The translations under genes were made by a program, and so were the position numbers. From the NCBI GenBank assembly GCA_040954595.2, contig CM082580.2:7356390-7420389 (forward strand): 64,000 bases of DNA. The letters run 5' to 3'. This document shows, piece after piece, positions 1-64,000 of the stretch; the stretch's first letter is position 1, and the number at the start of each line of letters is the position of its first letter. The notes under the pieces are model-generated. The model was not told the origin of the DNA. It saw only the letters and a program-made list of their open reading frames with translations, and searched no databases. Source of the stretch: Balanoglossus misakiensis (taxonomy: Eukaryota; Animalia; Hemichordata).

Positions 1-262
1 TGCTCTAAGACAGCCTTAGACTGTTTGATGCTATTTTGGATCACTTCTATTTTACGTGACAAATTCTGCTTTACTCAACAGGGGTGCGGGACAAATCCAG
101 TGGTCGAGGAGACACTTTTATTGGCCCAGTGGATCTAGTCTAATGTACCAGTGTACTCAGACAACAACGTGAACGCTGGACAACCAGAGTAGGTTAAGGG
201 ACCACTGGTTTTATGCCTTGAGTGATCCTGAGAACTACAAGTTGAAAGATGGGACAAATTTC

Positions 263-402
263 AGCACAGAGACTAAAATTTGGCCAAAAAATTAGGGTCG
301 GTCAGAAAAAAACATATTTTTCTGGACGAATTCTCAACTGATCATGGTTGCAGGCTCTTTAAGCACAGAGACTATAATTTGGCCCTAAAAATTACGGTCA
401 GT
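263..402. repeat. Imperfect ~40-bp direct repeat
   Basis: AGCACAGAGACTA(A/T)AATTTGGCC...AAAATTA...GGTC at about 263-304 and 362-402. Confidence 0.55.
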
Positions 403-3400
403 CATATATTTTTTTGAAAATTTGGGTAGGACCACACAAATAAAACAAAATCCAACACAAAAAATAAGAATACAAACAAGCAACTTCTGAGACCTTGACC
501 TACAAAGCTTTAATGTGACAGTAGCAATTATGATGAGTTTAGTATTCCTAGTTATAATGTCATCAGTAAATGCCAAAGAACGATGATTTACTGACATATT
601 GAGAACTGTACCACTGGGAAAACTTGCATTGCTTAATTGCCACAAGTGTTCATTGTGGGAATGACAGGTTCTTCATACTGCATTCTATGACTCAGTGTGA
701 ATTGCCGAGGGCACAGACGTCTTGGCACTGGCAAATGTAATCAGAATTTTCAGATTCCAAAGACTTGAAGGGGTGCACAGGTCTCGCCCGAACACGGAGC
801 AGGGTTGCATTACAGTTGGCCACCGTGTTACACATAAATATTAAAGTGGGGTTTTCTGATGTGCATTTGTGTGATTGGACAGTGGCTAGTAGTAGTAGCT
901 ATGGGGTACTGAGACTTTATACAGGGTTGTGTTCACATGATTTGAGATTTGAGAGGGGCAGTACCCATGTGACACCGACGGTGATATGGTGGGGGGAGTG
1001 TAAGTCATGGTTGTGGCATCAAGCTGTTTGCAATATGGTGAAGGGCCTGCGATGGAGATCATGCAATGCATGTACCGTACATGTAGGCATGAGGCTCAGG
1101 GATTGTCCATTTATGCAAAGGGGAGTGTTGCTGGTGACATTATTACGAATAGTACACAGCACACCTGCTCAGAGCTGAGAGGTACAGCCATGAAAGTTAC
1201 ATGTACCTGTAATACGAGTGAACACTGTGACATACAGCCTGGGATCTAAACAGGAAAAGGACCTTCATCAAATACTGGTCAATTTGTTCCGAACAAGTGG
1301 TATACACGGTACACAGAATACTGACAAAAATACTGTAAAATGCATACAGTTAATGTTCCGTGTGAAACAAGACAAATATTTTTGTAGTATATGAAAGTGC
1401 AAAGATGACAAACAAATCTATTGAAACAAATTATTATTTCTTTACTGAAAAGGGGGGAAATATATATGCAATCGTTACACCATTTTCTATATTAATAAAA
1501 CTCAACAAAGCTCTTGGTTGAATACTTTTAGAGGAGAGTTTTTTTGGTTGCAAGCTTGATACAATTTTAAGTGCCATTAGTAAAGCAACTATATTGGTAT
1601 AATATGAGTAAAAAACGGCATTTATGTGTACCAACGATTTATGCCGAGTACATCAAGCGACGGGTTTCCAGTGAAACAGGAAAATGAAGCCTACTACAGG
1701 TGCACTGGAGAGTAATGTTTTTGAAATCACACCAAACCTGACAGATGAGAACTTGTCAGGAAGTATTTGCATTAAAATACTTAACCCATGACTTGCCTGT
1801 CAAGAGTCATTTCATATTTCCACATCACACAATATACACTTAGTTCCTGTTCGTTTGATACTTTTGCGACGTCAGTTTATTTTCTACTTTTACTGGTAAT
1901 AAAGGATTCGCAACATTGCTCAAAATATACTATATTGTAAATTTTTTAAAAATTTAATGTTTTCATGTTGGATTGGACGGCAGTATTAAGTTGTGAATAG
2001 TCAACTGACAAGTCCTGACAATCATTAGCAGTCAAGACTATTTCCTGAGCTATCACAATTGTACAATGCAGGAATATTTTACTGCACAATCAAAGCATTT
2101 GTGATAACTATCACATTATTCAGAGTATGGCCAGGGCGACCACTAAAATTTGCTGAAATATCGACATTATTTTTTTAATGGGCCCGCTATCTGTTACAGC
2201 TGGATATTATAGGGGTCTATAAAAACCATGGCATGCAACGGTGCACCTCCCATGGTGCAATAGGAAACTTTCATAGCTCTCTAATTGTCATTTCACTGCA
2301 CTGAGGCCGGTCACCATGGAAACACTTTGCATGCAGCATCTTTCCCAGAGGTCTGGATGGTCTGCATGCTGGTGTTTGGGCTGTTGCCATGGAAATCAGC
2401 ACAGGCAAATCTGACCAATTTAATATATACCGTACATGTACTGGGTGAAGTGGACTAGAGGGACTAAGCAAGGACATATTTCCTGTCTACAAAGTATAAA
2501 GTTTAGAATGTAACACCCGTTTAGTCCAGAACAAATTTAAAAGTATCATAATTATCAGGAATCTCGCTACATATAAAGATGACTGCTGTCTGAAACCATT
2601 CTTTTCGGAGCGCTTTAAAAGTGAGTTTCACGCAATTTAATTCCAGCTCGCTGTTTCCCTCTTTCTCCTAAAATTTGAAAATATCATTGAAACTTTAATT
2701 GCCCTGCGGAGGAAATCTGTGTCAAAAATACAATAAAAGATAATAGCTTCCATCAAGTTACGCGCACATACAGTGGCGAAAAGTCATGAACGTCCAAATT
2801 CTCCTGCAGGCTGAATACCTATTCATGTCAGGAAAATAATATTGTAAATCATCTGTCACACAGAAAACACATTTTCAAGACTAATTATCAGAGGTTTTCT
2901 GCAGAAAGGCCCATTTGCCGCTGTCAAATTCCCCCAAAACATCATTACATTACTCGAAAAGCTATAAATGCCCCCCTTTTTATAGTATTTATAGCTCTGC
3001 GGTAATCTGATGCTGATATTGAATTCATCACTAATGTTGCACAGTGGCTGTGAGGGACTGCCTTATTCCATCTGAACTGAGAGAGTGCTTTAGCCTATAT
3101 GCAAACAAGCCAATATATATCCCTCTGTCAGGAAATTTTCAAAAGTCACCCACAGGTTGAACACCGGGTGCAAACATGCGAATTCTCCACCAAGTCCCGC
3201 CCTGCCGTCAATTTAGCAGCAGCGTATCATAATGCTGCCATGATTCATACAGGGCTTATCAGGAACCTGTCGAGATCTGATAATATATTGATTTATCCAT
3301 CGTATCAATAGGTCTTACTCAGAAGCTTTCAGCACCTGTGTTCCATCTTGCTCAAGATTTCCTGGTCTTTGAGTCCGTGTGAGAAATCTTAGAAATTGCT

Positions 3401-5431
3401 TTGAGCTTTCACTCTTTAGCCCTACACCATATTTACAAGGAAAATTTTCTCTGGAACTAAGAGTATTACATATCTTCATTGTTTCCTCTTAAGAGCTCAG
3501 ACTATCTCTTTTTCAATTCAATAAATTATCATCAAAGAATAATCTGTTATATAAAACAGAATACAGCCTTTGGAAGAAGTTTCTAAAATAAGTTGTCATT
3601 ATCCCATTGAATGCAAACCTAGTGGGATGTTCATGATCACGACACAGTTGTTGAGATATCTAATCTTCACACTCTGCCCGGAGCTTTGTCAGCTACTTGT
3701 AAACATCCCACACCTATTTTTCTGAGAAAGGCATTATGTGGCTTGTTTGATCAGTACCTGTTGTGTAATCATTCATTTGAAACCTTCTGACTTTATCTCC
3801 CCATGGGTAAAGATCTTACTAAAGACTTAACACCTGCACCAATCTAAAGCAGTTTCTTCTTAATACTAGTAATCATCAATTTGACAACTGCAAATCAATC
3901 ACGTTAATTTTTCTCACAGCTTTTTATATTAGCGGCCGGGTTGCTATGGCAATATCTCATCGACTCTGTTACCATGCCGATGAATCAAACAGGGAAAATA
4001 GTATTGCGAAAAACACGTCTCCTGCGATTCGACTTCTGCAAAGCACATTCACTTCAGTTTCATGAGATCGTCCTTTTATAAAAAATGTGCACAAAAGCTA
4101 ATTAACGATTTAGAGATACAGCATACAACTACAAGAGTATTTCTCAGAAGCATAATTCAAATCGTCTGCATCGATCCCACAGATAAGTTAGTCAAACAAC
4201 TTGTTATTGGAATCTAAGTGTACCATATGCGCCACGCTCATATGATTTTTCATTCAATAAACAACTACTGTACGCAATTCACAAACAACTATGCAAAAGT
4301 TTACACCGAAAACGCAATCGCTTTCCACCTGACAACGTCTAAACCAGAACAGAAGCATGTACCATCTTAATTCATCCGTGCCATCTAATACAATGAATAA
4401 TTCAATGTAAGTAGTACAAGCATGACCCGAAGAAAAAAAATACATGAAGTATAGTTTGTCAAGCATTGCAGTCTGTTCCTCTGTTCAATCAATTACTATA
4501 ATTTCACCTACATTTTACAATTCGCCCATAATTTCCTTGATTTTCCTTTTGTTCTTCTCCGCCCAATCTTTAATTTGATTGATGACTCGTTGGACACGAT
4601 GAAATTTAGAGTATACAAGCTAACGAGATAAATGCTCATAATGACCTGTCTCCCAGAGAGAGAGAGAGAGGCATAATGGTTCCTCAGATAACTGTCAATC
4701 TGGAATGTAGATCACATATACGTGCACTAGCTACTTATACTAGCATGGGTTTGGAGAATGGGCCTGGTTGGTACAATTTGCTCATTGCGACTTACACTTC
4801 ATACCTGCCATCACATTACGATCTTTTCATGGTATTCAGTACCTCTGGTTGTTTAGAACGTACTGTACATTGGTACCACTGGAAAGTTACTATAGGTACC
4901 GGTATGTGAGATGAATTTTGATACCGTTTGATACAGATTGATCAATCACTAATAAAGTTACATTGCAAAGTACTTCAGCTGCCATCCCAAGGGTAAATTC
5001 TCACAGTATGAGTCCCTAAATATGAACCCACCCTTTGTGTACCTTGATTGGAAAAAATGCACATTACCCCGTCAGTCAGAACACACTCCCTTAACCTGAT
5101 CTACTTCTTTTTTTCCTAGAAATTTTCTGCTCATCACCAGAATCTCTCATCACGACCAAGTCATAATGTGCTGTAAGATTCTCCTCAGGGGAGCCCTTGC
5201 CTGCACTACACACACATAGCGATGATAGCCACCAGCCAGCAAAATTGGATAAGTCTGGGATTGAACAGTTCTAGTAAATGGCATCATCCTTATCTCGCTT
5301 GTCACTGTCGCAGAAAGGAGCTTGTAAAGATTTTCCCCCTGAGTACCCTAATTAAACCAGCACTCCAAATACTGGTGACAGATCCTTAAAGAATCTTGGA
5401 CAGACTTCTTCGCTTCATATAAAAAACATCT

Positions 5432-5700
5432 TGTTATTTCTAGTTTAGAAATGATTGACATCACATGCTTAAAAAGCAGTTCTAGGTATTTTATAGTTGA
5501 CAATTATAGAAACCAATCCTTGGGAAAACTGGTAGGTATTTCTAGTAATAAAACGACAGACACTATCATTTTCAAAAGCTTACAGGTATTTCTAGCTTAG
5601 ATGTCATCATCAGATTAAACTTGAAATACTCCTGGTATTTCTGACTCGAAAGCACTCAATCTGAAATACCTAACAACATGTAGGTATTTCAACCGAGAAA
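5432..5700. repeat. Diverged ~50-bp-period minisatellite with core (A)GGTATTTC(TAG)
   Basis: The core TATTT recurs at about 5435, 5487, 5537, 5587, 5636 and 5685 (spacing 49-52 bp), with diverged sequence between cores. Confidence 0.55.
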
Positions 5701-8626
5701 AACCATATAGACACTGATAGGTGGATGACTCATGTTGCTTTCAAAGCCTGGCTTCTCATCTTCAAGGACATACGGTCTCAGAAATGTTACCGATGATGGA
5801 CTGATAATTTGTTGATATTTAAATATCAGAGGCACATAGTTGACATACAGTAATCACACAGAAGAGGATAGAGAAGAATCTACTATGTACTGTAGATATA
5901 TTATCATGAAAGACACACTTTTTATATCATATTAAATCCAAGATTACATGTATGCTGTATTCATAACTATCTTACATATTATAATAAAGTAGCGATGAAG
6001 GTCTATCATAATGTACCGTAATAGAGGTAATTTTGATGTTCCGACTGAATGAAATAAGCTAAGCACACATAAATAATCTTTTCATTCTATTTCTCTCCAA
6101 TCAGACATGTTGCTATGGAAGCCTCACAATGCATGATTAATGTGACCCCATCTTTAATTTGATATTGCTGATTGAGATCCGCCTTATCTTTGAAGGTTAT
6201 AAATCAAGATTCTTATACCCAGTGGGCAGGGAGGCATGTTTCTCAAAATATGTTTACTCCTTATCAATCAGCATCTTCAGTACATGACACAAAGTTACAT
6301 CAAATTTTAATTAAGTTGAGCAGTTTTGCTCATCAAAATGCAATATCACGAATAGGTCAGAAGAAAATAACACAAATTAATCTTGTATGTGACATGCCTA
6401 CTAAACCTCTACTTTAAGGTACATCTACAGCAGTGTTAGCATATATTTGACCAAACATCCCTGCTGTTTGAAGCTTCTATCTTGCAGCTAGTAACTATCT
6501 CTAACAATAATTCTTCATATTTTCAAGAGCCAATCATTATGCTTGCCCATGGATGCAAATAATTCATTGCTATGCAATCAGATAGGCAAATGACTAATTT
6601 ATTCCAAAAATACCCCTTCGTAAAAAAAAATTCACAGAAAAGGCAAAAAAGGTTAAAAAATGTGTTAAAACTACACACAGAACACTTAAGGTTTGGGATT
6701 TCCCTGAATGTCAATGGACTTCAGCTGTCAAAGGTTAATCGCCTAATTAAGATTTCCCATAGCCTCAGAGAGCATCAGTTAAAGCAGTCGTTTAAAAAGC
6801 GATCTGCCTGGCCATTATCACTGGAAAACAAAATTAAAGAGCGGCTGTCGTGAATCTTAAATCAATGGGCCATAAGTTTGCACCTGCCAGTTTTACAGTC
6901 TAGAATCCAGCCGGTGTTCCCAAGTTCTGCAAACCACATGTGCAATACGCAGACCTGAAATCACTCACAAGATTCCAGACTAGCCATTTTATTTCTACAA
7001 GAAACTGTGACCATAAAGACTTTTTCCAGAAAAGCAGACTTTTTTGACATCTTAATCTGTTTACATTAATCTCAGCTAGTTGACATGACATTTCTTTCAA
7101 AAATTTATACCGCATGCTATTTCAAATGACAAATTAAAACTTCCCAACTTTGACCCTGTCATCGTTTGATCAGGAGTGGGACTATAATTAGTCATGATGG
7201 TTGCTACAAGTATATTGGCTTGGACTAAACCATGGTGGTGAATGGGTTAAAACAAAAAAGTTATATCATCACAAGAATACTGATCTTTTTCCTTAGTAGC
7301 AGAACCAAAATTGACATTGCACAGTGTATGTGTTCCCATGTAGTCATGAGTTAAAAGGCCAAATAAAACATTTAGTGCTAAGTCAGCAAGTTTAGTAGAG
7401 GAAACCCTTGGTAGTAAAGATTGAAAATCCAAGGTAATATAGATTGATTGCTGGAAATCCAACTGCCATGAGATTTGAATTCAGAACTTAAACTATCCTA
7501 AAACCAAAGTTAGAGATAAACCCATGAAAACTTTATAAGAATTGCACAAGCTCAAGGTAGTAAAAACAGAAATATGTTCAATGCAAAGTAATCACTGAGC
7601 CTTACAATAAAAATATCAGAATTGGTAGAGCCAATGGGTACAGGAAAATAAAACAGATTTCACGTGACTCGGAGGATAATCTGCTAATATTAATTCTCGT
7701 CACAATTAAGTCTATTCAACCAAAAGTGTACAGTGTGAAACGCTTTGAAGATGTTCGTGTAAAGATCAACAGAGCTGCAAGCAAGGTTTGTACAAGGAAT
7801 GCCGTTATGTGACTCGGATAATTGAAAGAGCTGGTCTTCTTTATTAGCCTTTACATGTAACACATGTCTGTGTCTTCTGTCGATGGACAACAGCTGTTTG
7901 ATGAAAATGAAAAAAAAAAAGGACAATTGCTTTTGATTAATTTTTACTGAATAACCCCCATTATTAAGCCTCTTCAATGCACTCTTTTTAAACCGGAAAC
8001 ATTCAAATGAGGATCTGATAAATGGTGAGAGATATAACAGAATGCATAGAAATTCTCTTTTTATACAGTTTATAATATTTCAAAGAATTTTATTCAGCTC
8101 TTGCCTTCTTGCATCAACAGGGGAAAAATTCGGATTGGTCAGTCATAGAGAAACTGATTCATAAACAAAAGTCCAGAATAAACAATGAGTGCAGTTGCAA
8201 CAACCACATTCTTCCCTATACCTGGCCATGTCACCTGTACTTTTTAGGTTCGGAAGCATCAGTCCTGTATATTGAACTATTTAGTAATATCCGTTATTCA
8301 CTGAAGCTGTGCTTTTCAATTTGACTGTTTCCTATTGAGTGATGTACACATGCTCGTGTGGAGCAGGGGGGCCTACTCTTTCTATCAAAGCAGTTTCTTA
8401 TGCAACTCCTTATGGCATGATGAAATGCCAAGATTTCAGCTTATCAGTAAATCATCCCATATTACATGTATGGTATTGTTGAAAACTAAAAGCAGAGTGC
8501 CTGCAAATGGACACTATCATAGTATCATCATTCCAGGAGAAAATAATAAAATATTGATAGCCATTTAGTGTAGGCAATATACCGGTAATAGACCGTGAAA
8601 AAAAATTTATGTTAATATTTCATTAA

Positions 8627-9245
8627 AGGGGAAATCCGGTGTAGCTGATTTCTACATAATTTGGTAGCTTTGATGTCTCTCTTTCAGAAAAAAACATATT
8701 CGCCATGTATAGGTCGCGCGATTTTTTACAAAATCTAGGGAAAGTTGGCAGAATTTCCAATATGGCGTTTACTGTAATTTGAATCATGGGAAAAAAAGCG
8801 CCAGGACCAACTTCCGCCCACCTTGGTGTGGGTGATACCATTTTCCGATTGGTGTCACTGTGTCACAAGCTAAGCGTATTTCCATATTTTTCATGGGTTA
8901 TAGCTCATGAAAACTGTCAATAGATGACAAATTTTCGACTTTGCTGATGATTGTTTATCAACTGATGCAAAGAACAAACAATAGCTATGAAAATACGCCT
9001 AGTCTGTCGCCCAGTGACACCAATCGGAGAATGGTATCACCCACACCATGGTGGGCGGAAGTTGCTCCTGGCGCTTTTTTTCCCATGATTCAAATTACAG
9101 TAAACGCCATATTGGAAATTCTGCCAACTTTCCCTAGATTTTGTAAAAAATCGCGCGACCTATACATGGCGAATATGTTTTTTTCTGAAAGAGAGACATC
9201 AAAGCTACCAAATTATGTAGAAATCAGCTACAGCGGATTTCCCCT
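8627..9245. mobile_element. Non-autonomous foldback DNA transposon (MITE), Kolobok-like
   Basis: Near-perfect inverted arms of ~250 bp (about 8627-8881 and 8991-9245). Termini are AGGGGAAATCCG...CGGATTTCCCCT, flanked by TTAA on both sides (8623-8626, 9246-9249). A TTAA TSD with purine-starting termini is typical of Kolobok rather than piggyBac (CCC ends). This element explains the mirror ORFs 8623-8841(-) and 8941-9249(+). Confidence 0.85.
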
Positions 9246-12200
9246 TTAAAGACTAATCAACTAGCATTTTATTGTCAATTATGGCAATTAAAAGTCGTAT
9301 TTTCAGAAGTTAGTATTCGGAAGTGCACATTAAAATGCTACTAACAATGCCTGTTCAATGATAGATAGATAATAGCAATTAGCCAATAACCCTATAGCCA
9401 CAGTTGGTCACCATACAATCTGCACCATGGAGAATTCACCTATCAGCTCATGCCACACACTGAAACAACATATAATATGAACAGCTGCCTGTGATGGGAT
9501 TTACTGCTCAAACAAACGCAGATATAACACACAAAATAACTTTAATGATTTTGGGGGTAAAAATAAACTCGTCCATAGAGTAAAATCTATAGATACACGT
9601 TCTGTTCATCCCTAGAGTCAACAGCAATTTCGATATTACAAACCAAGGTTCTAATAAAACATTTTCCTTTCCAACCAAGCCTAATAATCAATATCAAATT
9701 GAAAGACATAATAACTATCTTCACTGCACGCCAATTAACAGAACAGCAAACCAAACAAGTATCATCAACCAGCTCCTGACAAATGCTTTCGATGTGATCA
9801 ATAATTAAAGGTAGGTTGATTTTACAACTAGATTCATTTTTATTCAAAATATTATTTCTCAACGCAACAAAATAAGTACCAGCAACTGGATTAAGCTTTT
9901 AATCACTTAATCAGAATTACAGTATGATATTTGTTTCAGAAACAAAACAGCAATATACATCGCCTTTCTGACTGCAGCTTTTCAATTGCGTCCATTGAAC
10001 CGAGAATTGGACTACATGTACTTTCTTCAAATTGTGCTTGCAAAGAAACGATCTGATATTGTTGCATATATATCAATGTCATTGGCAGCTGGAATAATTA
10101 TAAGTAAATAATGAAAACGACTCGTCAATAAATCAATGTTAACGTCTACATCGTATTTAATGATTTAAAAATACCACATATTGCCAGACACTTCACTCCC
10201 ATAAAAAAAAATTTCCATCACAGGAATCAACCATAATTATACACAGGAGAACAAATATGGTACACCTCTTGACATAAATGGTCTCAGAAAAGTTTCAATG
10301 ATGAGTAGCTGTAACATTTTGATGATTAATTGACTGTTTTGGTCTCTGCTACTACTAACCGTACATGTACATATGCAGTTTCTTGTCCTACTTTTATACT
10401 TAAACTACCAGTATATGTTTGAATACCAAGTATTCAGCCTGGTGTGTAAACAGAGGATGGCTCAAGTGGAGCATGATCAGCTTATTCATTTCGAACGTAT
10501 GAGAAATACTGACAATTACATGCTTGGCTTCTTTTATATTTGTTGTATTATATGATTTTTATATACATGTAAGTACCAAAGCAGCTTTATATGTAGCAAC
10601 TTGAAGATATCCAGGACTACACATTCATATATCTTTTAAGACTGAATAGCACAATGTAATGAATACCACTTAATTACCTTTAAGGATGAAAGACCCACAT
10701 CCACCAAGTGTCCCACGGTTTCACTTCCATATAATGGGTGAGATAAAATTTTATGGCACAATTATGAGATTCATTGGCCTCATCTCAAATAGGACATTTG
10801 CCCCCAAACCACAAGCAAAGTCTTTCTCAGTGACCCACTTTGTCAATTACTTAACTACGGGACCACCTTATACCAACAAAGTGACTGATATGTTTTATGT
10901 ACCTTGAAATGTATGTTAACGAGGACATGTTCTGCTACATGTGTTTTCACAATCGATACACATAATCCTGTTTGTTCATACCAATCGACTTTATGGTAGA
11001 GATTTAAAATGATTTCAGAAAGGACTGTTTTTGTAAGTGCTAAGTAGAGGTTGACAAGATTTTTTAAGTCAGTTTAAAATACTCACTCAGTGCATTTAGG
11101 ACCTGTGGCAGACTAGTTTGGTCCCCCTTAAAATTTCAGTCCGCCTAAAATTGTGGATACAATCCCTGGAAGGAAACAAAACTGAACTCAAATAATAAGA
11201 ACAAGTTCACGCCAACCTTGTAATATACCTTTCACAATGTCATGACTCAGTGAAGAGTGGGTGTGTTGAAAACTAACAGGACGTGATTTATGAGTGCCCT
11301 GGGACAAACCTGTCGCAGGAACCTGTTTTAATAATTCATAAGTCTTTTGATCAGGAAATACAATCAGAATGTCAAAGGTTGGTGCTGAAATGTATCCTGT
11401 CAATATTAAAATATTTGAAGAGCGATCTCATTTTTTATTGGGTTTCACTTTCTCTTTTTAACTCCTGCCAGCCCTAAACTTCCCTTTGATTGTATTCCTG
11501 CCTTTGTTGTGTAATATTTTAAGATCTTACTTCAGTGAGCTGGATTTTGTTTCCCGCTAGTATTCAGCGCTCTAGTATTTTGATGTTTGACTGGGGCCTA
11601 GCCAGTTTCATATTTTCACTGAGTTCATGCGTCTTTGATACATGTACGATATGACATTGGCATGAGATGATATCCACCATCCCTCATTTACTGAATTGCC
11701 GACAAGATAATCCGTCCATCACCGGCGGATTATTAAAGGCAGCTTTAGAGAGCTAATCGGTTAATCTCTCCGGCTCATGAATGAACTCGCGCCGTCATGT
11801 ATCAAATGAGTCTATCCGGTCGGGCCTAAACAGGATCTCCGTCCACCCATCCCTCCCCTTTATCCCATTTGTGGCATTTCCCCCTATTCATCCAGTCATT
11901 CAACCAGTCCAATAAAGACACCCAATTAGGCGAGCAAAATGAAGAGGTTCTGCAGTGTGACATCCATCTGCCAGTTAATCAATCTAATCTCATTGTAACA
12001 TTTAAGCCTGTGCGATACCTGCAGGTGTACATGTATGTACACAATTTCTCGCCAGTGTTATCTCTCCCACACACATTGCCTGCTTACAATTTTTTTTACA
12101 AGTAGAGCAAGCTGACATTAAACCGCAAAACATGGCTTTCAATTTAAACACTCGACCCCAGTCACACCTCTGTATTTACCACAGTAAAATTTATTGAATA

Positions 12201-15200
12201 AAATTCAAAGGGACTGAGAGAACAGTGTTTAGTGGAGAACCCCTTGTAACAAGAATGGGAAAAGGAGTTCGGTATAGACAGGATTCTGGATTAGACAGGG
12301 TTCTGTTTAATACTAATAATAGGCAGGTTACAATGTACTACTACTAGCAAAGTCGGTTATATTTGCAAAGCGTCATATTGACAGACATGATTGATATAAA
12401 ATAACAACAGCAGCAAGTTGTAACCCTTCCATTTTGTGATCTAGATTACGACATGCAACAATGCATTACTGAATGAGGACATGCTATCATCGTAATAACC
12501 CCATGGGACTACCAATGTATCCATAAACCTATCAATCCATCTACATGTATCCATCTACTCAGACCGAAATACTCGCTCTCTTATCAATATTCACTTTTGA
12601 ACAAAAAGTATTAGCTGTTTGTTTACTGACAGAAATCTCAAACTGATGAACAACATATTTTATTCATTTTTAGATGATAGAAAAGTATTATCAATTATTA
12701 TTAATTATTAAAATTATTATAATTAAAATTATTATAATTATATATTTTAATAGCAAAGTGCTGAACTATACTTCTGAATTCTGGGTAGATTTCCCTCATT
12801 ATTGTTTTTTCCTTTTTAAATACTAATTTAACGTTCTGACTTGTAATCTTTCTGCCACCATGTAACAACTTTGATCGAGTCGGTGTCCATGTTTACACCC
12901 CAGGTATCCAAATTTAATCCACGGAACCATCACTGATGCCAAGGTCATCCAAGATGTCCGATCAAGTATCAGAGTGAAGTCAGCAACTGGGAAGATGACA
13001 AATCTCGTCACATTTCGCTGCCATGACAACCTGGTAGCCTTGGCGACCTCAACCCCTCCCGTTGGGTTTAGACGCCATTAACTTGACTAATACACAGGTG
13101 GCCAACTTTGACGCTCAGCACCTTTTGTTCCTCCCTGTGAGCCCACAGCTTTAAACTTGTCAGTCAAAATGTCCCTATTTCTATTTTCTCTCCCAACTTT
13201 TTTAAAGTTAACGTGTGATTTGGTTCAAGTTGACACAAAATTCACTCTGTTTTCACCTACTTTATTAATTGATAGATTTGTTCTAAATAAACTAACCACA
13301 AAAGTCACTGTCACGACACGTACCACATCTTTGTATTACAAAATCTATATTGTCTATCCCCAGAGAGCTTTGCTCTGTTGGCCCGTTTTTTTTTATAACT
13401 AAAGATAGTAACTTGTCCCTTTGCACTTCCGAGGTTGTAAAAAATATACACACAAAAATAATTGACCTTAAATTTCCTGCAGTTTTGCACTAAAAGTGTG
13501 CTTATGCTTTGTGAAGCATGTTATTTGGTATCTGTCGGATGACTGTATTATAAATGCTGAGTGCCATGTGGCTCTTAAAGTGGACCTTCAGATGCATAGA
13601 GAAATATCACGCGGACATTGACAGTGACGAGGAAAACGTGACTGATATAATCCATACGATTTCAAATGACTGCAGCGATCCTCTGAGGTCATGCCATTCA
13701 CCTATCTATGTTTAAAGATTGTTTTTAGTTGAACTTTACTCAAAAAAGACATTTTTTACCCTTAATTTTCCATGGCTGTTTTTTAAGACATGCTAGTAGT
13801 GCTCTTTCATTTTGGAAGGTTGTTCATCCTGTCAACCTTTTTCAAAAACTTTGTCTACGTTTGTGGAAACTTGTTATGGTTAGGGCGTGCACTCTGTCTC
13901 CTACTTTTGAAGAGGGAAATTACATTTTGCTACAAAAAGTTCACGAGATGATCCCTACAAATTGAAAACTGTGAGTTATTGCTCCAGAGCATCTCAGTGA
14001 TTCTGTTTTTAATATTTTTCATACACAGAGAGCTCATTCTAATCTGTCCGTTCGGTGGAAGTGGCATCGCAAGTCGCTGTAAAATGATTGATGACGACAC
14101 CAAAATGGAAATCAATGTTCGACACGTAAAAGAGTGAGCCTACCCTGCCCCACATTAGACCCCAACCTTATATCATGTACCGGTATATTTCTATGATGTC
14201 TTAAAACAAAAATACCCCATAAGATTACTTGGGAATGTAATCCTATAAAATAGCAGGTACAGTATTGCATGAATGCATGAATGCATGTTGATGTTATCTG
14301 CTCAAGGGCAGAAAATCTATTGATACAGTAACCAGATAATATTAGAGTAATCTTTTCATTAGAAATACAAATTGATAACAGTATTGCTTCACAGCAGGAT
14401 CCAGTGTCCTGATGATAACTTGAGACGTTCTTTTCATGTGCATTTCAGACTCAAGAAAATGCAGATTTGATAAACTTTACCAGTAAAACATTACGCTCAT
14501 TTTGCCATGGTGGCCTTCATTAGACATTTCTTTTTAAAGTCATTTTTAAACATCTTTCAGCATACTATTTGTACAAAAGAACACCATTAATGTGTACGTT
14601 GCCAAATAAAATAAAAATTAAATAAGGACATAACACTGTAGGTAATACCGCTCTATAATTTTATGACGTTCTGGTTTTGGTACGTGCGACCTGACCTCTT
14701 TACAATTACAGAAATAAACATGCCAATCTGGATGTCTTAAGACTTAAAGGCCACAGCATTCAACACAACAATGAAATAGTTGTGTCACTGCTACCATTGT
14801 CATGGTACAGGCTCCATGGTATTTGTTTATTTTGGGGACACAAAGAGACAACAGGCCATTTAGCGGTTCATTCAAGGAGGATGAGAATACTTTGTATTGT
14901 TGGTGGCTACTCATGCAGAACTTGAACTATTCTGATCTTCTAGGTGGAGTTATGTCTGGTAGCTTTAGCCGGCACAGAATGCTATCCCGGCAACATTAGT
15001 TGCAGAACTGATGAAATTCTAACCAGCTGCTGCCCAGGGTGTTCAAACTTTAAACCGTCCACATGACCTTCAACTCAAATGACTTCTTGAGATAAAATAC
15101 AGAGAGATAACAATTTCAACTTTAGAAGCAGCAGAAGACCACATGTAGCTCTCTTGTGCCAATAGGCTGAACTTCAATGACAGTTTGAGAGACTTGGATC

Positions 15201-17770
15201 GCCCACAGCTGACCTTTCGAACGGTTTTATTTTATGTCGGATATAAGGGATCGTAATCCCAAACATGATATGAACTGTCACTCCAGTGTTGTTTGTCAGT
15301 GTATATCCTTTTGCTTTGTGTCATCCGCATGACTTGTGCAGTGCATTAGAAATACTGTGGTTTCTCTGGATCACATACCGGTACGTATACCCTGGGACAA
15401 TCTGTAGCAATCAGTTGCAGGAGAAAATTTACCAGTGGTACTACCGGGGTACTATCAGTATTAGTGAGTGTGTTTGACTGATATGACACTCTGGGACATA
15501 AATCTTGTGTGCAATACAGAAGCATGCATACTGACGCCAGCCTACCAAATTTTTATTCCCAATTCAGAAATTTTGAACTATTGTCCAGCACCACTGGAAA
15601 CACACATGGGGTTCAAGATGGTCATTTCGACTCCGTTACCTCTGTACGCAATCTGTACCGCACAGATTGTGCGTAGGGGTTATTGGCTCTGTTACGTTTA
15701 ATATTGCAGTTACGTTCCCTGAGGTTTGATGAAAATTGAAGATATGGCCGTAAGTCTTCTGATTTCTCAGTGCAGTGATGCGGCAGTATTGATACAACCT
15801 TGAGAAGGTCACCGATTGGCCCAGCTAGGCAGCCTTTTGTTATGCAAAGTGGGGCCGTGTAGAGTCAGCTCCTCAGGCAATATGAGAAATCTTGGATGAA
15901 AGCATGTAATTTTCGTATGTTTGGATCAGTTCTCATATACACTGGCAATTAAAGTAGTAGGCACCACAGGAACAGAGTTTCAGAAAAATGATAGTTACCC
16001 CCCAAACCTTTCAGTTCTCTGCTATATTAAAGTGTGTGAGAACTCGTTTTGAAAGCAAAACAACAAAGAGTGTTCATCTTTTTTCTAAAAAAATCAATAT
16101 CAAAATTTTAGAATTCAATTTCATTTACTTTCCAAAAACAGTACGTCATAAAAGGATCGAGGCTGCTCTGACCAGATAAGCTTATTCTGAAAGTGAGAAC
16201 ACGGGTGAATGGGTCTGAAGTTATATCATTACACAGGTTTTGAAAGCATATTCAATGTATGAAAATATGTTTAGAAATTATGTTTAGAAACTACAGTATG
16301 CAGGATAACACTGCTGCTGTAAAATGATTGTTATAGCAAGGGACAGACACAAAAGAACCGATAAGAACAAAATTTAAGTCGATGTCTGTCAACATTTTTA
16401 ATATATATTGCATAAAAAAAAGTCTGGATCTGGTTACAGTATGGATAATCAATGTGGGTGAGGACAATTACACAATGTACAGTTTGATTGGCAACAATAG
16501 CGTTAGTGAATACAGCACGTATAATCTTTATCAGACATGTTTATCGTCAGAAGTGTAGACTTTTTTAATTAAAAAAATCCACTGGCATCGACGGTGCTTA
16601 CACGCTGGCCAAGTAAACAAGGATGGAGTTGGCAAATGTTAAAATCCTGACTGAAGAAACGTACGGGAGAATTATATCAATATATGGAGCATTTCTGTGA
16701 GCATGTCCTCGCAATAGTATTATTTCATTACTAGCAAGAAATCGCTTTAAGTTGAATTTTGTGTATTTTTTGCAAATTCTTCTGACAGTCTAAATGTTTG
16801 ACAGATAAAGCAGCTTATTTAATTTTCACTGTTGGTTTTTGAAAATTAAGTTGAGAGATGCCATATTTTCGTATAAATGCTTGCCATGTCCATCCAGCAT
16901 AATTGAATTTAATCAAATCCTAATGAGGTACTACAGTCACCAGTTGTCACATTAACAAGATATCACACTGCACTGAATTAAGCTCATTAAAAGCACATAT
17001 CAATGCTCAATCCTAAATATAGAAACTTAAAAACATATATCGCAAAAATCAATTCATCATAATTCTACAGTATCATTCAATTATCAGACAGTGACAGCAA
17101 TAGAATAATCCGAGACATACATCTGGTACCGACTCTAAATGCTGGATATTTCTCATGTTATTTCTTCATCATCATGGTGTTATTTTTTAAATATGTTAAT
17201 GCCACACTTTCTTATTTAACCAATCCAATACACAATGTAGAACAACCTATTCTAGAGATGGGGGTGTTGCTAGGTGATTTCGTGAGCCGACTTCCTTAAT
17301 GCATCAAGTGGCACTGTCGTTTCTGAGTTCAAATCCCGTAAAATACACAGCTATCCCACCCAGCACAACTGTGATTTTAAATTTAAAGAGGCAAAAACAT
17401 TGGACAATACATCACATGAAAAATTAAACTAATTCCTGCCATCGTAAGTGCTTTTCATACTTTAATGGGTCTCTGGAGGTATAACACAGTTTTTTGGTAG
17501 GCTGAATGAGTGATGCATTAAAATTGCATTTAACTGTCCACCTGACCCGACAGGCACTGTGATGTGCCGTATATACCAAATGCAACTGTCAAGTTCTGTG
17601 AGTTTGACAAGTACACGCAGAGAGGAAAGTGGCTGTCTTAGAAAGCTCAAAGATGGGCGGTTTTCATCAGACACCTCTGATGCAGCCATCGACAGGATTT
17701 GTGTACATACCTCACGTTTTTATCGTTCACCAATCTGTATTTTCAACGATTAGCTGTTCTGGCTATAGTA

Positions 17771-17949
17771 CAGTCAAACCTGTGTTAGTGACCACCTCTA
17801 TATAGTGACCACCTCTATATAGTGACCACTATGTTACAGTCCCTGTGCAACTTACATGTGCATTTATTGACCTGTCTATAAAGACCACCTGTCTATAAAG
17901 GCCAGTTTATGAAAGTCCCTTGACTGGCCACTATACACAGGTTTGACTG
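17771..17949. mobile_element. Tc1/mariner (pogo/Tigger-like) MITE, copy 1
   Basis: TIRs CAGTCAAACCTGT...ACAGGTTTGACTG with TA on both flanks and internal GACCACC/TATAG subrepeats; a second copy lies at 63047-63208 in the opposite orientation. Confidence 0.85.
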
Positions 17950-19689
17950 TACTACAAATAGCTGTATTATAAAAGGGTGAATAGTATAAGGCATGCTCCA
18001 ATAAACGTCTGTCTGCCCACACTCATGCACAGACAAGGTAAAAATCTCCAGCGTTCTCAGTGCGATAAATTATAAACGAAAACACACTTTCATTTTGTTT
18101 CCCAAATACTGATGCACAACCTTGGAAGATGATTTGTTCTTTATTAGAAATGATTGTCTAACAGTGATCATCCATCCAATGCAGGCCATTTTTCATTTTT
18201 TCCTAAACTCAGAAAAGTGAAATATAGCACGAAAATTGACTGCGTTGACCCATCAACTGCGGAAATATCAAAAACAGCCAAGCAATTAAAGCGACTGAGA
18301 TAACAGAAACCGTAGCAATTCCAGTACTACTCATTAATCATATTTTCATTTGTGCAAAGAGAAATACTGCTTTTTAATATTGTGACAAACATGAAGACTT
18401 ATTTGCTGGTTACTTCAAAATATCATCCATCATTCAATTTAATGCTCTGCTATATCAACGATTCTAAATACACACAGTCTTAGCTCCATATACACGTACG
18501 GTACATGCCTCATGCTCCGTGATCATTCCATAAATTCAGAGTATCATATCAGGGTAGTCTAGCTGCTACCAAAGCAAAGATTTTCCAGAAAATAATTAAA
18601 TGAAAATACTACAAACTTTTGCCCATTCATATATTTATTAAGAAAATAAGATGCTCCTGCTGTTATTTTTTTATAAAAAATCCAATGTTTGCACAGCTAA
18701 CACTGTTTTTAACACAGTTTCACAACCTGACTGAAAATTAAATATTTTCAGCCATTTTGAATATTTTTTACTCATCGGTGACATTAGGACAATAATTAAA
18801 ATAATTAACTGCAGGGGTTTCCTTGAACAGTGTAAAGTAATCAATTAGAACCAATGTTGGTGGCCCAGCACATGAAAATTTCTGACTTTTTTTCAATTTA
18901 CACTGGTCGATCTCCTTGCATAAAATACCACAGAACTGCTTGTCATGCCCTCCAAGCCACCAGAAGGTCCCTAATGGTGTTGGAAGTGTGAGGTGAACTG
19001 TTGACAACATTACCTAGCCAGTGTTTCCCAGTAATTTCAATTTAAATGCCAGTCTAGGGAATGGGCAACTGGCTTGTTGCTATTCCCTCCGGGGGTACTG
19101 CATGCCATTATCATCCGGAGATATAAATAAGTCTCTGGAATTAAACTGACCCTCCTTGCAGCCATTACAATGTGTTCCAAAGTTCCATGAAATAAAACCC
19201 AGAAAAATGCTCTTAGTGGTAATTTCACAGTCTCCGTATCTTTTAACCTTATCATCCCCTTTTCCCCCTTTAATCCACTCCTGGCTACACTAATTACGTA
19301 TTTATGTTGATTTTATAATAAAAAATCAACTTTGGCACCTTTTCATGAAGAAAAGTTAATTCACTTGCCTGTTTTCTCATGACAGTAAATTTATTGAAAC
19401 ATTTTGAAACATACATGCAGTACAAGCTTTCAACCAATTGTAATAAAACATTTCAACCAAGATTTCACACAAACGCTGATCTGCCAACAACATACACCAA
19501 TACTCCACATTCGACGAGTCCTAAAAATTGATACCGCACCATCATTTCCTGCTCAACAGCCAACCCTGGACAGCTCCTCAATGAAAGGAAACCCCAAACT
19601 GTCCCCAAACACTGACACTTTCTGAAGTCCATGCTGCATGACATGCTCACACAGTATGCTGACTTTCCCTGAACGTCCGTATGGACTGT

Positions 19690-19870
19690 ACAGAATCAAC
19701 TGTGTTCCTTGACTGTGACACCCCCTGACTAGCTTTCAAAAGTACATTGCCCTGGTTGTTCCCTGACTGCACCACTGACTAGCTCTGGCTGTTTCCTGAC
19801 AGCGACACCCCCTGACTTACTCAGCTAATCATGTGCTGACTGTTTCTTGACTGTGACACCCCCTTGCTTT
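19690..19870. repeat. Degenerate tandem repeat (GACTGTGACACCCCCTGACT-like units)
   Basis: Related units at about 19711, 19765, 19797 and 19849. Confidence 0.5.
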
Positions 19871-22800
19871 GCTTTCTAACACAGCCCACCTCCACCCCAG
19901 AAAAACTTGCTATATATAGACATGAAACCATTTTCTTTCTAAATTGCTGTGCCCATCAAACTCTGTCCCTGTCTGTCGGCCTACACACTGAATCCAAAAC
20001 AGAGAATGCATATGCAGATAAGATACAAAGATTCCATGCCTACCTAAAACACAGGCAATATCTCAGAGATCGTTAAGTCTCGGATCTTGATACTTTAGGC
20101 CAGTTATAAAACTCTTAAAATGTGATGGCAAAGCATGCCTGCATATTTTGAGAAAGGCAATACTGATCTTGTTATTATATGGAGGCTGTATTAGTCTCCT
20201 TATCTCTCCACTCTCCAATGAAAGTAATGAAACCGGTAAACATATATTGTATGTTCAGTTTGATGAGAAATTTACTTCTGAATTGAGGGTCAATATAAAG
20301 ATGGTACTCAGATAAGCTGCCGGCAGATTAGTTTCAAGAATGTTTGAAAACATCGCCGTCAGATCATATATGATAATATCACTATTACCTACAGTCAATG
20401 CATGGAATAAGCTTTTGATCTGGGAGGATGGCTAACAACGGCTGAACTCTGACCTCATCTCCTCAGAGGGTAATTGAAGAAAGTCAGGATGTACCGGTAC
20501 CAGTACTGGTTATAAAACACTCTGTCTTCCATTCTGAACCAAACAAATTAAAATCAAAATCATTGTTGCCCATGTAAAATACATTATTAGTCAGTCACTA
20601 GGGGAAATTTCTTAAAAATAAAACTTTTATTTTTTTTTAAATTAAAAGCCAGACTGGTTGCAGAGATTTATACTGATCAACAGTTGTCACTTAGAAAGCT
20701 GACACAGTTACTACATATCATCATTTGACAGATCCATACAGTGGTCAGGTCGACCTACTGCACACTCTCCCTAAACCAACAAATGCATTCAATCTCTATA
20801 CATGCTATATACAATGTAGTTCTGTGTAAGTATCACCGGCCGGCTTCAAAATCATGCAGCTCAGACAGACCAATCACAGCAACTGTTACAATGCAGATTT
20901 GTAAATTATAAGATACCTTCCCATTGGTCACATTCCACGCAACTTCAGATTGAACTGGCTAAAACTAGTTCAAAATGCTACCATTTAGTAAAAGTACAAT
21001 TCTAATTTCAGTGTATTGGCATTGAATATATGTGTAACAGTGGAAATGCAATACCTTCTCCCTTAAAGTGCGAAAAAATTTGTCATCTTAAAGCAAGTAT
21101 AAATACCTCATAACGGAAAGGCAGAAGCCAGAAGCACTGAAGCGAAAACAGATTACGGTTTCTAGGAACTCACACAATTGTGCCGAGTTTCAAAGAAATA
21201 AAAGAAGCTATAGTTGCTCGGAGAAAACTACAAAACCTTGATTACTGTGGTTGCGCGTACTTTAGCGAAAGGTGTACGGCTATTGAGAGTTAAAATACTC
21301 AAATTTCACGCAAGTAAATTGACACTAATTCGAACGCCATTTGCTAGTGCCAGCATATCTATTTCCACACTAAATCTATGTGTTCAAAATGACAAACATA
21401 CAATTTCACAGGTACTACAGAATGTGCTGGTAGTCCTTAACAGAAATATTTATTTTCCTATTTTTTTCTCATATTTTGAAGTTCAGACCTGCTACATGAG
21501 CTAGGCTTTACATCTTATTGATTTCTGTCCCTCAATACCGGATATTTGATATTCTAATTAAATATGATTTGATATTACTCACATGTAAAAACTTTGAGCT
21601 TGTCAAAATAATACATGTTTGACATGAACTTCCACAAATTTGCAAAAAAATATCATATTTCTTATCTATTTGTTGATAAATATACGGACTGTTACTGACA
21701 TGCGTATTTCTGAAAAACGCGACCATCACAGACGGTCTCTTTTCCCAGAATGTGTCGCGTTTAATGGATCCGTTGTATTGATGAAGTGTGACAGTGAATA
21801 TAGCAGCGATAATCGCTGTACAATGCGGCAAAATTGCTTGTCAACATGAATGGATCACTGCAGACACACGGGGGACAAAGGTGAAGGAATCCATTCAGGC
21901 TGCCGCGCACCCCAGTTGCCCCCAACGCAGGAATTCAACCATTGAAAACCAATTGCGGAAACCAGTGGGCTGGCTGGCAACTGTGAAATATCTACCACAG
22001 CATCTACCAGAGCATGGGGTGTGTTTTTTTAATACATAAATTTGCAAATAAGATCCTGCGCCCTTACCTGGAAATTCGCTTTCTGCTGAAACAGGTGTCT
22101 TTCTCCGAACCTAGAGATGTATACCAACCAGTTCTTTGGTGATCATTCTCTTAGGACTTTTATATTTTTTTTATCATAAAGGGCAATAGAGATTACCAAG
22201 ACAAACAATACAAGATAAGAACAATATTGATTTTATTGATTAATTATTTATCCAGTGATTGATTTGTAAGTTTATTTTAAATCTTTTTGTTTTAATGCCA
22301 AATGGTATTTATCCATAACTGTGATGAAACAACACTTCGAATAAGACAAGGATGACAGGGAAATTCAAGGAAATGCAGAAATAAACTGATGTTTTCCCTG
22401 ACATGGTATGACGTACCAAGTATGCACTAACTTTATACAGTTAAAACAGTAAAGGCATTTTTATTGAGGAACATATTACTTGGAGATGTGAACCTAAATT
22501 TAGTTTGATTATTTTTATGCGTGCCAACCTCCATAAAATCAGACGCATGAAAGCATCAATCATCCCAGTGAACTCTTCTTCACAGCCGCCCTGTTACACC
22601 AAACGGGTGCGCCGTGATTGAGAGAACAAAACGAGAAAGAATAAGTCTGCTTGCTCAGCGCCGTGATCAATATAGCCGTAGAAGGCAACACCACTGATCA
22701 CGCAACCCCAGGAATTAAAGATGGCCAATTTCCTGAGCCAGAACGATATTTATCGGTGAGCCAATGATCATAAAAAAGGACGTAAATGGAGATTGGTTGT

Positions 22801-24048
22801 CAGGTCAGTCTGGAGCAACAGACATCAAAGCTTTTCTCAAAAGGATAAACCTTGAACCAATTCCTTCCCTCGTGTACGAGGCACACTCTAAGTGAAGAGC
22901 AATATTATCAAAAAAACGAGATGGGAGATTCAGGTACAAGACAGTAACAAGAACAATGAAATTTACAGCTTAGATGGCAAGACCAATAAATTTGAGTTTT
23001 ATTTTTGTTCAAATCCTGCATGGTCCGAGATTCAGCATACCAATCAGTTGCTGATGATTGTCCTTCTATAAAACCAGCACCGAATCTTCTCACTACTTCT
23101 TGTCAAGGTACAAACTTTTGTACATGTAGTGACTACACACTCTCTGCCAACAGCCAACACACGGCTGCACTGCACCACAACGTACACAGAACAACATAAT
23201 TAAACACGCACCACTGATTGAGATCCACGCAAGTGCTGCCGAAATGGATCTCACAGATGTCATAATTGTAGGAATCCTGCAGACCCTCCAAGTCATTACC
23301 TTGGTATGCGGAGGATGACAATTGTGATTTCACCGACGAGCTTAACTCATCCGTCAGAGTTAAATAAAACCGATCGCATCAAAAACGGCCCGACTGCTAT
23401 ATCTGTCACGCTATGCTGTTCTACCGCGGTCCTACACGAGGCAAATATGCTCAGATATGTGTTCTCTATTTAAACTGGCATGATTACAGAATGCCAGCAA
23501 TGGCCGTTCTCTCTCTCTCTCTGCATGGCCAAATGATTGAAGATGCGGTATTCAATAATAGCCGCCTTCATTGGCAAAAGGTGACTAGAGTACGAAGGAC
23601 AGTGCGGTTGAATAGACTGAATTCCAACATACTTATAAAGCCTGCAGCATCCTTATCAACTTTTGACGAGCAAAATACAGAACACTTTTGTGAATATTTC
23701 ACAAAATATTTCATAATATTAAAAAAAAATGTCAGGAAAAAACATACCACACAACATGCTAAAATGTTGACAATTACATGACTTTTTCAATGAAACATTC
23801 AGTTCAATTAACATATTTCTGGCTTTTTACATAGTTTTTATATTAATCCACACTGTATTAATACAAGAGTCTGCAAACTTATTTATGTAAACATCATTCA
23901 AAGATTCTCTAACAGCTTAAGGACAATTATGGCATGGAATGCAATACAGTGTAATGTACCATGAGGTAATGTAAGCTTTTGACTTCAGGCCAAAGGATCG
24001 TATCATATTTATACAAGCTACATTTGAATTATTCCTATGTGATATTTA

Positions 24049-24371
24049 AGCAATAAAACACCCCCAGCCATGGTATACCACGAGATTTTGACCAGTTCAC
24101 GACATATACGCACGAGCGATAGCGAGTGCGTATATGGAGTTGAACTGGTCAAAATCGAGTGGTATACCATGGCTAGGGGTGTCTTATTGCTATTATATTA
24201 TACCAGTATATTGAAACTTTGCATAAAACATTTTAAAAAGGCATTTTCTTTGACTATGAGTTTTGCGTGCATTATGACTGTGGTATATGGCGAATATATC
24301 ACAGTCACGTGTCGTGTCTCGACCAATCAAATAGCGTGATTTACACCATCAATATACTGGTATAATATAAT
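24049..24371. mobile_element. Double-hairpin non-autonomous element (possibly Crypton-type)
   Basis: An imperfect ~140-bp palindrome at 24049-24191 (AGCAATAAAACACCCC...GGGGTGTCTTATTGCT) abuts a second perfect 23-bp inverted pair, ATTATATTATACCAGTATATTGA (24192-24214) / TCAATATACTGGTATAATATAAT (24349-24371). No TSD is evident. The family assignment is inferred from remembered architecture only. Confidence 0.6.
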
Positions 24372-27300
24372 TTATTTTTAAATAGGTCATATGCCTGTGG
24401 TTTAACAAGTTGAAAAGCATACAATAAAATCGCCTTTTTTCGGTGGAAATAATCAAATGAGAGTTAGTCATACTTCACTTCCAATTCATGCAATACCGCT
24501 ACTTTGATTTCAAGGTGCATGCGGAACTACATTTACTGAGAGACTTGATCATTTATTTATGATTTGTCGCGTGATTAAAAAGGGAGAATGGCATAGCCAG
24601 TAATATTTCATGCCTACCCAGCATTATAAATTAAACACGGTTATGAAATATTAATTTTTAAAAGTAGAAGTAATTAGCCCAATGCACCTGCCGTTTTCTT
24701 TGCTACGGGGAACTGACTTAACTTTACAATACATTGAAGTCAATCTCAAAGTGGTACTCTAGTCGTATACAATATCTTAACTCACTTTTTTACTTGCTAA
24801 CTGAACACATGGGCTTTGTAGATAACATAAGTACCGGGTATTTGCCATATGCTATTAAACCAGAAGCTTCCCTTTTATATGTATGGAACATAAATGCTGA
24901 AAAAAACAGTCAAGCTATAACTTAAGATTTCATTGAAAAGCTTTTACCGATTTTTATTTGGTACTGGTCACTGTCAAAATGCTGACTACTTGAAGCTCAC
25001 ACTTCTGTACATTTTTATCTCACAATAGCTGGTGGGAATTTTTGCATCAATGTGATACATGTACTTCATGACTAGTGCACTGTGTTAATACAATGGCATA
25101 GGACAGGTCTGTTTATACAGATTTTCCTTCAAAATCTTGTGATATCTGTAGAAATCCATACCCGGTAATCATACATTGCAAAAATCTACATGTAGCCCCC
25201 AGTAGAGTAAAGAACTTCAAAAGAATTCTATAGCAACGTATTACACTGAAGAAATCTACCACATAAGAGTCAGGTAGGTATACATATACCTGCTACAGTG
25301 GACCTATAGCTATGTGTACAAAGAATGAGAAGCCTCGTTGAAACGGAGAAGATTGATTTTCAATGTCAAAAGACCACGGCTGTGGGTATGCAGCATCTGG
25401 TTAAAAGAACCAGAGAAAGACCCAACTGATGTACGTACGTACATCTCTCAGTTTATTAAAGAGCAGCGTACTCAAGATAAAACTGACATTCAGAAGCTGT
25501 CTTTCGACATGAATGACCAAACTCTCAGGACTGTAAAGTGAGTGTATATACCCGTAAAGTACAAATGTATCGTGGACAACTTGACGATAACCCAACAACA
25601 CATGGTTGCAGAGATAAGGCGAGTAGTTCGAAGTACTGAAAAGTACCGTAACCGGGCACTCAAGTTTTTTTTCCCCTTTTGGTTCTTATCTCTCAGCTGC
25701 TCCTCGGCCATCTAGAAATGGACTTGGTGTTTCCATTTCTTATCGCCTCCTAAGATAAACAAGGAAACAGAGGTGGGCTACAAAAAGAAGCATAAATATT
25801 TAAAAGGCATCCACCAATCTAATTAGGGATAGGCCATTATACCTTGTGGGGGGGGGCAGTCAAAATGACAAAAAAAAACATACAAACACTAAACTACAGT
25901 TCATTTTCAATTACATGTGGAGAGGTATATGCCAAACTGCTATTACAAGGGAAACAGTAGCCATAACTTTTAATCCTGATTTTTCAATAAAGTAAGGTAT
26001 TTTTATTCTATTTATGCTTCTTGTTTATTTTCTGCTTTAAAGGTTTACTTGGGTCCAAAATAACAACACAAACAATGAAAACCATCACCAAATCACGGAG
26101 TAAAAACATTGCAAATTCCAGGCTGCATTCGTAATTGTCCCGCCCAGGCCAATAAATGATTTCTTCATTCAATCACAGTCCACTTTTAACATGCTGATTT
26201 AATTTACTAATGAAATTACAGTGTGCAGATTTTTATAATCAGCCAGATTGAATAATTAGCTTGATTGCTCACTTATCTGGATAACTCAATCTGTACACAC
26301 CATAAATTGGTCAATTAAAATATGTTGATTTGTCTATAAATTGCATTGATTAATGACCTGCTAGGGTACTCGATCTATGTTAACTCTTTAACAGCTCCAA
26401 ACTGAATTATGGCTTTTAGCTCTGACTGTACCATTGGCAGAAACATGCACTGGGGTTTATGCAGTTGAATTATTAGACTACATTCCTCAAAATTAGACAA
26501 AATACTGTACACAGCTGTCCCAATTACAACCCACATCAATTATCACTCATAACCCATCTTTAAGACTGTACGTATACAATGTATTGGGCAACTTTTTTCT
26601 TTCTAAATCCTGGTCTTTTATTTATTTATTTTTATTTATTTATTGCATCACTTTTAAATCAGGGGCTCAGTAAATCAAAACATTAGGAGCTGCAAGAGAT
26701 TCATAAAAATGAATTACAGAAAAAATATTTTGAAACAAATTGCAGAAAGAAAATTCTTGAATCTGTTTTCACATACAAGCACTGGATCTAGATTTCAGGA
26801 AACTGACAAGAGGCAAAATGTTGAGAACTCAATTGTTGAGAACTCAATTTAAACAGCTGCTTCTGATAGAAAAATTCATAGAGGACTCAAATACTGCCTG
26901 AACTTTCAACTCGGATCGGAAACTACGTGCAGATATAAGTCTCAGCGACGCACATATCGCAGAGGCAAACAGCTGGAACAGAGTTTCCCCGGCTGTTTGT
27001 ATTTCAGGCCCTGGGGGTGACCATTCACTAGATGTATAGCACGAGCAATGCCCTCTGGGCTGAAAGTGACCACACTGTTTCTCCCAGAATACACACAGCC
27101 TTTGGGCGTCTTGAGTAACGTCTGTTCATGAAGGCATTCAAAAGACGGGGCGTAAAGTCGACCCAGACAGTAAATTACACCGACTTCTGTGAAATATGTG
27201 GGATGTATACATGCACTGTGTATTTAATATCAATAACACACAAGTTTTACCTTCACTTATAGCATCAATCACATTTCCTTAACCTATACCCTTTACGTCT

Positions 27301-30300
27301 TTGCTATTAAGGTGGGAGACGTCTTGAAATTTAAGATATTGTCTTTTTCTTGCCAGTTCTATATTTTCATGTTGCATTTCAATATCATTGAATGCCAGCG
27401 TGGGATCGATAACAAACCTCAGGGACGTGGACTGTCGTTTGTCAGGAAATGGAATTCCTACAAATCAATCCACTATGACCATGACGCGCATTATACACTT
27501 CTGTATTTCTTGTATTTAAAGGCCAGGAAGACAAAAAAAAGCTGCTCCTGAGATTCACCGCTTCTTTCAACTGCATCAATGTACTTCATCTCTCATTTAC
27601 TTGTCACCACCAAATCCACAGAGAACAAGTTAATCAGTAACCTACAACAACAACAGCCACGGTCATCCATGCAGTTCAACCGGCGCCATCCCCACGGATA
27701 ACTTTAGCATTCAAAGAACTAAGGAACGTGTCAACTCCATCCAGGAGTTAATTACACCAGATCTACCTTTCATTGTTCCCAGACCTTAGAGAAAAACTGC
27801 TGATAATTATGTGACTTACACACTACCTAATTATTAAGTTGTTTACCAAAATATTGCTGTTACAAGTATTGTGAAATGCACTAAAATAATTATTTTTTTA
27901 ACATTTTTATTGTAATATTCTTTTATTTTACCACAATTTAATGGACAACAGGGTGAGATATTCAACAGTATAAAAAATAGCCGTAGCAATCATACGCGCA
28001 TGTCTGGCAGATGTCTGAACTTTGTCTAGATGACAGCCGATACAGTGCACTGGGTTCCCCTGAAGAGGATTCATACAGACGCCATACGTTCTAACTGCAC
28101 ATACAAGCCATGCTGTTATACAGCGTTGCCTGGAATCACAATGACCATATTGAAATTTCATCATGACAGTTTTAAATACAGACCTCCCACCGAGACACAG
28201 GGAGACGAGTCCCATTGCGAGCGCTTGGTTCACATGATTGGCAGGGCTGGGTCTCTTCTGTTGAGATATACTCTACTTATTATGCAAGATGCATATAATG
28301 ATTTTTATTTTATGAAAACAGAACACTCCAGACAGGCATATTTCTGCTCAGTAAACGAAAGCAATAGATATCAGGAAAAAATCATCACACAAAAAATACT
28401 GATTCATTTTAGAAGAAATGGCAATTTTGATTGATTCCTCCAGAACAGATGACGGTTAATTTTATTAATATATCACAGCATTACGGGCAACAGACAACTC
28501 TAGGTATTAAAATACTCCTACCATATTGCCAACCACAATATTTTCAATCCTCACAAACAGCGATATGGGAATGAGAGAAGGTCATAGAAAGGTCAACAGC
28601 AGTAATGAAAATACAACCGGCATTTAATATTTGTATGAACCGAACCTGGCATGAATACACCGAAGGTTGTTTTTAATCAAAATATGTATAATTCGAAATA
28701 TATTTATTTCCAATATGGAGAGTATTAATACTGACATGGTTCATGTACTGGGAAGTTTTGGGGATCCAATCCATTTGCTATTTCGCTCTGCTAACCAAAC
28801 TTCCTAAAACCTATCAGTTTTTGCAGTTGCCATGGGTGTGGACGCTGGTTGCTATGGGCAAAGACTGACACCAGTTGCCCACACAGTTTCAGGTTCATTT
28901 TCTAAAGTGACAATGATGACACTGCATACCTTTGTTCTACAATCTCAACTGCGTCAAAAGTTGCTTGTGACGTGAACATTTTCCTGCTGGCCCTGGCAAC
29001 TATAAACTATCCAAATATTCTGATATCTTCAGTAGAACTTTTTATATTATAGAAAGAAAACACATTCTAATTGACCTCTTGAGAAACAGTTCACTGTCAC
29101 TGTGACCTTCTCTGTTTTTGCTGTCCAATTTGGGACTACAGTTAGCGGTGCATTGGAGAACGAGAAAATTAATTTCAGGCAATTAACACAGCCACGACAG
29201 CCTGCAGTGTATATGCATATATGTTTGACAAGTGCCGAGCCTCTGTAATAACGAAACAGATAATCTTTTTTCTCCTCCGCGGTTGAACTGCGCGATCTTT
29301 AAAAGGAACCAATCACGTGGGATCGTATTTGAGTATGACCTGATCCGAGGTCATCCTGACTGGTAATTAGCTATATCACCCAATGGATGTCTCCAGGACC
29401 CTACTGACAATGTTCTTATTTCAGTTTGGCAGTTGTGGCTGCAGACTGTTTCCATTCAACCTTTCATCAAAATACAATTATGCTCGAGACATGATGCTTA
29501 CAAGCTCTACACATGTGACATTAATTTGTGTAACAACATACTGCATCCCTATTAAAAAGGTATGGATCATGCAGGCGTCACCAGATTCCGGATGAAGATG
29601 TCCAATTTTTTTGCCCAATTTTCCTCTCATTTGGCGCGCACTAAGATGACGTCAGCCCACTGCATAACTATGGGTAGTATATGGCTTTTCAACCGTGAAA
29701 TTAACTGCATTTGGAATCGCGGGGAAATTACGGTACCAGAATCCGATCAGAGCTGGTACGACGCAGACCAATAATAACACAACCTATAGTTGTATTATGG
29801 TGCTGAATTCCTTACAAATGCAGAGATGATCAAATAAGCATTACGAGCCAGACAGTGACTTAAACTGACCAGGAATGAAGAAAATCATTTTTTATAACAA
29901 GCAATATAAAAGAAACCTTAAGGTGAAGGTCGGATGTCAGCAGACATTGATTTGTGAAACAATGAAAATGACACAAAATAACGGGAGTTTACAAAATAAA
30001 TGAAACCGTATTGGGATAAAAACATATTTGCAACTTTACATCAGATTCATTTTGTTGCTGACGCAGTGAAGACTTCAATATTTAATAGCATACCCTGGGG
30101 ATTTGAAATTCAATCCATGCAGATTTATCCAGAACAGCAAGCTGAACGGATACGGTATACATTTTTTTTTATTTTATCAAGAGCTGCACAGCTAGTGCTT
30201 GCACCTTCAGTAACAATTCATCCAGAAATCCAACTACAAGACCGAGTGAGCCATTATCAGGTGACTTACAGACTCAATGTGGGGGTCGTTTTGTCCTCCT

Positions 30301-31869
30301 TTAAGAAATTTTGCAACAGCTACCAGGCAATTCAGCTGAGAAAAACCCTCTACTGATCGTCAAGACTGCCGCTATGCATCCAACGCCACTGGGAAATCAG
30401 TTGTGATCGCGGCAATTCATCAAAACAGAAACGTGTTGCAAATAATGTTGATCTGTAACTTTATCAATAACAACATTCGATGGGATGCAAAAATGTACTG
30501 GGGGGACGTCATACAAGGACAGTATGCAGTATATGCCCAGCAGACTTTTTTTTTTCTAAAATCCTGTCATGTATTTATCGTAATAGAATGTCACGTTTTC
30601 CCCGTTCACATTTTTTCAGACTGACAAAAACAGCTTCACATCATACAGAGTGAGGTAACACGTGCTGAATGGCCTGGCAGCATTTCACTCTGAAGAGGAT
30701 CTCATACTGATGCACTAGAAAAAATTTCATAGGCGCGGTGGAAAGAACATACTTATTTTGTTCTTCAAATGAAAATGTGTTGCTTCTTATAGCTTCACTT
30801 TAATAAAAAAAATTGATGATCATGTAACCATAACAACATGCACTGTCATCATATGGGTGTTTTTGTCTCATGCTAGGGGGTCACACCACAGGAATTGCAC
30901 TGTGGGTAAAAGAAGTCAACCCCTCAGTTTAATAGACTTTGAGATGGGAGGGGGGGGGGTCTATTACCTTGCCAAAAATTATTACTAATGGCTAGAACCT
31001 GTCTTTAATACAGAAATTTTACAATTCAATTTAACCTCCGCAAGTCCACTTGTGGCATGACATCAATTGGCAGCAAAAATCTATTTCCTCTTTTGTAGCA
31101 AACTTTCACTAGTTGCAAAAATGTTTAATTATTCCAGAAAGCTGGAAATTACACAAATCTTCACATTCTTTGGTCTTTGGTGCATTATAGAGCACCATAG
31201 ACTAAAAAGTGCAAGAGTGATGCTTTAATATGCGCAATACATGCGACTGAACAAAAGTACCAGTATCCATTTCTCGATTCGCGCCGCTATGTCTGACTAC
31301 GTCAGTACAGACCATAGACGATTCCGAAAAGTCATGCCCGCTGTATTTTAATCCCTTGCATTTTGTTAATCTTGTCACTTACGAATTTCTCTAAGAATAT
31401 TTTTTTTTCTATTTTCAGAGAGAATAAGAGAGTGCTGTGCACCCAAAATACGATAAGAAACAATTTTATCGAGTTGAATTTCCCAGTGCGTGCCATGTTA
31501 ATCTGCCAAAGAAAGCGCACAATAAATCAGAGCGCCGAGTCTGTCACAACCAGATCTTCTTCAATTTTTCCACTCAAAGAAATAACACCTTCAAAACAGC
31601 CAGTGACACACCTCTCGCCATAATTTCCTGGTTGCCATGACAACACTTAATGCTCCTATCCATTTTTTAAGCAATCATCAGATGTCAACAAGTCAAGGTG
31701 TTCACACGAAATAAATTCACACACTCCTGAAACGATCACAAGCAGTCACTTTTTCACACTGTACCTTCTTATGTTTTCATTCTCTGTGTGTTAATTGAGT
31801 TGCCTGTCAACATTAATGGCAATACTAAATTGACACTAATGAGCCTATATAAAAAAATCATTAGTCATT

Positions 31870-32180
31870 TTATATATAATTTCATATATGTATATCAATA
31901 AGTATATACTAGTATATATGCTTATTAATATACAGATTTTAAAAATTATAATTCTTTAGATATATATATATATATTATATATATATAAAAATTATAATTT
32001 TATAAATCTGTACTTATTAAAATATATAATATATATAATAAAGTTATATGTGTGTATGTATTAATATATCAATTTATAAAATTATATATAACGTGTACAT
32101 ATTATATGTATATATAAATTTATAAATTTTACTTATATATATATTAAATTTTATTACTATGTCATATTCATATTTTATTA
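31870..32180. repeat. AT-rich low-complexity / (TA)n region with an internal palindrome
   Basis: Almost entirely A/T; inverted arms TACAGATTTTAAAAATTATAATT (31931-31953) / AATTATAATTTTATAAATCTGTA (31990-32012) surround a (TA)n core. Confidence 0.8.
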
Positions 32181-34175
32181 TGTGTTGTTGGTGTTTCAGT
32201 AAGACTGAGTCCGATACGAAGAAAGATAGATAGATAGATGGATGGATAATGCGTGTGTCTATTTGCCCGTCTGTCTGCAGTTTGTCCCTGTCTCTGTATA
32301 TTTATGATATGATTTCCTGCTAATCTAGCCAGGACATGGACACCATATTAACCGATCTATGAGTTACAATGACTTGACACTTTCAGGAAATGTGACATTT
32401 ACATCCATTGTATGCATGCTGCTCCCCATTAAACTCACTGAAAAAAACCCACTATGTGCATTGATTTAATTTTGAAAAGATAGTTGTTCTGTCACAAGAC
32501 ATGAATTTCAATCTGTGTGTTACAATAATGCACAACCCCCCCCCCCCCCACGCATTATATCTTAGTTCATATACATAACGTTATGCATTAATGTGTAGAA
32601 TATGTGTATACCGGTATATAGGTTTTTAAACATTAATAATAATTATTTTTATTTGGAAAAAGAAAAAATTTCACAGAGCATAATGATATTTGATTTAATT
32701 TTCAAGAATAAAATGATGCAAGACAGAAAACAAGATTCATTAAAAATCTATAAAAAAAATTACTACTATACTATTATGGATATCGTGGGGTTTTCTTTCT
32801 GGTGAAAGAACATGAAATATGGATCACTTTTTGGTCACATACATGCAAACATGTAGTTTATTGTCTGTTCAAGTAGTATCACGCTGCCTAGATCAACCTT
32901 TATCCCTGTCAGAAGTTTACATTCTTATATTTGTACAGATCAGGTACATTACCAATTCAAGAGGCCGTGAAAAGCTGAATATAAACAAGTCTATGTATCC
33001 CACTAATCTAAAAAATCTCCACTGGGAGGACGCAGAACTCCTGCCCTGACGTATTATTACATGCTCTAAAAACGCCGTGGAAGACAAGCTTGTAAAAGAA
33101 CATAAATCTCTCTCTTCGAGGTGTACTGTGCCACCCTGACAGGCCGTGACAACCACATCGGTCTGATCAGTTCACATTCAACGCTAGTATCATCCATATG
33201 ATAACTGAACAAGGGGTGGTGACCCCTTCCATCTTACAAACAGTACACCCTGGCCCTGGTTCTTTCAGCTTTATTCTGGGACTCCCTGATTGTTTGTTTG
33301 GGATCTTGCCTTCTGAATAGCCGTCAATTCAAGCCCGGGCTCAGTTCAAAAAGTGACAAACACTCTGGGCTATGACCGCATTCCAGCCAAGCAAATTGTT
33401 GGCCTTTAAAATTAGCCTTCTTCCAAAATGATAAAACAATTATATAATCCACCAATCAGATTTTATTATGAGGAAGTGTCCTACATAAACATTTTACCAC
33501 TATTTGACAGTGTTGATTATTTTTTCTCTGGGTGGCTTACATAAAAAAAATTAGCTGGGCCTCAGTTTCAAATACTTGGTAACTTTATATCTCTACGGTA
33601 TTATTGAGCAGACAATTTTTGACTGAAAATCAAAAACTATTAAAGTTAATGGCCGATGTACTCAAACACATTTAGTTCAACATTGCGGTGAAGGGTTTTC
33701 AAATACAGCGAGTCAGTGTTGTACAGCTTACAATGCCGTATTATTAAATTTTTTGTGTTCTTTTATCTTTTTTTCAATAAAAGGGACCCTTTCTCGTGAA
33801 ACACAATAGGAGCCATAACCGGGCGCGCACAATTACATACAATCACAACACAAACCCGGTGGACGGGAACGCGCCCGAAAGAATTTGCCGGTAACCTTTT
33901 CTTATGCCGAAATTCTAGAAATACTGAACCAGAAAGACAATTACGAGACGTGATTAAACTGCCGTCCATTGCCGCGCACCACATTTTACCTTTCGTCGAT
34001 AACTGCTCGGCTAATAATCCGGAAATCTTCTCTTCGGATGAGCTGTATCATCGGGGTGTAATATCTGCTTCAACGTAACCTACTTCCCACGCATCAAAGA
34101 TGAAATCGACATCAGATGAAATCGACATCACTTCCCGATTAAGAAATGTTAATTTGCAACATTTTTTTTACCTAC

Positions 34176-34717
<542 letters not shown>

Positions 34718-36114
34718 TCACCCGCGTCGAAAAACACATGAGACTGCATGTAACGTATGGACACAGCTACTGTATGGGCAAAGCATACGTAGCTCTTCTC
34801 TTGACTTGACTTACTCCCGCTGGTAGGAAAGTGAAATTCGCTCGGCAGATCTTGGGCAGTTTTAAATCCTGAAATAGAAAAGCAGGCAGCAGCGCCCATT
34901 ACGATGAAACAACGCAATTTTATATCCACATTAATGATGATATTTTTCGCATCAATCGAATCAATGGGTCGCAATTATCGCGGATAAATGTCATTTTTTA
35001 ACGCGCAGAACATTTCGGCACCCTTCAGTAATTGGCAAGGCGTGTACGAAAACAATGGGCGGGAGGGTCACTGTTTACAAAGCGCTACATGGTAACATGG
35101 GCCATTAGGTCAAGGCATCTTTTCACAGACAAAAACGATTTGTCTATTTCAACTTTCTGAATCGAGAAGAGCACTGGTTTTTGACTGGGGGCAACGTTTT
35201 ACGTTCAGTGTTGGTGGCGCAAAAATAAATAGGATATCCAGCTGTGAGCAAATTGAAGTTCAAGGTACCCACAGCAAACTTTAATTCATCATATATCGGT
35301 GACGCTTTACAATTACTGTTTTGTCGGCTATGCCCACAGTTACTATGCCCAGCCCTCCTACTTGCATTCTCTGACTTAAGACTGAAAAAGTGGGGCGAGG
35401 GTGCTAGGAGAAATTTACACAGCTTGAAGATTTCACACCACACAAAAATTCACAGACTCACTGCCCTGGAGATTTAATACGCGCCTTCTTTCCACCAGTA
35501 GGACTAACCTAGTACCTCACATCCATGGTAGAACATTTTTTCACATTTTAAATACCTTAATCCTTGTTTTTAAAAGGCGTTCATCAGTTTATATTATGGC
35601 TGGTGTGGGCAAGCAAACTTTTCGTGCGTCTCACTGCCAAAGTAAATGAGCCGCAGTAAAAAAAATGAACGCTCCCTCAAACCAGCCATTTTAGGACCAA
35701 TTGTGAAAATTAATAAAAGTTGACACTAATGGGCCAATCATGGTCTTGACTGTGGCGGATATAAGAAGGCGGGCGATTTAGAGACGGTAAAATGAACTTT
35801 TACAATAGAGACTGTGCAAAACATCCGGTAATGTTCCCTATGTGTTTGTCACTGATATATTAAAGAGATTATTATAATCGACATAATTTTATATACCCTA
35901 CCACAAAGAGTACAATTATACAGGCCTGCAGCGACAGTTTGAACACTTTAGGCACGATCAGGTTTTTGCATGGTTTGATGACGTCTACACTTTTTATTGA
36001 GATGTGTTCCGTCATCATTTCAACTTGGAGTACCGTCATATAGGCCTACAACTTACAAGCATTTCTTGCTGCTGAGTCAAGTTGAATATCGACCGGGGCT
36101 GGCATCCCTCCCTA

Positions 36115-36265
36115 GTCGACATATTATGGAAAGCCGTTGGGGACCCCCGACAACTTAACTCAATACATGGGTAAAGTCCATAGACAAATGATAGGAACGC
36201 ATATGCTGAAAATATGACGCACATTGGGTGCCGGGGTCCCCAACGGCTTTCCATAACATATCGAC
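36115..36265. repeat. 33-bp inverted repeat pair (probable small MITE) about 1.4 kb upstream of the KCNH start codon
   Basis: GTCGACATATTATGGAAAGCCGTTGGGGACCCC (36115-36147) versus GGGGTCCCCAACGGCTTTCCATAACATATCGAC (36233-36265), 2 mismatches; no clear TSD. Confidence 0.7.
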
Positions 36266-37299
36266 ATAAGCTTAGGTTTATATAGGAAATAATTCTCCCC
36301 GGTTTGCGACCTTATGGGTAAAAAGAAAAAGTAGGCCGTCTGAATGCATGGAATCGGACCTTTTTACATCAAATTCAATTGAAGAGCCACCTTTCAGTAG
36401 GCGAAAATAGCGTGTATTCATATTACAGCGTCTGGCTGATAAAGTTTTCTTATTACGTCATCACATAATACACCATTTCCGTGTAAAATTTGATTAAATG
36501 AATGTGAAGTGATGATGTTGATAGAAATCGCTCCTCTTTTCTCGACTTGGTTAAAAATAACTCTACAGGGCCTAAAGTCGATCGGTTGAAAGGAAATAGT
36601 CACTACAGATGTCACATATAGTTGTTCTTCGCCTTATCGGGTAATTCACACAGTGTTTTCTTTTCAGTGAGATATAAAAACGACAGGTAAATGAAAATGG
36701 CAATCCCATCCAGGCGCTCGTATTACACACATCCGTAGAATTCCTCAGCGCAGTTCCTAGGATTGAAATAAAATTGTTCATGTTTTGCAGTGAAATATCT
36801 GAAAAGTTTCTAAACGCGCAAAACCAAAAATAATTGACCTGATGTTTTTTAACGTACAATTGTACATACTCCAACTGAACAGATAGAGCTGTTTGCCAAC
36901 AGTGCATTTGAAGAAAAGGGTTGTCTGCCATTTACTCTTGTTTGTCCTCTCGTCACCGATGCGATACGTGGTCATCCGTAATTATTCTATCCACACACAA
37001 AACATATTTGGTTTAAGGGCCATGAAGGAAGATTAGTTCTGATGAACTATATTTCATGGTCCCCACCAATTGTACAAAAACAATGTTATGTTGACAGATA
37101 CTAGTTACGTATCAGACACTTTCAAATTCCGAAAATGTTGACTGCAATACGTGTCGGGTCGGAGAATTTAAACTGAGCGTCCCACGGGTGTACGAGGTAG
37201 ACACACATACACTCAAGCCATTGAAAATCTCCATGGATACCGGATTCTGTGTAAATGGGTCGCGTATAAGAACAAACGAAATTTCGCGTTCTAACAGTT

Positions 37300-37560
37300 A
37301 TATTATCACTTCACGCTGATCCCAGTGTCTGTCGCAATTAGTGTGGTGACGAAAGTGGGGCGGTGGTGGTCTGGCGAATTCAGACACGCGCTCGGGGTTG
37401 CGTTAAGTTTCTCGACAACACTGAGACAAGGACGGACAACACTTTTCAGTTGGCTGCCAGTCAGAACACCGACGTCATTGCTCGCTGCAGCAGTTTCCAT
37501 GGCGACGTCTCGAGTTGAGGGCACCGTAGAGATTCCCCCGATGCATTATTCATGCCTCGC
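37300..37560 (-). promoter_or_regulatory. CpG-rich block with an X-box upstream of KCNH (candidate promoter/enhancer or non-coding first exon)
   Basis: Locally GC/CpG-rich; RFX X-box-like GTTTCCATGGCGAC at 37493-37506 and GACGTCA at about 37471; about 2.7 kb upstream of the KCNH ATG. Confidence 0.35.
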
Positions 37561-40080
37561 GATATTTGCAGATGCACAAATATTGAAACACAAATCACAA
37601 AGATGCCAGAGTACTGCCGGGCACTGATTAATTATTCATCAAAAATGTTAAAGAAAGGAAATCTTGTAGATTTACTTTTCGAGGTATATTCGGTGCTTTT
37701 AATATTTTACAACTACTTTTAATCAGATAAGACTGCTGCCTGTTTTCGTGTTGATATGTTATTCGTTGACCTGTACAATCCGATTTATTAATCTATAAAT
37801 ATGACTTCAGGACGGACTTTTGGGTGGAACAGTGCTAAAAATATTCACCGTCTCAGTAATCACTGACTTTACGCATTGACGGATTCCCCAATAAATTTAA
37901 CACAGAGAAGGGGTGCGTCCACGTATTTTCACGGAGCTACTGTGAACATTTTAACGAAAAATCTATGCATTTTTATACTGGATAATAAAGTACGTTGGAT
38001 CTAGTTCCCCAAGTAAAAGAAATCAGTTTGGTGATTCGTTGTTCGATCATAGAACACACTGATATTGCCCCCTGACTTTGTTGACACACCTCACTGAGAC
38101 CGTGGTTTATAGGGCCAAGAACTTGGATGTCGGGTGGTTTACAAGCTACGCCTCGCGTCCAATTTTGATCAAATTGAAGTACTGCATATACCCAGCTAAA
38201 CTGCATGAACGTAGAACTTTGTTGAGACAAAAGAATCAACTTCTGAACAAGGCACTTCGCCATCAATGAGTGTGGGTAGTTTCTAAATCTTCTTTCTATA
38301 AGTTATGGGACTTTAATATGAAGAGTGGTTGGCAAGTAAAGGCAAAGTTGACGGCGACCCTCTCTCAAGTTAAATGTCTGCAGTAACAACCATGATAAAA
38401 AGTTTGTGATTATCTATCATTTGTTTGCTTGAGCCAGCTGCACGCAATTCTTGACTGATTCGATCGAAGGTGCTTTGCCAGCTTGACCGACGGAGCGTTG
38501 AAAACAACTTGGACGGCAATCACAACCGAGCGCAAACTATCAATAACCTGAGCCATCGGATCGACTGTTTCTTTCCAACTAACCGTATCTTGGCACATGG
38601 ACATACCGCTACGTGGCGTAACATTGGCAAATAACAGATTGAAACGTTATTATTTTACAGCTAAGTCTATCTGAAATAAAGTCAGCGATGGGGCGTGGCA
38701 AATTTTCCATACAAGTGGTGTTCTCTGTTACTGTCCGAGAGGGCGCACTTCCATGGCTGGGGGGGGGGGGGGGGGGGAGAACCAGCAGTTATTCAGCTAT
38801 ATTAAATACAGGGAACCAGGAGTCACACGTTTGACTTACACAAATGATGTATTTATAGGCAACGCTGCCGTTTTACAGTGTGTAAATATCTACATATATC
38901 TTATTTTGTTACAATAAAACTCTTGTCCAAGAAAAGCCTGGTCATCAATTGGTCCCATCACGACATGTACATGTACAAATAACTGGTCCAAAATATTAGC
39001 TTTGATACTTCGGTGGGTAAAATTGGCAGTGAAAATGTTGAAAACACACCTATGATAAGATAGACACAGCAAAAATTACACAATCTATAAATAGTTACTG
39101 TCATAAGAAATTCAATACAACGATGGTTACTGAAGGCAATAATGTCAAAATACTGATACTAATAATAAAACACACACACACTGAAGATACTGACAATATA
39201 GTCACATTTCACAGCTGATTGTACCATGGTTGTTTAAACATTTTTTTTGCCAGGAGCACCATTGCAGTCTGTGAAGCAAAATACATCTGCCTGTCAACTG
39301 ACCTCCAAAGGTTCGCTCTTCCAAATGATCAGCAAATAAAAAGAAGAAATACACATTTTCTTCAGCCGTCGACGGCTGGTCTCCTGGTTTGCAAATAATT
39401 TAGACAAGTCATCGCAGATCTATTGCCGCAAGCATGATCAGCCACGCCAAGATGTGCACGTATGATAGTCACACCTTTAATAATCTGGATGAAAACTCGG
39501 TTCTTATAAAACCATTAAATCTTTAACAGATGTCGCGCGACAAATGTCATAAACTTCTTTCCCATCCACTAAATCATTTACAGCTAGGCTTAACATCATT
39601 CAGTTATTACAGGCAAAACAGAACCAGCATGCACTCTGACTCTCGGTGCTGTGATGCATCAACTCATCAGCCAAAGAATTTTTTTTTATTGGCCACAATC
39701 ACAGTCCCTTAATGAAACACTGCATTAAGTGGAGTGATGACATAAATTGTGAGCAGTCTGGCTGAGAAAGATGTCTTTGGTTATGTGTAATAGTTTCAAT
39801 TGCTCATGCTCCATTGTATGCTAAATATGGTGCCAGCTAGCTCAGACGCTAGCTGGACACACAGACCGACAGACAGACAGACACAGAGACTATAGAATCA
39901 CACAGATGTTTTGTACAATATGCATCTCCTGTCACACACCCCGACAATCACTCATAATTCAACACAAAATTTGTCTGAAATATTTATATTTTGTGGGTGC
40001 GAAATGCCAAGCAGTACTTTTCTGACAAGATTTTCTGATTGCTTGAGTTCCTGGTCTTCGTCCATATATACACTCTCACA

Positions 40081-43000
40081 TCACTGATATAATACCCTCC
40101 TCTTGAAGAACGGTGTTGACAATGCCCCAGTGTGCCTCGACCTGTTGACCACCACCGTAGAGGGAACTTCACAGCTGTACGGATACACAAAGCCTTCTGG
40201 ACGCTGTGTAGAAGAACAGATAAAGAACAAACAAAACATGAGATTAAACATCAAAGGAACTAAGAAGTTGCATGCTAGAAAAAAAAGGGATTGTCTTCCC
40301 TGCTTAGATGGTCAAGGTTCACATGAATTTGCTATGCCTAAGAAAAAGTCGAGTTGTGATCTGAAAACCAAGAAATGAGCACATTTTGAATTTCTGACAA
40401 AACTCTTAACCACATTTTTGTAGGCCCTTAATCTTTGTTTTTGATTAACAAGGAAACTTGACTTGACATAGGCAATGATGCACAGACACTGTAACATAAG
40501 GACGTCCAGTAAAATGAGCAGATCTGGGTGGTAGCTTTTCAACAAGTTACATGACTTTTATTACAATCACGGGCGTAGCGCTAACCAGAAGTCACGGTGT
40601 TATGATTTTTCCACTACTTTGAGTGGTTTCATATTATCCTGTATCAGCCACCCAGCCATGAATACTGTATAGAGTTACAAAAAAGCATATTGTACACTGC
40701 CTGCAGCCATTGTAAGATTATCATATATTTATGACAAGCTCATACTTTGGCGCTGAATAGCTTTTCAATACACTCGCGGCGCCACAATTGCGTCTTACAT
40801 TAATTGCCCTGAGCGACAGAGTCAGATATGTAAACCCTTTGTGGCTACAGCATAAGAGAATCTAACATTCTCAACACATCGTTTGTAGTCAGACTAAACT
40901 CAGAAATACACGCATGAGGAATGGAAATTCAGCAGATATGCTTTCATCCATCATCTTTATAACATCATCAATCACGGTCCTCGTTGAAATAGCCGAGCAC
41001 TAAATCCTAATCAAACGCAAAGTAAACGTCAAAACAGCTTCTGTCATCTACATTTGTGAGTGCTCTTTACACCATCTGATCACTCTGAGACTAAAAATCT
41101 ATTATTTCAAAACGTCTGCATGGGCTCCTGTTGACGCTGGTGAATTATGCATTCTGACTGATATTCGATGTAAAACAGTCCATCACCGCTGAGTTACGCC
41201 AGAGATAATTGAGATTTGCAATATATATCGCAGACATCTGCTCTCAAGATACAGACAACCATTTTACATGTTTTCCGTCATCAAACTGTTTTGTAGTATC
41301 TTTGAAGAGGCAATGCCTCTTTGTATTAGCAATGAAAGAAAGATTTTAACGACTATTATGTATCGAGGTTCTTCTGGCTTCTATACGACAAAGTAACACA
41401 TATATTGTACCGAGAAGTTCTTTTATGAAATCAACTTGCATTTTATGGGCTAATTGGTAATTTTAATATCAGTAAATCATGCCTGTCTCACGAGACCATT
41501 CTGGAGTATGCCATTAAATATTACAACAAGCAAAATGATACATATAGGTGTTGAAGCTGGAGATGAAATTGGAGTCTTGCAGACAAAGTGGCTGCAAGAT
41601 GATGGATACGATGAAATACTGCAGGCAGGGTGTGTCTCAGGGGAATGAAATAAAAACTGACAAAACTTTCTGGGTTTACACGCATGAAATCTGCGGCAAT
41701 AAATGGGAAATGGCTCTCAGTGGAATGACAAAATCTTAGTCTCTTATATTCCGATTTCTTTATGAATAATTGAGGGTCACCGTAGTTTGGATAAAAAAAA
41801 AACGCAATTTTAATTGGTCCCTCATGTTATTCTGATGAAGATGAATACCCAAGGTTTGACATTTGGTTAAAAATATTCTCTTTAATAATGCACACTCAAG
41901 TAGTGGATTTGACACCTGTTTATGACAAGGTATAATATTTGAACACAACGTGACATAGTAAGGAAAAAATCAATGATAAATTCATGAAAACTTTGAATAA
42001 TTATTCCTTTAGGAAATGCATGTTTCGACTAAAAGTTTCACCCACAGCTTCACTGGTCCAGTTGCCACTCACCTGGTGAAGGATGGATTTTCCAAGTTCT
42101 GAGGGCTTCTCTCGTATGACCTTCCCACCAGAATCAACAGTTGTTGCGTCTCGCCAGCGAACACGCGCCTCAGTTGTGTCTGAACGCTCTGGCTGGTGCT
42201 GAACCCAAGACTTGTTTGTGTTCATGGTCTGAGGATGGGATGTGTTCTCTTTGTGCCATAAGCTCCTGTCACTGTCTATAGACACAAAATAGAAACATGA
42301 TTTTTTAAACATTTATTATTAGGGAAATGACATGGCTCGGACCCACACACACGTTTGGCAACACTGCCTGGCCACAAGATTGCAGGTAAAACCACTAGGC
42401 TGTGCTTTCAGTCCTTAAATGAGAGCTAAAACATTCTCACTCAAGTACCAATTATTTTGTCTGTCTGTCTGAATGTGTGTGTGCATGTTACCTGCATGCG
42501 TGTGGTTTTATCTATTATCTATAGCGTAACATGTACTTGACAATTGAGGTGTTGGAATACATGTATGTGTCATTTGCTGAAATGAGTAATTTCACATTCA
42601 TGAAAAGAAATTCCATTTAGCGAGAATAGCACAACTATGACAACCTTGTACACGTCTACTAAAAGTTAAAAACAGATGACAAACATAAGCAAAGTTTACA
42701 GACGTCACCCGGGCGCATGAAAGATTGATGTGAAAAAAAAGGGGGGACTGAATAATGCATTCATCCTGACAAATCTCAAGATGACACAACGATTCATAAT
42801 TTACGAACCAGAAATTGAATCCACTGCGTCTACGTGTATGCTGCATGCTTGATTGGTGAAGACATTAACTTGTCATGAAGCGGGGACAGGGTTTTTGGGC
42901 AGATGCCTGTGGGTAGGCGAGGATTAAACACAACAGCATTTGGGGGATGTCAGTAGCCAATCCTGGCACTACCTTACATTTTTGTTTTCTTCTGCTTTTA

Positions 43001-46000
43001 CATAATGAGAAAATTACCATGTGTTGATCTGCTCCAAAAACGTGACGGCCAATTTTCCTTTTTGTTGGTTTTTGGTGAAAATATATTCTTTGTATTTCTC
43101 TGATAAGGCATGAGCTCTTAAAACTAAATTTTATAATTTGGTCATGGTACAGGCAACACCACCCTAACACATGTTTTATTCAATATTTTGACAATGCCTC
43201 TACACCTTGAATGCAGCAATGCAGACATACAAAAAAATATTCATACCCGTATTTTTCATAATTCATGCCAGTGTAGGGTGATTGAAAAGAAAGTGTGAAA
43301 AACCGGGTGTGAGTCATGAATTTCAAATCACACAAAACAGTGACGGAAAGAACACTTCAAAATGACCATGAGGAAGTACAGGAAGGACGATGCAGGAAGG
43401 CACGTTTGTCAATCAATTTTCATAAAACGTTTCCATGAAATAAACAGTTGATTAGGAAGTTGCTGGAAATGCAATGATGTTTCCTGAACAGGTGATGCCT
43501 TTGAAACACGACATGACGACTCACCCGGGTCACTTGAAAGTGATTGTACTTTCGTGGCCTTGATTTTGTAATCAAGATGGTGAAGATGGCCAATAGTAGC
43601 TCAAGTAAACTAATCAAGAAGCAATGAAGAAATCAACAAGAAATTGTCTCAGTGAGCAGTGTACCCAGTACCCATCCAGAGAAGTCTGCTTACACCCATC
43701 ATGCAATGCACTCTCCAGTGATTTGACCCTTAGCACCTAGTAAAAGACTATACCTTGTAAAAGACTATTTCAAAGCTCATCATTGTCTGACTCTATAGGA
43801 GTTAGTGATGGAAACACCTGCAAAAAAGGAGGAACTTACCCTGTGATGAAGGTTGAAAATTATTCTGATGATCAATGTAGACTTGGTATTGTCTGTTTTT
43901 CATGGTGTGTAGCTTGGTCACCATATCCAGCTCTGCTTCCGTCTGGACACAGAAAAAAAAACCAAATTTAATGAAGTGATCACCGTTCAATAATTGACAC
44001 AATGATTTATCATACTGATGCTAGATGAAAGTTCATTACACATGTGCATGTATGTATACATGTATGTACCTACCAATGTTAACGTTGACAGGCAGTTCGA
44101 TTCAATCTCCTTCAATTTGCTAAACACTGACACACATGTACTTTCTGATGGCGTTGAGTATTCCACTGTCAAGGTGTCTGTGATGGACGGAGATGAAGAT
44201 GTCTGGAAAATACAACAAAGAGAAAAAAAGCAGATGTACATGTAGATCTGCAGCTTCAAGACCCAACTTCCTTCCGACATCAAAACTTAATTCTCATAGA
44301 CTGACCTTTGACACATCCATTTCCATGCGTTTCAGAAGTTGCTCTCTCTCCTTCCGGATCTTGGCCAGTCTGGCTTTTTTCTCAGCGAGAAGTTGTCTCC
44401 TCTGTTCCACCATTTCTTCCTTTGCCCTGTCATAGCTACTGACAGTAACAGGTCCTTTCACTTGTGTACCTTCTTCTTCAGTGATGGGCATCATACAGTT
44501 CATTGGGTTTGGATCGTTCTGTGTGCCCTGCACTCTGTTGCTGCCATTCGGCGCAATATGTTCAATTTTTGATTCTGTGCAGCTCGGATTTGCATATTTA
44601 TTGACAACTTCTTTGGCTGCCATGGTAATGGGAGATGAAATGATTTCTCTCGTGACCGGGGAAGCTGTGAGAAATCTTTCATGTTTGATGTTCTGAAAAA
44701 TTGGTGTTGTGGTGGTCGTGAGGATGGGGCTGGAGTACAGACATCGTTCAGTGGCCGTCAACAGCCTCTGTGATGGTGCATTGTTTGCGGTGGGCTCATT
44801 CAATCTAAAACCAGTTTCACTGTTTTTTTCTTCTGTCAAAGTACCACCTATCTCTGTCAAGTGGCTTTCAACCGCAGAGCACTTCACAGCCACTGGATTT
44901 GAATTCACGTCATGCTGATATTCTCTGCAGTCTAACATGTCACCTGCAGCTGTGACATGCGCATCGTAAATCTTCTCACTGGCTGACACTTCGTAGTCTG
45001 AAAGATTGTTAACAGGGTGATCTCGATCTTTAGTTTCACCCAGAGGGAGTGTTTGAGTGTGTGTATCATCGCTCTTCGTGATTCCAAAATCAGGATTTAA
45101 TATCAAATTCTTTGTCCAGTCTAATCCCATGGTTTCTCCAACTACAGAGAATGGGGCATCAACATAACAGTCTGACAAGGTCTCATTTCTTGCGGTGTCT
45201 TCTGCACTTTCTAGCCCCTGAATTTGAATGTCTTCTTCACCATCATCAACAGTGTGGGTGCTTTGCCTGCCTGCAGAGCCATCGCTCATCTCACCTGTAT
45301 CTATCGGTGCAATCTGACCGGCTCTTCCGTCCTCTGCTGTGACCCCCTCTTTGTCTCCACCATCACAGGTCACGATCTCGGTCTCTTGCATCATGGACTG
45401 GATGACATCTACTCTTCTGTCATCATCATCACCATCATCGTCTTTGACACGATCAGGAACGTCAGCAGTTTCGTCGTCGTATCCACCGCACGCAGTTTCA
45501 TTCTCTTTGTTCTCAATGCCACCCCCTCGCACGCCATTCTCATCTTCATCTTCCTCGTTCACAGAACATCTCTGTTTTAGGTGCCGGAATCCTGCATGGA
45601 AGACTTCAGTTCTTCTCTTGAACTTGGCCGTTTTCTCCTTCTCCTTCGGCGTCACAGGGCCAAAGAAGATTTCATTTTCATCTTCACTGTCATCAAGGCT
45701 TAACCCAGCTTGTGGCCTGGAAGAAAAGCAGACATGGGTGCACTGATAACAATACCTGAAACCATCCAATATCTTCTTAAATCTTAGGCTTGAAGGAGGT
45801 CTCCATATAATTTACACTTTTCTAAAAAAATACTTGAATGTGATTGTTCACCAATACATTTAGTTTGTTAATGTTCCAAATCAGACGGCCAGCTTATTAT
45901 TGTGTTGACATACATGCATGCATGATACAGTCAGACTACAGTCTGACTCGAATTTTAGGCGGGGCATATTAAAACCCCTACATCATACCTGATCATGCAG

Positions 46001-46966
46001 AGCTAGACTCTGGTCAGATACAGTTTGTCCATACTGACTATTTACGAGTGGAGAGACAACCACTACTTCTCGGTGTGAACCCTATATTTCTCAAGCAGTC
46101 TTCCAAACACATGGCAAGAAATGACTGAATATGTGTAATTTCCAGGAATCTATTGCATGTCAGAAAGCATGATTTTGGTGAATAATAACGCCATCCCGAG
46201 AGCTCTACCCTATAAAATATGGAATGCAGGCACTTACATGTACAGGCAATTTACCATCAAGTGATACAGCCTCATCTATACAAATTGGCTCATAAATACA
46301 AAAGGGTGGAATTAAGCAGTCTTGCTTTCATTATGCTAAATTCTTCAGTTCTTCAGACACTGAGGGCGCCAAAGCAGTACATTGTACATTTCTGTACAAC
46401 AGTACAATTCAAAAGAAAAGACCTGACCCATCCATGATCTCTACATTAATTTTTCAGCCCCCCCCTCTAATATTTATATATATATCACTGTAAACAAAGG
46501 TGAAGACGTCCAGCTACATGTACATGTACTGTGTCTGTAGCATGCAGACTACCATCCAGCTGCAGGACCATCATGCCATGTGTTGACGGAAATGCCTTCA
46601 GAATAACAACGCGCCATCGAAGTTGAAAACAACATCGATAACATCATGAACATGTAGAAGCTTGTCCAGTTGTGTCTTCTATACTACATACGAATTGGAT
46701 TAAACCAGGTCCTCTTGAAACATGTGAAATGTACCGATGAAATGTACGAACGTACATGTACACTGTAGAACGAACTTTTGTCTGTTCACAATGAGTGTCA
46801 TACGCTCAGTGGACTGTGCACGTACGTTCTCATCTGACTGAAGCTCTATCTTGTAAATATCACCGTTTTTCGCATTAAATGGTTTGATCTGTGGCAACCG
46901 GAGTACTTACCCAGTGTTACAACTTCCACCGAGAGGACTCAACGGAGAGCGGTCCTTGCAAGACAT
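40081..46966 (-). CDS. Uncharacterised ~674-aa protein, mostly acidic/low-complexity, with an N-terminal EIFFGPVTPKE motif (reminiscent of the GTSE1 N-terminus) and C-terminal RVRW / KSIL motifs
   Basis: Phase-compatible exons 46966-46911, 45716-44306 (contains the 491-aa ORF), 44202-44074, 43942-43840, 42275-42073 and 40203-40081. All junctions are GT-AG and the total is 2025 nt, an open frame from ATG (MSCKDRSPLSPL) to TGA. Small additional exons cannot be excluded. Confidence 0.75.
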
Positions 46967-47019
46967 GTCCTTACAGCGGGTGAACTTCAGGACAATCCTT
47001 GGGACACCGTAGGTCACTC

Positions 47020-47290
47020 CAGTTGACGTAATTTGACCAATGACGTCACAGCCTGATCTTCATATCTCACCCCCGCACAGGAAACTTTGACCCAAAACGT
47101 GTCTTATGATATGGCTCTGGCAATATTGTCGTCCACTTCGTTCCAAAACGGGAGAGGAGACAACTGCGTAAATAAAAATCCAGTGATAAAGATCACGCGT
47201 CCATTAAATCATTGATTGCTTTTTCAAAATTGCCTCCAGCTGATTAGTGCATGCGCAGATACAGTTTTCCCATAATACATTGCAAAGGTG
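47020..47290 (-). promoter_or_regulatory. Probable promoter/5' region of the uncharacterised 674-aa gene
   Basis: Lies immediately upstream of the ATG at 46966. Contains TGACGTAA (47024-47031), CCAAT (47037-47041), the CRE palindrome TGACGTCA (47041-47048), a CHR-like TTTGAA on the minus strand (47223-47228), NRF1-like TGCATGCGCA (47248-47257) and ZNF143/Staf-like TTCCCATAATACATTGC (47267-47283). Confidence 0.55.
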
Positions 47291-48215
47291 AATGACTGAG
47301 TGGTTGCACATTACAAGGAGTACTGTAATCACCTTTTTTCATGAGAAATATATGAAAACATTAATTATACTGATTTCTGTTTTGCATAACAATAAATTGC
47401 ACTATAAGTTGCCATCTGTCTGATCTCTCCATCTCTTGACACTTAGTGAATGCATCCACACCAGACAATGTCACATAAACGAACAGTGCACAATGAATAT
47501 GACATATGTTTATTTTTCAGGACTGTTTTACAAACAATACAACACTAGTTAATCTAATTAAAATACAAGACACTTCCTCATCCAAATTCTTGTTGGAAAG
47601 CCACTGAAAAAATTTAAAACTTCATTGATAACAAACCATGATTAATCGTGCATTTTCAACTGCCGTAACAGAAAAAATTGTGTTCCTTTTGTCGTAAAAT
47701 CAAAATGAATATACACTTCTGTTTCTACAAGGCAAGATACTGTACAAAAGAATGTAAGTAAGGTGTTTGTTCAATAAATGGAGTAAAAAAATTGTTTTTT
47801 TTTCACGCAATATCTAGCTGTATTTTGCTGTGTGTACCAATCCCTACGCCATGCTAAATTGTCCACCAAAAACACTATCTGTTTTCAAATAAGACCCATG
47901 ACAAAATCTTGCACTTTGAAATAAATACTTATTCTATGAAAAATGCTGTCGGAATAGAAATGTTAAAAGTTATGATTGAAAACAAAAAGCCAAGATCAAT
48001 AGTACATGTACATTTTCTCTCCACAAAGAAGTGTCTCAGATGTTAACATTACTGTACGAGGTTGGATATATTGAACAATTCATTTTCATTATTTGCGAAA
48101 TTAATTTCATAATTTAGAAAAGAGATAATGTTGTTCGCCACAACAATATGACAAATGTTGACAATCAGATTAGAAATGGAACATCACTATGTACATAAAA
48201 TATCACCATGGTGAC

Positions 48216-50602
48216 CTAGGCGTCACTTTCTCCCTGTTGTATATCTTCTAGAATTGGAACAATTAAATTATCTTTCGACATCAGGTTGTATTTCATTACA
48301 AATGTTGTGAAGCGTCGACAGAGGTAGGTTTCATTCTGCGAAAGAGATATGAAGAAAAAAATATCATTATAGCTGGAAATACAGAGGGTACTTGGAGAAA
48401 AAGTTACCACCGGACAGTCACAGCTGAGAGTAACAAGTTGGGTTGCATAGCAAAATTAAATAAATGCCACCTATTTAGAGATTCACTCCAGCTGAAATAA
48501 AACGTATGTACAACAATCTTGTTCTCTTTTTCTAATATAAGAGTCAAATCACAAAAAATTTGAAACGGCAGAAACGTTTTTTATTCAAAAAAGATGTCCA
48601 CACACGATGAACACACACATAAACAATCATTTACTGTCACTTACTTCATATTCATCGAATAATGTCCGATGGTGGAAGTATGCGTGTGAAAAAATCCTAT
48701 AAATACGGCGACAGACAGAGCCTAGTTTAGCCACGGAAGACTCTTTTATACTAACCCTGTAGGAAAATAAAACAACAGATGTTCGATATTTGAAAACGTA
48801 CCAAAGCCTTTTAACATACTGTCTGGTCACAGGTCCCATACCATACTGAGCCCACTGGGGCAGAATCTGGTTGTTTATCCACTATGCATTACTGAACAGT
48901 CAAAACATATTACCATAGTGTTATTTTTTTAAATACCACATTCATGCATTCTTGATTGCTGACATAACCAAACAAGTTCTATTTTGGTAAATCCCACTAG
49001 GCAACAGAGGTGGTGTGATATTCTAGAACTACACGGTTTTAATGCATCTTGGATAAACTAATTTGCTACCTGCTTGGGAAGTACTTGTTACTATTCAGCA
49101 GTGAGGCTGCACCATCTAATGTGTGTCTGGTGTAGTCTATTGCTGGACACTGAAAATAAGAAAAAAACGTCTTATTAAGGAAATTGCCTCATCTGATTTA
49201 CATATACCCACAGATGGTTACCAATGAATATGTCAGAATGTGTTTTTACATATATACAGTGCATGAAATATAATAACTGATCATTTCTTCAATTTGACTC
49301 AAATTATATTTACAATTTCAAGCCAGTTTACCTGAAATAGGCGCAACCCCAACAGTAAAAACCATGGGTTTCAATGGCAAGAGGCAGCTGCCCTTTTTAT
49401 TTATTAAGTGGCCTACCTCTTTAGGAGTTTTGTGAGCAGCGCAGAGAAATATCCACTGTTCCGTGGCAGTCATCTGAGTGCAGGTTTCTGGTTGACACTC
49501 GGCCTGTGAATGGAATGGGTGAATCAATGAACTTTGACAATTATGCAATTCCTAGTGAAACTAAACTACCATTCTGACAATGCAAGTATTACAGCAAAAA
49601 ATCACAATAAATTCAATGGACTTACTTGTAATTTTACTGCTAATCCATTCAACTCCAGACAAAACTGTCTGTAAATCAAAAATAATTAATGGTATGTTCA
49701 GGTTCTTAAATGTACAAAAGGACATGCCAATTTATCTACTTTGAAGGGAGAAAGTCTCTCTATTTTGAGCATTTTTGCTCATAAAGCAGAAAAAACAACA
49801 AAAAGACTAGAAAGAAATGCCGGCTTTTCATTTCTTCTGGTGTCACAAACCACTTCGTTCAAATAATTAATAAATTGTGGAGGAAACGCTTAGATAATTT
49901 GTGTGTACTTTACCTCAAATGTTCATACTTCCAAACACCCTCATCTTGCCCTTCTGGTGGTTGTAGTATTGAGTCAACATTTGCATAATCTTTCCTAATA
50001 TTCTGCTGTATGAACTGAAATCAAAACAAGAAAATTTTCTGTCAGGTACTATAGGACGTATTTTAAAGAAGGGCACTGTCAACCTGATTGCAGACAGCCA
50101 CTACTTAGTGTCACTGCAGCAAGGATTAACTCACAGTACTGGTAATCTGACAGCTCCTTTTCAAATTACTTGCTGGGCACAGAGATGCTGACTGCACAAG
50201 TTTACAGGTTGTGTGGTGGTGTCAGTTCTTTTTCAACCTACCTGCTGCACTGCCAATGTGCTGTCCATTTCTTCAAATGACTCCTCTTGCCATATGTAGA
50301 AATCCTGTAACAAAACACAGTGAAACACTGTACGTGAACCATATTCTCGATTGTAAATCATAGTATCAGTAATATTTCCCACTCCAAGCCAGAGTGAGAT
50401 CATGGCTAGTGATGACCCAGCTACCGGAAGAGTACATTTTTTTTGTTTCCCTGGTTGTTCACGATTTCTTCTCGACTCTTAAATAAATAGCATCTACTTC
50501 TAAGACGAACAGAATTGTATAAAATCCACATTTACTTACAGCAGCCTTCATACCAGGCCTGTTTCTGCGAATGATTGTCGAAGGACCAGTCTCGACAGCC
50601 AT
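48216..50602 (-). CDS. MOB4: MOB family member 4 (phocein), STRIPAK component, 222 aa
   Basis: Exons 50602-50540, 50304-50242, 50014-49914, 49668-49626, 49503-49417, 49149-49070, 48756-48645 and 48335-48216 (669 nt). Translation includes [82 protein letters not shown] and [17 protein letters not shown], near-identical to vertebrate MOB4. Confidence 0.97.
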
Positions 50603-51351
50603 TTTGTTTTTCTGTCTTGCAGGGTGAACAGCGCCACCACACGATACAAGCCGACTTCAGTTCAGCCATGGATTCAGTTTCGGATCCGAGTGGGTGGGGG
50701 GGGGGGATATTTGGAAAGAAGGGTTACTTGGGGTCATGGGGGTAGAAGGAAATATATCAACATTTATTCACCATATTTCAATATGGTCAAGGTCACTATA
50801 TTGACAGCAATGAATCAGGCACTGTATATGATTAATTCATGTGATTGCATAGAAAAATAAAAGTACAGTATATAGTGTTTTATGTTAAAATTTTTTACTT
50901 TATTTTCAATCAGAAAAATAATTTTGGAAGATATTGTTAAATACACATATTTTCATACTCTCTAAAACTACATCTCCGCCTATCCCATCTATTTCAGTTG
51001 ACATGATTCGAAGTGTAAGAAAGTGCCGAGTGCAATGAGTTATGGACTTGTATGCTACATCAGGTGATATGGTATCCCACAATAGTCACCGTGAAGATTA
51101 AGTAGACGTCTTTCTGTTAACTCCACTCTAAGCAAATTTATCTTTGAGAATCAACATAACATTATTATAGGACAATAAATTAAATGCATTGCATGTTGCA
51201 TATCCCGTCATGCCTGAGCTTGAGATAATGGATTGAAAAATTGGTGAACAATCAAATAGAAAAAAGTATAGTGTGATATGAGCTTCATATACATTAGATT
51301 GCAATACAAGAATGGACCATGATTGGCCGCCAGATAAACTACATTGCTACG

Positions 51352-54300
51352 TCACAATTTAGCTTCAGACGTCAAAGCCATTGTTTCTTGTAAAGTTTTC
51401 TCAAAGGTCTGATAGAAAAGTTGGCTGTTAGTTTCTTCGTTGTCCTTCCATGTCAGTACCATCAAACGCAGCCTGCAAACAACAGAAAACAGGGGGAAAA
51501 AAACAAGAAACTTGTTACGAGCCAAAATATGCAAGTAAAGTTTTCATAGTGTCAGTTTTTCAAAAAATCCACTTATTTTTTGCTTTTGTTGATATTTTTT
51601 CCCCTCAAAAGGTAAATTAATCAAAACTGCCACACAAGAGAAAATATCTGAGCACAGTTCCCGGAATGACTTTTGGCTCAGCTAAATTTCTCTGGTGTGC
51701 GGAGCCAGCTTACTTTTGTTTTGGCATGGAGTAAAAGAGACCATATCCATTGGGCACCATTGGAACCACACATCCAAGCAGTGACGTATAGCCAGCTAGA
51801 CTTGTGGACAAGATATAATTACCACCACCGCCACTGCAAGAGCATAAGAGACAAAAAGTTTGTACACGTAACTGACAGATTTCCCCAAATACTGCCCCCT
51901 GTGGCCAGCTCAGTTGGAAACATTTTCTAAAAGTGGTAGCTATTGGGGCTTTAAGTCCATAAAGTAAACTTGACCCACTCCCGTTCGTATTTTCGCACTG
52001 AACAACAACCAAAAAAGACAAATGTCACAATTCTAAGATTTCCTGGAATTCCCACCTTTTGGTGTAGGCTTCGTCTTCAAAAAGCTCTGGTGTCGGAAGA
52101 CCGTTCTCCATGGCAAGAATCTGCAAACCAAATAAATGACGATCGCATCCCGCATTCTCCTTGCCTTCTTCCATCAAAGTGTTTTGTTTTGCGACAGCTC
52201 TATGAAGAAGTTCCAACCTGTCCTTCGTCTATGAGATGTACATGCAAGGAAACAAAAAATCCAAATCACATTATTTTGATCAACATGACTTCAAATTAAG
52301 CATTCATGCAGTGTACCCAGAATTTGTTTGTACATGTGTGTTTGCCAACTTGACACAGACTGAGCCCCCCACCCCCTTCCAATACACATGTCTACTCACT
52401 GACGATTGTGGATCCAACATGGCGCGGCACCAGTCCACCATTTCCACTGAGCACGATCGAACGGTCTCTGTTCTGCCTCTGTAGAACTGCCTTGTGGTGG
52501 CTGTCTCATAGCATGGCCCTGGTCTGTGCAACAATGAATGAATGAATGAAGAATGAGAGAGAAATTGTGCAGAGCAGTACAGTACATTATTGCACAACAT
52601 GATTACAATATGATGTAAAACCTGCCTACACCGAACCTGTCTAATCTGGAAACACCTAAGTTTTACAATCCATAGAATCACATGTTAAAAGAACCTCCAT
52701 ACATTGTAAACTGGACACCTCTTGCAAACTAAATAATTTCTTCAGTATCTTTGGTGTCAAGTTCAGACAGGTTTTACTGTGCTATGGTTCAATACATCAC
52801 AGAGCAGAACAGTTTTATAAAGTTCAGTAGTCATATTTTTTATCAAAGATCATTATTAAGTATAAAAGACTTACTTTTTGTGTATTTTCATGTACGTCAA
52901 CTGCAACGCTAACTGTACAATTGCATCGGGATGTAACTTTTTCGCTTTTAACAGATTCCGATCAAGACTGGTCTCACCTCTTACCAAATCAATGTTATCA
53001 GTCTGTACAATTGGGGGGAAAAACTCTCAGTTTGAATATTTTCAAAAAAGGTGTTTGAATATTTTGAAAACAAAATCTCAAAGTTCCAGCTGAATTCCTT
53101 TCTAATGAGCCATTTCAAACAATAAATCAAACAAAAATAAAGAAATCCCACCCCTTTCTTGTAAATCTTGGCACCTTCATCAATATACTCCGCTACTTTC
53201 TCATCAATTGTAAACTTGATCTCCTCTGGGGGTGGGAGCTGCCTAATTTCCTTGGGACCCTGCACGACACAAAAAATTTACAATCAGTAGAAAATATATA
53301 ACCGATTCTGGTAAAACATCAACAGCTACAATCTTTGACAGTTCTTGCTTTCTCTGCCTGTTGCATACATTCACATGATTCAATACAATGAGGTGAGCAG
53401 AAAAATACACAATGCACTTCAGACTAGTGCTTACATGCAGAACATCATAGGTAATTACCTTCCATTTGCCTTGATTTTGCAGAATCCCTGTATAGGCAGT
53501 ATACACCATCACCATGATGGCTATTCCGTCAGCTGCAGAGTGCTGGAAATTGGAAGAAGAATTCCAGTCACTAAACACTTCGCAAAACAGGCAAAGAAGT
53601 GTATGTAGTTTGAATAAAGCCTTTATGTCCCAAGTTTGTATAAAATACCAAACAAATGAACTTAATACGGCAATGAATCACAACACAGTAGCAGTAAGCC
53701 TAGCCCGGAGACCAGGGCGTCGATTCTACAATTCCAACTCGTTACTAAGCGACCCTGATCGTTGCCAGGGCTACTATCTTTCAGCTCAGCAGGACATTGC
53801 TAGACTGTCACCGGGCGTTGGAATTCTAGAATCGACGCCCTGGTCTCCGGGCTACAGTAAGCCTGCAACAGGCACATAACAAATATCTGCATTTAACGTA
53901 AACTGTCTTCAACGTACGTACATCACCATTGAAGGCAATGGCACCGTTTCTGTGACTCATAAGCTGGAAGGGCTGATCAAACCATTGATTGTAGGGGTCT
54001 GTGGCGATAGCCTGATGACTCAGCTGCAAATAAAAAAACAACAGAAATTCAGACTTAGGCGGACAATGAATGGTGTTAATAATGTGGCCTTCCGGAAGCA
54101 TCCAAAACAAAATAAAATGACAATAAAAATGAATTGACTTGGCACCTCCAGAAGCGTCTCTGGTGCCGAATTCTGAATGCTTGTTAGAAGAACGCAACTT
54201 TCGATGGTTTTCAGTCGGTCTGCATTCTTCGGATCAATCTTGATCAAATGGTCACGCATCTGTCGGAGAAACAGTGTTATGACATGTTACAAGACTAAGT

Positions 54301-56971
54301 GTGTTTCCAAGTGTAACAATTCATTGGAACGTGACAGTAAAATCAAGTAAGTAAACGTAAAAACCTTTTTAATACCCAGAATTGGAAGCCAAAAACAGGT
54401 TGTGAGATATCTATGATGTTCTCTTTGACAATTTACTGTGCCCATACCTCTGTCCATGTTGTCCGTTCCAAGGCAGTCAAGGCCGCAACACTTGGCAAAC
54501 TAGGTTCTCGATCACACTTGGTCTTGATGTATTCAATTTGGCTTTAAAGGAGAAAAATGATCTATAGTTACCATTGAGTTCTCATTTTTGATGGATAAGT
54601 ACCAGTATGGCAGAGTTATTTTTCTTCGAATGAATTCCACTGGTTACCTCTGAATTTCAGGGGCAGTCAGAAGTTGACCATTCTCGTCCACAGCATTGAA
54701 GGTGAAGAAACGTCCGTTTCTCAGTATCACAAGGTGACTTGGGCATTTTCCTTCAGATTCTGTGACAAAAATTGAGTAAAAGCAGTTAAGTTAGACAAGT
54801 ATATTCAATTAGCCAACTATTTAAGCTATCTGATGCTTTCAATTTTCCATTTCCACAACTTTAATTTTGTAGTGCATCAATCGCCACTCAACAATATGGT
54901 GATGAATTGAAACATTGAAAGACGGAGTGATGATCCAGTGGAAAAAAAAAAGTTCACCACATTTGCATATTGATTGTGCCTCACCTGTCTTGAAGTGCTG
55001 CTCGAGCCAATCAAACGGCACGCCTGGTATCCTACACGTATTGAATAACCTGGAGTACTGAAACATGCTGAGGCGCTTGTTTCCCATGCGATCGATATCA
55101 ACTGGGATTGTTTCTCTGTGAAAATGAAATGACATAGGGAATGAACAAAAGCATTAGATAAATCTGTGCAAATCATATGTGTAGATCTGCGACAGTAGTC
55201 AACTCTTAACCCACTCATCTATGGACAATGAAAGGCAGAGTATTAATCACATGACCCACTTCTTGAGTCGATCCCAGAAATTCAGCATGTGCCAAAGAGC
55301 CAGTGAACATCGCTCTGCCTGCACTCCCTCCTGCATTGGCCACACATCTTCAACCATGGGCAAGTATCCACCCAGGTTGGTGTGGACTGCTGTGGAATAC
55401 CGCAAGCTGTGGTAGGCGTATTTCTCCCACCATTCTGAGATCTGTTGGAAGACAGGCAGGGAAAAATGTTTTTCGGAGATAACGATGCAGGGAAAAATGT
55501 TTTTCGGAGATAATGATGCAGTGAAATATGAGACAAGAAGGTAAAAATTAATCGTTGCGAAACAGTTGCCGCTTTTGATAATGCGAAAATTTCCTGTTGC
55601 GAAAATTTCCTGTTTTACAGTATATTACAACCATAAAAGTATGGATGAGTATATCGATCTTTGTACCACAGTGCTCTGCAAGAAATAAGCTTAGACAAAA
55701 CATTTTCTCTCACTTTAGTACTATAACCTGTTTAAATTGCTAGGAACTCACCCAGTTTCTTTCTTGTTTGCTCCTCTCCACTAATTTCTGATGCAGTTCT
55801 TTGCCGACGCCTTCCTCAAATGCCTTGACAATCTGAGCAGTTTTCTTGAATTCATCCGGGGTTACATGTGGTTTTACTACAAAAGGAGAAAAAAACTTTT
55901 TGGTAGAAATCTGCTGCCAGGGATAAGCTTTACAGGTCCGTGGGGTAAAACACAACACAGTCTGCAGGGGTCCATGCAATCATGGTTGGAGGTCAGGGTC
56001 CATGCAATCATGGTTGGAGGTCAAATGATTGATAATTACAGGTAGATACTGGTACCTGAATCTAGGTATCTCTTCAGTGTTAACTGCAATGGCGGTACAG
56101 GCAAAGATGGCAGAGTGTCTTCATTTTTCAGGGTGTTCTCTGAAGCTGTGCTTGACATCCTGATGCTGCTTGCGCTGCTGCCTAAAACATATCTGCGAGA
56201 AGCAAGCTAAAAATACAAAGTGGACAAAATGGCATTTCAGCAAGCAATACGCTGGAAATTTACTATTTCACAGTTCACTTTTCAGTGAAATAAGTGGAAC
56301 AAAATGTCACTAATTACAACACACTTTATTTCAATAAAAAAAACGTTGATCTTTATTAATATGATTTGTTTATTGGCACCCTGAACATATAATATAACTT
56401 TGAATAGTGTTTGTGGCATGGAGTGACCAAAGTTTGAAGTTGAAGATTTGGCTGACCCCCTTTGATTGTCACCCTGGCAACAGCATGGAAAAAGTAGCAA
56501 AAAATTTACCTGTACCGTGGACCTAAGTTAATGCAACACAATGTGCCTTTTGATAGTATGGAATTTAAACCTTAGGCTTGGGTACAGAGGTCAAAGACCA
56601 GTATCGGGGGGGGGGGGGGGGGGGGGCGTGGGCGTGGCTCAGAAATCTGAACACAAACTCTCTGAAAAATCAACTCTACCCTATACCCTTGGCAAGCCAA
56701 TAAAATTACTGATCATTTATTTTTTTCACGCGAGTAGAAACCGCCCTTTTAAAGCACCGTACATGCATGCGAGAGAACATTTATACATTTATCATGTTTA
56801 TATACAATGAATGTGTGAACTTTAACACCAATGTCACCGTAACAAGCAAATCAGACAGTAGCAGCACAGGTCGCACCGAGCGCTTCGGTTTCGAGTTTCA
56901 TGCATGCCGGAAGTTCTTGACTCACTTTAAGACCTTACCTTAACAGAAGTTCGGCGCAAAATTGCAAGCAT
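51352..56971 (-). CDS. CROT: Carnitine O-octanoyltransferase (choline/carnitine acyltransferase family), 633 aa from the first ATG or 606 aa from the second Met; C-terminal PTS1 AKL
   Basis: Exons 56971-56939, 56206-56056, 55876-55752, 55441-55260, 55115-54985, 54759-54648, 54541-54448, 54259-54146, 54023-53922, 53542-53459, 53259-53152, 53002-52875, 52523-52400, 52228-52056, 51833-51714 and 51472-51352 (1902 nt, in frame). Motifs: LPSLPVP, catalytic GDHSAADG, LHPDAIVQLALQL, CYETATTRQFYRGRTETVRSC, GCDRHLFGL and the CROT-typical SGGGGNYILSTSLAGY...GCVVPMVPNGYG. The 54146 donor (GTGCCA) and exon 1 are the least certain. Confidence 0.93.
53701..53854. mobile_element. 154-bp MITE with 38-bp TIRs and a 9-bp target-site duplication, in a CROT intron
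   Basis: TIR TAGCCCGGAGACCAGGGCGTCGATTCTA(C/G)AATTCCAAC at 53701-53738 and 53817-53854 (1 mismatch); direct repeat CAGTAAGCC at 53692-53700 and 53855-53863. Superfamily not assigned. Confidence 0.9.
55456..55521. repeat. 31-bp tandem duplication next to a CROT splice acceptor
   Basis: GCAGGGAAAAATGTTTTTCGGAGATAA(C/T)GAT occurs twice. Confidence 0.85.
55968..56023. repeat. Perfect 28-bp tandem duplication in CROT intron 2
   Basis: GGGTCCATGCAATCATGGTTGGAGGTCA occurs twice. Confidence 0.9.
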
Positions 56972-58504
56972 ACCTTTAGTGCTATGAAACTAAACCTTTG
57001 GACACCAGATTCTGTCTGAATGCAGCTTGACCACTCACTACATGCAGCAGGGTTATTTACATAAGGTGAATGAAGTCGCCCTCAACGCCGGCTGCTCAAG
57101 GAATTGCTGAAGGTCGTTTTTGAGGGAAATGTCTTGATCCGTGACTCAATTTATCCTAACGCTGAACAACGGTCGTGCAGAATTTCTTTTTAATGAAGAA
57201 ACATGAAATTTCTGTCCCATGTCGACACCTTCTTCTGCTACATATGTCGAACCAACACATTTGCTCAAAATATTTTTTTTCCTGGAACTTGCTTGATGAA
57301 TGTTGCCAAATTTGAAATAAAGTATACACAAGAATCTATTACAATTTGTAAAAGTTTTATTGTTTTATTTCACCAACTTGAACCAAATCTTATTTCTATG
57401 TAAGCTTGAATCGTGGTTGTCTTAACAGTGAACAAACATGGTTGAAAACAAACTCTGTCATAAAAATTAAATTTTTAACAAACGAATTATGTTACTTTGC
57501 AAATACATCCAGAAAGCTAAAAGACAGGAAGTTTCCAAAGTAAAACTTGGGGGGTGGGTGAAACGATATTACCTTTCATAGTTTCCAAGAAATGCAATGG
57601 TCCTATTTGTGCGAGTTGACATCAAGTAAAGCAGTCATGTCCACCCCTAAAAAACTTTTAATAAAACAATTTTTAATATAAGCTTACATGATCCATTTCT
57701 TTGGGTTTTATGATGCAAAATTGAAAGATCCATACTTTGGAACTGTTTGCATCCCTCCTCATGACAGAATACAAAAAATGTGTATTTCTTTTCCCCCACT
57801 AACATCTACCACCAAAATAATACTCTATACATTGAATACAGTCAAATTTCTCATGTTAATAAATCCTTAGGCAGTAACATTAAAATCAACAGCAATGGGT
57901 TATTTTCGTGACCCATGAATGACCCTTCCCCATCCTGGTTTTTCACTGGTATGAGTTGGCCCACTTTGGTGACTAAATCACGTGATCCTTTGAACTCTGA
58001 CCTTCTGGCAACGCATGGGGATCTGTCCCTGGAATGGGGTCACAGTTCAAGGGTTAAAACAGAGTTGACTTTTTTCCCTTACGACTACCCTTGCAAAAAG
58101 ATACAGGGCAAAAGCAGTCAGTTTTTCCTTTGCTTCCTGCTATGGTTTTCAAGTAAAATTTCGCTCCTAACATAAAACTTCTTAAACACATATTTCTGAT
58201 AAAATCTATAGTTATCGATTTATATTATATTTACAGCACTAGCATAGACATTGGCAGTGACAGTTACTGTGAAAGTAAACTTCCTATAATATCTCTATGA
58301 ATAAATGTTCTTTTAACTAGAACAAAAACAACACGTTTGACAACAACTTGAACAATAAAGCATTGTTAAAAAAAATTACAAAGAGATAAAGCTTTGCACG
58401 TGGGCTGGCAAGGCAAACTGGTTGCGTGGCTAACTATCAACAGAACCAGAGTATATCTTTGAGCTGTTTGTCTCGTTTGTCTTTGACATCATGTATTTCC
58501 TTCT

Positions 58505-61500
58505 TCATGCTTTGAAACTGTGGGATACAAAAATAATAATGGACATGTCAGCTAAAAAAGAGGATATCACTGCAGTCGCTAACAAAGACTTTGGTTTTGA
58601 CTCTTTTCACCGAGTTTGCTGTCTTTCCCCAATCTCTGACACTGACTATGGTTGCCACCATCTTGTCTGTTTGTTTGGACAGCATAATGTCTCATGGCAT
58701 TGACCGTATGCAATAAAACAACGCCCTCAGAGGATTGGCTCTATGTTATGTTCATAATGACACTTCACAACACATAGTAATCTGATCATCACTGGGCACT
58801 GTACGTACAAAACCAGAAATTTTGTACGGTTTTCAAGAAACAGTACAGACACTACTAGGCATGTAGGCTTGGTTTGGCACATGCGCATGAGACTATCGTG
58901 GCCCTTTAAAAGTCTACAGTGCAAGAGATTTACCTGTCCAAGTACGCCTTCACATTGTCGTAACCGCTCTGGCGAGCCAGATGAACCAGAATGCCGGTTG
59001 CATGGCGACCGGACTTCCTGCGACAGAAACTGCAGTTGCACACACCGCGACACGGCGGACAAGCCCAGTTCTGCAACGAGAGAGAAATAGGTAAGTTCTA
59101 CCTTCAGATTCTGATTATCAGACGAATATGAAAACAGACCATCACGACATACTATGCAGAGGTGTGGATGCATTTGATCATTGGGAATTCAAAGTGTCTT
59201 CATAAATTGCAGCTCCGCAGCCAAATCTGTGCCTCTGCAAGTGTAGTGGTGAATATGAGCGGCCAGACAGGAATAATTGACAGATGTATACGGGTACTCA
59301 CAGGATCTTTCAGAGCCCTCTGTGCGTCTTCTCCGTAGCGATTGCGAAGACACGGCCCACAAAACTGACCACGAACACCTATGCACACTCCCGATCGACA
59401 CGACGTCTTCGTATCGTTTGTTTTTTGACGACACTGATGACAGGTTGAGCCCTTTAAAAAGAAACAAGATTTAGATGTCAAGGTCAAGAAACAAGATTAA
59501 GATATCATGGTCACCTTTCTTGACCCTTTCACCGCCATGGGTCAAGTTCAAACCCATTGTTTTCTGTGGTAAAGTTGGATCATATTTATTCATATCTTAC
59601 CCGATAACTGTTGTACACTTTGTCAGCGACGCAAAATGCAACTGCGTCCAGGTCTTCATCTGTGATCTCCTCCACTGGCTTGGGGATGCTCGGGACGGGC
59701 TGATAATTAGACTGTCGTCTCTTTGGAACGTACTGTTAGAAAACAACAAATAAATCACATCAATTCCATGTAGTTAATTGGAATCAACTAATTTCGATTT
59801 TTTGTTACATTAAGTAACACGACAGTACCTCATCAAACCAGTCCATTTCTTCTTCCTCATAATCATCATCATCATCGTCGTCATCATCATCATCATCATC
59901 ACTATCCTTCTTCGGTTTAGACTTGAAAAGCGACGGGCCGAATTTAATGAACAACTTCTGAAAAAAGCAAGGAAATCACACGTCAGTCAGTACGATGGTC
60001 ACACATTTAGAATAGCGTGATTCTTCCAAGTTGTCATCGGTGGGATTCGTGCAATTTGACAACTTTGACACTATATCTAGTTTGGCAATCAGGATGCTTG
60101 ATTAGTTTGTACAATTTGGGCAAACCATGCCAGCTGTCGAAAACAGTGAAAGAGTTAAGCCATCATCAGGGCTTTTTTACATTGCATAAAAACAGAAAGC
60201 CATTTCAAACCCGAATGATTTCCCATGAGCTATGGCAATTTCAATTGATGGAAAACAAAAGAATCATTAACATAACAACTGCGTTGTTATGCAAACTAGT
60301 CACTAAAGAACCACACTAAGTATAAGTATCCCTGGAATTCTTGCCAGATGGTATATTCACATTGTCCACCTTTGCCGCCATCAAATTACCTTTCGTCGTG
60401 GAGAATTCTCATCGTCGCTGCCTTCCTCCCACTTTCTTTTGGTTGAAGACCTAGTCAGGGGTGGCCGTGGTCGGGCAGTTCGCAAGGGATTTCTCCTTTT
60501 CTCTGCCAAGTCGAACGGAAATGATCTTCTGGAGCTCACGGGTTTCTGTGAAATGTTGATAAATAAAAGAAAATACTAGTATTACAGTTCATAAATTTTA
60601 TTTTAACAACAGACTATAAAAATAGCACCGTATCTGACAGAACTCGATTTTCCCGCCATTTTGATAAATACTACAAAATGACCAGAATAAAACACCACTC
60701 ACTTTTGGAGGATCTCTCTTGATTGGTAGGATTCCAGGGATCCTCTTCAGTTCTGCCAGCAACTGGTTTAGCTGAGCAAAGACAAATAAACAAACATAAA
60801 ATTCATTTCATTGACACAAGTTTGCTGTAAAAACCATTTTATTGTTTAGTCTTTGTCCTGCACCCTGACAGATCGTAGACAAAATCTGAATCACCTTTCC
60901 TGGCACAAATACTTTTGGCATGATAATACAATCTTATCACCCTGCTATTTCAGAAACCTCCTACTCCTACAAAAATATTATCTTGCCTACCATTGCTTTG
61001 TTCTCTTTGATGTTGAGTTGTCTGTTCTTCTCATACTCTGATATCTCCTCAGGCTCCACATCACTGTCCGCATCAGATACATCATCCTCCTGTAGTAAAA
61101 CAAAGAAATATCAACATGAACTGCAAAGCACACCAACCATGATTTTTTTGAGGGCAGAGGCCACATCTTGGCTTTACAGGAAAAAAATAATGGCAATTCA
61201 ATATATTTTTTGCATACCTCATCTGTTTGTCTTTTGCGACGTTTCACTTCTTCAACTCTTGCTACATTATCTGGCTGGCTTTGAGGTTTAATCTACAAAA
61301 AAATAAGAAGTATCAAATTTAATGAAATATTCTGCACATCAAAATGATGTCACCCAGCTGAGAAATTGTCGTGAGAGGCTAAGCAGAAATTGAACTCACC
61401 AAAGTGGGCTTAGCAGCCTTGACCTTCCTGTTGTGGCCAAACAATCGTATCCTATCACTGTTGCACGGCAACCACTGATCATAGCGCTGATTCCAACCTA

Positions 61501-63910
61501 CATAGTGGATCTGTATGCGACCAAGCTCTTCATTCACATTGATGATTTTAGCTGGATACCTTTGACAATCAGAGGAAAAAACAACTTTACTTTTCACAAA
61601 GGACATATATACAGTGATGAATTAAACTAAACAATATGATACCATAACAATGACATTTCAATTCAAGATTCTGCTCCAAAATTCGAGGATTACTGCTTCA
61701 AGCTTACATACAGGTGCACGTAGCTATACGCAATTTAGAAATACACAATTTTGAAATTTTGGCAAAACATGATAATTTCACTCCAATATGCAGCTATGCT
61801 GAATACATTCCTACCAATTTCTGAAGTTATCCGTTGCTTCGATTTTTGCCCCAACTCTGAAGTCGATTCCATCCGTTGTCATGACTTCACTCTCAGACTT
61901 GCCGTCTTTCTGATCCTCACCATTCAGAACTTGCACATCTTGTTTCTTCTGATCCTCGACGGGAACTTCCATGCTCTGTTTCTCACCAGCAGTTGGTGGG
62001 ATGAAAAGCTTCACGGCTTCTCTGGGTCTTTCTTTCAAACCGTCTGAGTTTTTCATTTTATTGGTATCTTTTTTGGTATCTGATTTGCGATCATCTTTCA
62101 CCATCTCTTTTCGACTGCCCTGGGTTGGTTCAGCAGCCTTTATCCTGTTGTCATGTGTACGCGGTTGGACCCGATCACTGTTTAATGGCAACCACTGATC
62201 AAAGCGTTGATTCCAGCCTAAATAGTGGATGTGCACATAACCAAGTCCGTCTTCTTCACCGACATCAAGAATTTTAGCTGGATACCTTTTACAATGAGAT
62301 ATAAAAAGCGTTAATTCCAACGTAAAAAGAAAACTTTGTTACTAAGCATTCAAAGTTGGTCAGCCATGTTACAATCGAAATCTTACCATTTTCCAGAGTT
62401 ATCCATTGCCTCTACTTTCATTCCACTTTTGAAGTCGATTCCAGCTCTTGATACGACTTTTATAATCTCAGACTTGCCGTCTTTCTGATCCTTGGCGATA
62501 ACTTGCGTATCCTGTTTCTCATCAATAGATGCTGTACTGGAACTCTTCTCTGATTCTGCAGCACTTTCTTTCAAATCATCTGATTTCTCCATCTTCTTGC
62601 TATCATTTTGTGATTTCTGATTCTCTTTCGTCCCTTCTTTGGGGTTCTTTTCCTTCTTTTCCTACAAATGAACACAATCAAGTGATGAGACATGCCACCC
62701 CTTCCACTGTCAATGGTTTAGCCCAAAAACCTATGACCTTCATACCAACAAAATTAACTCACCGGGGTTGGTTCGGGAGCTTTGATCCTGTTGTCATGTG
62801 TACAGGGTCGGACGCGACCACTGTCCAACGGAAACCACTGGTCGAAGCGTTGACTCCAGCCTAAATAGTGTATGTGCACATAACCAAGTCCAGATTCTTC
62901 ACCGACATCGATAACTTTAGCTGGATACCTTTTACAGAGAGAGATAAAAACTTTTTTTCAATGACAAAATTGATACACATCGATCATGATGACAAGGCAA
63001 TATGTGAAAGTCTCCACCCTTCCTCTTTCCATGATGCAATGCAATACAGTCAAACCTGTCTATAGTGTCCAGTCAAGGGACTTTCATAAACTGGCCTTTA
63101 TAGACAGGTGGTCTTTATAGACAGGTCAATTCATGCACATGTAAATTGCACATTGACTGTAACATAGTGGCCACTATATAGAGGTGGTCACTAACATAGG
63201 TTTGACTGCAATCACTCCTGTCTCTGATTCTTTGTGATGATGATGGAATGAGTCAGGAATCGCTAGGCAAAAAACCTGAATATTTCCAAACTTTCTTGCA
63301 GGATGCAGGCAAGTCACATTCTTACCATTTTCCAAAGTTATCCCTAGCGTCAATTTTCATTCCAACTTCGTAGTCAATTCCAGCTCTTGACACGACTTTA
63401 CTCTCAGACTTGCCGTCTTTCTCATCTTCCCCATCACCTTTGGCACCCTGTTTCTTCTGACCCTCAACATTAACTTCCACTTCCTGTTTCTGTTCAAGAG
63501 CTGCTGCGCTGGAACTCTTCACTGTTTCTCCTGTGCTTTCTTTCAAATCATCTGATTTGTCCACCTTCTTGCTATCATTTTCTGATTTCTGATTCTCATT
63601 CGTCCCTTCTTTGGGGTTCTTTTCCTTCTTTCCCTACAAATGAAGACAATCGAGTGATGAGACCTACCACCCCTTCCACCATCAATTGGTTCAGCCCCAA
63701 AACCTTTGACATTCATGCAACATACCAAAAAAAACTTAACTCACCAAGGCAGTTTCAGCAGTCTCTACCTTGTTGTTGGGTGTACAGGGTCGGATGCGAT
63801 CACTGTTCAACGGAAACCACTGGTCGAAGCGTTGACTCCAGCCTAAATAGTGGATGTGCACATAACCAAGTCCAGCTTCTTCACCGACATCGATAACTTT
63901 AGCTGGATAC
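58505..63910 (-). CDS. CDCA7: CDCA7/CDCA7L-family protein (C-terminal zf-4CXXC_R1) with an N-terminal array of at least 4 PHF20-like Tudor/chromo-barrel domains; 5' end outside the window
   Basis: Exons 63910-63745, 63633-63326, 62928-62763, 62661-62387, 62285-61815, 61559-61400, 61292-61218, 61089-60991, 60771-60703, 60545-60390, 59957-59829, 59732-59601, 59451-59302, 59070-58934 and 58517-58505 join in one frame (~834 aa in window). CDCA7 hallmarks: [56 protein letters not shown]...[16 protein letters not shown]...[16 protein letters not shown]...TGILVHLA. Confidence is high for the CDCA7 part and lower for the link to the Tudor exons. Confidence 0.88.
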
Positions 63911-63990
63911 CTTTTTAACAATGAGATATAAAAAAAAATGGCAAGGCCTGTTATCATTATGTTATAGAAACGACAACATCCCGACTTAAT
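61400..63990 (-). repeat. Tandem genomic duplication of a Tudor-encoding exon/intron unit (about 0.6-1 kb per unit, 3-4 copies)
   Basis: Four copies of the YPAK(V/I)(I/L)(D/N)V...IHY(L/V)GW(S/N)QR(F/Y)DQW segment and three copies of the linker + GID...W segment. Introns 63634-63744 and 62662-62762 are also visibly alignable (ctacaaatgaa.acaatc.agtgatgagac...ccaccccttccac...aactcac). Confidence 0.9.
63047..63208. mobile_element. Tc1/mariner (pogo/Tigger-like) MITE, copy 2, inside a CDCA7-gene intron
   Basis: Reverse complement of 17771-17949 with about 9 substitutions and without one 17-bp internal duplication; left flank TA, right flank CA. Confidence 0.85.
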
Positions 63991-64000
63991 TTTCATTCTA

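Follow-up and report, generated by a model that had tools for sequence, protein, structure and literature searches.

A predicted CDCA7 protein of the acorn worm Balanoglossus misakiensis with an N-terminal array of PHF20L1-like Tudor repeats

How CDCA7-HELLS selects regions for the maintenance of DNA methylation is the question touched by this locus, where Tudor-encoding exons lie in front of a CDCA7 module. In the available text of a survey of the family, animal CDCA7 is treated as a finger-only adaptor (PMC10538959). The window was the whole 64,000-nucleotide stretch analyzed (GCA_040954595.2, contig CM082580.2, positions 7,356,390 to 7,420,389), and all coordinates are positions within it. 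CpG o/e was 0.59 in the window, vs. 1.03 for GpC, consistent with a methylated genome. An open reading frame at 44294-45811 had no match in the ESM Atlas.

The predicted gene (58505-63910, minus strand) has at least 15 exons. The 15 exons in the window (63910-58505) form a single open frame of 834 residues, joined by introns that are all GT-AG (14/14), 96-432 nt long and compatible in phase, and the frame is stop-free up to a TGA at 58507-58505. The sequence-only reading had the Tudor exons splicing in frame, with no stop codon, into CDCA7, and the predicted frame agrees with this. The start codon lies outside the window and the gene continues past the window edge at 64000. Exon 1 (63745-63910) encodes the C-terminal half of Tudor repeat R1, the N-half of which is outside the window; exon 2 (63326-63633) encodes a K/E/D/S-rich linker and then the R2 N-half (about 63381-63326), and exon 3 (62763-62928) the R2 C-half. 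Exon 4 (62387-62661) carries a linker and then the R3 N-half (about 62442-62387), exon 5 (61815-62285) the R3 C-half, a linker and the R4 N-half, and exon 6 (61400-61559) the C-half of R4, which has diverged furthest of the copies and lies closest to CDCA7. Exon 5 is without the phase-0 intron present after R1, R2 and R4; the donor is altered and most of the intron sequence deleted, and the frame is open.

The number of repeats was counted within the window. Six Tudor-encoding exons were found, as had been claimed, but they encode three complete repeats and one C-terminal half, and six Tudor domains were rejected in favor of 3.5. As the gene continues past 64000, the copy number is at least 4. 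The profile scan covered 11 of the 15 exons, and all four C-half exons matched Tudor-knot, MBT or MSL3-chromo profiles (E 8e-6 to 0.03), two of them above the curated cut-off. For exon 5, leads in the ESM Atlas were all under 0.9 (Tudor-knot and PHF20L1 clusters at 0.81), and a word search against longer proteins gave none of 158 candidates at E ≤ 0.001, which is weak evidence. Per repeat, identity to Tudor1 of PHF20L1 from the acorn worm Ptychodera flava (XP_070533102) was 55-62%, and this was the top match among 147 domains for each of the three whole repeats (33/60, 37/60 and 35/57 identical). Pairwise and profile scores were highest for PHF20/PHF20L1 Tudor1, and the top PDB matches of the repeat profile were human structures of this domain (6L0X, 3Q1J, 3SD4). 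The proposed likeness to the first Tudor of PHF20/PHF20L1 was therefore upheld by scores, with the trees described below compatible only. Of the 45 top rows, 11 start at profile position 21-22, the site of the window's intron, which may point to an intron position in common.

To compare the copies with one another, dN/dS, indels and introns were examined. The repeats are under purifying selection: domain dN/dS was 0.21-0.34, with Fisher P < 0.01 in 5 of 6 repeat pairs (the pairs are not independent), and the R1-R2 domain-half pair had a dN/dS of 1.2 on only 5 differences. Linkers between Tudor copies (87-98 residues) are nearly neutral, with dN/dS of 0.60-0.79, not significant in any of three pairs, again not independent. 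Of the four exon-copy comparisons with gaps, three had indels in multiples of 3, and one had adjacent gaps of 17 and 2 at the site of the lost intron. Between introns 1 and 3 the indels were 2, 7 and 1. The array frame is open more than expected by chance, as neutral simulations left its 515 codons free of stops in 58 of 2000 runs at 0.05 substitutions per site and in 3 of 2000 at 0.1. An artefact of assembly, or pseudo-exons in decay, is largely refuted as an account of the repeats and is now a very small residual probability. The tandem repeats do stand at the window edge, and only 5 sites distinguish the domain halves of R1 and R2, but the copies are 66-87% identical in DNA, with distinct introns, a dN/dS of about 0.3 and no stops. 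An array under selection is translated as part of something.

What it is translated with turns on the exons that join it to CDCA7. Exon 7 (61218-61292) is a junction exon of 25 residues with a basic cluster, no Met and an in-frame stop just before it. The predicted exon 6/7 junction (61400/61292) is phase 0, with donor GTGAGT and a 107-nt intron; the predicted exon 7/8 junction (61218/61089) is phase 0, with donor GTATGC and a 128-nt intron. Introns so short leave little space for a terminator and a promoter. No in-frame Met occurs from after residue 440 (exon 5) until residue 573, inside the helix described below, and introns 4-7 contained no phase-0 mini-exon that carried an ATG and had a donor with 6 or more of the 9 consensus bases. 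An intact helix would therefore require an upstream exon, in or beyond the array. These observations bear on a rival explanation, considered unlikely, in which array and CDCA7 are separate proteins or the fusion is a minor isoform: the array would be the 3' end of a PHF20-derived gene adjoining CDCA7, or would be skipped from an upstream CDCA7 first exon. It would fit the short, Tudor-free CDCA7 models of two other acorn worms, a 5' end outside the window, an ATTAAA at 61323 in intron 6, and phase-0 junctions that keep the frame under skipping too. It is opposed by the exon 6 donor, which is homologous to the donors after R1 and R2, by the close spacing of exons 6, 7 and 8, by the lack of an ATG in introns 4-7 or exons 7-8 from which CDCA7 could be made alone with its helix intact, and by the selection on the array. 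Array and CDCA7 probably form one transcription unit. Candidate AATAAA signals occur at 57369 and 57361, beyond exon 15.

The CDCA7 module was compared with known family members. Homology to acorn-worm CDCA7 begins at exon 8 (60991-61089), which encodes an acidic stretch and the first part of a segment resembling the HELLS-binding helix (HLBH); the second part is in exon 9 (60703-60771). Exon 10 (60390-60545) encodes a basic region with an RRNP-x-R motif common to all seven aligned CDCA7 proteins, exon 11 (59829-59957) a poly-Asp/Glu tract, and exon 12 (59601-59732) a conserved segment before the zinc finger. Exons 13 (59302-59451) and 14 (58934-59070) encode the two halves of the finger and match zf-4CXXC_R1 (Pfam PF10497; E 3e-17 and 2e-17). 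The coding part of exon 15, with the TGA stop (58505-58517), gives the same C-terminal end as in Glandiceps CDCA7. The finger has 11 Cys, and an ungapped alignment to human CDCA7 264-371 (8yv8) shows identity at R274, Q275, G294 and R304, all in exon 13; the S330 equivalent, placed by counting, is in exon 14. Roles of these ICF residues were taken from the available part of PMC11343034. The helix segment aligns across seven CDCA7 proteins and would, on this alignment, correspond to the published HLBH. Two further claims of the sequence-only reading, retention of the ICF residues (the R274, G294 and R304 equivalents) and an intact helix, accordingly held at the level of sequence. Judged by these features the class I module is intact, with predicted sensing of hemimethylated CpG and activation of HELLS.

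Nearest records were Glandiceps talaboti XP_077979150 and Saccoglossus kowalevskii XP_006813976, members of the CDCA7/CDCA7L family (class I zf-4CXXC_R1, HMZF; HELLS adaptor). The 11-Cys finger, ICF residues, N-terminal helix, RRNP-x-R motif and C-terminal end are shared with this family, and identity to acorn-worm CDCA7 was 54-61%, even over the helix and middle region. These closest relatives are annotated without Tudor domains, and the Saccoglossus (290 aa) and Glandiceps (301 aa) models have the zinc finger only in Pfam. The Saccoglossus model opens with apparently intron-derived sequence, and exons may have been missed in it. The fusion differs by at least 515 extra N-terminal residues, in which four or more Tudor-knot repeats lie. 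The FxGF motifs of the vertebrate CDCA7 records checked are absent from the fusion and from the other invertebrate records checked. In the prototypical architecture the finger is the sole annotated domain; as Tudor-knot repeats are in frame here, the protein was filed as a CDCA7 variant.

For the origin of the repeats, the suggested phylogeny was run with FastTree on 150 domains and with IQ-TREE on 33 (16 PHF20, 14 others and 3 from the window; 61 columns), the 14 non-PHF20 rows being hand-picked from the best-scoring non-PHF20 rows. A clade of PHF20 and window repeats had a p-AU of 0.46 (0.56 with P0307 added), so it was neither rejected nor demonstrated, and the 61-column trees left the origin unsettled. 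P0307, an 'outgroup' row that joined the window repeats in the tree, is a divergent PHF20-type protein. Descent of the linkers from the PHF20L1 N-terminus was not accepted as demonstrated; shuffles equalled the similarity score in 5 to 170 of 300, which is indistinguishable from shared composition. We infer that a copy of the Tudor1 exons from the PHF20/PHF20L1 gene of this lineage came to lie ahead of CDCA7, and that the unit then amplified may have been a linker plus N-half exon, a C-half exon and the flanking introns. So read, the locus would neatly illustrate exon shuffling and subsequent tandem amplification, one intron having been lost in frame.

Whether the repeats could still read methyl-lysine was judged from the cage. 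The complete repeats keep D23, Y29, F47 (as Y), W50 and Y54 (Y or F), so that D23 and four aromatic positions (29, 47, 50, 54) are present in every complete copy. Of the five aromatics of the cage (Y24, Y29, F47, W50, Y54, with D23 and E56), four and D23 were therefore found; Y24 is Asn in 3/3 complete repeats, E56 is Gln in all 4, and the R49-equivalent position is Gly. In the PHF20-type Tudor1 domains compared, position 24 was Y or F in 15/17 and position 56 was E in 15/17. A fully kept cage was rejected on these two changes, and the earlier statement that the cage residues are retained stands for D23, 29, 47, 50 and 54 only. PHF20/PHF20L1 relatives also carry both a Tudor2 and a PHD finger, whereas here only Tudor1 is present, amplified on long linkers; in the window, neither a Tudor2 nor a PHD finger was found after the repeats: a low-complexity linker comes after each, and the CDCA7 module after R4.

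Published work on PHF20L1 bears on these changes. Known ligands of its Tudor1 are H3K36me1/2 or H4K20me1/2. In the human protein, Y24A markedly reduced or abolished H3K36me1 binding (PMC13285377), and affinity for a small methyl-amine ligand was retained in Y24A/Y24L, according to the available part of 10.1101/2020.04.29.069500. Cages of 2-4 aromatics are said, in the accessible text of 10.1101/257485, to be normal among Royal-family readers. D23 is also required for solubility, so its conservation may be structural. Given the Asn at 24 and the effect of Y24A, the methyl-lysine recognition proposed earlier is plausible, on four of five aromatics and D23, but weaker than had been claimed; if the fusion is real, reading by the repeats seems slightly favored.

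A fairly doubtful alternative accepts the fusion but supposes that its repeats have lost methyl-lysine reading and serve as a methylation-blind chromatin tether (to nucleosome, RNA or DNA backbone) or as a scaffold on which proteins dock. Asn at 24 and Gln at 56 in all copies showing those positions would agree with this, as would human PHF20 Tudor1, in which R24 is linked to an absence of detectable histone-peptide binding (PMC13285377), and those chromo barrels that do not bind histones. Tandem Tudors of PHF20L1 bind DNA without methyl selectivity, and Tudor1 alone binds nucleosomes, also without methyl selectivity, only at about 0.7-1 mM (PMC13285377). Against this, no complete copy lacks D23 or the other four aromatics, and with a net charge of -3 to +1 the domains are not basic. 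Free DNA is bound by Tudor1 on its own only at about 9 mM, and the Tudor2 that PHF20L1 requires for strong DNA binding (PMC13285377) is absent.

If the fusion is real, the main ligand of the array might instead be a methylated protein other than a histone, for example DNMT1 (K142me1 type), which would thereby be delivered to a site opened by CDCA7-HELLS. Human PHF20L1 Tudor1 binds DNMT1 K142me1, PMC13285377 suggests that as a reader it may be most important on non-histone substrates, and the logic fits the pathway. Nothing at the locus points to DNMT1, and the repeats have Asn, Gln and Gly in place of Y24, E56 and R49, residues that in the human structure touch the DNMT1 peptide site or shape it; an array would also better suit a repeated ligand than a single site. 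This explanation is improbable, and the earlier DNMT1-K142me idea found no support here.

The architecture had been put forward as possibly undescribed. No Tudor+CDCA7 protein was found among 202 CDCA7 relatives, 150 Tudor relatives or the literature searched, but coupling of a reader to the finger has precedents. The accessible text of PMC10538959 describes CHROMO + zf-4CXXC_R1 proteins (Acanthamoeba castellanii XP_004340890 and Taphrina deformans CCG81269), which likewise place a Royal-family methyl-lysine reader and a CDCA7-type finger in one chain; these are non-animal, with a class II finger and a single chromodomain, whereas the fusion is class I, animal and has a Tudor array. Among 91 long relatives, PWWP occurred in 5 (one being a long ZMYND8-like model, perhaps wrongly joined) and Chromo in 12, including the Acanthamoeba protein. 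PWWP-CDCA7 of Mytilus species and chromo-CDCA7 from environmental collections combine helix, finger and a Royal-family reader as the fusion does, but with another reader family, in single copy and mostly C-terminal, and independent origins are inferred. They were found as database records only, with no published description in the searches made. In trans, human CDCA7L (JPO2) is coupled through the LEDGF integrase-binding domain to LEDGF/p75, an H3K36me2/3-reading PWWP protein, according to the available part of PMC11640333; the Tudor case is a fusion. With the published chromodomain fusions and these records, Tudor-CDCA7 is a new variant of a recurring theme.

The explanation preferred, although tentatively and at somewhat less than an even chance, is a CDCA7 with at least four PHF20L1-Tudor1-like copies in a predicted single protein whose array would grip methylated histone tails weakly but multivalently. 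The C-terminal finger would, as in other CDCA7s, sense hemimethylated CpG after replication and the central helix would dock and activate HELLS. Through Tudor copies on flexible linkers the protein would gain avidity for lysines of low methylation state (H3K36me1/2 or H4K20me1/2), likely lending CDCA7 an added multivalent grip on nucleosomes, and remodelling, hence DNMT1/UHRF1 access, would be biased towards chromatin with both marks.

The Tudor-CDCA7 fusion may be confined to one lineage and has an altered cage, and other fusions of a reader with the finger have already been recorded. A wider proposal, possible but rather unlikely as it stands, is that histone methyl-lysine readers have been coupled to animal CDCA7 repeatedly and independently (here a Tudor array derived from PHF20, a PWWP in mussels, a chromodomain elsewhere, and the LEDGF PWWP in trans for vertebrate CDCA7L). 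Hemimethylated CpG alone would then not set HELLS sites; the choice of which methylation to maintain would fall to a histone mark, here likely H3K36me/H4K20me, and the fusion would be a single-chain coincidence detector. A selected, amplified reader array in an animal CDCA7, beside PWWP and chromodomain fusions elsewhere, suggests that histone-mark input has been repeatedly useful, and such natural fusions are ready-made single-chain constructs for probing it.

The Tudor array and CDCA7 were modelled as one predicted gene on the minus strand (63910-58505), with 15 exons and 14 introns (96-432 nt, all GT-AG) and an open spliced frame that runs for 834 residues to the TGA at 58507-58505. Each Tudor domain was split by a phase-2 intron, within the Trp codon ahead of YPAK, and the six Tudor exons therefore comprise three whole repeats (R2-R4, with R4 next to the CDCA7 part) and the second half of repeat R1. 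The sequence-only reading, six Tudor-encoding exons in open frame with CDCA7, thus held for the frame and was corrected in content to three domains and one half. Exon 1, the first visible, opens in phase 2 behind an acceptor resembling those ahead of the other Tudor halves, which implies that the gene reaches beyond the window; its start codon is out of view, and R1-R4 are a minimum for the number of repeats. No further repeat copy was found in the 64-kb window by tblastn of the repeats. With 11 of the 15 exons scanned, Pfam matches were obtained for Tudor-knot, MBT or MSL3-chromo in all four Tudor second halves, and for zf-4CXXC_R1 (the finger) in exons 13 and 14. About 2.3 kb downstream begins a minus-strand choline/carnitine acyltransferase gene (about 52000-56200; PF00755 on 55247-55621), which we take to resemble carnitine octanoyltransferase. 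A minus-strand open frame of 505 codons (44294-45811) gave no Pfam or Atlas match; the IFFGP motif near its start may resemble the GTSE1/PSRC1 N-terminus.

Array and CDCA7 probably form one transcription unit. The alternative, that they are separate or that the array exons are skipped, is unlikely; it draws on an ATTAAA at 61323, on CDCA7 models without Tudor in two relatives (Saccoglossus, Glandiceps), and on a possible upstream first exon that would skip the array. Fusion is argued for by the GTGAGT donor of exon 6, as in the R1 and R2 halves, by gaps of just 107 and 128 nt between exons 6, 7 and 8, and by the lack of a Met from residue 440 to residue 573, which lies inside the HELLS-binding-helix-like segment. 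Likewise, introns 4-7 contained no ATG-bearing mini-exon whose donor matches 6/9 or more consensus bases; such candidates were confined to introns 2, 3 and 8.

Exon 13 matched 1696 proteins, and among the best 120, which were compared, the closest outside the finger were the acorn worms Saccoglossus (61% identity across 109 residues) and, at 54%, Glandiceps; the C-terminal end was identical to Glandiceps CDCA7. These matches point to a source that is probably an enteropneust hemichordate. The finger contains 11 Cys and aligned ungapped to human CDCA7 264-371 with R274, Q275, G294 and R304 kept, bearing out the earlier claim that the ICF residues are retained. In the parts of PMC11343034 consulted, these residues are given roles in selecting hemimethyl-CpG and in contacting the backbone, and an N-terminal HELLS-binding helix is named. 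The S330 equivalent was also kept (position by counting). A conserved segment matching that helix is unbroken across exons 8-9, and the helix proposed earlier thus appears complete. The Saccoglossus and Glandiceps CDCA7 records are short (290 and 301 aa) with the finger as sole Pfam match, whereas the gene predicted here adds the Tudor array. The first 11 residues of the Saccoglossus model (P0004) end like a translated splice acceptor; its true 5' exons may be absent, and a fusion may exist there.

An artefactual origin of the repeats was considered extremely improbable. Domain dN/dS was 0.21-0.34 (p<0.01) in five of six repeat pairs, which share history, and 1.2 in the sixth (R1-R2), where only 5 sites differ; linkers gave 0.60-0.79, non-significant in all three pairs, which also share history. 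Synonymous distance between most copies was 0.26-0.49, and under neutral simulation (2000 runs per rate) the 515 array codons escaped stops in 58, 3, 1 and 0 runs at 0.05, 0.1, 0.15 and 0.2 substitutions/site.

A profile built from the four Tudor second halves matched 827 representatives (E<=0.001). Among the best 150, which were compared, whole-domain scores were headed by Ptychodera PHF20L1 and a Glandiceps protein sharing its Tudor1-Tudor2 start. Ptychodera PHF20L1 was also the best pairwise match of each whole repeat (33/60, 37/60 and 35/57 identities), and PDB matches were headed by PHF20 Tudor1. Trees on 61 columns neither rejected nor established a grouping of the window repeats with PHF20 Tudor1 (p-AU 0.46; 0.56 with the divergent PHF20-type protein P0307 added). 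As 11 of 45 top rows were fragments beginning at profile position 21-22, the site of the window's intron, a common intron position is suggested. Introns form part of the repeat unit, introns 1 and 3 being identical at 90/101 positions, so the unit was amplified as DNA. After R3 (62120-62060) the intron present behind the other repeat halves was lost by donor alteration and deletion of most of its length, and the remnant became in-frame coding sequence. The R1 and R2 domain halves (63745-63910, 62763-62928) differ at 1/28 synonymous sites and their linkers at 13/50, hinting at recent gene conversion between these domain exons.

Positions follow human PHF20L1, by way of a gap-free alignment to the Ptychodera domain. 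D23, Y29, W50 and aromatics at 47 and 54 are retained in each of the three whole repeats; position 24 is Asn (Tyr or Phe in 15/17 PHF20-type domains) and position 56 is Gln (Glu in 15/17). In the sections available of PMC13285377, PHF20L1 Tudor1 binds H3K36me1/2 and H4K20me1/2 weakly, Y24A strongly lowers or abolishes H3K36me1 binding, and human PHF20, which carries R24, has undetectable histone-peptide binding. Excerpts of 10.1101/2020.04.29.069500 report small-ligand affinity retained in Y24A and Y24L, with the cage opened by Y24L. The claim of a kept aromatic cage was therefore overstated at positions 24 and 56, and methyl-lysine reading is plausible, not assured.

The most likely mechanism, proposed tentatively, is CDCA7-type action with array avidity: by homology, the finger would engage hemimethylated CpG and the helix HELLS, and several weak cages, spaced by linkers of 87-98 residues with nearly neutral charge, would strengthen binding to low-methylated histone lysines through avidity. 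Partial text of PMC13285377 gives nucleosome binding by Tudor1 alone at 0.7-1 mM, and that of 10.1101/257485 describes 2-4 aromatics as the usual cage. The same text notes some chromo barrels devoid of histone binding. A methyl-blind tether is a less probable role for the array. DNA binding by the tandem Tudor1-2 shows no methyl selectivity (PMC13285377, in part); a DNA-driven mode is disfavoured here by the non-basic repeat domains and the lack of Tudor2. Handover of DNMT1 by the array is improbable. Window CpG o/e (0.59, vs 1.03 for GpC) fits a methylated genome; 32001-40000 stood at 0.89, above the 0.47-0.61 range of the seven remaining 8-kb blocks, suggesting lower methylation there.

For related architectures, 202 CDCA7 relatives were screened (the best 120 of 1696 and 91 of at least 528 residues, 9 common to both). 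None matched the repeat profile at E<=1, and none of the best 150 of 827 Tudor relatives matched finger or helix at E<=0.01. A literature search outside subscription journals, judged by title and abstract start, returned no account of a Tudor array-CDCA7 architecture among the papers listed. In the text obtained of PMC11417364 the sole Tudor mention is an author name; in the evolutionary survey PMC10538959, 'Tudor' and 'PWWP' are absent from the main text and 10 supplementary files consulted, and 'Saccoglossus' and 'Ptychodera' from those files. C-terminal PWWP domains were seen in CDCA7 of three Mytilus species (P0009, P0013, P0037, P0052) and on a 2-kb contig (P0122), an arrangement with no description in the literature searched. 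Eleven environmental CDCA7 proteins (P0150-P0152, P0154, P0157, P0160, P0163, P0166, P0167, P0170, P0181) have a chromodomain; it sits at the C-terminus in the majority of those read but at the N-terminus in P0181, and the helix and the RQ and RGQ residues are retained in the ones read. The suggestion that the architecture was undescribed stood for the Tudor array within the proteins and literature searched, but other reader-finger pairings are on record. Among the 91 long relatives 12 have a chromodomain and 5 a PWWP (all four tested upheld by Pfam), chromodomain-finger proteins are reported from Acanthamoeba and Taphrina (PMC10538959, in part), and the PWWP reader LEDGF is a binding partner of human CDCA7L (PMC11640333, in part). 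The Tudor array is therefore best seen as a fresh form of a pairing, CDCA7-type finger with Royal-family reader, that has recurred.
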